The notes under the pieces: model-generated
What the model saw: only the letters and a program-made list of their open reading frames with translations
Databases searched by the model: none
What the model was told of the DNA's origin: nothing
In this document: piece by piece, positions 1-64,000 of the stretch
How positions within the stretch are numbered: the stretch's first letter is position 1
How the letters are laid out: every line of letters starts with the position of its first letter
Translations under genes and position numbers: made by a program
Origin: Trichosphaerium sp. ATCC 40318
Taxonomy: Eukaryota; Protista; Tubulinea
Assembly (NCBI GenBank): GCA_038496445.1
Contig: JALMLS010000232.1
Coordinates: 186,001-250,000 of the forward strand
Direction of reading: 5' to 3'
Length of the DNA: 64,000 nucleotides

Positions 1-1005
1 AGGAGGTTGAGAAGCAATTGTTGGACCTAGAACTTGAAGGAAATGTTATTGAAGAGATTACCAAGTCATTGGCTATAAAGTCAATAGAAGAATTGAAAGA
101 GAGGTTTGGTGAAGACAATGTTGTTGTAAAAGAGTTACAAACATTATGGAAATTAGCTGAAGCTTACGGATATCAAGAATGGTATGTATTTTTGTTTTAT
201 GTCACGTGATTTCATATATTATATTTATTTATAATAATATTAGGCTTGTATTAGATTGTAGTGTAGTTAGAGGACTTGCTTACTACACTGGTGTCGTTTT
301 TGAGGCCTTTGATAGGTGTGTATTTTTTTATTGTTGTTTATTTGTTTTCTTTTTCGTTTGCTTGTTCTTTTCTTGCTTTTTTGTTACTTATTTTTGATTC
401 TAGAGGTGCTACACTCCGTGCTATTTGTGGTGGAGGGCGTTATGATAAGTTATTGAGTATCTATGGCGGTCAGGTATGTATTTTGTGAACTGACATTTTT
501 TGCTTTTTGAGAAACTTATTTTCTTTAGGATAAACCAGCTTGTGGTTTTGGATTTGGTGATTGCGTAATTATTGAGCTTCTCAAGGACAAAAAGTTATTA
601 CCAAAACTTGATAGATCAATAGATGACTTTATCATCCCATTCAATGAGGACTTACGCCCTCAAGCATGCAAGGTTGCAGCCAAGTAAGAAACTTTGTAAA
701 TTTTATCTTAGTCGTAACTTTCTTTACAGATTACGTTCTCAAGGACGTACTGTTGATGTACAACTTATGCCAAAGAAGAGAGTACCTTGGTGTCTCAACT
801 ATGCTGATCGCGTTGGAGCAGAAAGAGCAATCTTTGTACGTCTTCTGTTTTTGTATCTACAACATGAATAGCAACATCTATCTAACTTCGTTTTTTCTTA
901 AAGGTTGCCCCTGATGAATGGGCAAATGGAGAAGTTCGTATTAAGTACTTACGTGAAACTGATGAAGCCAAAAAGCAAGTCAACGTCAAATTTGAAGATT
1001 TGTAA
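1..1005 (+). CDS. HARS: Histidyl-tRNA synthetase, 3' portion (multi-exon, 5' end outside window)
   Basis: Spliced exons give VVRGLAYYTGVVFEAFD, RAICGGGRYD, PACGFGFGD and an anticodon-binding domain ([28 protein letters not shown]). GT-AG introns; stop TAA 1003-1005. Confidence 0.95.
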
Positions 1006-1266
1006 GAGAAAACAAAAGAAGGCCAATGGTTTGACTGAGATACAAGATAGTTACGATAACAGACAAACAAAAATAAAATTTGCAATTCAACCTTTTCTTC
1101 TCCCTTATCTCGGGGTACAACAATTAACGACCCTTTTCTAAATCAAAAGCTAATGATTTTCTTTGTGACGCAAAACGTGTTTTTCAAGCTGTTCAGAAAT
1201 CTGCGTGAACTTAAACTGTTAAGTGATTGTTTTGCTTTTACTTTTTTTGTGCTTCAAGCGTATACA

Positions 1267-4200
1267 ATGAAAACAGCGTACAGTGTCGTTTTTTGCATTG
1301 TATTGTTGCATGCGTACACACAAACGTTTAAAAAGGGTTCAATAACGATATGGAATACCGAACCAAATACAATACGGTGCTACGGTATATACAGACGGTA
1401 CCATGCGGTTTTCAACGCCTAAACGCTTTTTTTAACAAGTATTGGTATATTCGAGTCTGATGTAACTTAGGACAGAGAAATCGCTCAATAAGGAAGCCGT
1501 TATGGTACCTACAGGATCACAATGTATTCACTACTTGGGTCAAATCACATACCACCTGTCAGACATCAGTTATAGTTTTCTCTACACAGGAGACCTTAAC
1601 GCCACTTACGTTGCAACAAAGTACGTACCACTGTTACTCTTGTTTTTTACAGAAACTTGTAAAGTTGGCTAAACTTTTTTTACAGCACAGTCAAAACAGA
1701 TTCTTTTTTCACTTTTGTGTTAAGAACGGATGCTGAATGGTCTTTGTCCAAAGGTAAGATTTATAGCTTATTTTATTTCTCCACGTGCTACTCAACTGTG
1801 TAATCAAATTCTTTTTCTACAGTACCTGAACTTGGTCAACTTGGAGAAGTTATTGTTGAGATTAAGGCTACAGAGAATAATGAAGTGGAACGAGCACTAA
1901 GTATAAAACAACTTGGCTTAGGTTGGATATCTAGAGAAGCAACAAGAGACAAGTATTATAATGGTCGACGTATTGATATAACTGTAAACCTTCAAATCTA
2001 TTTGCTATCAACAGAAACTTACATACCAAAAGGTAAGCGAGTTATTGTTGAGTTCTTGTTTTTTGAATTACAACGTATTCTGACTTTGTACTTAGAGTAT
2101 GACACTATGTTTCCACTTCCAGGAAATTCATCAGCTGTTTATGTAGGAGGTACTTATAAAAGAAGTGCAGATGGCAACAGAGTTGCTATTTTAAAACCAT
2201 GTATTCAATACTACACAAGCGAGGTGAGTAAAAAACCAAAGATTCAACTGTAACACTAACATTCTACACAGGCATGTGTTGAACACAACGAATGTTATTG
2301 GTGCTATCAAACTACACGAAGTAATGATACGGTAAATACATGCATTTCTATTGATGATACATGCTTTAATGGCTGCTCTGCAAAGAGTGTTTGTGGTAAT
2401 AATGAGCCAACAACACTACCACCAACAGCTCTGCCTCCAACAGCTCTGTCTCCAACCACACTTCCTCCAACAACATTATCACCAACGACTTTAGCTCCTA
2501 CAATACCGCCAACCAATGATCCAACTACTCATGCTCCTACAACAGAACCTACTACTGAGTCGCCGACAGTTCCAGCGACCCCTACAACTGTACAACCAAC
2601 GACTCATCCGACTACTAAACCTCCAGTTTCTGAGTCACCAACTCTAGCTCCACCAACTACACAAGCGCCAAGACTCCCAAGCTGTCACTTACCTTGTTTG
2701 AATGGTGTATGCAACGTAACTACACTCATATGCTCTTGCAAGAGTCCATGGATAGGCGATAGATGCGAAACGCTTAACATAACTGTTCCTCAACAAGATG
2801 TGCTCAATATTGTCTCAGCAGTATTAACATCTTCTGTTTTCCTCATACCTTTCTTGGCACATTGCTCATGCTGTTACAGTATGTGGCAATCATCATATTT
2901 TGTTGCTGCATTGAGTTTATTCCAGTACTTGATTCTACCATCACGAAACAACCATTTTCTTGCACTTGCTATTGAAAGTACGTGCACCAAAATGACCTTT
3001 TTATTGTCTAACAAATACTCAGACGTCTTCCCTGCTTATGATGCTGCTATGTTTTCTCCGTTTCCTTCAGCTACAGGTAAAGGTATTGCTTCTTGGGAAA
3101 CTAGCCAAGCTGTACGTAAAGTTCTAGGTAACTTTAACTTAACATGTGTTTTATAGTTCTTTAAAATTGGTGGTACACTTTTCCCAAAGCTGCTAGTTTG
3201 CACAATGATTGTTTTGATTTTATTTATTGGATACTGGAGATCGCCTAATATAAAAGGTATTACATAATTATTTTAAGAGTGGATTGTACTAATGTACGTA
3301 GGTGTTAAGGTTTGTGGTATTCAGATAATGTTTGGGCGAACCTTCATTTTTTCGATAGCACTCAGCTACCTGCTCATGCCTGTTGTCGGATCTTTCTTCC
3401 GTGTATTCATTGACCTTCAATTTTACTATGGTGATGACTTGCTATACCCAACACCAAAAATAACACCTATGATAAGGGCAACGATTTCTTTAATTATTAT
3501 TTTCTTTAGTGTCACGTTTATTATATTGTACACACTTTACTATGAGCCAAAATCACGTGAATACAAAGAAAAACATGCTGATATTGGAAATGGATGGGTT
3601 AGTGTTAAGGTACGCTATTTGCATTCCTACGTGTGATAAGATGATTCTAATCACTGTAACACTAGTACCTTAAGAAAAAAGACAAACCAAGTTTAAAATG
3701 TGATTGCAGTGTTCACATGCTTGTAAGTGATGATCGCGATAAAGTTCTTTGTTTCAATGCAGAAGGATGTAAGAGTTGCCTAATATTATAAACGAAGTTA
3801 CTTACCTAACTTGTAATTCATAGTTACAGAAGAAGAGTTCATGTATGAAAACAGCTTCTTGTTTTCTGGTCTGTCAAAATATGACAGCAACATGGCCGGT
3901 TTTCTTAACAAAATAAGAGCCTTTGTAGCACACAGAATGAAGGCTATTGGTATAGCACATAAGTATGTAATACTCTTTACTAGATTCTCATTGTGCGCTG
4001 TATAATTAACATTGTTTCTTTTTAGAATTATGTTTGTTGCTCTTGCTACTTTGCTTTGGCATACACGCGCACAACTTCTTGTTACTGGATTATTTAATGG
4101 ATTTTATGCTTTGTTTCTATTCTTCGTGGTGCCGTACACGACATATGCAAAGTACTTGGCTGAGATGATAGCACTTGTATGTTCGATGATCTCTTTGTGC

Positions 4201-4419
4201 ATGCTTTGGGGATTCTTAAGATCTCCATCTTTCACTGTGCTTGTAGTTGCTGTCATAGTTATCCCTGCACTTGCTCTAGTGACCATACAAATAGTAGTAC
4301 CTATTACAGCGTCATGTTATGAGCTTAGAACAGATTACTCTTTAATAACAGGAGAAGATATACAATCTGATTTTGAACCTAATGTTGTAAATGATGGAGA
4401 TCCTGTTATACTTGATTAA
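1267..4419 (+). CDS. Multi-pass membrane protein: signal peptide, Cys-rich/PSI-like segment, Pro/Thr stalk, EGF-like domain, TRP-like C-terminal TM bundle
   Basis: MKTAYSVVFCIVLLHAY signal; PPTALPPT repeats ~2400-2670; CLNGVCNVTTLICSCKSPWIGDRC EGF; several hydrophobic exons ending at the stop of ORF 4012-4419. Confidence 0.75.
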
Positions 4420-4869
4420 TAATAATAAAAACCTTGTGTTTATTTATTTCACAACCAAAGCAATACGCAATACTGCAGCGTATTGCTGAAGTACTCTAAT
4501 TTTAGAAGGTTGCTTTTTTCTTGTTTGAGCCGACGGATTTGCGCAAAGCAGTGCTATCAATAATCACGGAATCAAAGGTATTAATAACTGTGTAATGAGT
4601 ACCTTTTGGGTATTTAGTGGACAATGACACTTGTACAGCCATTGAATAGTAGTTTACGCTTCTTGACCTCAAGTTGCGTCGTTCATTATAAAGTGTCGTT
4701 ATTCTTTGCTGTAGCTTAAAATCCTTTGTTGTCAGCTATGTTTAATGACAACATCGGAATAAGATGAATGTACTTAACTGTAAATATTTGCGGAAAAACA
4801 TATTTATTTACATGTCATATCACTATCTTCATAATATTACTAAGGTTTATTGTGGCATATATCCCAGTA

Positions 4870-7800
4870 CTAAGGTACCATAGTAGTACTACTTAGTCTC
4901 CTTATACATCTTCTTCTTCCGTTCAAGTACACAGGAGGTTCCACAATCACTTGTTGAGGAGCTATAGTAGCTGGTTCTGCCTGTAAACGTTTTAGGAAAG
5001 AATGGTAAAAACTGTTTTCAACCAGATTTATAACCACGTACCGTTACAACTATGTTTTCTTCAGCTAGAGTTTCAATGAGTTGCATTTTGGCTGCATCAT
5101 CGCTCACAAAAGATCCCACTATTTCTTGTACTGTCATTGACCCTCCTAAGGCAGTGTTAGACTGGAATTTTTAATCTTAGTGGGCGGTATGGCATACCAC
5201 CGTTTGAGTTCACTGTAACCACTATTCTAGTTCCTAACTGACGCTTTAAATCAGTGTCTGGCTCTTGGAAAATCACTACATCAACAAATGACAGACCCAG
5301 AGCTTCTAATAAAGCTGCTCCCACAGCTTGTACCGTTTCAGGTGACGCTGGGTAAAAAGCATCAATACTAATGGCTACACTAGCTATAGAAGCAACTATG
5401 TAAATAATCATTTCATTAACCAGAGAGTTCTTACTTGATTGTGGACACAATGAGTTTGGGTTTGAAGCATCGAATGAAACACTACCGTTCTAGCAAAGTG
5501 GTTAGAAAATAAACACAAAAGTCAACACGTTAATTGTTAAACCACGTGATTTAAAAATAAAACATGGCTAAGAACGTACTGCTAATGTCCATGTTGTCAG
5601 CTCACCAGAAAATAAAAAATCAAAACCCCCAGGTGCAGGGTAAAAAGGAGCAGTTTCACGAAAGAACTGAGGAGTTTCGTTTAGTCCAGTGGGGTTCATG
5701 AAATTGTTGGATCCGTGAAGCTCAAGTATAGGAGTCTTAAGTAAATTAGTACTATAAACACCTAAAAAACTAGTTGTACGTTTGTTATCCACCCGAGATG
5801 TGCAGTGAAGGTTCCATTAGGGTTTTCTGAAATGCAATCAAAGCGTGGTATTAATTGTGGTGCTAATGGAGGATTTGTTGGAGGCTGTAGTGTTGGGGGT
5901 GTTGGGGGATTTGTTGGAGGAGGTGTTGGAGGGAACGTTGTCATTGGAGGAGGTGTTGTCCGAGGAGGTGTTGGAGGGAACGTTGTCATTGGAGGAGGTG
6001 TTGTCCGAGGAGGTGTTGGAGGAAACGTTGTCATTGGAGGAGGTGTTGTCCGAGGAGGTATTGGAGGATTTGTTGGAGGCTGTAGTGTTGGGGGTGTTGG
6101 GGGATTTGTTGGAGGAGGTGTTGGAGGGAACGTTGTCATTGGAGGAGGTGTTGTCCGAGGAGGTGTTGGAGGGGACGTTGTTGGAGTTGGGGGAAACGTT
6201 GGGGCAACTGTTGGAGGGAACGTTGTTGGAGTTGGGGGAAATGTTGGAGGTATCATTGGAGGAGGTGTTGTTGGAGGTGGTGTTGGAGGATTTGTTGGAG
6301 GCTGTAATGTTGTTGAAGGTTCTGTTGGCGGAGGTGGTGTTGGAGGATTTGTTGGAGGCTGTAATGTTGTTGAAGGCTCTGTTGGCGGAGGGGGTGTTGT
6401 TGGAGGTGGTGTTGGAGGGGACGTTGTTGGAGTTGGGGGAAACGTTGGGGCAACTGTTGGAGGGAACGTTGTTGGAGTTGGGGGAAATGTTGGAGGTATC
6501 ATTGGAGGAGGTGTTGTTGGAGGTGGTGTTAATTCATTTGGAGACATTGTTGGTGAAAATGGAGGTGGTGTTAATTCATTTGGAGACATCGTTGGTGAGA
6601 ATGGAGGTGGTGTTAGTTCATTTGGAGACATTGTTGGTGAGAATGGAGGTGGTGTTAATTCATTTGGAGACATCGTTGGCGAAAATGGAGGTGGTGTTAG
6701 TTCATTTGGAGACATCGTTGGCGAGAATGGAGGTGGTGTTAATTCATTTGGAGACATCGTTGGTGAGAATGGAGGTGGTGTTAGTTCATTTGGAGACATT
6801 GTTGGTGAGAATGGAGGTGGTGTTAGTTCATTTGGAGACATTGTTGGTGATATTGGAGGTTCTGTTAACACTTCATCATGTATTGGGGGAAATGTTGGTA
6901 GTTGCCGTTTTACAAAGTTTCCCAGGCAGCAGTGTATGTTACCAAACATGGTTTCTTTAAGCAATTGCACATTACCTTAGCCAATGTTAACATAGCTTCA
7001 AATCAGATTGCTTAAAAAACGTACTTGTGTGCTTGTGTAATAACCTCACAGAACGAGATGACTTATTCTTTATCAACAGGTTTGATTCATCTTTTTTTGT
7101 GATCACGTTCATATATCCTTCAAATGAAGTCAAAGAAGAAGCTTTGATTGTATTGGTGTCAAGGTAGCATTCATCGCCAGATGATATCAATTCTGACGGA
7201 AAATAGGCAATTGTACTGTTTTTGTTGTTGTAGGTTGACAAAAAAGTTGACTCTCCATCGACTTCAACTAAACAATAATGTTACTTTCCACTGCATTGTA
7301 AGAAGAAGGAAAAATAGCGATAAAAATAATCACGTGATTTGAGAAAAACCGGTTATCAAGTTTTTAGGTTGTACGTACTTGCTATTACAGCTTCAGGGAT
7401 ATTGATGTTACATGATTGTTCACGTTTTGAAACGCAGTTGCCGGTTAAATCGATTGAGTATTGATCAAGTTGTTTCCTTTTGTTCGAATGAAGAACAAAA
7501 TTATTATCGCTTGAAAAAGCTCCTACGGAGTACTCATTTGGAAACCAAATGGCACATAGACGGGTGCCACTAATATCATAAACATCCAAAGAATCTTTTT
7601 CAACAACAACTAAGTAAGAGCATTCTTTGGAAACAACTACAAAACAATAAGTTATGAGCTGAGAAAAAAAAAAGGTGAAACAAAATGCTTCGCACATGAA
7701 AATGAATCCTGCCTCAGTTCATTCTCAAAGTATCCAACCGGCGTATCTTAAAAGAATCAATATTTTTGTTGAGAGCTATAATACCGCGTACAGGTTAAGA

Positions 7801-7954
7801 GGCTACTATCAGACATCCATAGAGTACGTCTTGATTTATCAGCGTCATCTCTAGACGTTTCTGAGTGAAAACCAATGAACTGAGCTGTTCTAGACTCAAC
7901 AGCGATAATCGTCAAAATACAGACTATAAAGATACATGTAGATGCGTTTCTCAT
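4870..7954 (-). CDS. Secreted/surface Pro/Thr-rich (mucin-like) protein, multi-exon
   Basis: Signal peptide MRNASTCIFIVCILTIIAVES at 7954; long PT-repeat exon (ORF 5762-6970); spliced downstream exons (AHLGWITN/TPILELHGSNNF; SIAISIDAF). Stop position approximate. Confidence 0.75.
5865..6518 (-). repeat. Composite Pro/Thr coding repeats with block duplications
   Basis: Repeated blocks TTPPPMTTFPPTPPR, TLQPPTNPP and PPTFPPTPTTFPPTVAPTFPPTPTTSPP. Confidence 0.9.
6519..6855 (-). repeat. 42-bp coding tandem repeat, 8 copies (PPPFSPTMSPNELT)
   Basis: Unit ggaggtggtgttaattcatttggagacatcgttggtgagaat, repeated with only synonymous-type differences. Confidence 0.95.
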
Positions 7955-8896
7955 TATGGTGTTGAAATGGGTTTTGATGAATTGTTCACAAGACAAATAC
8001 AAAAAACTTCTATCGCTGAAATGTGACATGTACATGAAACCAAGACCGCTACTTGGTCAGAATACGCAAGGTGCTAAGCGCCTTATAGCAAAGTACAGAG
8101 TGTATAGCGCTTTTCTTTGTTAATTGAACTTAATTTTTTTTTCAACTTCAATTCTTTAACTTCAAAACTTCCATAAATCTAGACCTCATTTTTAAAACAA
8201 CCCTTGATATCTGTGATACCAATAATACGCCTGTGTTACCACAAAACGTACAACAACAATATACACATGTTAAACGCAAGTGTAGAGACCACCCAGCATA
8301 GACAACAGTTAATACGAACAATAAGAGGTAGTATTTTTCGTGGCGCAGTTTTTGGTTATGTGTACAGTATGGATAATACCACGCGTGCTGGGGCATTGTA
8401 TTAAATTAAGAGTACTCTTTCTACTTTTTCTGCTTTTTTTTGGTAGTTTTGGTTATGTGAAAACGTCAAACGTCACGTTTTTTCCTTTCTTAGATCTTGA
8501 GGTCGAGCAGTTTTAATCTCTCAAAAACTAGTAGTCCTTACCGGTGCTTTTTTTAAAACCGTGATGACTCATTTGCACTATGTTAGACGTTGTTGCTTGT
8601 GGTTATGATTTTCGGGAGTAGCAACGGTAGTTCCTATCGGCACAAATTGGTTGCTAATGTTTACTTCTAAAATTCTGTTTTAGGTGAATAATGATGAGTT
8701 TACAGAGCATTTACTGCTTGTACAAGTGCTAGCGTAATAATACATCTGTGTAATTACTCTAAAACGTGAAGTGTTTAAATTTTACTCTGGGCACTAGGAC
8801 GCCTCCTACTAGGAGGACCCAAAGACTCAAAATACAACCTTAATAAAATAAATTCAGATCCTCAAACAAAATATCAATCAAGAAAGACACACAATG

Positions 8897-9205
8897 AAAT
8901 TATGTTGTTTGCTGAGCGCTGCTCTTCCCGCGTTGAGAGCGGTAGGTGCAACTCATATGTAAACCCTTGACTAGCTCCAATGTGCTAGTCTGCGATTGGG
9001 TCGTTCGATGCAACGCAGACATATAAAAGTAAAGTAAAAGTAAACTGGTATAAACCACTAAGATTGAGTGAAATGTAGTGCTGAACAGCGTCGGACAAAG
9101 GCACACTGTAGCAAAAATCAACTTGGTTGAAAGCTTGCTGGAGGTTATCTCCAGTTACTAGGTAAGTTTGGATGTAAAGTTACCTAGAGCAAACAGCAGC
9201 AATTT
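8897..9205 (+). ncRNA. Candidate structured RNA of unknown family
   Basis: 11-bp closing stem 8903-8913/9188-9198 enclosing at least six short helices; G-U wobbles favour the + strand; no credible protein product. Confidence 0.5.
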
Positions 9206-10186
9206 ATAGAGCATGTACACGCACAAAAAGACCTAAAGATGTCGTGCTAGTAACAGTATCTGGTCAAAACAAACATTTACTTGAAATAATTTCTTTATGC
9301 TTTCAAAAGATTTACTCGTTGGTTGCACGTTGCGAACCAACACCAACAACGATTCTCACCAAAAGTTGTCAGCGTAGGGATTTTAGGCTTTTCATTCAAT
9401 TGCAACCTTTAAACATTAGGCATTTATCTTGGATCGCTTTCGGAATTTCTTTGAACTTGCGGATAATTCACGTGAATTACAAACGATCAGCGTACCGGAA
9501 ATCTTTTCTTTCATGTTGTCACAGTTGCTTTTGTTCAAAGCCAAAGGTAGCAAACAGGAGTTATACATATTAGGTAGCTTATACATCATGATTAAGATTA
9601 AATACAAGTAAATGTCTTGATAGTCCGATAAAGACTGTCAGATTATGTGAACGTGACATTCAGCTGACTGGTGTTGGTTCCGCCATGACGCGATTCTGGT
9701 AACATTTCAATACGAACCGTGAGAGTGTTATTCTGCCCATATTAGCGTGGCTTTATTTGTTCATGTGATATTTTGATTTTCACATATTTTTCTTACTATT
9801 TGGCACCCACGACCGCATTTAATTCATCAGTTACAAAGGGGCGCAAAAATCATATTCAAACCGTAGGTGTGACGTGTTAAAGTCATCAATCCAAAATACA
9901 TGGGGGAAAAGATACTGAGATTGTCATGACAACGTGAAAGGATATTAGCGTTGAATATGGTGCACCTGCAGGTTTTATGAAGTGACTGTCTTCATCCGTC
10001 CGGTTTGCAGTTTACTGAATATTTTTCAAATATTTCACGTGAATGTCAAAACGGTCCGGTCTTGCGAAGAAAAATAAAGCGTGAACTATATTTGTTTATT
10101 GAATAACTTGCGCTCTTGGTTTTAAGCAACGAAATAGATCAAAAGTAAAATAGTGAGAAACAAACAACTAGTGCAACACTTCAACA

Positions 10187-13100
10187 ATGCGCTTTACATT
10201 ACTTCTCATTGTATTGTCTTCCTTGTTATTTTATGTCACGGCTCACAATGAACAAATATGTGGTGGAGGAAGCCAGTCTCAAAACGCTATTTGCTACAAT
10301 ACAGCAAGGTATGTGTACACATAGCTTTTTGGTTGAGTAACTGTATTGTTTGTTTTAGTTCTACAGACCTCTTTGATAGAAGCCTTATTACAGCACGTTT
10401 GATCACAAGCCAAGGATGTGCTTGTACTGGGTGGCTGATAGGATCTGAAGGTCACTTCATTACAAACCATCACTGTTGGTCTACTGGAAGCTGCAAGGGG
10501 TTCGTTGCACTATTCTAAAAACGGGGACTTCTAACAGCCTTTCTTAGTTCTGCAGCAAACAATGCAGATGTAGCAGCCGCCACCTATGAATTTAATTGTC
10601 ACCAACCAACTTGCGCTAGTGCCAATCCGTCTGGTTCTGTTCCAGCTGCTTGTACTCAATGGGGAGCAGCAGGAGCGACAGTATGTTTTGTTTGTTAACT
10701 TTTCTTTAACTGACATTTTCGTTTAGATCATTGATCAAGATATTAGTTTAGACTATGTGCTAATTGATCTTCCTGGCAACGCTGCTCTTACATACAACGG
10801 ACAATTGATAGCAACTAACGCAAACGTTGGAGAAGTGCGTAACAAGTTATTCTGACGCGTGCTAATCACTCTTAGCAAATCTTTATTTCTCAGCATCCAG
10901 CTCGCCGTGCTAGAGAGATCTCGGATGTCATTGATAACGGCGATAGATGTACCATTCAATCTACAAATGAAGTAAATTTCCAGGGTGGAGCTAATGTTCT
11001 GTACGTGGTTGTGCGTTTTCTTGTTTAACATGTCTTTTAGTGGATATGATTGCGATACTGAAGGTGGAAGTTCAGGGTCTCCAGTAGTAAGAAGAACAGA
11101 CTGGGTACCTCAGCTCTTGTAAAACAAAAATATTGACTTTTGAATAGCGTGCCGTTGCATTACACCACGCCAGATCCGGCCAAAGTATCCCTTGCTGGAA
11201 CAGAGGTGTTCCTATGTGGCGTATTAGAAACATGCTTGATAGTCGAGGTATTGATACTACAGGATATTTGACCGATGCTCCTGGTGGTGCTCATGCATGG
11301 GGCGATCCTCATTATACTACTTTTGATGGAAGAAAGCATCATTTTCAAGGATATGGAAAGTTCCATCTTGCAATCTCGCACTACAATAAGTACTTTCTTC
11401 AATCAAGAACAACAAACAATCCAACTCTATGGCCACATGCCACTATTAACCATGAAGTAAGTGATTATTAAGCTTAGTTTATACTTTGAGTCGTTCGTTT
11501 TCTGTTGTTTTTCTTTGTCACGTGACTTTGATTTTTAGATTGGATTGGGATATGAGATTGATGGAAACGATGTTTTTGTTGCTGTAAAGGCAATAAGATA
11601 TAATGGGGCTTGTGTTGGATTTGATGTTGTTCATCAATGTAAAGAATCGTATGTTGTTTTGCTTTTTTTGGAACTTACAGCTTACTTTTTCGTCCTAGTT
11701 TATTCGATCAGATATACTTTGGCCAAACTATTTCAAGATCTGTTGCAAGAGATGGATTCACTGCATCTGTCAGCCAAGCGAATAATAAATACTATGTCAC
11801 CTTTAGATACAACACAGGTACGATACTAACCGCTTTGGTTATTTTGTGCTTACAAATGGCTTTAGGCGCTTCTTTGAAGGTTTCTGTCAATCACAGAGAT
11901 AGTGAATGTTGGTTGAATGTTGCTCCTAAGACTCCAGGATCGTTTTATGGACGTGTTCAAGGGCTTCTTGGAACTTGGGATGATAACATATTCAACGATT
12001 TCACAAAGAAAGGAACCAACATAGTTGTACCTCACGCTGAATTCGCTGAATCATGTACGACTCCCTTAGTTAGCTAAACTTCGTTTAACAATTTAATTTA
12101 TAGACCGAGTGGAAACAGGAGAACCAGATGTATTAAGCTGTAGACTTGAGAGTAAAACGTTTATTGATCCAACATTCACAGGTTTGGTTGGGCTGACACT
12201 TGAGGGAGCTGACCCTGATTGTACGCTTGTTTTTCAACAATAGGTAAGGTGCTGAATAGCTAATCGTGATTAGGGGTACAAATTGCCAACCAAGCATGTA
12301 TTGAAGTTGAAAATGATGAAGATAGAAGAGCATGTGTATTTGATGTCGCTCATACTAGAAATATTGGATTTGCTCACCAGGACATTCTGGTTAACAATAG
12401 TACGCTTATGATCATACAGTGACTTTGTAATGACTTTATTGTATAGAGTGTCCTAATGATTGTAATGGTCGCGGTGCTTGTGTTCGCGGTCAATGTGAGT
12501 GCACTCTCGGATATTCAGGAAAAGACTGTAGCCAAAGTACGGTTTGACTTGAGAGATTGTGACTTAATTGGATGATAGGCAAATGCGAAAATTGCAATAC
12601 TAAGAATGCTGATTGTATTGGCGGCAAGTGTGTTTGTCACCCAGGATACCTACCACCGACTTGTGATAAATCTGTTACAATTTGTAACTTGAACTCATTC
12701 TCTGATCTTGAAGAGCCAATTGTTACATCTTTGGCTGTTGAAGGAGGTACACTTTTGTCGTTTTGTTTTTTGATTTCATTGTTGACAAATTAATAGGTAT
12801 CAAGATGTTCGTCACCGTTCCATACTTTACTGAGGGAACTACTATCATTGATTTCAAACCTTTCGAAAAGCTTGATAGCCTTTCAGAGTGCGCTAATCGT
12901 ATGCCTTCCTCACCTGCAGAAGTACATTCAGGAAGTGGAACTGTATGTGTTTACTTGCTTTAACAACCATACTTACAACATACAATAGACCACATGGAGG
13001 TATGCACCTGATGCAAAATTCCCTGGTGCTATCTCAGGAGACTTTGCTGGATACGAACTGCCGCAGTAAGAGAAAAACCTTTGCACGTGTTGTAGTTTAA

Positions 13101-13758
13101 ATGGAATTAGGCGTTGGAATGTTATTGCAAGCAATTGTCGTACACTAAACTACTCAGCTTTCTTTGATGAAGAATCCTTGGATCGTTGTGATTTTGATGG
13201 AACTCTTCATGTAAGCTATGTAGCCCCTTATGATAGCAACAATGTTGATGCAGGTCTTGATGTTCAAAACTTTGAGACTGAACTTGAACGTATGTCAATT
13301 TACAAAAACGGAGTATGTTTAACATTGTGCTAGCTGAGGATAGAGAACCATTAATGCTCTCATTCTACTTGAAGCCAAAGGGTATTCTTCAAACCGGTGT
13401 ACCTGAAAGTGCAGCAGATGCTCTTCGTGATGCTGTCGCAGAGGCCTATGGTGTAAGTCCAAATGATGTAGCACCAATCTGTGCCGATGGTAACTGCCAT
13501 ATTCTCCTTGCTACTCCGGTTACGGAAGAATCACCAGCGGCAACAACATCTATTATATTGCAAATGAGTTATCACGGTTTGGTAGCAAGCAGCGGTAAGA
13601 ATCTACTTGGTAAGCAACGAACTTATTAATCGTTTCTTTTAGAATCGCACTTCCATACGATTTCAGGGAATCACACTGTACAGCAATCAAATTCAAAGAC
13701 AAATACCCCCGTTTTAGTAGTGCTGATGCTACTTGCGTTTTCTTATTTCTTGTTATAA
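10187..13758 (+). CDS. Secreted trypsin-like (S1, lysyl-endopeptidase-like) serine protease with VWD and EGF-like domains, probable GPI signal
   Basis: Signal peptide; catalytic motifs [23 protein letters not shown]; [15 protein letters not shown] and VQGLLGTWD; [21 protein letters not shown]; hydrophobic C-terminus, TAA 13756-13758. Confidence 0.88.
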
Positions 13759-13880
13759 TCCTGCAAATAAAGGTTTACCTTTCCTTTCATATTCCTATTC
13801 TTATTTTTCAAAAAAACTGTGACGAATTTGCGCTTGGGCTTTCAATGTGGCGTATTTATTTTTGGTGCTTATCAACGACT

Positions 13881-16477
13881 TCATTTTTGTCTATTTTTTC
13901 TTGAGTATGGCATTATCTCCTCACGCAAAGAAGGAACCATTAAAACAATAATCGTAGTTGCAACTACAATCTAAATCCTACATTCAGAACAACACATGAT
14001 TGTTAGTTACTTACTATGAATGCAAGTCCAAGAATGACACCAAGAATGATACCCAACTTGGAATTGCTACACCTCTCAGTATCAAATATCACGTGAAATC
14101 TAAAATGCCATCAGTCCCAAACTTTGATAAGACAAACTGATACACTTGCCTGTTTCCATCATGTTCTTGAGAAGTTGAGGTACACTCATCAGCACCAACG
14201 ACAATGACTGTTCCATTGACGCATGTGCTTTCAATGATAGGTATACGATTGGATGATGACGTATCAACATTTGATACATCAACAGTGAAGTTACCGAGAA
14301 AAACACATCCTTTAAACAACGAGTGAGTAAAAAGTGAGAAAATGATCGGGAATGTTTTTTTGAAGAGATTGACTCACCTGTGACTTTGATCTTTGCGTTA
14401 TCATTCAATATTAAGGTCACTTTCCCATTATTTGTAAAGTCTCCATTAACAAAGGTCTCTCTATTGATCACAACATTGCCAACGATTACTACATCTGAGC
14501 TGCAATTAGAAACGATACTACAGCCATCGGTTTCACATATGAGACATGAAGCTTCATCTATTGGTGCAGCTTCATCTACTGGTGAAGCTTCATCTACTGG
14601 TGCAACTTCAGTGGGACTTTCGACAGGTGTACTACCTTATATACAAACGTTAATCTCTTTTGTTTGAGATTGTGTAAAAGGAATTAAAAAACATACCGCC
14701 GACCACTGGTTCCATAGGTCTGATCATCGCTCCACCACAGGGGTGGTCATACAAATAGTTTGCAAAGTCAAAAGTAGCTAGTTGATTTTAATCATTGTAG
14801 CGGGGAGTTGATAAACGTACAATTACAACATTTACCCTTGGCACAGAATGTAGGTGTTGTACAATTAGTTTTGATAAAAAAGACCCCGTTTTCTATAAAG
14901 TGTTATTATGGTGATAGTCAGTTCATATTTAACTGTTGGCGAATAGATATGGACTGCCAGGATTGCAAATAATCCCAACGTCTGCATTAATAGCTACAAA
15001 TGATTTAGAGTAGGAATAGAACAAAGCAGCGTACGTTTCATAAAAACGTCTCTGAAAAGGAAATTAGAAGAACAAAGTATATTTCTACTTACTCAATATC
15101 AGCACCAAGTGTAGAGCTGTTCCATACCAGCGTTAGAGGTGATAAAAATAGATAGCGTATTGTACCTTAATGATATGGCGCTAAAAATATTAGTATTGGT
15201 AACTTCTCATGGAAATAAAAAAAAAACAACATACAGTGATGAACAATTGTTTCTTTCAAAAACAGATGCTCGTACTGTAACCTGGTTCGCATTCACAATA
15301 TCCACTATACATCCTATGCTTGTTATTAGTTGCGTACAAAGTTCCTATCGTTCAAACATTTAAATGCAAATAGGTACCTAAGATGTCGCTAGAAGTACCG
15401 GTATAGTAAAGAATATTTTCCACAAAAACAGTGCTATCAATTTCCGCCGTATCAATATTGCGCGCTTTGATAATTCCGGTAAAATTGCCTTTTCGAGGGT
15501 TACTGGACATTGACACATCTTACGTACAGTTCAATGAATGAATAGTATTATTTTTAAAAAGAGAGCCTTTGATACTCAGCTACAAGCAAAAATAAATCAA
15601 TTCGTTTGGTATCACGTGATTGCATTTACCTTTCCTGTTTGTTTGTTGATTAAGCTATTGGATGGACATGTTGTACCAACAGCAGCTTCATTAATAGTAT
15701 TGTTTTCGAATATGCAGTTGGCAATAATAGCCTCATTGCTGTTCGTCAATAGTAGATCTCGTTGAATTGTGTTTCCAATAAAATTTGTGTTCGAGATTAG
15801 AACTGTGTCCCTACGCTCAATAAACATATTTACCACAAGAGCATTGAATTTACGCATTCAAATTAAGTATCTGAGGAGACATATCACCCAGAGCGATTGT
15901 ACTGAAGCTACACGACCTAAACGACCGTAAGTTAAAAGTTAATCATGGTTAAAAGACTTGCTCTAGTGTTAGCACGTTTACATTGTCCACTTTCATTGGA
16001 CATTTGATGTCAACGCCTCTGATTGTCAAGCTATGATTGTTTCCACGGACGACAAAGTTGATATTTGAGCATGTGATACCCGGCAGAGACGAGGAAGGAA
16101 AATCAGTACATGCCGTGTCTAAAAAAACATGAAAAGGGATGAAATGAATTCGTTGTAAAATGGATCTCGCTTAAATTTGTTTGCAGTACATTACGTACCT
16201 GCTATCATTTCTTTGTCTCCTAGCAGTGTTATTATCCTTGGCGCTACAAACTTCATTTGAGATAAAATTATAACCTCGTCTGGTAGGCTCATGTAACAAG
16301 CCAATTTGTTTTTACACCTGTGAGCAAGCGAAGCCTGAATGGCTAAATAAAAATAAGATAAAATAGATTTTGTTTTAGAAAGCACAAAAGTGCTTAAAAG
16401 GTACCCTTACGCTTTGTTTGAGCGAGTACGGTACAACCTAAAAACAACACTATTGTAAAAGTCCATATTGATGCCAT
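13881..16477 (-). CDS. Type I membrane protein with probable beta-helix (pectin-lyase-like) ectodomain
   Basis: Signal MASIWTFTIVLFL; repeats such as ISNTNFIGN and IANCIFENN; 18-bp VEEAS/APV stalk repeats ~14550-14610; C-terminal TM followed by VPSLREEIMPYSRK. Confidence 0.7.
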
Positions 16478-17064
16478 GGCTGCGCCTGTTTTCCAGTATT
16501 GCTTTTTAGTTACGAACTACAAAAAGCTACAGTCAAATTACGTCACGTGCACAACCAAAGGGTAGGGAAGTTCTGCCACGTGCTTGTGAATATTTCCTGA
16601 CTTACAATCGAAGATATTTTGGCACGCGACACATTTTACCACAATATGGATAAAAATTCACTCAGTGGATTCTTTGATTTCCAGTTTTAATTTAACACTA
16701 TTCGAGTATGGAAAGCGAATGCAAGCTAATACAGAGCACTGTTCGCTTTCATATGTGCCCGTCCCTTCGCTCAGGACAAGAACCCGACCTTTGCTTAGCT
16801 CAAAATGTCATCCATTGGTGGGTATGGCAGTACAAAGACCAAAATCCACTTGACAAAATCGTATGTCTACAATATTTTGTTGAGGCAATTGGTTGTACAT
16901 TAATGCACTTTGCAAATACAGGCTTGCCTCTAACCCAAGTACCACATCAAATTATTCCACTATTAGACAACAAAACTATTTCACTCCTTTAACGGGCAAG
17001 TGTTTTTGTTGGTTTTAATTGAAAACTGTTGTTCGGGTCAATCCCAGTGTACTCAAACAATAAC

Positions 17065-17212
17065 ATGAAGACAACGTGGTCAGGCGTTCTTTGTATCACG
17101 TGGTTGCATGCGTACACAAACGTTTGGCAGGTTCAATGACAATATGGAATACCCAACCAAATACAATGTGCTATGGTATATATCGACAGTACAAGTAATG
17201 CGCTTTCAACGT
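17065..17212 (+). pseudogene. Frameshifted copy of exon 1 of the gene at 1267
   Basis: Shares ttgcatgcgtacaca, ggttcaat, atatggaatacc, aaccaaatacaat, gtgcta.ggtatata with 1267-1420 but carries indels. Confidence 0.75.
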
Positions 17213-17372
17213 TTATTGTGTGCTACATCAATTTCTATAGGTTACCGTCAATTGCTAGTTTGTAATACGTTACAGTTAGTTTCTTTCAATCAAACAAAGG
17301 AAATCAGTAAGTCTACTGAAAGTCATGGCAATTCAAGAACAGTTACACGTGACAACATTTATTGCTTAAAAT

Positions 17373-18023
17373 ATGGATATAAACCTAAAGTACTCCTTTA
17401 TCTAGGTATTCATCGCTAATTTTTGTACTAGAAAGAAAAGATATATACCAATTCGCTCTAAAAGATGTCTGTTAGATCTCCCCGTTGAGCTACTTCTTAA
17501 TATTGCCGATTTAGACTTTGAAGTATACTTTAAATGGCCCGTCCTATCAAAACGTGCAGCAGTGACTACTAGATTTGATAGTAAAATGAGAAAACACGGG
17601 AAATGGATGGTACAACGCTATAGGGAAAAACCCGCAAAACAATGTGACATCAACCAAGTTAGATCTGTATTTTCATACTACAAGAATCATTACTTAGTGG
17701 CTCAAGTATGTTTTAGACATGACAAGCTTCATGGAGTGTTGAAACGTTGGTATGAAACCGGTCAAATACAAGAAGTGTCTGAATATGTTGATGGTTTGAT
17801 ACATGGGCTTTGTAGAAAGTGGTTTGCCAGTGGACAATTAAAGTGGCATTCTACTTATGTCAATGGCATACAACATGGGGAAATCAAGTGTTGGCACGAG
17901 GCTGGACAACTTAAGTCAGAATGCCATTGTGTCAATGGTATAAAAGAAGGAGAGCTTAAAGAGTGGGACAAGCATGGTCGATTAAAACAGCAATCTTTGT
18001 ATCAAAATGGAGTAAAGAGTTAG
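17373..18023 (+). CDS. F-box-like + MORN-variant (YwqK-like) repeat protein
   Basis: ATG 17373 and a 42-nt intron 17390-17431 give MDINLKKKRYIPIRSKRCLLDLPVELLLNIAD, then HG/EG..K.W..SGQL repeats to TAG 18023. Confidence 0.85.
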
Positions 18024-18095
18024 TAACAATAATGGTTTGTTAAGAGAACGCGTTAATACAGGGTGGTTTACAGTTAAGCATCTATGTGTGTTGTT

Positions 18096-18752
18096 TCATT
18101 GTCTCAACCCCATAACATATAAAGCTTCATCACACAACTCACCTTTTTCATTCCACGACTTGAGTTTTCCATCCATTAGTCCACAAGATCTGTAGCAGTG
18201 CCTACGTAATATACCTGTTTTGTAAAACGATTTGTATTCACCTTCAAGTCTATCGTTGTAGTAAGTACTGTGTTCTTTCAATTTACCATTTCTATACCAT
18301 CGTTTGAACACTCCTTCTAGCTTGTCATTGACATAATAGCAAATCCCTTCCTTCACCCCATTTGAGTACCAATCTTTCCATTCTCCTTCAAGTGCACCAG
18401 CAACATAATAACATTGATGTTCCAATTGACCATTACTGTACCACCCTTTCCATTCTCCGTCTTTTTCACCGTTGACATAGGTACCTTGTATATAGATTTG
18501 ACCAGAACTTAACCAAAGCTTGTGTTCTCCATGGAGCTGGCCGTGCCTCCAGCTTTCCTGGCTGGCAATTTTTGAAACTGTTGTCATGTTGTATCTGAGC
18601 CATTTACGGTGTTTCTTCAAGTCATCATCAAACCTTGATGTAGTCGCTGTATATTTCGACAATAGTGGCCACTTGTAATACACTTCAAAGTCTGTATCGA
18701 TAATATCAAGTTGTAATTCAAAAGGAAGACTTACAAGCATACATGTATTCAT
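18096..18752 (-). CDS. F-box-like + MORN-variant repeat protein (paralog, uninterrupted ORF)
   Basis: LVSLPFELQLDIIDTDFEVYYKWP matches the paralog; about six GEWKGWYSNGQL-type repeats. Confidence 0.88.
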   Translation of the reverse strand: MNTCMLVSLPFELQLDIIDTDFEVYYKWPLLSKYTATTSRFDDDLKKHRKWLRYNMTTVSKIASQESWRHGQLHGEHKLWLSSGQIYIQGTYVNGEKDGEWKGWYSNGQLEHQCYYVAGALEGEWKDWYSNGVKEGICYYVNDKLEGVFKRWYRNGKLKEHSTYYNDRLEGEYKSFYKTGILRRHCYRSCGLMDGKLKSWNEKGELCDEALYVMGLRQ

Positions 18753-19081
18753 CTTCTTCTTTGTAACGACCAAACAGGCTGTTCACGCAATTAATCTTAT
18801 TATTATCTTATACCAATTGGAGATATGTACTCTTTCGATAATTTTACCATACAAAACGAGAGAAACCCTTGTTTTAATGGGCTATTAAATTCAGCTGAGA
18901 TTATTTTGGCTAAAAAGTACTAGCAAAGTCAACTGTGTAAAAAACAGGCCAAGCCATTAACACGTGCTTGCTCAAACAGCTGACCATATGCTGCTACTCC
19001 GTTCCGGTCATGTTTCCAAAATCGTGCTCAGATGTTGGTTGTCGTTAATGTAAATTGGTAAATAGGCATTTATTAGGTTTG

Positions 19082-20086
19082 TTATATGTGTAACTCAGAA
19101 GCTAGTTTTGACAACACCACATCACATGGTGCATGCACAACTAGATCAGCAATACCATCTTTTGGAGTGTTTTGGTTGTTTACAATAACGATTTTACCCG
19201 TTGGAAAATACTCGTCACCTTCCGAGTCGTGACAATAATCTATCAAGTCTACGGCACCAGCTACAGATAGACTACTACCAAGTACTAACATAACATCTGC
19301 TTTGATCGCATTACTCCATGCTACATCATACACAGCTTCTAAAGACGGTACATGCTCGACAGTATTACCAAAATTGAAAATAATATCTCTTGTATCTCCT
19401 CCGCACTCCTCACATTTCTTTCCTGTTTTATGCTCGAAATGACCTACGCTAGGATTCCTCACATAGTAATCTCTGTAATACTGTTTAAGACATACAGAGC
19501 ACTCTTCAACAAAGAGGTTACCGTGAATTTCAGAAATTTCAGATATTTCAAAACCGACCTTAAAAAAAACACGTGTTATTTGATGACGCTTTTGGACATT
19601 AACGCACCTTTCTGAACAAACCATCAACGTTTGTTGTTATTATGTGCTTAAGAAGCCCAGCCCTGGTAAGGTTGAGAAGAATCTTATGACCTAAAGTTGG
19701 AGCGGCTGAAACAAGGAGATTCTTGATTTTTGCAGAGTCAATAGCTTCTCCTTTCACACGTTTAGTCCACACGCCATTAGGAGACCTATAATCAGGAATA
19801 CCAGAAGCTTGATGCATAAACTATTAATACACGTATTGTAACACCGCAAAAGTGCGTAAATATAAAGCGTACATGTACTTATACCAGCGCCAGTGTATAC
19901 TATGGCATGTTGAGCGTTTTTTATCAAAGCAGCGAGTTTTTTTACTTTTCTATCTATTTCTTCGTCGCTGTCCTTAAATTCGGTATGATAATCGACACTG
20001 CTCGGTTCAGGAGCATTCCTGAGGTTATTTTGTGTGTATTTTTTAAAAGCCTTGTATTCCTCGGCAGCTTGTTCGCCCTGATCCAT
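19082..20086 (-). CDS. NAD-dependent deacetylase, class IV sirtuin (SIRT6/7-like)
   Basis: YTGAGIST/ASGIPDYRSPNGVWT, TTNVDGL, EIHGN, two CxxC Zn pairs, LGSSL, VNNQNTPKD; two introns. Confidence 0.93.
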
Positions 20087-20615
20087 GGGTATGATACTAT
20101 AACGTTATTCAACGTATTAGTAATTAATGCGTTTGTGTGCCTTAACAAAAATACTGCGTCATTAAGAGAATTTATCTGTATTATTTCTTAATCTTGTTTC
20201 TGTCCTCCACGCATTTTCTCAGCTGCGTTTCTAATTAACATTAAATACATACGCATCGAGACGGCATTTAGTGAGTGTCATATCTCAAGAAATGCGGCAA
20301 CTAAAGTGAACTGCACAAGTGAAAACCTTTTTTTTCAGATAAAATGTACCACAATAATAAATTGGTTGATAGTAAGGACTAGTTGGCCATTCATGGATTA
20401 ATACAAATTACATACTTATTCAAATCTTTTAAACAGGAGCCTACATTTGTCATAGACCAGGCGCGTTTGATAAAAAACGTGATTCTAGCTAAGAACGAAC
20501 ATTTACCTTTGTAGCTCAAAGTCCACTGGAAAGCTCTATGCGAGTGGCAAAGAACCAAGCAGCTTTATATTGTTTTTATTACTTCTTTTTCATACACAAC
20601 ACAATATTTGTAGCG

Positions 20616-21071
20616 CTACAGCATCACAGAAACAAAGACAATAATTGCAAATAATATCAATACTAAAATGAGTTGGTTCCAATTGATACAATAGTTAAAA
20701 CCCACGTTGGTGAATGTAGAACTAACACAGAGCGAATCTGTTGGGAGTATAGGATTGTAAGTGCTGTTTGATGAAACTTTTCTTGACGAATACTGTGCAT
20801 TATTCAAAGGAGTAGTGTTTGTTGTCGGAGCAAATGTAGTGTTAATTGATGGCGAGAAAGTAGTATTTGATTTTGCCGTAGTAGTTAGAAATGTATTGTT
20901 TCTGTTTGTTCTTCTCAGCTGTTTTGGCGTTTGGCGCTTAGGTCTATTGGCAATTGTAATGTGACCTGATCTTCGAATTCTTGTATAGCGATCACGTGCT
21001 GAAGATACTGATACAATAATAGATATCATTGAGAAGAAGCATACCACGGACATCATGTGTTTCAGAACCAT
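20616..21071 (-). CDS. Small intronless Ser/Thr/Asn-rich protein with signal peptide and C-terminal TM/GPI segment
   Basis: 151-aa ORF with hydrophobic N- and C-termini and several NxT/S sequons. Confidence 0.65.
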   Translation of the reverse strand: MVLKHMMSVVCFFSMISIIVSVSSARDRYTRIRRSGHITIANRPKRQTPKQLRRTNRNNTFLTTTAKSNTTFSPSINTTFAPTTNTTPLNNAQYSSRKVSSNSTYNPILPTDSLCVSSTFTNVGFNYCINWNQLILVLILFAIIVFVSVML

Positions 21072-22617
21072 GTTCAGGATAACAAGCTTCTAATGGCGGA
21101 TACTTTGTGCTATATTAGTTGCTCACTTAACAATGCACTTTTTTTTAGAATCACTTGAACCTCTAAGTAGTATTGAATCCCAAAAATTCTCGGTACATAA
21201 TTACCCTTGTTGTTTACATCCTTGGGTACTTCAATAAAAAGCACTACGTTGACGAGACACTACGGAGATTACCCAAATGTTTATGTTTTCTCCGAAGAGT
21301 CAAGTAAAGATTGTAGCTGATAATATGAACCTACAACCTCACAGAAACCTTATAAATGATCTTGTATATGAAGCTTGAGCCAATGTAAAGTTTGGGTTCA
21401 TCTTTCTGTAGACAAAAGATTTATGTCTTAGTACATAACCATAAATAATAATAAAGCTGTGTCTATTAACGTGTGACTGCCATTACCCAATTGATGACAT
21501 TTTGTTAAAGTCGGGGTTTTGTCCCGAAAGCGAACAGGGCTATAAATTCGCGTACATTGCCTGTCCGAAACTCAAATTGTTTTGAAGAAAACTGGGAAGA
21601 CAAAGAATCACGTGTTTTTTTCCTTCAATTATCCCAAAAAAAAAGCTGAGTGGATCATTTTTCATTTTGTATTTTAAAGTTAAGCACGTGATGAAAATTT
21701 TAACTAACCTCCGAAAATAAATATTTTCTGAGAAGGTGGTCGTGTCTCTACTGGCAATTGCCAAAAGTTTCAAAATTTAGTTCACATACCAAGAACTTTA
21801 TAATATGCGACTTCAGGTAGCTTATATACGTGTTCTATTATCCTTGAAAATGCATTAATGCTACAAGGAAACACGCTATACGGAACCAGGATAGCAATTT
21901 ATACATGCACAAACGCCATCAAAGTACTTTTAATCCTAAATTAAAGAGGATAATACTTGCTTCCTATAGATTACGTTCTTTGTAGACTCGCAACTTAGGT
22001 GGCATAAGGAATACTATCCACAGAAACTGTCATGTTGGAAAGGCTCCTACAGCGACATAGGCATGAAAGCTCCTACAATCCTTTAAATATGTAGTGCATT
22101 AAAACAATCTTGACGCTATCTCACGGGTGAGGTGAACGAAGGCAGTGTATTCAACGCGGTTAATAGTCAATTCGCAGGTAGAGCCATCGCACTGGATAGT
22201 AGAATAACAATTGTCAGGTCATCAACACTATTCTTGTAACTTTGCAACCTTTACAAGTCCTTCTGCGTAACAGCAACTTAATGAGGCTAGTTGTAGCTAT
22301 TTACTGTGTCTAACCGAATCTACACTCATAAAAGAATAGCACTAAGTATACTTCGTATCTTCGAAAAAACGACAAAAGCTTACGCAATCTCAGAAATCAG
22401 GAACACATAGTCAGAATTATTGATCGTTTTCTTTCGCATTGGTGTTTCACGTGACATCATGTGTAAAATGGGTTTTTTACCGTGTGACGTGCTACAATAA
22501 ATCAATTGAATTCTTAAATACAACAATCATGAGCAACAATCCGTTTACGTAAGGTGCTTAGCGTAAAAACAGCCCAAGATGGCACAAATTGTACATTTAA
22601 TGACTGGATTTTGAAAT

Positions 22618-24370
22618 TTAGTTTGGCAAAGGCTGTAAGCACTGAGGAGTGATATGTTCGGAAATCTTTTGACAAGCAATTCCTTGGCTTTTTAGTGAAA
22701 ACCTGTCATACCCAGAATTGCTAACACAATTAGTTAGAGAATCTATAGATATTTAAATATGTACGGATCTGTAGTCTCGGGTCCCATTAAGCCATCATCC
22801 TCATTAGGTACTCCAATAGCTATCCCAATGCCCCAACCTATAGCTCGTCGTGTGTTTATTGCTGGATGACTTGACATTGTAAAGGCAGGCTATAGTGGAA
22901 AATCTTGGTTAATAAGAAATAAGTGAGAATACAAATGATTTGGCCACGTGTACCTTTGAACACAATTGTCCGGCACTTGATATTGTAGAGAATGTCCCAC
23001 AGTTATGAAATAATAAGCCTAGTACTGTAGTTCCACAACATTGAGGTATTTCATTGTACCACGACACTTTAAACTGATCAGTGGGGTCTTCGCAACCATT
23101 TACGCCACGTTCTTTGTTCCATGTCACTTTACCTTAAACAAAGAGCTCAGAACAACTTCTTAGTTGTGATTGCACCTCCAGTTGTATAGATAACAGCATT
23201 TTGAATTGTAAGGTGCAGTTTCTATAAATTATATTAACTACAAAGGCATATCAAAGGTGTTAAGAGTAGTCCAAAAATTGTATGGTGCAACAAGTGCTGA
23301 AAGAAATCCACGAAATATTATCGTTTGAATCGTACCACGTCAAGTTCAAACCAAACATTGAGAGCCATGATTGCTATTATCAAATCAACAAAGTAGAAAC
23401 GTAGTAGAAAGTACCTTCTACAATAAAACCTGCAGCTTTTTCTATAGTTCCATGAGCACGGAAGTACGCAACTGTTATTGCGACACTCTAAGTTCAACTA
23501 AGATACAACTGAATAGTATAAAGGCTTGCAAACGTACCAATGTAACCTCATGTATTTCCATTGGACACGTGTCTGGAGGAGGCGAAAGTGGTGCCTTGGC
23601 TCCAGTAGCTGGTCCTCTTTTCGAGCTTTCAACAGGTACATTGGATTCTCTACAATGTAGATGTAAGTAACAGTAGTTCAATATTGGTGGCAGTCACCTC
23701 AACAACAAGTGAGTACCATTTCCTATCATAGACTTGTGATGGGGATGCATGAAAGGAAGGTGTCTCATTTACAAAGTTAGAAAATGATGCTAATATTAAA
23801 AAGATCAAATACCTTTCAAGAGCATCCAAGAACAACCATTGACCTTCTTCAGATTGCCAGAAACCAGAGAAAGTACCATCAGAATATTTTGTAAGTCTAA
23901 AGTGTCGATGGTTTTTTCCAGTAGCCTTGAACGTATTTGAAGGAGCATCAATGAACGTTACGTTGTTTTCACCATGGATTGTAATCTAAAAGACAACAAT
24001 TAAATTGGATCACGTGATTGCCAGGTTGTATAGAAACGTAAAAAATAGGCTTTTGACACTTTCATAGACAATTTCTCCAAAAAAACCACTATACCTTCGT
24101 ATTCTTTGAGTATGGAGAATGGTTAACACAGATGAACTCCAATGTCGTATTGTAATCGAAATAAATTACAACTTGATGTTTTTCTGGTACAACTTGTTGA
24201 GGCTCATCCACGTGCGTCAAAGATACTTTCTTGCACATGAGTACAGTCAATAAAATGCGACAAGCCGTACTTTTCGCGAGAACTTCAAAGTCGTCCACGT
24301 TGTTCCAATACTCTTGATTGTATCCCCAAGAGAACACCGTAAAAATTAACACAACTAAAAAAGACGTTAT
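22618..24370 (-). pseudogene. Degenerate reprolysin/ADAM-like metzincin homolog, non-catalytic and possibly pseudogenised
   Basis: Signal-like ITSFLVVLIFTVFSWG begins at ATA, not ATG; GWGIGIAIGVPNE followed by GLMGP where HExxHxxGxxHD and the Met-turn are expected; ends RFSLKS...CLQP. Middle exons could not be joined in frame. Confidence 0.45.
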
Positions 24371-24726
24371 AATTTGAAATTAGCGATTACGAATACTCCG
24401 TATTGGCATCGTACACGTTATATAAGTATTCCACATGTTGGTTTTGACGGTTTACAATTTTAAAGCGAATTATATTCAGTCAACTAGTTTTCGTCATTTA
24501 TTTTTGAAAATGTGCTCTGCTGAGTACTACAACACAAACAAAGCTCCAGAGCAACAAAATACTAGTGGACTAACTGACTGAAACAATAAGCCACGTTCGA
24601 GCAAACGTTGCCTCGTTTATATTCTATGCCAGTGCTAGAAATCTCACAGATGATGTTCGCACCTCAATTAACAGATGGCAAAGGGTTTCTTTACATATCT
24701 CAAATTCTTTATTTTTTCTTTCTTTT

Positions 24727-27700
24727 TTATACAATGCGAAATATGCTTACTACCCTTTGTTGTAATAATCTGAATATTGGCGCAAATGACGCCATTATAG
24801 AGAATAAAATAGAGCATAAAACAACAGCTATAAGAATAGTCCATGGAAATGTAAATGGAACGGGCAATCCTGTGAAAAGAGCACGCTGTATTGTCATAGT
24901 GTATCCAGTGATAAACCTAAAAAAACAGAATAAATAAAGAAATCCACTAACCGCTTGGAATTGATACATCCTCAAAATATCGCTTATTCACACACAGCGT
25001 TCCATATATACTGATGTGGGACTAGTGGTATTTTGTGGAGCAAGGAAAGGTACAAAGTGTAAAAAAACTAAAGTTCATAAAATGATAGCACATACCCTAT
25101 GACAATACCAAGAAGTGACGCTGATAGTACAAGGACAAAAGCCTCGTAAATATAAATACGATACATTGGAAACTTCCTTACACCAATAGCACGAAGTATA
25201 GCAATTTCTAAATAGAATCTCGTCAAAAAAAAATCAACAAAACGAACAATCAGAAGTTTCTTCTTTTTTTCCTCTGCAAACCCAACAAAAAAAAATCAAA
25301 ACTATTACCTTTTGTTTGTTCACGTATGTTTGTAAACATACTAGACATTAGACTGAAAAATGATATGAGCATTGCTACTACAGTAGTGAAATTGAAAAAA
25401 TAAGCCATGGCAATATTTGCCGTTTCAAAAGGCTTCATCTTATCTCTAAGTGGTGAATTAGCGTGCTTGTCTTTAAACCTAATACAATCTAAATATCACA
25501 TACCTTATATCCCACACTTTATGATTATAATAAGGACCGATGATATTTAATAATTTAGCCTTGATACGATCCATGTCACTATCAGATGCTGTATTCTTTA
25601 TATTAAGAATAAATCGAGACATAGGTAGCTCATCAATAGAATTAACACCTTCAGTATATCTCAAGAATGTACTTAATGATACAATAGCATCTTGAGTACG
25701 CAACCTGTTAAAGAAATTGTGAATAACAGCATAATTAAAACCTCACATACCCTAAGTCAGGGTACTTTGAGAACTTAACAGCAGGCGCTGAGTCAAGTAA
25801 CGCAAGAATTTTAGTAGGCCTTAGTTGGCCATAAGTACTCTTACCTCTGTTTTTCTAAAGTAACGTAAATAAATGAGAATACATTCGGTTTGAATAGCGC
25901 ACCAGGTTTTGAAGGACAAGTGTATCATTAGCTGCAGCGCCAACCCTTTTTTTAAAGGCTGTGCCTAGCATGACACTACCACTTCCTTGCCTTGTGTACA
26001 AGGCTTCAGCTAAGTGTCTATCGCTGTAAAAACTATCACTGACTTGCAAGAACCCAGTAGTAGACTCAAAAAGCTTCGGAGATACACCGCGAACATGGAC
26101 AGCTAACAATGTTAAAAAAAACAATGCAAGAAACAATTAATCAACAGGATAACACGATACCTTTTTCATGCCATCTTCCAAAGTTTAACGTCTTGGAGCA
26201 ACATGCTCCATTTTTCTTGACCCATTCATCCCATGTCGCTGTAACCTAAACACGAAGGGTGAATACAAGCTAAATACTTCAAACAAGATAGACAAACACT
26301 TAAAAAACTTACCCAAGCATAACCAATTACATCCTTGTCTTCTAATGCCTCGAGTTGTTGTATTGGTTCAATAGAGTGATATTTTGGCGTATGTACATAC
26401 ATAGGTCCACCAGCAGCTTGTTCTTGTTGGAACTGAAATGTCATGACTTGTACTTGATATGACACAGATATAAAAATAATAAATCCAAGAGCTAAAGCAT
26501 ACATAGTTGCTGTTTTCCTATTACGCTTTCTATGTGCTACTAAATTCTTTGTAACAACGTTTCTAACTGCTCTAAAGGTATAATCATGAGACATTAATCT
26601 GATAAATCTTGTAATGATCAAAATACATACCTGTTATCCCACCAAAAGAAAACAAACATAACAATGCGTTCAAACAAGTGTTGGATGTTAAGCGCCAATA
26701 TGGTAAGTCCGAGAAGTAACCCTACCATTAACCCAATAAAAATATCGAGCAAAAGGCCAAGGTTTGTCGTTAATAGAGCCAAAGGAAACAAGTAGTAGAT
26801 CTAGCGTTAAAAGGTTTAGAAAAAAATTCAAACCTCACACGAATTAAAAACATACCGCCATTCCGAAACTGGCAAGTGATCCACCGAAGGCAACTAATAA
26901 CCATGGCACAGTCATAGATGCTTCAGATCGTTCTACTTTAACCTCAACGGCCTTTGTCTTTGACCGTCTGCTATCCAGAGACTCCTATACCAACATTAAA
27001 CAGAATCAAAACTAAGGAAACATACCTGTAAGTTATTACCAAGAGCTTTTTTAATAGGTAGTATTGCTGACATAATTGGAATTGCAAACCCAAGTACAGT
27101 AGCTATAATAATAGCATTCAAACTGAGAGTCCTATTCAAAAATAAACAAACTTCTGGCATAACAATAAAAAAAGAGAAGGAACGTACGATGAAAGCTGAA
27201 CATGCATCGCGTCAGATATTAATTTTAAGATGAGCATACTCATCCCTTGAGCTAAACCAATACCGAATATCCACGAAGGTAAGGCATAAGCCAATGCTTC
27301 TACAAGAAGAAGCGCTATGACTGTCACACGACGTGTACCAACCATTCTAAGTACACCAAGCTCAAATGTTCTTGTTTCAACATTTATCATGAGAAGGGAA
27401 TAGATTAATAGCACAGACAATGCAAGTAAAATAAAAATGATCAAATTAAGCACAAGACCAAGAAACAAAGAGAAAAACCGTGTAGTGAACAATCCCTTCA
27501 ATACAGGAAGTTCAGTTTTTACCTTTTTTAGAAGTTAGCTAAAAAAATTTCAATGAAAAATAAAAGCCTTTTAAATTACGTACTTGTTCGAAACCAACCT
27601 TGAATAAAAGTTCGTTTGAGAACTCAATAACGTTGTTTTGAATAGTATTATAGTCTGAGCTCATATAAGCGCTAAGTCTATCAGCCATGTTCACATAAAC

Positions 27701-28939
27701 TTCAGCAGCGTATTGAGATAATTTCAGGGCACTCAGAGCTTCTTTAGCAGGATCTGGTAATAATGGATGCATATGAGGTCTCAGTAAAGGTAACAAGTCG
27801 TCAATCTCCATGAATGCAGCTGTTACAAAAGTCAAACACTCGGACTTTTTTGTAGAATAATTTTCCCGTTTTTAGACGAGTGACCAACGTACCATTCGTT
27901 TCACTTGATGGTAATTTACCACGTGCGTTGAAAATATCGCCAACACGAAGTGGTAGGTAAACATCACTACCAATGAAGAAAATATCGGTTAGGCTTGGTT
28001 TATAATTATCTCTTCTTGTGGCTGTCTTGTAGTACGTGTTTCTTGGCAGTACTGATAGAAGAGATATCTGTACTATAACCATATCTCCTACTTCAGCGCC
28101 TAGACTAGCAGCTAGAGAATCTTGAAGATAAACTACAACAATCAACATTGCTAAGCTATCTCTTTTTTTAACAATAAAATAAAGAACCCACCTTCTCCTT
28201 TTGGGACAGCTTTGTGCTTATAATCAGCACCTAGTTTCATTTTCTTCTCTCTGTTGCTATTCAATAGAAACAACTGACCTTGGTGAGGGAATGTATTGAA
28301 GTAGTCCCCAAAACAACCACCACGTGTCATCGAACAACTTGCTTTTTTCAACCCAAAATATTTCCAAGTAGTGTCGTTAATACTCAACCCCGAAGCATCT
28401 ATTTAAGAAAAATAAGGCATAGAAAGAGATCTAAGCGGTCTCGAGGTATTTATACTACACTCTAAGATGTGTGAACACTTACTACAATCTTTCCATCTAA
28501 AAATTGGCACAGATACGTCAAATCTGGGTGAGGAAAGGGTATATGCTTTTTCTGACTCCAACGTGCGTTCTACCTAAGCGATAGTTGGCGTTGCTTGCGT
28601 TTTTGCTTTGTGTTAGGAATTGTCCGGCGTTAAACGCCAAGCGTAGTTGCACGTACCAGCGTGTAATTTAACCGCCCTCCGCTTATTGGCTTCAGCAAAA
28701 CGTCACCTTCTCTACAACGCGCAATTCGTGTCAGTGCATTTAATACGCGAACGGAATACGTACGAAGCTTGCAGTTCTGCTAAACGCAAAAAAATAAGAG
28801 GCGCTTTGCCCAAAACTGTTATAAGTAGTGCTACTACAAATACAACTAGCAGGCATGCTGAAAAACCAATACAGTAGTTGAGCTTTCGCTTGCGAATTTG
28901 TGAAAGCGTCTGTTTGAGTAAAAATACAATGAGGTTCAT
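24727..28939 (-). CDS. FtsX/MacB-like ABC transporter permease (protist family), multi-exon
   Basis: LIYSLLMINVETRTFELGVLRMVG and SSMFTNIREQTK/EIAILRAIG FtsX motifs; N-terminal TM; HRKRNRKTATMYALALGF start of second half. Confidence 0.9.
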
Positions 28940-29049
28940 TGTGTTTCCATGGGCCTGTCGTTATAGATTGGTAAATGAAAATAAACGCCGTTGAAGATCA
29001 AAAAGTCTTTGACTTTCTCTTATTGATATCCTCTGTTGCCTGATTACTG

Positions 29050-32000
29050 ATGGAGCGCTCTGCGGATACCAATGCTGCTAATATGCCTTCTGGCAATAGC
29101 GTCACAATGTTAAATCCCACAGCACCAATTGACTGTGATCAATTTTACATAGACAAACACGCAGAGTTCTATGACCCGCTCGAAGAAGATTTACGTGCGT
29201 AGAAGTGTTTTATTATGCGATAGTTTAACAATATCACATGTAGGCGCTCCAATACTTAACCAAGGCGATCCCCGAGCGAGTGAAGGTACGCTACACTATT
29301 TCAGAGTAATTATCAATTTTTTGACGCACCAATGTCTTCAACAAGCTCATAAACAACACTAGTGATGTGGTTGCGAGCGGAAAGAGACGAATGTTTAGAC
29401 AAGCTTGTTGAAGGAGCCGAAAACGCTTTAAGCATGTACGCAATACGTAACCCTGTGCGTTTAATGTAGACAGGCGACTGACATGTAACTTTACAATATC
29501 GAGAACTGCCATTCCACTTTTCTATCAATATAAACCCCTTAAGTAACATATTATAGAGCTCTTAGCGCTTACAGCTTACCTACAAAAGAGGAAAGAATTG
29601 AGATGGCTGAAAAAGCGATAAAAATCTGCGAAGCTTGTCCTGACGCGTATAACATCCTAGCTGAAAATAAATCACGTACTTATGAGGTAAGTATATTTGT
29701 TTAAACTGACAATGAGGTTTCAAGCGTGTGCAGCCGCCATTTTCATGTTTTTTATTTGAATTTAATTTGTCTGTTAGGAAGCCTTGACGTTCTACAAGAA
29801 TGGCGTATCACAAGGGAGAAAAATGTATAGTGATAGCTCTTATATTAAAAGAGTGTGTGCTAGTGGTGAAGTATGGCAAATAACACCGTTTAGAGGATGG
29901 TTTAGGGTGCGTAATTTTAGGGGTATTTTTTCTTGTATGTAATGTTTTTTTCCTCTTCTGTAGTGTCTCCATGGCGTTGCAAATACTATGCGTAAGATGA
30001 AAAGATACGAGGACGCTCTAAAGCAGTACCAGTATCTATGTTTACTAGACAAGAAAGTGTAAGAACGAACGAAGAAGTTGAAAATAGAAATTTCTATTAT
30101 TTTTTTAGTTTTTCTAACAGTTCTAATAATTAACGCCTTAGAGTAACGTTCTCGACATACTGCAACTTCAGATATAATATGGTAGATATTTTTCTGGCAT
30201 TAGGCCAGATTAAAGCTCTAAGTACCTTCTTGCGTGTTCACAAAGACTTCTTTGTGTAAGTGCTCTCAACTGTCATCAAATATCCCTTTTTGCACCTTTC
30301 TTAAGCCTGATACCTTTTAGTCTTCAATCTACATCTACACTGGGTGCATACACGCGTGCATTGCTTCATTATAAAAAACATGGAGCAACAACAAATTATC
30401 CGATGGTGTTGGGTCTCTGCTTTGATTGTAATGCATTTATTGTACCTTTCTTAGTTGGAAGGAAACCTGTACCTAGCAATCCTCTCCCTATACAGATTGG
30501 TGGCACTGGAAGGCACGTACAACGCCTAACTCATGTTTTTCTTCAATTTTTTTCAATGTTTGTTGCTGATTCTTTTCTCTCTTTAACAGTATTTCCAATG
30601 GTTTGTGCTACATTAGAACACATTTAAAGCACTGGCAAAATGCTAAAGGAGCACAAGAATGGCTAAAGAATGCATTCACAGCGTGCTATCTCACAACAAA
30701 TGGTTAGTTTGTTCAAAGATTTGATGATTTCAGGGTTACTTACTTGTTTGTTTTTTAGCTCATGATGCTGCACGTTTGGGAAAAGTCAAGGACCTAAAAA
30801 ACTATATTTTATACGCGAAGCAATGTGGCATACCGTTGGAGAGATTACACGATTCAGCTACTGGCAACCTACTCACCGCAGCAGCTTTTCAAGGTACTTT
30901 TTTGAAATGTTTTTTTTTTATTTCTCGTTTACATGGCTGTTGTGCGTTAACAATTTTTAAACTCTAGGTCACAAAGAATGTGTAGAATATTTAATTAACC
31001 TGGGTATGACATGCCAAGGTCATGATGCATCAGCAAATGATGGAATATCCGCTGTATGTTTTTTCGATTGCATGGGTATTTTGTATCTTACTTAAATTCC
31101 TAGTTACACATGGCTGCATATAATGGTCACTTGGATATACTAGTACTTTTAGTAGATAGAGCAGGAGGTAGTCTTGATATTAAAGATAATACAGCACGGT
31201 AAGAACCAGCTTAAATCAGAGAGTTCTGTTTTGAATGAACCTAGTTTTAATACTCAAATCAATTTGAATTTTCGAACATTTGCTTATCTTTTTTAACAAA
31301 CGTTATAGATTACCCATACACTTGGCTGCTAATCAAGGAGAACACATGATTGTAAAATGGATATTAGATAGGTACCAAAACCACAAGAACTTTTTTGTTA
31401 TATGCCCTGTCTGACGCTAGCTCCAACTAGGCAGCCTCAAATGCTTGATATTAAAGATGCCAAAGATGCTACACCTCTTTGGGCAGCTACAGAATCTAGT
31501 GTTCACCTTGCTTTAAAGGTATATACGATGAAAGGAAACATAGAAGCCAACCATTAATTTTTTGCTTTTAGGGTCTTAAAAAATCAGAACGAGAGTTATC
31601 AAATCATCCAATACCTCATAGTGATAGCTGTTCTATCGTTGAGGTAAATGAACCTAATTTAGTTTTTTTGTGTTCGCGTTCGTTAACATTTCTTCTTTTA
31701 GACAATAAAGCTGTTGATTGAACGTGGTGCTGATACAACATCTTCAAAGGGTGATGGCACAAATATATTACATATGGCTATGGCTTCTTCTTGCCATGAG
31801 GTTGTACCTTTTCTACTTCAACAGTACGTTTACATTATTACCCTTTCTTGGAACAAGTCTCGCCTTTAAAAAAGTTTTTTTCGGATCCCCAGTTCCTCGT
31901 GTCGCCCATTAATATTTATTGTACAGACCAAAGATAGTACCATTAATCAATAAACAAACAGACAATGGTTATTCTCCTTTAATGACATTATATCTACAAG

Positions 32001-33287
32001 AGTTCAAATACGTACCTCGAAAAGTTATGACGAACTTAACAAGGCTATTTTTAAAATATGGTGCAGATCCCTTGAATGGCGGAGAAAGTACGTTGTTGCA
32101 ATTATTTCCAACACCTTTTTCACGTGTTTTGCGAGGCAAAAAAAAAATATCAGGTGACTTATCACAGCTCTAACATCACGCCTAGAAGGTAAAAAAGTGA
32201 AGGATCTTTCTCCAATGGCAATTGCTCAAAAGAGGAAACTAAAAAATTGTATCACACTACTAAAGGAAGGTGGTGAAGTACATTCCCAAAAAGTACATTC
32301 ATGAACAAACAGTATGCTTGATTTTTGCTTACCTTTTGTAATGTAGGATTTTCAAACAGCAAAAGAGATGCGGATAAAAGGAAACACACATTATAGTCAG
32401 GCACAGTATGGACAAGCTATTGGTTACTATAAAAAAGTACGAGTCTATAAAATAAGAGCGCACGAGTTGCTTTGAGAATTGTATTCACTTTTTTTTTGTG
32501 TTCACATTTCACGACTTGTCGTTCACTTCTACTTTGTCATGTCTCTTATTTTTTTTGTATAGGCTATAGAGCTGTTGAATATATTTATACAGAGTCGTGG
32601 ACATAATACTGATAAGAAGAGAGAAGCACATACGTTGATGTTACCTTGTTTCACAAACAAAGCATTGTCACATTTGAAAATGAGAAATTGGACAAGCGCA
32701 ATAGCAGATTGTACTAAGGTAAGCTAATCTTAAGCTTTATGTATAACTAACCTCAGTATAAAATGTATATAACTAACTATGTAGGCTATTGAAATAGACA
32801 AAGGAAATGTCAAAGCACTTTATAGACGAAGTGAAGGATATTATCAAATACGAGGTATTTGATTACTTATTTCGTATCTTCTTTCAAACAAAACATGTGT
32901 TGGTGTTTAGCTGTATACTCATATCGTTAACATGATCTGTTAGATTATAGGAGAGCATTATTAGATATAGAGAGCGCAATGGTACGTACATACAAGCTTT
33001 TTGAAACCACCAAAAAGTGCATCAAAAGAGTTTTTTTTTTTGTTCGCTTTCAGTCACTTGTGAGTTGCAAGGAAAGAATCATGTGAAATTTTTTTGTATT
33101 TACATTGAGGTCATTAATCTTATTGTTAGGACTTTGTACCTGAGAATATAGCCCTAAGCGATCAAGAAAAAAAGTACTGAAAACGTTTTAAAAGTCTAAA
33201 CTGTTTTAACATTCGGTTTCTTTTAGGATACAAAATGCACAAATTGAATATCAAAAGAGGTTTGGACATATATCAGATATTGATTGA
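29050..33287 (+). CDS. ST7-like helical repeat + ankyrin repeats + C-terminal TPR protein
   Basis: CPDAYNILAE..EEALTFYKNGV..WQITPFRGWFR..W.NAKGAQEWL N-terminal region; LHMAAYNGHL and PIHLAANQG ankyrins; GNTHYSQAQYGQAI..YKK and NVKALYRR TPRs; TGA 33285-33287. Confidence 0.82.
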
Positions 33288-33762
33288 ACATAAGGGGTAC
33301 CCAATAATTAAAATTTTTGAGTTGCCAACTAGAGACACAACTAAAAAATCTCAAAAAACAAGTCTTGTGGGTTTTTTACATTCTACCAACTTTTGTTTCA
33401 AATATGTTCTTATATGTACGCTTATACCATTTTACAGGATATTTTACATACCTACTATGACAATAAACATAACACCATCTTTGATAAAGTCGTTTTAATT
33501 CTACTTCCATGTTTTTCTTTATGGTTTGTTTTATTTTACTTTATTGACTAATTTACATCTCAACTGGTTGATTATCTTATGACAACAGTATGATAAATAA
33601 CAAGCACAACTTTGCTCGGTATTACGACGGCCAATTTGACTGGCAAAGACAACAGTCGAGCTAATCATCCTCTGGCTTATTTTTTTTTTTGAAATACGAG
33701 TTTACCTTTTTAAGGCCAACAGCCACAACCTTGAGCATCTTTTTGTTTGATTTTCAGTTTAA

Positions 33763-34173
33763 CTACTTTGCTACTTCAAGTAGGAGAAGTAATACAGTAA
33801 CTCCAACATGAAGAGCAATCTTTGCTGCATCCTCCACGTTCGCTTTTCTTACTTTCTCTTTTGCTTTTTTTCTTTTTAGTTCATAGTCTCTCTGTTTTTT
33901 AACATTGTGATTATACTTTGCTTGTCCGTATATCTTTGTCAAAAGGAACTTCTCTCTGTACCAAGTACACCATACATCTTTGTCGGTAACCAAATATGAC
34001 CATGATTTACAAACAAGACGGGAAGTAAGACCTGTTTCAGCTTGCATTTTCGAGAATATAAGCAACATAAGTTCAGGAGGTAAATCAGCCACAGGCGACT
34101 TCATTGTCGCTGAGAATGATGTCCCCATATCATAAAACTGGTCTATAATAGATAATTTTGGTTTCGTTGCCAT
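33763..34173 (-). CDS. Small intronless F-box protein with hydrophobic tail
   Basis: DLPPELMLLIFSKM..SRLVCKSWSYLVTDKDVW F-box; first in-frame ATG at 34173. Confidence 0.8.
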   Translation of the reverse strand: MATKPKLSIIDQFYDMGTSFSATMKSPVADLPPELMLLIFSKMQAETGLTSRLVCKSWSYLVTDKDVWCTWYREKFLLTKIYGQAKYNHNVKKQRDYELKRKKAKEKVRKANVEDAAKIALHVGVTVLLLLLEVAK

Positions 34174-34501
34174 TTGTTTTAGTTCCGAGGCTGTTTGAGT
34201 AAGTTTGACTTTTCTGACATTTTTGGGAAGCAATTAACAGAAATCCCATTTTTTTACTTTGTAGTCTTCGTAAACATTTGCTGGGCCCCTAGCACGTCCT
34301 GATTACTTACTAGCAATATGAAAAGGACCCTGGTTTTATACACATATCATCTACGCATAGCTAAAGGTTAAAAGAGTGGCACCAAACTGAAAACAAAGTT
34401 CATTCAATGAAAAAACAAAAAGTGAAACGCGAAAATCGTTTTGACTTATTTTTAGGGTTTATTTACACCGCACGGTATTGTTTGTGCTTTAAAAAATAGT
34501 T

Positions 34502-35080
34502 TTACGCATAGTGCGTGCCATTTATGCATGGAATAGCATCAGATATTGGTTTTGTAAAGAAATTGCAATAAATGTACGTCGTGCTTCCTTCATCATCAAA
34601 AGCGTTTAGAGTCTCAGCAATGACTAGTCCCATAAAGCTAGTATACATTACACCACTTGAGCCGTCAAGGAACTCTTTTAGGACGTATGAAATAAAATGT
34701 CTGTCCCTGCTCTCTCTGTCCGGTATTTTCGATTTTTGATAACGTAGAACGAACCCATAGATAGAAGCAAATACAGCCATGAGTGTTGTCTCCAAATACT
34801 CGAAAACAGCCATTCGCGTAAACATGTAACCGAGGATGCTTGCTGCTACTATTGTATTGAGCGCAACATGAAAGTGAGGGTTAATACACAGAATGCTGGC
34901 AAGTAGAAGATCTATAAAGATGACTATGGAGTGAATCAAATACGTCGTGCTTATACACCCAAATGTAAGTCTCACTACCAAGTGGAGTACGTTTAAAGAG
35001 CATAATCCAAGAAATACGCTTTTTGTTTGGAAATCAGGGCAACGCTTTGCATACCACGTCTTTACAGTGTCTTTTACCAT
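34502..35080 (-). CDS. Intronless multi-pass membrane protein, unknown function
   Basis: 192-aa ATG-started ORF with 4-5 hydrophobic segments. Confidence 0.7.
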   Translation of the reverse strand: MVKDTVKTWYAKRCPDFQTKSVFLGLCSLNVLHLVVRLTFGCISTTYLIHSIVIFIDLLLASILCINPHFHVALNTIVAASILGYMFTRMAVFEYLETTLMAVFASIYGFVLRYQKSKIPDRESRDRHFISYVLKEFLDGSSGVMYTSFMGLVIAETLNAFDDEGSTTYIYCNFFTKPISDAIPCINGTHYA

Positions 35081-35370
35081 TTTATGTTATTCTCGTGCAT
35101 TTGTCGGCTTTATGTAACGACTTATTCTGAAATTCACAAAAAAGCATGAAAAAAAATACCAAAAATAAAATTGTTTTAAAATGAGATTCTCCGTGTACGA
35201 CCCATAGTAGGGAGAAAAAACAGTTTGTTTACCTCTACAAAAGCGTACATAATACAAACATAGCTATACACAACACAACCCGCATTCTGGATATCTTTGT
35301 GGTTTTATTTTTCAACTTTTTTTTTTTCTTTCTTTTATGAATTACTAACACTTTTTCTTTTAGCTTGTTT

Positions 35371-38300
35371 TTAGAGTTCAACAAGCGTTTGTGGTGTGTT
35401 ATTACCAGCTTCAATATCATCTACTCGTGGGTCAAACTCATCATCAGAGCTCTGAGCTTTTTCTTCTCCTGGTTCATCATGATCTGAATCGTTGTCGAGA
35501 TCAATAGGCTTAGCTAATGTCACGTGTCAGCAAACCGTAAAAATTATTTGAAAAAAAAAAGAATTTCTCCGTACCGTCATCCTCAATATGCTCGTCGTCT
35601 TGTTGGATAGAAGCATAGTTTGCTGGAGGTGGCGTGAAGGCTGGTAGCATCTAAAAAAAATTTAGTCATCCGAAAAGCGTAACAACCCAAAGAAAAAAAC
35701 CAAAGAAACATTGAGATGGTCCTGTACCTTTTCAGGGATAACTGTGCTGAGACATCCTCTAACTCCAGCATGTTTACCACTTATATACCACAGAGCGCCA
35801 AGAATAGCTACTAGTAGTACAACTAGAACAAAGATAACGAAAATAGCACGCTACAGTAAAAAGTAAGAACAGTAGGAAAAAAAGTAAAAAAAACCAAAGA
35901 GAAGTTCGTACACCAACATGCGTCTCGTGAATTGGTTTGGCAGCAGCTGTTGGGGCTGGAGTAGGAGAGGCTACGAATACAAGGTAAGTGGGGCGCTTTT
36001 AAAGGAAAATAAAAGACATACAAGGAGGACAAGGTGTCTCTACTGGAAATCTGTCTTGGATACCCTTAGTTTTATCACATTGGTTTCCAGGTACTAAACG
36101 GTAACCTAATAGTACAATTCGTTAGGTTTTTAAAAGTCAAGAACGATCGTTTAAGAACTTTATCCAAAAAAAAACAAAAAAACTAACCTTGAGTTTTATG
36201 CCAAGTACCATCACATTGTGAAGGTGGAAGATTAGGATCGTATTCTGGGCATTTTTCATCTTCAGTGTTGAATACACATTTACCATTATCATCTTCAACA
36301 AAGCAATAATCACTGTACAATGTCAGTGAACGAAAAGTTTGGTTTTTTTTTTTGGTTTCGTACCATTCAAAATCTTCTTCAGAACAAGGACAAACAGATA
36401 CCTTGAGGTACTTAGTTGCATTAAACTCTGGACCATTGTAACAATCTCTGAAAGGTTTGCGGCGTATGTATTGAACACGTTGACCCATGAGACACTAAAA
36501 TCAAGTTACGACGAAGAAGAGTCATTAAAGTTGAGACTTTGGTTTTTTTTGAAAAAAGCGTTGTACCTTATCAGTTGTAACAGAATCAGAAGGAGACCAT
36601 TTTTCGTAGTCTGATTCTTCGCTACCAGGAGAAGCCAAGTTACATTGTGTAGGCTTTTGGTTAGAGAAATCAAGGTGTAAAATAACACCCTTTGAAGGAT
36701 CAGCTTCAGTTGGACGACTAAAACAAAAAACCAGTAAACACTTAAATTATCCACGTGACTTAAAAAAAACACCAAATATTATGCTTACCGAGTACCCCAA
36801 GCAATGAATTTTGTAGATAAAGCACCAGGTTCTGATATGATGTTTGTTATATCTACCTTTTCGAATTTTGCATCAGCAGTGAAGTTACATGTAGACCATT
36901 TTTGTCCTTCAGTCCACGTGTACCTATTCTCAAATAGTCAGAAAGTGACACACTCAGTACACCCCACAGCTACAGGGTATGAAGACTAAAAAAAGACGTA
37001 CAAGATGCTATCGGTTTCATATGTATCAGCTGCAGCTACTACGAGCGCACCAGCATTGCTAATCTCATATACGACGGATTCATTATAAAATTGAGTCCAA
37101 GTCCAACCAGCATCTCTGAATTATACCCAAAGTTAGTTAATCCATCCATGGTGGATAAAAAGAAATTCTCTAAGCAAACGTACCTAGATATATATGTCTT
37201 TACATTGCTTACATCTGTGATATCATTTAAAGAACTACCAGTTGTTCCTTGACCAAGCAAGATACCAACAGCATTTGGTCGGGAATAAAAATACCCGTAA
37301 ACATTATTGGTCGTTGATTTCCCGTACAAGTTCAAGAAGCACCCAGTATCTTCAGGGCATACAGAACCTTCAGGTGCTCGTAGTCTATTCCATCTACCAC
37401 CCATGTCATAAGAAACGTGTGTAGCAAACTCTTGACTCTCAGATGGATTCGTTATGTAAGCATTTGCCATGTAAACACCGTGTAAGCCACCAACGCGTGA
37501 GAAATCAATTGGCAAGCCACCAGGGGAACGGATATTGTACCGGTGCTTCTAATGTGATATTAGAGATGTGCATTATATAGTTTAACACTTCTTCAAGCCA
37601 ATAAAAAAATGGCTTGCGTCAAGAAAAAAAAATCCAATAAAATAAAAAAAAGAAAACCGATGATTACGCACTTTGTTGTATTTCAAGGACTCTGTAAATG
37701 TTTTATCCAATCCATCACTTACGTACAAATTACCCCAAAGAGAGGATCTAAGTTTGATATTGTTTAGTACAAATGGTTTAATCTTCAAATAAAAAATTAA
37801 AAAGGTACATACCCATGTTGTACATTGATGAATGCGGCGCCATTGTATGAGTCAAGGATGGTGTATCCGTTTTCAGATAGCTCTGTAGAGAATACTGTTT
37901 GTTGGAAGCTATCACCACTATCTCTAGATGTAGAGAGTCCAAGTTTATGAAAGTTACCATCCTTGTACCACTGTAGAAAAAAAAAATTAGCAAGAGAATA
38001 AATTTTTTTTTGAAATTAGACTCACGTTAGCAGCGTATAGAGCTTCGGCCTTCTGGTAGTATAAAACACCAGCACAGCTACGCAATAGAACCTTAGTAGG
38101 CTTTGAAGCATCAAACAAGTCTTCAGAACTAAGATAAACGAGTTAGAAACAACAACGAAAAAAAACATTTTAAAATAAAGTATTTTATAATTTAAATGGA
38201 TTGTTAGTGTAGCGTACCGTGTAAGGATTCTATCATATACAGATTTAGACTGGAAAGATCCTCTCTTGTCTTCCCATTCCCATGCGAAAAGACGAGTATT

Positions 38301-39333
38301 TGGAATATCACCTTTACCAGAATTTGCCCAGTATGCGTCTACAACGTATTTACGAAGTAGTTTCCATGTTGCGCCCATATCTTTACTCAAGTACAACTAC
38401 TCTGGAGGTCAGAAAATACCAAACAAGACAAAAGTCTCAGAAATTTTTTTTCAATTTTTTGGGAAATGATGACATATAGATATCATCAAATAACGTACGT
38501 TCATTTCGCATACGCCTCCAGATGTGCATTCGGTATTGATACCTAAACGATTTTTTTTTGTAAATTTTTTATCGAATTTACGAAAAAAATGTTTTACTCT
38601 GTCCTACCTGTATCAACAACCCAATCAGGTGTTGTTGGATGTACTTTGACACGTGTATTCATCCAAAAACCAGTTTCATGACGTGTTAAAGTACTTGCTA
38701 GAGAAGAGTATTAGTAAGGGTTTTTTTCGGTTTTTGTGTTGAAATTTAGAAGTCAAATCGGATTTAGGACTAGACTTTCGTTCGAAGGCGTATTTACGTA
38801 CCAGCATCCCTGGATACCCACGTAACATTACGGTGCTGTGCTAGATAGTAATATTAGGTTAATTCAGAGCGAGAAATACGCACTCAAGAACAAAACACTG
38901 TTTTTATCCTTGCCAACAATTATTTTAGTGACGTGATCGTCTCCAAAACCCATTTGTGTCCATGTACTACCCTATCGGCAAGTGATTGAGCTGTGAGTAA
39001 TTATTTAATTCTAAAAGATACCTCGTCTGGGCTTCTCCATACGGATTGGTCATCCGCTTGAATGAGTACAACCTTTAATGACGTCAAACGAACGATAGCG
39101 AAAAAGTTACTTGACGTTACCTGATTTTTTGTGCCTAGGTATGTGGGCTGGCCTACTACTTCTCCAGGGATTGTTTGCTATAAGTAATATTAATATTAAA
39201 GCAAGTTTTATTTTAAACGGGCGAAATCATGTACCTCAGTGATAGTTACTTTGCCATCTGAGCACTGAACGGATACTGACTTGCAGATCTGTACAGAAGC
39301 CAAAAACACGATCAAATAAACGATCAGCTTCAT
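35371..39333 (-). CDS. VPS10-domain receptor (sortilin-like)
   Basis: Signal peptide; Asp-box motifs SPDEGSTW, SKDMGATW, SYDMGGRW; AVGILLGQG; 10CC region CPCSEEDFE..DYCF and GYRLVPGNQC; TM and acidic tail ending DEFDPR...LVEL. Confidence 0.93.
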
Positions 39334-39474
39334 ATGTGCTACCACAGGTTATTTTTTTAAATGATGGGGTTGTGGTTCGCAAAATTTCAAGCTTAGAGCA
39401 AAAAAACTTTTCCGGGAGCGAAGAATTCTTCCGCGGTTTACTTTTTTTTACTATTTGGACCGGTCAAACTACGA

Positions 39475-40159
39475 ATGGACGCTGTTATTGAACGTGCTCC
39501 AACCGCCTGTTACCTATATAACCTGTGAACCATAAGTTTTGATCCGCCCTGAACGTTTTTAATCTTTTAGAACGAAACAGCGTGTATTTGAAAGCGTTTT
39601 CCGCAGCTACCTTGTTTGATACTGAGCAACGGAGCGTTTGCTACTTCAGTTTTTTTTACGTGACGTACAGGTACACGTGCGTGAGTAAGCAGCGAAGATA
39701 AACATGGTTGAGGTTTTTCTCAATTGGATAATCCGTTACTAATATTTCAAGGACTTCCAAGCACCCTTCGCACGGTTTGTGGAATCCTCGAGTAGGAATG
39801 TCAATATTAGGCAACGAGTAACTACAACGACACAATGTTGTGGTAACCTCCAAGGCAAGTTTCTTATATTCGTGCTGCGTAGGTTAGACAAGCGAATGTT
39901 GTCCTGAAAGCTGGTTGTACAATGACATAAACAGGCTATTGTTCTCTTGCCTCTGACTACAGTCCTAAATACATTTTGCTCAAGCTACGTGCACAAGGTT
40001 GATATTGAACAATCAAGATGATTAGCTAAAGAATGCTCATTCACCATTATACTTTAAGTCAGCTTGTCCCGCCCTCATCTACTTCATTTGGGAGAATTTC
40101 TTGGATGGGACACTGAATCGGTTTTTGGTTTTTACTTTCAAGTGCTCGAGAAGGGATAA
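39475..40159 (+). CDS. Possible small multi-exon hypothetical gene
   Basis: ATG 39475 (MDAVIERAPTA) and alternating short exon-like and GT..AG intron-like segments; full frame not resolved. Confidence 0.3.
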
Positions 40160-40294
40160 TGCTAAAATATAAACAGACAAGTCAACATAAATAAAAGAAA
40201 TTTTTGGGCTGTCTTAATGGAGACTAAACTGATAGTCGTCTATTATGCTTGGTAACTTCAACATTGTTACAATGGCGTCACAAAGCGTCTTTAT

Positions 40295-41888
40295 TTACTG
40301 TACAATATTCTCAACAATAGATAGTTTCTTTATAGTATATGAAGCAGCAATCTCCATATTCGCCAAAGAAGGATTATTAAAAGGTTTTACTTTTTTACCT
40401 TTTTTAAGTGAAACAATAGTAGATGCTTTAACAACATCATTACCACTACTACTACTACTACTGTTGGATACATTGTATGACTTGTGAGTGATAAACCTTT
40501 GATTCCATTTTTTACAAAAACACGTGATATCAGATGAATAAATATCAGAGTATTGATGAAGTAAACCCATCCATAAACTGAAACTACCATCTTGACAATA
40601 AAAAAAAGAACCCATTGTAGCTGAATTTGATATTGCTCCTCCTTTTGTATTATCCTTAGATATTATACTTTCAAGCTCTTCACAGATACCAACAGTAGTC
40701 CATTCTGTTGTACGTTTAGCACCTGCAAGATCTGCAATAAAATCATCACCAAAGTAACAGACTTTCTTGTTTTTCAAGTGAGGTAATAAATATGCAATAT
40801 TCCCTCCATAGTAAGACTCTCCTATGCTTACTTTACTTGCTTTACCATTACGCTCACCATTCTTTGTGGCTAATATATCTTATTAGATTAAATGATTTAT
40901 GTACAAGGCATACCATAAAGTGTACAATCAAGTCCAAAATAATAAGGTTTTTTTGCTCTATAAATAGAAAAATCAAATAAAGATTGCCATCCTTTACCAA
41001 AAGCGTAATCAAGTAGAATAGCTGTATATCTGTAATTTGAGTTTGTAAGAAGGAAGAGCTTCTTTCCATTATCACGTAGTTCTTTCAATAATTCTCTAAC
41101 TTCTGTTCTAGGAAAGATATACTTCGATGCTTGTCCGTTCCTAAAAGGAGCGAAATAACTTGAAGTTTCAAAATCACCAAAAAGGTGATTTAGACCACTA
41201 GATAGGTCGTTGAATATTTCAAGATAGCTATCACTATCACCACCAATGATATCTTGACGATGAATAAGGTCACAATACAGTACAAACGCAGGTAATTCAA
41301 AAAAAGAGCGACCAGCCCAAAACCTTGATTAAAAGTCAGTTTTTCGTTCCAGTAAAGGATAGTGACTGCGCTCACCTGGTACTAACGACGCCGTTGTAAT
41401 CAATGGGCTGATTTTTATACGTAGCATCAATTTCAGCGCGGCTCAAGCGTTTATGTCCATGTAGTGCTACCTAGGACAAGTTACGTTGTGTGTATGGTAT
41501 GTCAAACTTACCTGTACGTGTAGTGAAGCGTCAACGCTAAGGAGATTGCCTGCACGTTGGTTAGCGATATGTCAAGAGCTATTTTTTGGTACCGTGTTCT
41601 TTATCCATAATAACACCTCTCATGGCTCTACTAGCGTCGCAAATAGCCTAGAACAGTAAACATTGGTTTCTTCGGAGCGTGTACGTACAATATTACGTAA
41701 TTCTTTGCCATAGCGTTGATTTTGCGATAAGAAATCCACCAACCCGTTGAAAACAAGCTCATTTATGGCAGGGACATTGTAGCGTATCAACTACTATAAT
41801 TAACACATTACCGCAAGTGCCATACTCGTACTGTGTTATCCAAGTCAAACCCAAACCAATCGTAGTCTTCTAAACAAAAATCTGACAT
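40295..41888 (-). CDS. HAD-superfamily 5'-nucleotidase (NT5DC1-like)
   Basis: DWFGFDLDNT/LIRY motif I, GKKLFLLTNS motif II, AKKP motif III, YFGDDFIADL motif IV. Confidence 0.92.
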
Positions 41889-42020
41889 TTTGATTCTAGG
41901 GTTGCTTAATAGCAATTTTTCTTAAGTCAATTGTGTCTTTTGTGGGCTCTTGGTGGCAATGATTTCACTATTACAATACTGTACTTGTTGTACAACGTAA
42001 AAAGTACTTTAATTCCATAT

Positions 42021-45000
42021 TTATCTTACAATTCTTTGGACACGTTTTCTTCGTTTCTTTTTTTTCCTTCTCTTTTTTGGTTGCTCCTCATCATTCTCTT
42101 CACGTTCTTGTCTTTCTAAGTCATGTATGGTTGGTAAAGCAGGTCCATACTCAGGTCCTTGTGATTTATCATCTTTCTTCTCTTTTTTAGGCCTCTCAAC
42201 AGTCTCACCTTCAAAGATATTTAGCAAACAAGCTAATTAATGTACTCTTCACCTGTAAGAATCTCATACTCCTCTTCTGTAATTTTTCTTTTCTTGAGTG
42301 CTTGTAAACATTTCCACTCCTCTAAGATATCCTTTTTGAACACTATTAGATAAATGTCAAACTAGTTACAGCGTTACCATAGCAGCAGCTTTCTCCTCTG
42401 CTTTTCTTTTTCGGAATTTCTTGTTTCTTTCCATCTTTTTCTTAATCTCTGCTTTGCGCCTATATGTACTTTAATAATGAATGTATTGGTAACTTGAATG
42501 TGTACTGTTTTTCTCTTTTCTTCAATTCTCTAAGTTGTGATAACCTACACAAGAAAATTAAATAAAAATAATTTCGTTCTTTAAAAACAGTACCTGACAG
42601 CTTCTCTCTTATTATCTGACCAAGGAATGACATCTGGATCAGCTACTGTATCTTCATAGTCTATATTTTCTCTAGGAATCTCTAGTAATGAAGGGACCTA
42701 GCTTTGTGTTACTTTTGCCAAACTGTTAAAGACGTTTTTTTTTTTTTTCCTGCTCAGCATAAAGTTTCAACGTGACGTACATGAACAAGTGCGAAAGACT
42801 CACATAATTCGGTCAAGTTGAGATTAGCATGAGTGAATATGTATTTACAAACATGTTCCTTGTAGCCACGCATGTACGATAGAAAAGCAGTGATACTCTA
42901 AATGCAGGAAAAAAATGAGAATGTCACAATGAGTACAAAGTGTCAAAAAATCGTATGTCAAAGAACACAGTACCAATGAAAACATTTCTCTCTTTGCAGC
43001 ACAAAACTCTTTAATTTGAGGTATATAATTTTCAAACGTTGAAAAATCTCGATCTGTTGATTCACGTATTGGTATCTGACGAACACCCAAGAAATCTAAA
43101 AACACCATCAATAACTCCATCCAAAAAAATCACCCAAAAAAGTTTTTCTTACCAACATAAAGCTTCTCACTTGGTAATAGGAATAATATAGCTTTACCAG
43201 AATTTCCTGCACGTGCAGTTCGCCCTTGATTAAATTTAGTAAAGGAACACAGAACAAATAAAAGCCGTAGTTAAGGAGTACTTTGTGAGCTCTTTTAGAA
43301 AACTGACAAAAAAAAATCTATCTAACGCCGTACCTATTCTATGTACAAATACGTCAGGTTGTAGTGGAGGATCATATTGAATGATAACATCTACAGCAGG
43401 GAAATCAAGTCCTCTAGCATATACATCTGTACATAAAAGTACGATACCATTGTCAGCATCATGCATTTGTTTTTGAATCGCTAAAACAAATTATAAGCAA
43501 TCATTTAAGTTAGATTATGTACTTAATCGCTTTTCTGTTGGTACGCCACCATGTACACTAATAACATCTTTATACCTTTGACGAAGTTCTGGTACTTTTC
43601 GGAATATCTAAGGGCGATCTCTTTTAGAAAAAAAGTTGTCTTTCGTGAACACATACCAAATGAAAGTAATCAACCATTTTTCTGGTAAGAAAGAAAACAA
43701 CGATTTTTTGTCCTCTGTTCTCATCCAATATTTGCAAGAGACACCCAAGCTTTTTATGTGATGGCACGTACACGTATGTATTATCAAGGCTACAACCAAA
43801 CAATTACATAAAAAAACTTCCACAGTGTACAACAGCGCCAAAAAAAAAAAAGAAGGAAAAAAAACTACGAACCTTGTTGGAATCATTTGAGTGCCTAGCA
43901 AGGCATCATTTGACTTAACTGTAATATCAATTTTAATAGGGTTCCTGAGTCCAACTAAATAAAACAACGTCAATTTCAATCCTCAAATAAATAAGAAGAG
44001 TAATAACCTTTCATCAACTGTCTAACTTGCTTCGTCTGAGTTGCAGAAAAAAGACCCTTTTAAATAAATGTAAGAAGCTATTATCTTGATGCCAAGTGAG
44101 GACATACTGTTCGTCTTTGGCGTGGTAAACGTTGTAGAATATGAGAAACAGATACTTGGAAACCCATATCCAGAATTCTATCTGCTTCATCAAGTATAAG
44201 TACTTCTAATTCACTTGTATTAAAATCAGCCATTCTGTTCAATAAATCTTCCAATCTTCCTAAAAAAAAGAAAATTAATACAAACAACGCCAATATGAAG
44301 AAAGGAAAAAACTGTAACAACAATAAGCGATTTTTGAAACATATTAGATTTTTTTGGTCACGAGTTTGCAACGCTGGCAAGCGATTTGGTTTGCATAGAT
44401 TAGCGTCATTTAGAGTATCTATAACGTACCAGGTGTTCCTGTTATAATTGTAGCTCCCCTACCACGCATAGTGGCCATATCTTCTTCTACATTTGTACCA
44501 CCATAAGTTACAAGTTCAGTGATTTGTGGAATATGTTTTGCGAATCTAGCTGCTACTTGATGTATTTGTTCGGCTAATTCCCTATCATATATTAATAAAC
44601 ATACTGTCTTGGTGATAACAGAATCATGTTTGACAAATTTTAATGAAAGGGAGCTGAGATTTTTAGCGTTTTTTTTAACACACCTTGTGGGCGAAATAAT
44701 TAGACACCCAACTTGATCTTTCCGTAGCGGTCTCTCTCGTCGCAGAATCATTTCTATCGCCGGTACAATAAATGCCAGTGTTTTTCCTGAGCCTGTAGGC
44801 GCCTAGTATCGATAAACAGGTGCTCAGGATTCGATTTATTCGAAAGCAATGGACACAAAGCGATATGGTACCTGTACTGCTACATCCTTAAAGTTTAGGA
44901 ATCTAGGGATAGTTTGGGCTTGAACAGGTGTCATAGTTTCAAATTTGAACTCTTTTTTAAGCACATCTTGTATGAGAGGGTTTAACGTAACGCCGATATC

Positions 45001-45024
45001 ATCCCAACGCCCTGCGATGGCCAT
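42021..45024 (-). CDS. DDX55: DEAD-box RNA helicase DDX55/Spb4
   Basis: MTPVQ Q-motif, [74 protein letters not shown]; basic C-terminal tail. Confidence 0.9.
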
Positions 45025-45238
45025 TTGTAAAAAAAATACGCGTAATAAGCACGCTTGATGTTTTTTCTTTGTCAATGAGCCTACGAGAACTTAATACACT
45101 GTTTGTAAAAAAAATGGTAAAGCATGAAGAAAAAAACCGTCATTGAGCGTAAATGTTTAAATTACAACGAACAGTAACATACAACGTACAATACACTCAA
45201 GCAGACGTCTATCTATGAGGAAATCAGACTATCTTTGA

Positions 45239-46533
45239 CTAGAAGTTCACAGAATTTGTTGACTCTGCTTGTTCACTCGGTTCAAACTGCGCTTCGTATT
45301 TATTTCATACCAAGATTGAACGTAGAGTTAGACACTTTACAGATAGATACACAGTTACATTCAATTTCTATTTGCACGTGTTGCAAACCATACTAAGAAG
45401 AGTTTTTGTGTTGGAATGATTGACGGTCTTTTACCGCTTGTACACAAAGGGTTACTCTTGTGCCCTTTTTTGTTCAATTTCCATGGACATGGGTTATTTT
45501 ACATTTTCATTTTCTGTTTGGTCGCTGATTTTGTTCGCACGCCTTCGTTTGGCGTCTCTTTTAAGTTGTTCAAATTCAGCCTCATCAGCAATTTGCATTT
45601 CAATGTGTTTCGCTTTTAGAGCTAAGTTACGTTTAGCACGCGCGGCTACATAAAAATCTATTCCTACATAAATCTAGGTAGAGATTACATTGGTTGTTTC
45701 GAACCAGCAAGTGTCAAAGTTGAAAATAAGATAAGCAATAACGTACGCCAAGAAAAAAACGCGCTCTTTCAGCAATAAACCTGTGTTTTGGTCGTCCTTT
45801 AAACATTATATCCCATGCGATAGGAGGCACTGCTACAATACTAGCCACAACGCCTGAGAGGCCTCTGCCGAAGCTTTTCCAGAGTAAATCGTCTTGTAAT
45901 TTGTCACGGATTTCTATGCGTTCTGTAGCGTTCTCTACGTGCATTATCTCCTCTCTTGTAGGTAACGTATCAGATTCATGTATTAGCATGGCACATTCTC
46001 GAAAATAGTATATTGCCAGTCCTCCCATAACCACAGAAGCCTATTTATCGTAAGGTAATACCGTAAAAGTAACTTTAAATGTTTTTTACAAACAAATAGA
46101 CTAAGCGATCGAAAAATGGCTCGGCATGAATGTGTAGCAGTAAATGCACATATCCTGTACCCCATATTGGAAAAAGCCTTGGTATTGGCTTGCTTGTCTC
46201 AAAATATCCGTTTGCATAGCGACGGCCACAGAGCACTTAAACTTCGGCTATTTAACAATTGAAATGCGTTAATAATGTTGTGTACAACGCCAGTTTCCTT
46301 ACTTATGTACATTTAAGTTTACACGTTTCTTTGAACCCACGTCGCCATGCAACACCTCTCTTCATCCCCAAATGAGGTACTAAATAACATACAATCGATA
46401 TAGAACAATTTAAGCTGACAGGGGGTACTTCTATCAAGATTCTAGTACAAATTCTGCAATATGTTGATTTAAGTGATCTATACTCCTGTATGCAAACAAG
46501 TAAACGGTTGTTGGAATGCGCAAGTGATAACAT
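45239..46533 (-). CDS. Hypothetical protein with TM segments and coiled-coil C-terminus
   Basis: Coding-like exons (VMGGLAIYYFRECAM...; KHIEMQIADEAEFEQLKRDAKRRR) separated by GT-AG introns; start uncertain. Confidence 0.55.
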
Positions 46534-46597
46534 GGTGAGATTTTTTATGGATTCGTTATTTGAACATCCAAACTCTTTTTTGCGTATCACGTGACAA

Positions 46598-47574
46598 TGA
46601 CCTCTTCTGTTTCATCTATACAAAGCCGTTTGTATTTTTCACTTCGAATCACTCAAAGCTGCCAATCTGACGTTGTTTGCAACAGATATGGAAAGTATGT
46701 TTGATTGATATAATAGGTATAATCCCAACTATTGATTCAAAAGACAGCTACAAGGAAACGTACAAACAGTTATCATTGGCATCATCAAGAGCGAGAGTAT
46801 GCCAATTTTTTTTTTTCAGTACTAGCTTACTGACACTCTACTAGAAACAGTATATCGCAGGGAACCATGGTGCTCAACATCTTTTAGACGATAATTATGA
46901 CTTTCAAAATGTGGCTACACATCACGTCGGGTGTGCGTTCCGCGGAGAAAAGAATGTAGTTTCTGAATGGTTCAAAGAAGGCTATAATGTGAATACATTA
47001 CAATACTATACAAGCTTTCTCTACTACGGTAACTTTTGTGATCCAAAACTGGTAAGACCAACACAAACAAACATGTTATATTTAAGGTAACTGATTGTTT
47101 TTATTGGGCAGGCAGTTATAGACAAAGTAGAAGGTATGCAAAAAAAACAGTTTTAAAAAGATTGACTTTTGTCACTTATGTTAATTACTTGTGTATGTAG
47201 GTATCTTTGTTCCTGCGGTTAGATCAAGTGACTATTTTGACTTACGTAATGTTTACTCAGCAGGTATTTTACAAACCCAGTTTTCGCTTCATGTAAGCTA
47301 AATAACACCTTCCGTTTTAGGGACTGTTCTTCATTGGGCATGCATTGGTGGACACCTTGAGATGGTACATGAGATTTTAAGAGTGTACAAAAACGCAGTT
47401 GACCTCACTGTGTTAATACCTGAGTTCAAAGCTACAGCTTTAGATGGTAACTTACAGTACCATGCATTCAACAAAAACTAACATTTATAAGTTGCTACTG
47501 CAAATGGACATCTGGGTATTGTGAGGATATTAAATAGACATTCATTGGTAAATACACCAGCACAAACCACATAG
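46598..47574 (+). CDS. Small ankyrin-repeat protein
   Basis: TVLHWACIGGHLEMV and TALD/VATANGHLGIVRIL; stop TAG 47572-47574; 5' exons uncertain. Confidence 0.7.
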
Positions 47575-47981
47575 TGAATGATGGTGGTAAATAAACTACG
47601 TGATTTGTACCACGTATCCATAATAAACATGTGATTATTTTTCTTCCAAATGAAAATCAGTCCATTGTTTCACGTTGTAATACCCTTTGTCATTTAATTA
47701 CATTGATCACTGTCACAATCTCGCATACACCACATTATCCCATCCAAGGTATCAACATACCGTTGATCATAAAAGCGGGGATGACATCAATGAATAGGAT
47801 TGCCTATTACGCTTTGTGGTTCAACTTGAAACATCGATTTGGATACACTATCTGTTTTGTTGTCGCATATGCTTTTACAATCCATAGACTCAAAGTGAGA
47901 TCACAAATCATTGTTGTATTGACTTGTGTCCAAAACCATCAAATCAACGCAGCAACGCTTTCAGGTAACTCAAACAAGTTT

Positions 47982-50079
47982 TTATTTTAATGTATGTGTT
48001 TGACATAGGAATAGTACACTCAGAAGTATAAAGAGTATTGAAAATTGGGTAGCATACCCAGCAGAGGTACACTTTGGGGCTCCGAAATTAAAGTTAAATA
48101 AAACAGACGTCCTCCCTGCCTGTAGTTGTCTGTTCTCTGTGACATCAAAACAAAGGTTTGTAGCAGCTATTTTGTATATTACAATATCACATGCTGCATT
48201 CTGAGTTATAGTGACAGTCCTTGTCTATGAAAACCAAATCAGTGAGCGATCCTTCGCAGCTGGATATTTTGAGAAATACTAAGCAAGGTGACGTACAAGA
48301 AGGGTAGGCTTAATTTCTATAAAAGGTGTTTTAATGCAATTATCAACATTAAGTGTTATATCTCCGCTACCAAACTCAATAATACCTCCATCTGGTAGAA
48401 AAACATTGCCTATTGTACAAAGGTGTTAGAAGCATTATGCCAAAACAGTTCTTTCAAAAACCATACCATCTATATTTATATTGTTGTCTATTAGTATACT
48501 TTCGTTTTTACTTATAAGCTCTGTCCAAATAACAGAAACTGGAGCATTTGCGCTACTGTTAGTTGGTGTAGCTGAGGTTGGAGCATCCGTTGTTGGTGCT
48601 TCTGTAGTTGGGGAAGATGGTGGTGGGTTTAGATTATATGATACACTACTGTTTCTAATACTCCATGAGTTCACAATAGCGCCTTTTTTGTCTGTTTGTG
48701 GGTTTTCTATACAAAGTTTAACAAGTACAACATCAAAGATTTCCTGACAACTCACCTGAATGGAATTCCCAGTGGTGAAGCATATCAGGATCAGATATCT
48801 CCGGTTGTCCATTAGCAGTTTTGTTAAGTTGTAGTGGTGTCCGTATTCCTCTCCAAACTGTTACTTCCGCAATTTGGCCCTGATATTAGATTAGTTTAGT
48901 TCAAAGAAATGAAGACTCGAAAGGATTCATCTCAAAGCAGGGTTTTAAAACGTACTCTAAAAAATGGTGTTGAGATAACATCATGTCCTCTGTTTGCACA
49001 ACCAATTGATACGTTCTTGCCGCCAACAGATGTAGGCGAGACTTCAACAGTGAGGCTAGCATTTCCTGAATCTATGCCTAAAGGGTCATAGTACAAGATA
49101 TTGATACTCCCATTTGAAGCTGTTCTAGAAAGTGTAACATACATCTATCACGTGTCAGCGAAAGAAAAAGTAAGAATGTATCCACAAAAAAAGCGGCTGT
49201 TTGTGGCTTGTAAACAGTACCGACACGGATACTTTAGCTTGTGAGTAATATGTATCTATGCACAACCTCACAAAACACATCACTCGCCCCCTTAAAAGTC
49301 TTGGCTTTCGACAATGATGGCTTAAACGAAATTTTGGATAATAAAAATGAACGTTGTGGTACCCATTTATTCGCTGGCATTATTTCTGTGGCAGTGTTAT
49401 ATTCAGTACACCAAGTATCAGCAGGTTTAAAATGCTCATAGCTGAATTGGGCATTGGATAGGGCTTCTGTACCTCCAATAGCAAACAGAAATCCGCTTGC
49501 ACTGGCGCAAGTACCTTGCTTTGTTGAAAACAAAGGGCTCAATGTACAAAGAAGCGGGTTTGTACAACTAAACGATAATTAGAAACAAAACGACAAGAAC
49601 AGGGAGACTTCGTCAACACGAAGGCAGAACCCACAAAAAGGCTACCAGGTGCGGTTGTGAGTAAAACCCAGTTGGCCGTACACAACGCAATCAAAATAGT
49701 TTGTTGAATACCAATTACGTACTTCCATTTGACCCACAAGCTCACTGTAAGTGAATCATGTGCACCAAGGTTTATATCTGCTACTAAACAACTATCTCCG
49801 CCAAAAGTTGCTCCATAGTCCGTAGGAACGTACGAGTACACTACAAGTATTTAGAAACCGTAGAAAACAAGCTGGCCTCAAACAATTGATTCAATTGGGA
49901 ATCCGTCATCAAATACGTTCACAATGCTCAAAAACGCAACGAATTCGTAGGTACACTTAAAATTGCGTTGTTGAAACCGAAGGAGATGCTTTTGCCTAAA
50001 TTCTAGTGTACGTACCCCCATGTGATAGAATAGATACTATTATAGCGAACAATAGGAGCAGAAAGCTCGATTGTTCCAT
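47982..50079 (-). CDS. Secreted/GPI-type surface protein with LamG-like segment and Pro/Thr stalk
   Basis: Signal MEQSSFLLLLFAIIVVYS; GATFGGDS..SLTVSLWVKW LamG-like; PTTEAPTTDAPT stalk; hydrophobic C-terminus. Confidence 0.65.
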
Positions 50080-50995
50080 TTTTGTGCGTGTTCAGCCTGT
50101 GTCCGGACTATTTTCCGATTTTGCGAAATCAGACGATCCGTTTTTTGGTACTCAAACGCTTACGTAACTTTACGTAAGTTAGAACGAAAACACAAACAAT
50201 TGTGTATGGTGATAACCAGGTATTTTTATAGTAAAGTACTTCTTTACCTTGTTGGACAAGTCCAATTCGCCAAATTTGCTAAACAACTTCCTTTTATACT
50301 TTCCACATCTATAGTTGTTAAAAGCTTATGGAGTTATCGTCTTTTCGCAACCATAGATTTGGAGGAGAATCTGAGTCAGCATCGCTTTTGAGAACTACCA
50401 AAAAACTGATTTCGAAAAATATTGCTTTGACTGCCGGAACTTTTCCTCGGCACAAGATCAACGAATCACAAAATGGTTGTCACTACTATAATTATAGCAT
50501 ACTGGGTACATACTAATTATAGCAATTGAAGCGTAAGATGGTTATGAGGTGAGTAAAAACGTCTCAAAGATTTTCGAATCGAATAAAAAAAAAACCAAAA
50601 CGTTCGTAAAAAAGTGATGCTGAAACTCTCATGGCGGCCTTTACACCCTGTTCAAGTAGAGAACCAGAGATGCTAACCCATATTATGCGACTAGCACCCA
50701 ATAACCTAGGGACTATTGTCTCCATTCTTGCGAAAGACCGACAGACTCGTTTTCAAGGAGAGTCTGAGCCAAAAGCTCACTCTAAAATAAGCTTTATATA
50801 ATTCACGCTCTTACATATCGCAGTATGTGATCCGTGGGTTGCACTAGCTTTCGCGGATGTTATTTCTTCGATATGCTTTCTTTGGAGGCCTTTTGTACAA
50901 CATTTTTTGGTTCAGAAAACAGTTTAGTCAATCGTGGCTCTCATCAATTTCGCGAAAGTAGTGACAAAAAAAACTGGAAGATAGTTTTCTTTTTA

Positions 50996-53900
50996 TTAAT
51001 AAAGTATGCATTGTACCATTCTATTGGCAAAAGACAAGCTTATTATTTGACTCAGATCTCCTTCAATTTCGCGACTTTTCCTTACATACTTTAACTTATG
51101 TTTTAGTATCTTTATAACATCAGCAAAAGCAGTTTGTTTCTTTTGAAGAACACGAATAAAAGCATGAAGTGATAGCCTGTAAAAAAACAAGTCAGAAAAA
51201 AAAATCACTTTATCTAAAAAACTCTACAACTACCTTGCTTTTAAGCTTGGTATAGTATGTAATAGTATTGCATATATTAAATAATAAGAAAATGGCGGTA
51301 TGATCAATTGTACGTAAAGTACATTCCGAGAAAAACACCTTGGAAAAAAATATTTTGGATGTTTTACATAAAAAAATAACATAGTGTACCAAACTATCTC
51401 GTTTTCAGTTACTTCAAAACAACATCCTGCCTTTACAGCAGATCCACATCTTGTTATTGCTGGTATAAGCTTTTGAATCTTATACACAATATTCGTAATT
51501 ATTTCTAAGACAAAAGTTATTCCCTCAACACGCTGTGCTCACAAAGGAGAAAAAATCAAGAAAACAAAGTCGTTTCGTACCTGCTATCTTAACAACACAC
51601 TCTGGTACTTTAATAGGCAACTGCCCTATATAAGCATTTATCTTAATAGCCGCAAGAAGAATTGAACTATCTAAATTTGTAGTTAAGGAAAGGGGTTCAA
51701 AACATCGCTTTTAGTTCAGAGTATAAAAGGATACAAATATTCATGTAAACTGTTCTCTTTGTGTTGATGTTACTGTCGAAAATAATAGGATTAAGCTTCT
51801 GCTCTACAAACGCATAACCGCGTTTAAGAAGAGAAGACAGACAGTTTGATGTATGATTTACTGTAAGTGCATCACTGATATCTCCAAACAAATTAAGGAT
51901 AAAACACAAAAAATAAGAAAATTCTTGTTACAAAAGAAAAGGTTGTAGGAGGATACAGTTACACATTAAAGGCCTGAAAGAACGCATAACTTCAAGTGTC
52001 TCAACGTTAAAGTTATATCCATACCATGGAAGATACGTATTACCATCTAAAGTAATAAGCTCGGCAATTCAAAAACAAGAATGGTGTAAAAGAATAAAAA
52101 AACCAAATACCTAAAGGCTCATCAGGCAGTTGGAAAGGAATACCGCTCATAGACGAATCAGAAAAACTGGTATAAGTTTTTCCAGTATTAATGTTCATGT
52201 TGTAATCTTCGAATCCTTTACTGATACGTGTCACAAATGAGATTGCTTCTTGTTTATCTGTTGAAACAAAAAAGAAATCATCAACATATCGCATCAAAAG
52301 TGACGTCTCTATTGAAGGTGTGTAACTGTTAGTTACTCGAGATGAACCTTACTTAATGTACGTACTGGAATTCATGAACATATTCAAATGTTCGTTTTCC
52401 ATATGTCCATAATACAGAGCACATAATAAAGTAGATACTACAGAGCCTTTTTTATGTGTCAAAATACAAAAAAAAAAAAAAATGACACTGAAGGGTACCT
52501 TGAGCAATTCCAATTTCTCGTTTGTACCAATTTTTACCCGCCTAGTGAACGTGTTAGAATATGAGTATTAAAGCGCTCATCAGAGTAAGAACAGATGATA
52601 TTTCTTCCGGAAAACCCTCAAAAACACAACGCACCTTAACTACGCCATCAAGTAGATGAGCACGCAACTGACTTAGTAAAGTAGCCTTCTTGACATCATA
52701 GTATTTCTCTGGCTATAAATATATTAATGTAAAGAGAGGAAGAATATAAAACCCGAAGCTTACCTTATCAAGAAAGACAATGTTTCGTGACCTACTTGCT
52801 ACTTCTTTTGCAAAAGAGCAAAACTTGTAATAGCCTCCGTTTTGTATACTAGCTTTATAACGTGTATGAATGCGATCCCCACGTAATCTGCGCTCCTCAT
52901 ATGGTCTATAGAGCAACGTCTCCATTTTCTAAAAAATCTCGTTAACAGTTGTAAAGAATGGTGTTTTAAAACCGAGAAAAAAATAAGAAAAAAGTTTAAG
53001 GCTTACGACATAGTTGTCAAAGAGGTACTTGACAAACCCGAATATTTTCTCTTTTATAATAGTATCATAAGCCTTTTTAATATCTGCAATGACAAAATAC
53101 AACTTTGGCATCTTCCCTTGAGTACAGCTAGACTTTATACGTTTAACATAATCCGAGTATTTATGGTAAATCTCATTTGGAGAAAAAACCGAAGCACCAA
53201 AGTATTGACGGCAAGGTCCTTCCTAGTAGTAGTTTAATAATAGGTATCGAGTTTTAAAATATATAGTTGTGGGTATTAGTAATTTGTGTTAGCAATCAAA
53301 GAGCTAGAGCTACTAAAACGTATTCGTTTAAGCAAAAAAGAAAGTGAAAATAAAAAAAGTGGCAAAAAATATGTTCATTGTGCATACCTTTAGTTGTGTT
53401 AGGAGTCTGAAAGCAGTAGATAATATTTGATTCGTAGAACGGGGCCTTTATATGTGATCATTAGAACAACGGAAAAAGGGTTGAGATAGAGATGTCGTAC
53501 CTATTTCCCTGAAATGAACGCATTAATTTTAGAGAGTTTTGTTTACCCAAGTTATTCAAAGGACGCAACCCTTTTGCTTTCGGCAAGAAGCGCATTAGAG
53601 CGTATCCAAGTCCGGTTTTCTTCAAAATACTCTTGGCTTTCGTCTAGGTGAAACGTCATCATCAAACTCTGAAAACTACTGAACGAAGACAGCCGCAAAG
53701 TCAAATTCTTGCCAAAAAACAAAAGAAGAAAAAACGATTCAACACAAGAAATAACGTACTTCACTTACACGTGAGAGCATCCCCCGGTTCACTAACTCTA
53801 ACATAACGTGTTACAAAAGATTAAAGTAATAATAAGAAATAAACAAAGGTACAAAAACATGTGAAAAGGCATACCATCCATTTGAATACTAAATAATTTT

Positions 53901-56900
53901 CCCCAACAACCTTTGACATAGTAAAAAAGTCTGTTCTTATGTGGAGCAGTATTCGTTATATAAAAAGCATTACCCTAGAGAAAAATATGAGCGTTGGAAA
54001 ATAGCGGAATTTCAAGAGAAAATTGCTTTCGCTTTTTTTGAAGAAAAATTCACGAGAATCACATACCAACACTTCACAAATAAACTCATTAAAAAACCAT
54101 TCCAATAGACGTAGCATAAAATTACGTTTTTTATATAATCCTGAAGGTGGGTCATGGCCTTTAGCTTTCATCCACTCACAATCATTAAGCTATAAAAAAA
54201 AGAAAAAGATATCAGCAACAACTAAAAGCAATGACCAAACAAAAGTACCTTCATGTTATTCAATAACGACTTTGTGCCTACTGTTTCATAAATCCGTAGT
54301 TTTACAAACTCTATAATATCTGTTTTCTGGTTAAAGGAGAATATTTAGGTATCTTCCAAGTGAAAAAAAATAAGTACTTAGGGATACTTTTGTGAACTGT
54401 CTCACGGTTACTTGATGAACCCCATAAAGCCGAAGGTATTATAAAATCAGTAATACATCTAACATAGTTTGAAACGCTATGGTATGATTCAAACCGACAA
54501 AGCAAGCGTTGAACAGGTGATAAATCATCACTCCCTAAAACAACTTTTTGGCTTTTTTCTCCATTTGTCTGACTATCGTTTCCTTGTGAGTTCATATCCA
54601 ACTTCCGTGGTTTCAACGGTTCTACAGGTACTGCAGGAATACTCTGAGACTAGGAAAATACATGTCAAAACGGCAAAAGCAGCAAAATCTAATCAACTCA
54701 CTTGTACAGTTTGTGAGTTTTCCAAAAGTACATCACAATTCCAATTATAGTTTGAAGGCTTTTTTCTTCTAAAAGGAGAACCTATAAGTGTTGGTGATGA
54801 CAAGTTACAAAAGTATTCAAGGCTGTACGGAAAGGCTGAGAACTATCACTACTATGAGAGTTGGTAATCTTCATAGGGGATTGTGTGTAAGGTAGTGGGC
54901 TGAGTGGAGGCGAAGGCAAGTTTTCGTTGGTATCTTTGGGTGTTGATATTTTTTGTTCGCTTGCAGATGGTGAAGGTTCTTTGTGATTGCTGTTGGGTGT
55001 CAATCCTTTCTGTGTATTCAGTAGACACGGTGGGGAATAGGATTTATGGCCACTACTACCTGATGCCAATCGTTCCTGACACCTGAGTTGCTTTGGCGAT
55101 AAAAGTAGCAATGAGTTCGCATCTTTAAAAGAACTACTCTACAAAACATAAAGTCAGCTCATTTCATTTTTGCGTTTTAATACCTTAGAACCACTTGAAG
55201 TCATCTTATCTTGCGTTCCTTTAGACCCACTTGCAGTGCCATGAGATATACTTTGAGACTAAACTTATTTAATAATATACTTATGAAGCGGTTGCATAAC
55301 TGTACCTTCATGTCAGGTTCTGGAAATTGTGCTTTACAGTGTTTGTTCAATAATTTGCGCCAAGGGCACTTTTTAATGTTACGAATAACCTTGTTTAGGA
55401 TAGGTATAACATTCATAAGTCGCTTGGGCATGTATTTTTCTAAATATGAGTTAAAGGTAAACTAGGTACATGTCAAAAAAAAAAAGTACCAAATTTAAAT
55501 ATTCGTTTTGCAAATGCCAAGGCACCTTCTTCAGTACAAGGTACAGTAGACAAAAAATCTACAAATCAAGTTAAACACTAGATAAATTATGGTATCTAAC
55601 GTGCGTTCAGGAGAGAAGAATAAGTCACCTGACATGCGATATAGAATCTTTCTGCGAGTAATATCTGTAAACACTGGTTTTTTAGGGTTTGTATTTTTCT
55701 TTTTAGAGGGTTTCTTGGTAAACATTGGAGCCTTGGATCCAACTAATGGTGCTGTATTAGACCTCACCAGAGGAGGAGCTCTTATTAGAGTGTTCTTTGT
55801 GTTTGATTGTGTCTGTGGGTTGAGACGAGGCCGTTTTAGAGAAGGTCCTTCTGCGCTTACTGAACGGCCATACAAAATAACTCGTTTGCGCTTCTTACCA
55901 CGGAGCTACACAAGACTATCAGTGGCAACACTATCAAAGACATTATGTGTGACGTACTCCAATACGTTTTCGTAATATTGTAGAACCAATGGCCCTTGGT
56001 TTGAGAGTTCTGGTTTTGATAGGGACAACAGTATCTTCAACTTGTTTTTCGGCACATCTTAATTTTTTTGCTTTTCTTCTTTTCCAAGAAGAAGGACGAA
56101 CTTTACGCTTGCGAGTCTTACTAGCCTCGTTTGCTGATACATTGCTGTTGTCACTAACCTCTTTAGAACCGTTGCAGGCACTCTTATGCTTTGCAATAAA
56201 AGCTTTACGGCTGCATAGCAACAGCTTTCTTCTTATAGCACGATAACTACGTCTTATTTTTCGGGCATTATTTTTTTGTCCTTTAGATGGTTCAGGTTTA
56301 ACTACCTTTAGATACTCTAAATTACGCCCACTTGCTATAAAACTTGTTATTAAAAACACCAATATACAATTAAAAAAACACGTGCCTTGGACATAGCATT
56401 TATTGCCTAAACATGGAAACACCCAAAAATACTTGAATAAGTATGTCATCAGATCATCTCCTATCATCTTCAATAACGAATCCCAAGCTTTGTTAAAGCT
56501 ATTAATACACTACATAATACTTCTCTAGTTCGTACTTGCACTGCCTACTTCGTTTCCAACAGAGTTTGGGAATGAGATGCGGAGCTGGGATGTTTGCTTT
56601 TCTTATCTTAGTCTTTATGGCTAGTACGCTACACGTACTGGTATCCAACGAAAGCCTTTAGACAGGGCGTGGTCAGATTTATCTTGACATAGTTCCATTC
56701 TTAATCTCTTGATTACCTGTCGTTGAGAAGAAAATTCGCCTATTGGCGGTGGTCTCGGTGATTTTTTAGGCTTGCCAACCTTACAATGTGTAAAACCGTT
56801 GTATTATTAAACCTTGCATACCAAAGTGGTGTCGACGAGCTGTAGTACGTCATGGGAACAACGGTGAAAGAAAAGCGAGTTAGAACAGGTCTACACATCG

Positions 56901-57078
56901 TTTAGTGCTATAAAGCGTATTGACGTTCATCTACAACCTTCAAGAACGCTCTTAGCGTAAGTAAATACCCTCTTGGAAATAAAAGAGACAGCGTTGAGTG
57001 TTTGACAAAATTACTACCTTTCAAGTTTATTAGAACACCTTTGCAAATACATAGTACAACAAACTCCTTACCACGCAT
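50996..57078 (-). CDS. TERT: Telomerase reverse transcriptase
   Basis: TEN/GQ (FPNSV..WDSLLKMIGDD), CP (CPWRKLLNKHC), QFP (IIPSALWGS), T motif (FYITNTAPHKNRLFYY), motif A (YFVIADIKKAYDTI), B' (GIAQGSVVSTLLCALYY), C (MRYVDDFF), D/E (NTGKT; PWYG), CTE. Confidence 0.97.
51671..51734 (-). other. U12-type GT-AG intron in TERT
   Basis: Donor GTATCCTTT; branch site TTCCTTAAC ~12 nt from the AG; removal restores NIYSSILLAA. Confidence 0.9.
51882..51956 (-). other. U12-type GT-AG intron in TERT
   Basis: Donor GTATCCTCC; branch site ATCCTTAAT; 3' GAG without a pyrimidine tract after the branch site; removal gives LMCNYISDALTV. Confidence 0.8.
54320..54387 (-). other. Probable U12-type GT-AG intron in TERT
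   Basis: Donor GTATCCCT; branch-like TCCTTTAAC then CAGAAAACAG; removal gives HKNIIEFVKL in the QFP motif. Confidence 0.7.
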
Positions 57079-57093
57079 TTGTTTTTGAATCTA

Positions 57094-57121
57094 CCCGCGG
57101 AAATTATGTGTAGGCGCGAAA
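57094..57121 (-). promoter_or_regulatory. Two E2F-like sites immediately upstream of the TERT ATG
   Basis: TTTCGCGCC (57113-57121) and TTTCCGCGGG (57094-57103) on the minus strand, in an otherwise AT-rich context. Confidence 0.55.
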
Positions 57122-57365
57122 TAACCTAACTACTGACATAAATCCCTTTCGCATTGACACCAAAGTGTCAAATGACTGTCGACAGATGGCTTATTGACAA
57201 ACCAAGCTAAGGCATGAGCCAAACAAAAACTAAGTCTAGTAGATACAAAAAACAGCTTAGACACAACCATACACGCCCCAACAAACAATTACATGTGCTC
57301 TTCACTTTGAGCACCCTACAAAGCGACGTGGCAATATTTAAAAATATTGCGTTTAAAAAAGACCC

Positions 57366-58952
57366 TTATTGGTCTAATCGGCCTGGGTCGCTACTTTCAG
57401 GCATATTTGTAGCAGGTCCGCCATGTACTGGACCATTTATCATCGGACCTGTATTAGCACTTGTACCGGCTACAGTAACGTTAGAGGCCAAACAAAAAAA
57501 AAACTTGTGAAATTGTGAAAAAAAAACGTGTAGAATTCCTGACTTGATTTTGTGATTTTAAACGCAGCGTTCACGTACTCCCAGGTTGCATCATTACACC
57601 AGGTGCCATCTGCGGTTGGTACCCAAACGCATAAGGTTGTTCGTACTGAGGAGGCGGAGGATAAGGATAAGCAGGATAAGGGTATGGTACATAATACCCA
57701 TAAGGTGGCCATGCCATTGCACCAGGAGGTGGCGCCCATCTAATTTCTAACATTAGCCAAAGACATAATTTGTTGTAAACAACTAAATTTCTGCGCATAC
57801 CCTGCTTGTGCTGCATAAGGATCAACTGTACCATAAGGCCAATTATAAGGACCAGCAGCTGATACTGCTTGTTGATGCATACGTAGAGCCTTACGGGCTT
57901 CTTTTTGTTCTTGTGTATCTGCGTATTTGACTAAAGACAAAAAGCCTGTGACTTAAAAACTTCTAAAAATCTAAGCACTGTACCAGTTAAAGGTGGTGCG
58001 CTTTCAATAATTTTATAGCCATTCATAGTCTCCAATGCGCGTCTCGAACACTCTAAGCTCTCAAAACGAACAAAGCCTATTTGTCGGCTTTTACCAGTAT
58101 TTCGGTCTATCATTACTTTACAATCTTCAATTACACCAAAATTACCAAATAACTGGCGTAATTGCTCTGTAGGAGAGTAATATTAGTCTCTCTTTGGTAC
58201 ATTGACAAAAAAAAAAAATTCGGTGTTGTAGTTACCTTCTGTTGTGGTTGGTAGTAACGGTTTAACGTAGAGGTTAGTCGATTCAGCTTGAGACTGTAGA
58301 ATTGGAATATGAGCTAGGAGAGAAGGAGAGTAGCTTGATGAAGACGGGGATTGATTGGCTAGCTTGCACAATAACCGTTTGTGCGAAATACGCATGCCAT
58401 TCATGGCATTTATGGCAGCTTGAGATTCGTCTGCTTTTTGATAACGAACAAACCTAAAACCTTATCAGAAGCTATACTTTTACGTGATGATGAAAACCAC
58501 ACAATAAGAATTTGAAGAATTACAAATTGATGCTAAATTACTATTTTGTGTTGCATCAAGTCGTTGCGTGCTAGAACCGTGCACGAGATACGTGTTTAGC
58601 ATGTTTTCTGGGGTTTTTGCTGATTTAACGGATACTTTGAGCGTTGATCAACAGCAATCAAATGAAGAAAAAGCGCTTTTAGCGCGTTTATGAGGCTGTT
58701 GGTTAAATTTTGACGTGTTTTAAATGGAGCGTACCCGTATCCTAAGCTTTTTCCAGTCGCTTGGTCTACCATGATTTTAGACGACACTACCTCACCAAAT
58801 GGTGAGAATAGAGCGTAAAATTCTTGTTCGGTGAGCTCCGCTGGCAAGTATTTTACAAATACGTTGCAGTCGTCCAGACCAGCTGGCACCTTTTCGTTGG
58901 GGTCTTGTCCGGTAGAGTTTGCCATAATTGGTCTATTGCTGCTCTCTGACAT
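57366..58952 (-). CDS. ELAV/Sxl-like RRM RNA-binding protein with Pro/Tyr-rich tail
   Basis: NVFVKYLP..TGKSLGYG/FVRY and NLYVKPL..TGKSRQIGFVRF..VKYADT (two clear RRMs); PYPYPAYPYPPPPQY tail. Confidence 0.88.
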
Positions 58953-59606
58953 AGCTACAGAATAGTATTATAGTATAGTATAGTATATACACAATAGTGG
59001 GCTGCGCTGTTGGCGAAAATACAATTTGGTAAGTGCATTTACTTCACTGCTTAACTGAGCGACTTCGTTTGTTTACGCCCAAACACGCACTAACCGTATT
59101 ATTTAACAATACCAACGCTATTTTACTTTTGGTTCTAATTTCTAATGTCCTTGTTTGGCTCTAGCGTTAGCTCCACGCCCATAAACCCTAACCATTGTTA
59201 TAAAAACGTTGAATTGGTGTCAAAACGTCACAATTTGGCGTAAACAACAAAAAACGATTTTGACAACTTGTTTCCTTTGATGGCCCCAGAACTCCGACAA
59301 ATATAGGCGTATGGAAACAAGCGACCTCACAAGTATTATTGCTGGTATTGTGTTCGGTTTAATTGAACATCAAAGTTCATGCGGATTTCGAACGTGTACC
59401 ACTTACTCCACGTCATCAATACTCCTAAATTAGTGTAAAAACATATACAGCGCATTCTCACGAGACACGAGAACATGGTGTGCACTGTGGGTTGCATTTT
59501 CACTTAATCTCAGGTTTGTTGGCCACTATCGGAAAATAATGACGGTTCACCTGCTGAACATTATTTAAACAACACAAAGAAAGCAACAGCGGACCATAAA
59601 GTAAAA

Positions 59607-62600
59607 ATGGCAGAAGCACGTAAACTAAAGACAGCGAAAAGTGGCATTGCATCTCAACTCAAGTTGCTTGGTAACTATGCTAAGCAAGGGAATACAAGAA
59701 GGATAGAAGCAGTAGTAAATACAATAAATAGGAAGCTAGATTCAATTCCATCGTTTTTGTCAACTCCAGAGGTACTCCTACGCACTAGAAAGGTTATTAA
59801 AACGGTTTTAGGGTAAGCAGTTCAAAGCAGACGTTGAAGCTCAAATAAACGCTGCACAGGCAAGCGCTGGCGGTGCACAAGATAAAAAAAAGCACGACGC
59901 AGCTATTAAGACTATTACTGCTCAGGTACCTGACTCTTGTTGTTTTCTATTTTTGACACTGTTTCAGCTCCGTCTTTTGGCGTCTTGTATCAAGCAAAAA
60001 AATGAAAATCGCATTAAACAGCAAAAAGCCAAGATAAAAAAGATACTCACACCAGAAACTATGACATTACTGCAAGGCTCAGACGCTGGAAAGAAGTTAT
60101 TGGCTGATGTTGAAGAAGCAGGAGCTCTTACTGAAGGTACAATGTTTCTTGAGTCAAAAACTTTTCGTACTTATACGGTAAAGGCGAGGCTGCTGCAGCT
60201 GTGTCAACCTCAACTTCTACTTTAAGACATATTCCTACATCTGTAGCTACACCCTCAATAGCTTCAGAACCTGCTACTGTGAAGGTAGTAACAGGAACTG
60301 TACGGATCAATCTTTTTTCTTTGATTCATCTGTGTTTATTGTTTTTCTTGTATTTAGGGAGCACTACCTACGTTTGAACCTGCTCCCGGCATATCAAAGA
60401 AAGTTAGTTTTGGGATAACTAAAGTGAATAAAGCGTTTGAAAATTGTAACGGCATTTTCCAGAAAGTACGTACCAAGTCTCCTACCAGACGAGACTGGCG
60501 AAAAATCACTAACTTTTTTTTCAAGATGGAAGGACTTGTTAGTGACAATGTTGATCTACATGGAAAAACAAGAACGAAGTGTATTTGGGCACAACAAGCG
60601 CTTGGTGATAACTTATCCAGGCTTCAAGCAAAGAAAACATCTGCAGAAGGTACAATGCTTTCCTGAATCAAATTTGCTTACTGTTTTTCTTTTCTTACAC
60701 CCTGTCTGATAGGCGCTGTTGATAAGCTTGCTGCTCTTGATGCATCTAACGGAGTTATTGCGCCTGCAAGAGAAGCTCTTTCGACTCTCATTGAAAGAGC
60801 TACTGAGATAAAAGATACAGGAAAGCCTAAGTTGAAATACACTGAAATCGTATGCAAAGCAAGACAAAACTACAAAGTCGCTATGGATCCACTTCAATTG
60901 TTCCAAGGACGATATCCCGAGTAAGTAAGGTGGGTTTTTGGTTTGTTACTAACACGTGATTTAGGGAATTCAGCCAACTTACAGAGATCTTAAAAAACCT
61001 GGATAAAGTCATTGAATTGGCCAATACAACATCATCACTTCTAGATAATGATGAAGGTTCCGAGAGTCTCAAAAATGAGGTTCAGAAATCGAAAGATGAG
61101 GTTCGTTTTTGTAGCCCTTATTATTGTATCACGTGATGTTTATTATTTTTAGATATGTGCTCTGTATAAAGAGAAAAGTGTACCTCTTTTTGAACAATAT
61201 ACTAAAGTTGATGACACAATACATGCCAACATGTACGTTGAACAAACAATCAAAGAAAAAAATTTGAACTAATTTTCTTTTGATTTTAGGGTCACAGAAA
61301 ATCTTCGTAGTAACTTTCCTGAATGCAATGAACTCAAAGTTATGGTTGAAATATCCGAGAGAATTCGAAAAGAAAAGGAGGCTGAGATTGAAAGGAAACG
61401 TCAAGAGAAATTAGCCAAAGAACGAGAAATTGCAAGACAGAAAGAAGCTGTACTTCAAGGATTCAGAGATAAATATAGCGCACCGTACACTGGAGGAAAC
61501 GCTATCTCTTCATCTGAAAACTGGTCTTATACACCAGAAGAAAAGGGAGGATACCTGTTGAGTATGTGAAGCGAAAGAATTTTGCAGACATGCTGACTTT
61601 AGTTGCAGATACACAATACGGTAAAGAACGATACTATTGGTTTGCTGAGAAGTTTGGATTTCATTTGAAGCACATGAACCCAGATGGTACTTCCAGTGCA
61701 GATTTCGGTTATGTCTATGTTAAGTCTAACGATGACGGTGTTACGTACTTTACATTCCAAGCAAGAGCAATAGGTAAGAAGCTTAAAAAATGGAGTAACT
61801 GTTTTTTCTCAAAAACTTATAAAATGTTTAGATTGCACGTACACCTACGATACATACAAGACATCAGACCAAGTAACATTCAGTCACGCTTATAATAAAG
61901 TCGTTTGGAAGCTCGAAAATGGCGAACTTAAGGTCATAAAAGGGTCAGACAATGAGGTTAGGAACAACTTGTCCGATTTCTATTTTCTCACTTTTTGTTA
62001 GATTAAGGCATATGATAATTCATTACTTAGAGTTGATCCTGGTTTCCCACCGCTCTTGGTATGGAGCCTTTTGTCTAGTGTATAGTGTATGTCTTACTGA
62101 CCTTGTTTTTAGGCTCTTTTTGTAGCTATTTGCAGACACCCTCTTGCCAATATTCCAAAATGGAGAAAAGAACGTGGTGCAGAATATATGAAGCCAGAAA
62201 ATGTTCTAGCAAGAGCCAAAGCTGAGAAAGAAAAAGCAGAAGAAAGAATGGCACGAAACAAAGCAAAAAATGCATCAAGCTCAAGTAGTGGTTCGGCAAT
62301 GGCTGGATACTATGGTATCCATTGTGGATGTGGATTCGGAAGTGCAAAGTCAAGATGTGCTTCTTGTAAAGGTGATATTGGTTCAAACACAACTCCTTCT
62401 GTAAGATGTTATAATTGTCGTTTTGGAAGTGCAAAGAATAACTGTGTTGGTTGTGGGAGAGATCATGGTTCACAAAAGGTACAATTTGTCACGTGATTAA
62501 AAAAATATTCGGAGGTTATTTTTGCTTACTTACGTTTTTATAAGGTTGTTGCAATGGTATGCAGGAATTGTGATTTTGGATCTTCGAGAGGAACTTGCTG

Positions 62601-62628
62601 TATTTGTAAAGGGACCGTATCACATTAG
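59607..62628 (+). CDS. Helical/coiled-coil protein with C-terminal PHF5-like Cys-rich repeats
   Basis: ATG 59607; multiple GT-AG introns; charged coiled coils; tail of three C-x(1-2)-C-x-FGS-x4-C-x2-C units; TAG 62626-62628. Confidence 0.75.
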
Positions 62629-62794
62629 TCATTTTAGGAAAAAGAGCCAATGGTGAATAAAAGTTTGTTTGTTTTTATGATGTCATGGTTGAGAGTTAGT
62701 GTTTTCTGTACCTTAATCTGACAGAGTGTTTAGTCAAGTTATTGACAAGGATATCGTTCAAAGAACAAGGGATATTTTGAAGTCAACGAAGTTT

Positions 62795-63894
62795 TTACTC
62801 TTTATTTTGTTCGAAGAAATACAAAGGCAAGTTGCAATGTGGCTTGAACCCAAGTCTAGAATAAATGCCTACAGCATTTTTCTCACCAGCTAAAGTCATC
62901 GTTTTGCGCTTCATTTCATGTGCTTGTTGGATAACATGTCTTAACATAGCTGTAGCGTATCCTTTCTTACGACAATCCTATTGAATCGTTAGATATGATG
63001 AACCATGTTTGATCTGTCATACACTTTGTGTTGCAACATCAGGAATATAACTTGAATGTTCTCCGATTAAAAGCAGTGTTGCAGTTGATACAGGCTTGTT
63101 TTCACCGTTTATATCGGCGTAGCCTATGTAATGAATACATTTACCACTCTTTGTCATCTCAGTTGACAGATCAAGCCATGCTTCTCTTGCAAATTGTGGA
63201 ATTTCGAAACCATCAGCGCTTATTGTTGAAAAGGATTTAAACTCTTCTTCTGTTGATACTTTTCTTATTGCTATCTTTACTTCCTTGGACATTATTAGCA
63301 TCACGTGATTACATTATCAAAATCAACGTACTCTCGTTGTTTTTTTCAGGGCAGAGCTTTGCGAGATATCTAGAAGCATGCCTTGCAAGGATTCTTAGCT
63401 TTCGTTTTGTAGTTATGGTATTGAAGGTACCTGTGTAAAACTCGACGAATGTCCAACCAAGAGTTTCCAACATTTTCTTAAATTCAGGTGTATCATAGCA
63501 ACCTGCATACCATGCAAACTGAGTAGGTGCCTTCGTTGCAATAGCTGTAACTTTCTGAAAAAGAATTAGTCACGTGTAACAAAAGTAATTTTTAAACCTC
63601 AGCGACTTCTTGTGTAATATCCTCTTTATAGAGAATTGTGTTGAACATCATGAATGGTACATCCGATTCGATGTAGTTAAATGACTCATTCTAAAAAGTT
63701 TTTAGTTATCAACATGCGTGAACAACAAATCGCAAGAAACTTCAAAATAAGTCAAAAGGAATTAAATGGGTTGGAAAAAAACTCGGAGAATCTGTGTTGT
63801 ATTTTTATACCTTAACGTATTTGATCTTATTACTACGTCCCCATAACTCCATTGAGCCCATAGCATCGCGAAGAATAATATCCTTGTTGTTCAT
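62795..63894 (-). CDS. GNAT-family acetyltransferase
   Basis: YIPDVATQS/DCRKKGYATAML acetyl-CoA motif A; NAVGIYSRLGF motif B. Confidence 0.87.
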
Positions 63895-64000
63895 CCTGTG
63901 TAGAACGGAGTTTTTTGATAAATAAGTCGTCTAATGCCGTTAAGTTCATTTGAGAAAAATGGTATAATCGGCACTTGTAAAACCCCGATTGCGAAATTTC

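Follow-up and report, generated by a model that had tools for sequence, protein, structure and literature searches.

Why minor introns, a fraction of a percent of the total, persist at all is still debated. A single, biologically central gene of a marine amoeba raises that question in concentrated form. In a window of 64,000 nt from Trichosphaerium sp. ATCC 40318 (the whole stretch of DNA analysed here), three introns of the telomerase gene TERT carry signals resembling those of U12-type introns. A preliminary description of the window had proposed that these are minor-spliceosome introns concentrated in TERT, that they may be lineage-specific gains, and that they may gate telomerase output. 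Are they genuinely U12-type, and if so, how did three of them come to lie in one gene? TERT can serve as a compact natural test case for the conversion and retention of minor introns over more than a billion years, and for whether retention is selected.

On sequence grounds, the gene carrying the three introns is TERT. Its modelled coding region (50996..56458, minus strand) runs from the end of the TEN domain through the TRBD and RT to the C-terminal domain, in 25 exons and 24 introns. Splicing out all 24 gives a single reading frame of 1224 codons to the stop, with no internal stops. The model starts inside the gene and leaves out TEN-domain exons; translation must begin upstream of it, with the ATG at 57078-57076 (minus strand) as a candidate. 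Database searches were done exon by exon, and the joined protein was used for local alignment to fetched loci. Two exons match Pfam Telomerase_RBD and the motif C/D exon matches RVT_1, while the best PDB matches are solved TERT structures or chains; the identification made from the letters alone is borne out by these matches. The domain order is that of TERT, with Telomerase_RBD ahead of RT motifs 1, 2, A, B', C, D and E and the C-terminal extension, and the full model aligns lengthwise and collinearly with plant, fungal and diatom TERTs (P0028 is the diatom TERT). The assembly contains one copy of the gene, and RYVDDFFF is the TERT motif of this lineage.

The three introns, here called A, B and C, all lie on the minus strand and are all in phase 1. 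Intron A (54387-54320, 68 nt) is probably of the U12-type GT-AG kind and interrupts the TRBD near position 28 of Pfam Telomerase_RBD; its donor is GTATCCCTA, its branch box TCCTTTAAC is at 54338-54330 with 10 nt left to the intron end, and its exon junction is a/at (AAA A/../AT ATT). Intron B (51956-51882, 75 nt), which reads as U12-type GT-AG, falls directly after RT motif E, with donor GTATCCTCC, box TCCTTAAT at 51899-51892 and again 10 nt to the intron end; its junction, t/at, splits a Tyr codon (T/AT). Intron C (51734-51671, 64 nt) has the look of a canonical U12-type GT-AG intron. It has donor GTATCCTTT and box TTCCTTAAC (of which TCCTTAAC is at 51689-51682) with 11 nt to the intron end, and its t/at junction is in the Tyr codon of a conserved N-I-Y motif in the C-terminal domain. 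Common to all three are the GTATCC start, a TCCTT(T)AAY box, phase 1 and AT after the intron, just where the preliminary description had placed them. Its statement that their removal restores the frame also stands: when all GT-AG pairs between the flanking coding blocks are enumerated, A, B and C are the only ones that keep the frame, and their junctions are collinear and gap-free with plant and fungal TERTs. Retention of any one of them brings an in-frame stop within about 10-25 codons.

How closely do these signals follow the U12 consensus? Against the donor /[AG]TATCCTT, intron C is a full match (GTATCCTTT), while B (GTATCCTCC) and A (GTATCCCTA) have the GTATCC core with a relaxed tail; GTATCCC, GTATCCTA and GTATCCTG donors are found elsewhere in the genome with perfect branch boxes. 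Against TTCCTTRAY, the boxes of C (TTCCTTAAC) and B (ATCCTTAAT) both agree, with the branch A 11-13 nt from the intron end, and that of intron A (TCCTTTAAC) has one T extra. Combined with GTATCC donors, the extra-T variant occurs 44 times genome-wide versus 23 in the control, a weak enrichment of about 2-fold. All three lack a polypyrimidine tract downstream of the box, with tails of CAGAAAACAG, TTGTTTGGAG and TACAAATTTAG. Phase 1 in all three, and T at position -1 in B and C, agree with known U12 biases (PMC7367187). In donor, box, the distance of about 10-13 nt between box and 3' end, missing polypyrimidine tract, phase and -1T (B, C), they resemble canonical GT-AG U12 introns; they differ in being very short (64-75 nt), in donors relaxed at +7 to +9 (A, B) and in the extra T of A. 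They are best read as U12-type introns, and we infer that they are removed by the minor spliceosome.

The positions of the introns bear on their age. The comparison took in plant, basidiomycete and metagenomic TERTs. Introns A and B sit at 0 nt offset, and in the same phase, relative to U2-type introns in the TERT genes of Phellinidium, Pleurotus and Rhodosporidiobolus. Overall, 7 of the 24 introns coincide exactly with fungal intron positions, where 0.16 would be expected. The B site also holds U12-type introns in metagenomic loci: in L108/L109 (JGI 3300044959, Logan SRR35364754) one with identical codon and phase, reading GTATCCACC...TTCTTAAT...AG/ATATT, and in L100 (Ga0134125_10519860) one reading GTATCCTTT...TTCTTAAC. 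At the A site, L108 has a GTATGC intron that still has a TCCTTTAC box. Because the A and B positions are occupied in fungi as well, these two introns appear to be ancient relics rather than new gains. The suggestion of lineage-specific gains therefore fails for A and B and survives for C, since no intron was found at the C site in 6 annotated TERT genes, in L108 or in 37 metagenomic TERT loci. Intron C may have been gained in this lineage, or it may be an old one that all other sampled lineages have lost; a true gain would be a rare case of minor-intron creation outside Physarum. A close relative, the metagenome contig L038 (JGI 3300044452), has 70-80% amino acid identity, and its 1277 bp end before the introns are reached, about 220 nt from A and about 400 nt from B. 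Protein searches with the motif-A exon, the exon between B and C and the exon before A returned no transcript-derived or relative protein spanning the junctions.

A fourth position widens the picture. The amoeba's H-F/I-L motif has its His codon split by a 46-nt phase-1 intron (55559..55604, minus strand) with donor GCACGT; no GT-AG solution exists at this site (H), and GC-AG gives a clean reading frame. Its position matches, at 0 nt offset, that of GTATCCT/GTATCCA introns in Canna, Helianthus and Amborella, as well as that of U2-type introns in three basidiomycetes. The U12-type intron at H is conserved among these three plants and is also seen in the metagenome contig L054. The angiosperm intron is like those of the amoeba in gene, in phase 1, in its GTATCC donor and CCTTAAT-type box, and in the ATAT after its AG. 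It differs in place, being in the HIL-motif His codon in the N-terminal half, and the three plants have no introns at A, B or C, whereas the amoeba has its GC-AG intron at H. We found no paper describing the angiosperm TERT U12-type intron, and TERT is not known as a minor-intron gene in animals. With this fourth phase-1 site U12-type in plants, TERT looks ancestrally rich in minor introns.

The reading that we prefer, with a probability of roughly 0.68, is that A, B and C are genuine U12-type introns, that A and B have been kept from an ancestor in which they were already minor introns, and that the concentration of the three in TERT is mainly historical. The U11/U12 di-snRNP would recognise donor (GTATCC) and branch box (TCCTTAAY) jointly, and U4atac/U6atac.U5 would catalyse removal of the intron. 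If intron A were retained, the protein would be truncated before the RT domain; if B or C were retained, before the C-terminal domain. A and B would be ancestral minor introns kept at very old intron positions, which in basidiomycetes are now occupied by U2-type introns; basidiomycetes are without a minor spliceosome (PMC10639083). H, the fourth old phase-1 position, has remained U12-type in plants and carries the GC-AG intron in this amoeba. TERT would then have been rich in minor introns early in eukaryote evolution, with lineages keeping different members of the set. The direction of change, from U12 to U2, is one that we infer, and conversion is held to go that way (PMC7367187; PMC10639083). 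Parallel insertion could in principle also produce shared positions.

Slow or limiting minor splicing could set telomerase output, for example tying it to proliferation; this regulatory gating, raised in the preliminary description, is speculation, and we consider it unlikely, but it can coexist with a historical explanation. With three dependent introns in series, any inefficiency would be multiplied, and a premature stop would follow if even one of them were retained. U12-type TERT introns are found at old positions in at least three lineages (plants at H; the amoeba at A and B; L108 and L100 at B), and their persistence in separate lineages is compatible with selection to keep them. However, the subset differs from lineage to lineage and in fungi all have been converted, a pattern that resembles neutral sorting; minor-intron evolution is, as argued in a large survey (PMC10639083), for the most part explained by neutral processes, and the splicing efficiency of Physarum minor introns is not lower. 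The broadest form of the idea, which we regard as doubtful, would be that TERT was already minor-intron-rich before amoebae, fungi and plants diverged, that its old phase-1 U12 sites number at least three (H, A and B), and that minor introns have been kept in separate lineages because minor splicing sets the amount of functional telomerase mRNA. If true, selection would have tied telomere maintenance to minor splicing since ancient times, and the present amoeba, with three such introns in series including the possibly new C, would be the most extreme known case of such a coupling.

The A and B positions could also be ancient without the introns having been U12-type from the start: they may have been ancestrally U2-type and have turned U12-type toward the amoeba and L108/L100. 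Where sampled lineages have an intron at A or B, it is indeed mostly of the U2 type, and the A-site intron of L108 has GTATGC. We nevertheless think this quite improbable. Gaining both long U12 motifs is deemed far less likely than losing them (PMC7367187; PMC10639083), the lineages with U2-type introns are basidiomycetes, which had to convert or lose their minor introns, and the TCCTTTAC box remaining in the A-site intron of L108 fits a recent change from U12 to U2.

A more basic doubt is whether A, B and C are simply U2-type introns that mimic U12 signals by chance in their GTATCC donors and TTAAC-type branch sites. There is some reason to ask. The U2 donors of TERT are loose (GTA, then nearly anything), its U2-type introns also have yTAAC branch sites 10-15 nt from the AG, comparable in distance, and one intron with a U2 donor (55489-55440) bears CCTTTAAC; as a result, the box is less discriminating here than in animals. 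By itself, the donor heptamer GTATCCY shows no enrichment in the window (10 observed versus 7.5 expected), and the variant box of intron A is, as noted, weakly enriched at best. Donor and box together are another matter: there are 2 matches in the window versus 0.00 over 100 shuffles, so that the co-occurrence is not at the level of chance, the outcome that would have spoken against the preliminary description. When both strands of the window are scanned with relaxed motifs, the single further co-occurrence is at 61554-61448 (minus strand). This candidate was dropped, as was one at 1930-1855 (minus strand), neither being in a coding frame. With 61554-61448 outside any coding frame, TERT is the sole gene in the window with such introns, as had been claimed from reading by eye.

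Genome-wide counts also weigh against mimicry. The pattern GTATCCT-N20-100-TCCTTAAC has 59 matches, intron C among them, versus 8 in the control; the other two U12-type motif searches gave 266 versus 133 and 191 versus 18, and the donor-and-box combination stands 7-10 fold above control. Both signals in 3 of the 24 introns of one gene are very unlikely by chance, the intron at the B site retains both in two distant organisms, and a polypyrimidine tract is missing in all three. The minor spliceosome presupposed by the preliminary description is seen in part. U11 (66 bits) and U6atac (52 bits) are above the Rfam gathering score, and a U12 snRNA candidate scores 39 bits versus a gathering cut-off of 53, with a canonical, intact GUAAGGAAAAU box and an Sm site; PDCD7/U11-59K is present at 42.5 bits, while searches of the genome for U4atac and for the zf-U11-48K family found neither. 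We judge chance resemblance very unlikely.

Physarum polycephalum, another amoebozoan, has undergone an expansion of minor introns (Larue, Elias and Roy; bioRxiv 10.1101/2020.10.12.336362), and it shares short introns and AG/ATA at the 3' splice site with the present amoeba. The likeness goes little further: here there is no expansion, the branch box and U12 snRNA box are canonical rather than the TTTGA/GCAAAGAA pair of Physarum, there are no repeated copies or TA duplications, and A and B look old rather than new. A, B and C do not fit the description of introner-like or transposon-derived introns (many near-identical copies, terminal repeats, target-site duplication), and a Physarum-like transposon origin was rejected. 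That all three are recent, lineage-specific U12 gains of the Physarum kind, possibly from a mobile element, is accordingly the least probable explanation and can be set aside, for although C is absent from every other TERT examined and the AT(A) after all three recalls the rTATC...GATAy termini of Physarum, A and B coincide exactly with fungal introns (B also with U12 introns of two other eukaryotes), each of the three occurs once in the genome, their interiors resemble one another no more than shuffles do (z -1.8 to 0.8), AT follows only 7 of 25 other strict U12 introns, and the genome-wide density of U12 introns is ordinary, at about 0.2%.

That density can also be used to ask how unusual the concentration in TERT is. 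By our estimate, some 350-500 of the roughly 210,000 introns in the genome are U12-type; these several hundred introns, about 0.2%, are a new estimate for an amoebozoan lineage not surveyed before. With so low a share, three in a single gene are far above chance: the probability of at least 3 among 28 introns in one gene is about 1e-5 to 2e-4, and only 0.03-0.5 genes with three U12 introns would be expected per genome at random, which upholds the concentration first noticed by eye. Genes with more than one minor intron are known to occur oftener than chance, clustering of U12 introns within genes being a general pattern (Burge 1998; Levine and Durbin 2001; Moyer 2020, PMC7367187); TERT is like them in this respect and differs in that its three are at the high end. 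Elsewhere in this genome, a close pair of U12 introns on C34 is partly in a D123/CDC123 gene and probably belongs to two genes, and so was not counted as one. Two further close pairs are located at C9:148.9-149.6 kb and C69:132.5-133.3 kb.

The gene in question appears in the reverse complement of the window (C67:186001-250000 in an assembly of 70.3 Mb and 642 contigs) as a many-exon gene on the minus strand. Two of its exons match the Pfam family Telomerase_RBD, the motif C/D exon matches RVT_1, and the best PDB matches for the exons are solved telomerase reverse transcriptases (TERTs). For the gene model, 34 coding blocks were anchored and every frame-keeping intron between neighboring blocks was enumerated; database searches were run with single exons as queries, and the spliced protein model was used for local alignment only. 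The model has 24 introns and reads without a break through 1224 codons, beginning at the end of the TEN domain and running up to the stop at 50996; it leaves out the upstream TEN-domain exons, and a candidate ATG is found at 57078. TERT is single copy in the assembly.

Three of the introns, here called A, B and C, have the features of U12-type (minor-spliceosome) introns. Intron A (54387-54320, minus strand) is 68 nt long, with the donor GTATCCCTA, the branch-site box TCCTTTAAC and the junction a|at; intron B (51956-51882, minus) is 75 nt long, with GTATCCTCC, TCCTTAAT and t|at; and intron C (51734-51671, minus) is 64 nt long, with GTATCCTTT, TCCTTAAC and t|at. The box lies 10-11 nt from the intron end, and all three introns are in phase 1 and have AT directly after the AG. 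All three agree with the preliminary description, and its claim that removal of each intron restores the TERT frame agrees with the enumeration, in which each is the sole frame-keeping GT-AG solution at its site. In alignments with plant and fungal TERTs, the three junctions are exactly collinear and free of gaps. Intron C interrupts the Tyr codon of a conserved N-I-Y motif, and retention of A, B or C would lead to an in-frame stop within ~10-25 codons. Protein searches with the TERT exons found no transcript-derived protein across the three junctions. In the window, GTATCCY alone is not enriched (10 versus 7.5 expected), and donor plus box is (2 versus 0.00 in shuffles). When both strands were scanned with relaxed donor-plus-box criteria, only one extra pair came up, at 61554-61448 (minus), which was rejected as a further U12 intron because it is outside any coding frame; the other genes of the window had indeed been described as lacking a clear donor-plus-branch U12 match.

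Genome-wide, the donor/box pair behaves as a real class. Co-occurrence at chance level had been named as grounds for doubt, and the counts speak against it: GTATCCT-N20-100-TCCTTAAC has 59 matches versus 8 in the reversed control, a GTATCCT donor followed by TCCTTRA and then, 5-14 nt further along, by an AG has 191 versus 18, and the strict box paired with relaxed RTATCY donors has 266 versus 133. Boxes of the form TCCTTGAC are apparently commoner than TCCTTAAC across the genome. The search for minor snRNAs called for in the preliminary description was successful in part: U11 (66 bits) and U6atac (52 bits) genes score above the Rfam thresholds, a U12 candidate, which has an Sm site and whose branch-site box is the canonical GUAAGGAAAAU, reaches 39 bits where the cut-off is 53, and U4atac was not found in the genome. 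The genome also contains an exon with a match to PDCD7 (U11/U12-59K), and a search of it for zf-U11-48K found none. In the U6atac candidate (L003:1501-1621, which is G000:C20:307774-307894), GCCGAGAGA stands where the alignment places the 5'-splice-site-pairing box AAGGAGAGA; such a sequence could accompany the relaxed +7 to +9 donor positions in U12 introns of this genome (GTATCCTA, GTATCCTG, GTATCCC).

For classifying individual introns, the box is less informative here than in animals, because U2-type (major-spliceosome) donors in TERT are loose (GTA, then almost anything), U2 branch sites have the form yTAAC and lie as far from the AG as the U12 boxes do, and the intron at 55489-55440 (minus) has a U2-type donor, GTACTTTTT, yet a U12-like box 10 nt before its AG (CCTTTAAC / ACCTTTAAC). 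The equal-distance yTAAC sites thus blur branch-site-based classification in this genome. The box of intron A is one base longer, a variant that is only ~2-fold enriched with GTATCC donors genome-wide (44 versus 23), and GTATCCC donors recur with perfect boxes. For intron C, we put the probability of being U12-type at about 0.99; for B, the estimate is about 0.95, and for A, 0.85-0.9.

The published Trichosphaerium sp. draft (70.87 Mb, 710 scaffolds, 37.7% GC) has 27,369 gene models, with ~7.7-8.7 introns per gene and a mean intron length of 75 nt (PMC10521059). From the three motif counts and their reversed-pattern controls, we estimate roughly 350-500 U12 introns among ~210,000, or ~0.2%, an ordinary density comparable with the values in a pan-eukaryotic survey (PMC10639083). 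At this density, the probability of at least three minor introns in a 28-intron gene is about 1e-5 to 2e-4, and only 0.03-0.5 such genes are expected per genome; thus, the concentration in TERT claimed at the outset is a real one. U12 introns are known to cluster within genes as a general rule (PMC7367187), and two other close same-strand pairs, each of two strong introns within ~600-700 nt, were found at G000:C9:148904-149555 (locus L035, an LRR protein gene) and G000:C69:132551-133289 (locus L037). From their sequence, we regard the three as a real, well-defined feature and an unusual concentration.

To place the introns, annotated TERT loci were fetched, each protein was threaded exactly through its own DNA, and all introns were put on one alignment. 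Exact fungal matches were found for 7 of the 24 amoeba introns, versus 0.16 expected by chance, with ungapped, well-conserved local alignments around the shared positions. At A, the basidiomycetes Phellinidium, Pleurotus and Rhodosporidiobolus have U2-type introns that share both the phase and the exact position (0 nt offset); at B, the same three have coincident U2-type introns; and at C, no intron in the annotated alignment coincides. In plants, an intron lies 14 nt upstream of B. Going by the exon sizes of human TERT, this plant site is a human intron position too, and A, B, C and a fourth phase-1 position, H, are not known to be. The most similar complete TERT found, on an 8.8 kb protist contig (L108; same gene in L109), has a U12-type intron at B that splits the same Tyr codon in the same phase (GTATCCACC...TTCTTAAT...AG|ATATT). 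Its intron at the identical position to A, with donor GTATGC and an TCCTTTAC box upstream, resembles an intron partway through conversion from minor to major type (A- and B-site pair, L108:4141-4204 and L108:6434-6582); L108 has no intron at C. Another TERT contig, L100, reads GTATCCTTT...TTCTTAAC...AG at B. In a panel of 68 metagenomic TERT loci, C is uninterrupted in 37 and broken in 0; breaks occur at A in 3 loci and at B in 8, with every donor U2-like.

At H, between FFSPE and (H)FLSTVP, frame-keeping enumeration gave no GT-AG solution. The only way to join the two exons is a 46-nt GC-AG intron (55604-55559, minus; donor GCACGT), in phase 1 within a His codon (c|at), with a clean ORF and TTTAAC 12 nt from the AG. 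This is the exact position of a U12-type intron in the TERTs of Amborella (L111; GTATCCTTAT...GACCTTAAT...CAG|ATATC), Canna (L105) and Helianthus (L107), conserved in angiosperms with a GTATCCT/GTATCCA donor, a CCTTAAT-type box and phase 1 in the His codon of the HIL motif. The same U12 intron is present in a plant-like metagenome contig (L054:3575-3853), and the three basidiomycetes have U2-type introns there. The amoeba GC-AG intron may be a converted minor intron. We found no published description of U12 introns in TERT, the plant one included, which curated intron databases may list.

Since the accepted direction of type change is U12 to U2 (PMC10639083, PMC7367187), the simplest history would be an early TERT with several phase-1 minor introns (H, A and B). 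A and B would be at least as old as the last ancestor shared by amoebae and fungi, and H would be older than the split from plants; basidiomycetes, without a minor spliceosome, would have converted all three, plants would have kept H, and this amoeba would have retained A and B, with H converted. The earlier suggestion of lineage-specific gains fails for A and B, with fungal introns at the same positions and B U12-type in L108 and L100, and survives for C, which occurs in no other TERT sampled, four intron-rich ones included. We lean toward a gain of C in this amoeba's lineage; otherwise, C would be an old intron lost elsewhere. With the introns largely relics, the history is more interesting than one of gains. 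Three minor introns in series, any of which would cause a premature stop on retention, could allow minor splicing to limit telomerase output, and persistence of minor introns in the TERT of several lineages is compatible with such gating; it is also compatible with neutral sorting of an ancestral cluster, generally favored in the literature (PMC10639083), and we consider gating unlikely. A transposon origin as in Physarum is unsupported, since A, B and C are single copy in the genome and show no sequence relationship outside the signals, and AT follows the AG in only a moderate share of other U12 introns here (7 of 25).

A metagenomic relative (L038; JGI 3300044452, 1277 bp), with TERT exons 70-80% identical, is without two U2-type introns of the amoeba gene (window 54066-53975 and 53006-52929), so introns have been gained or lost recently among close relatives. 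The gene immediately upstream of TERT, also on the minus strand (57370-58960), encodes RRM-like exons and a Pro/Tyr-rich tail and ends ~300 nt short of the candidate TERT start.
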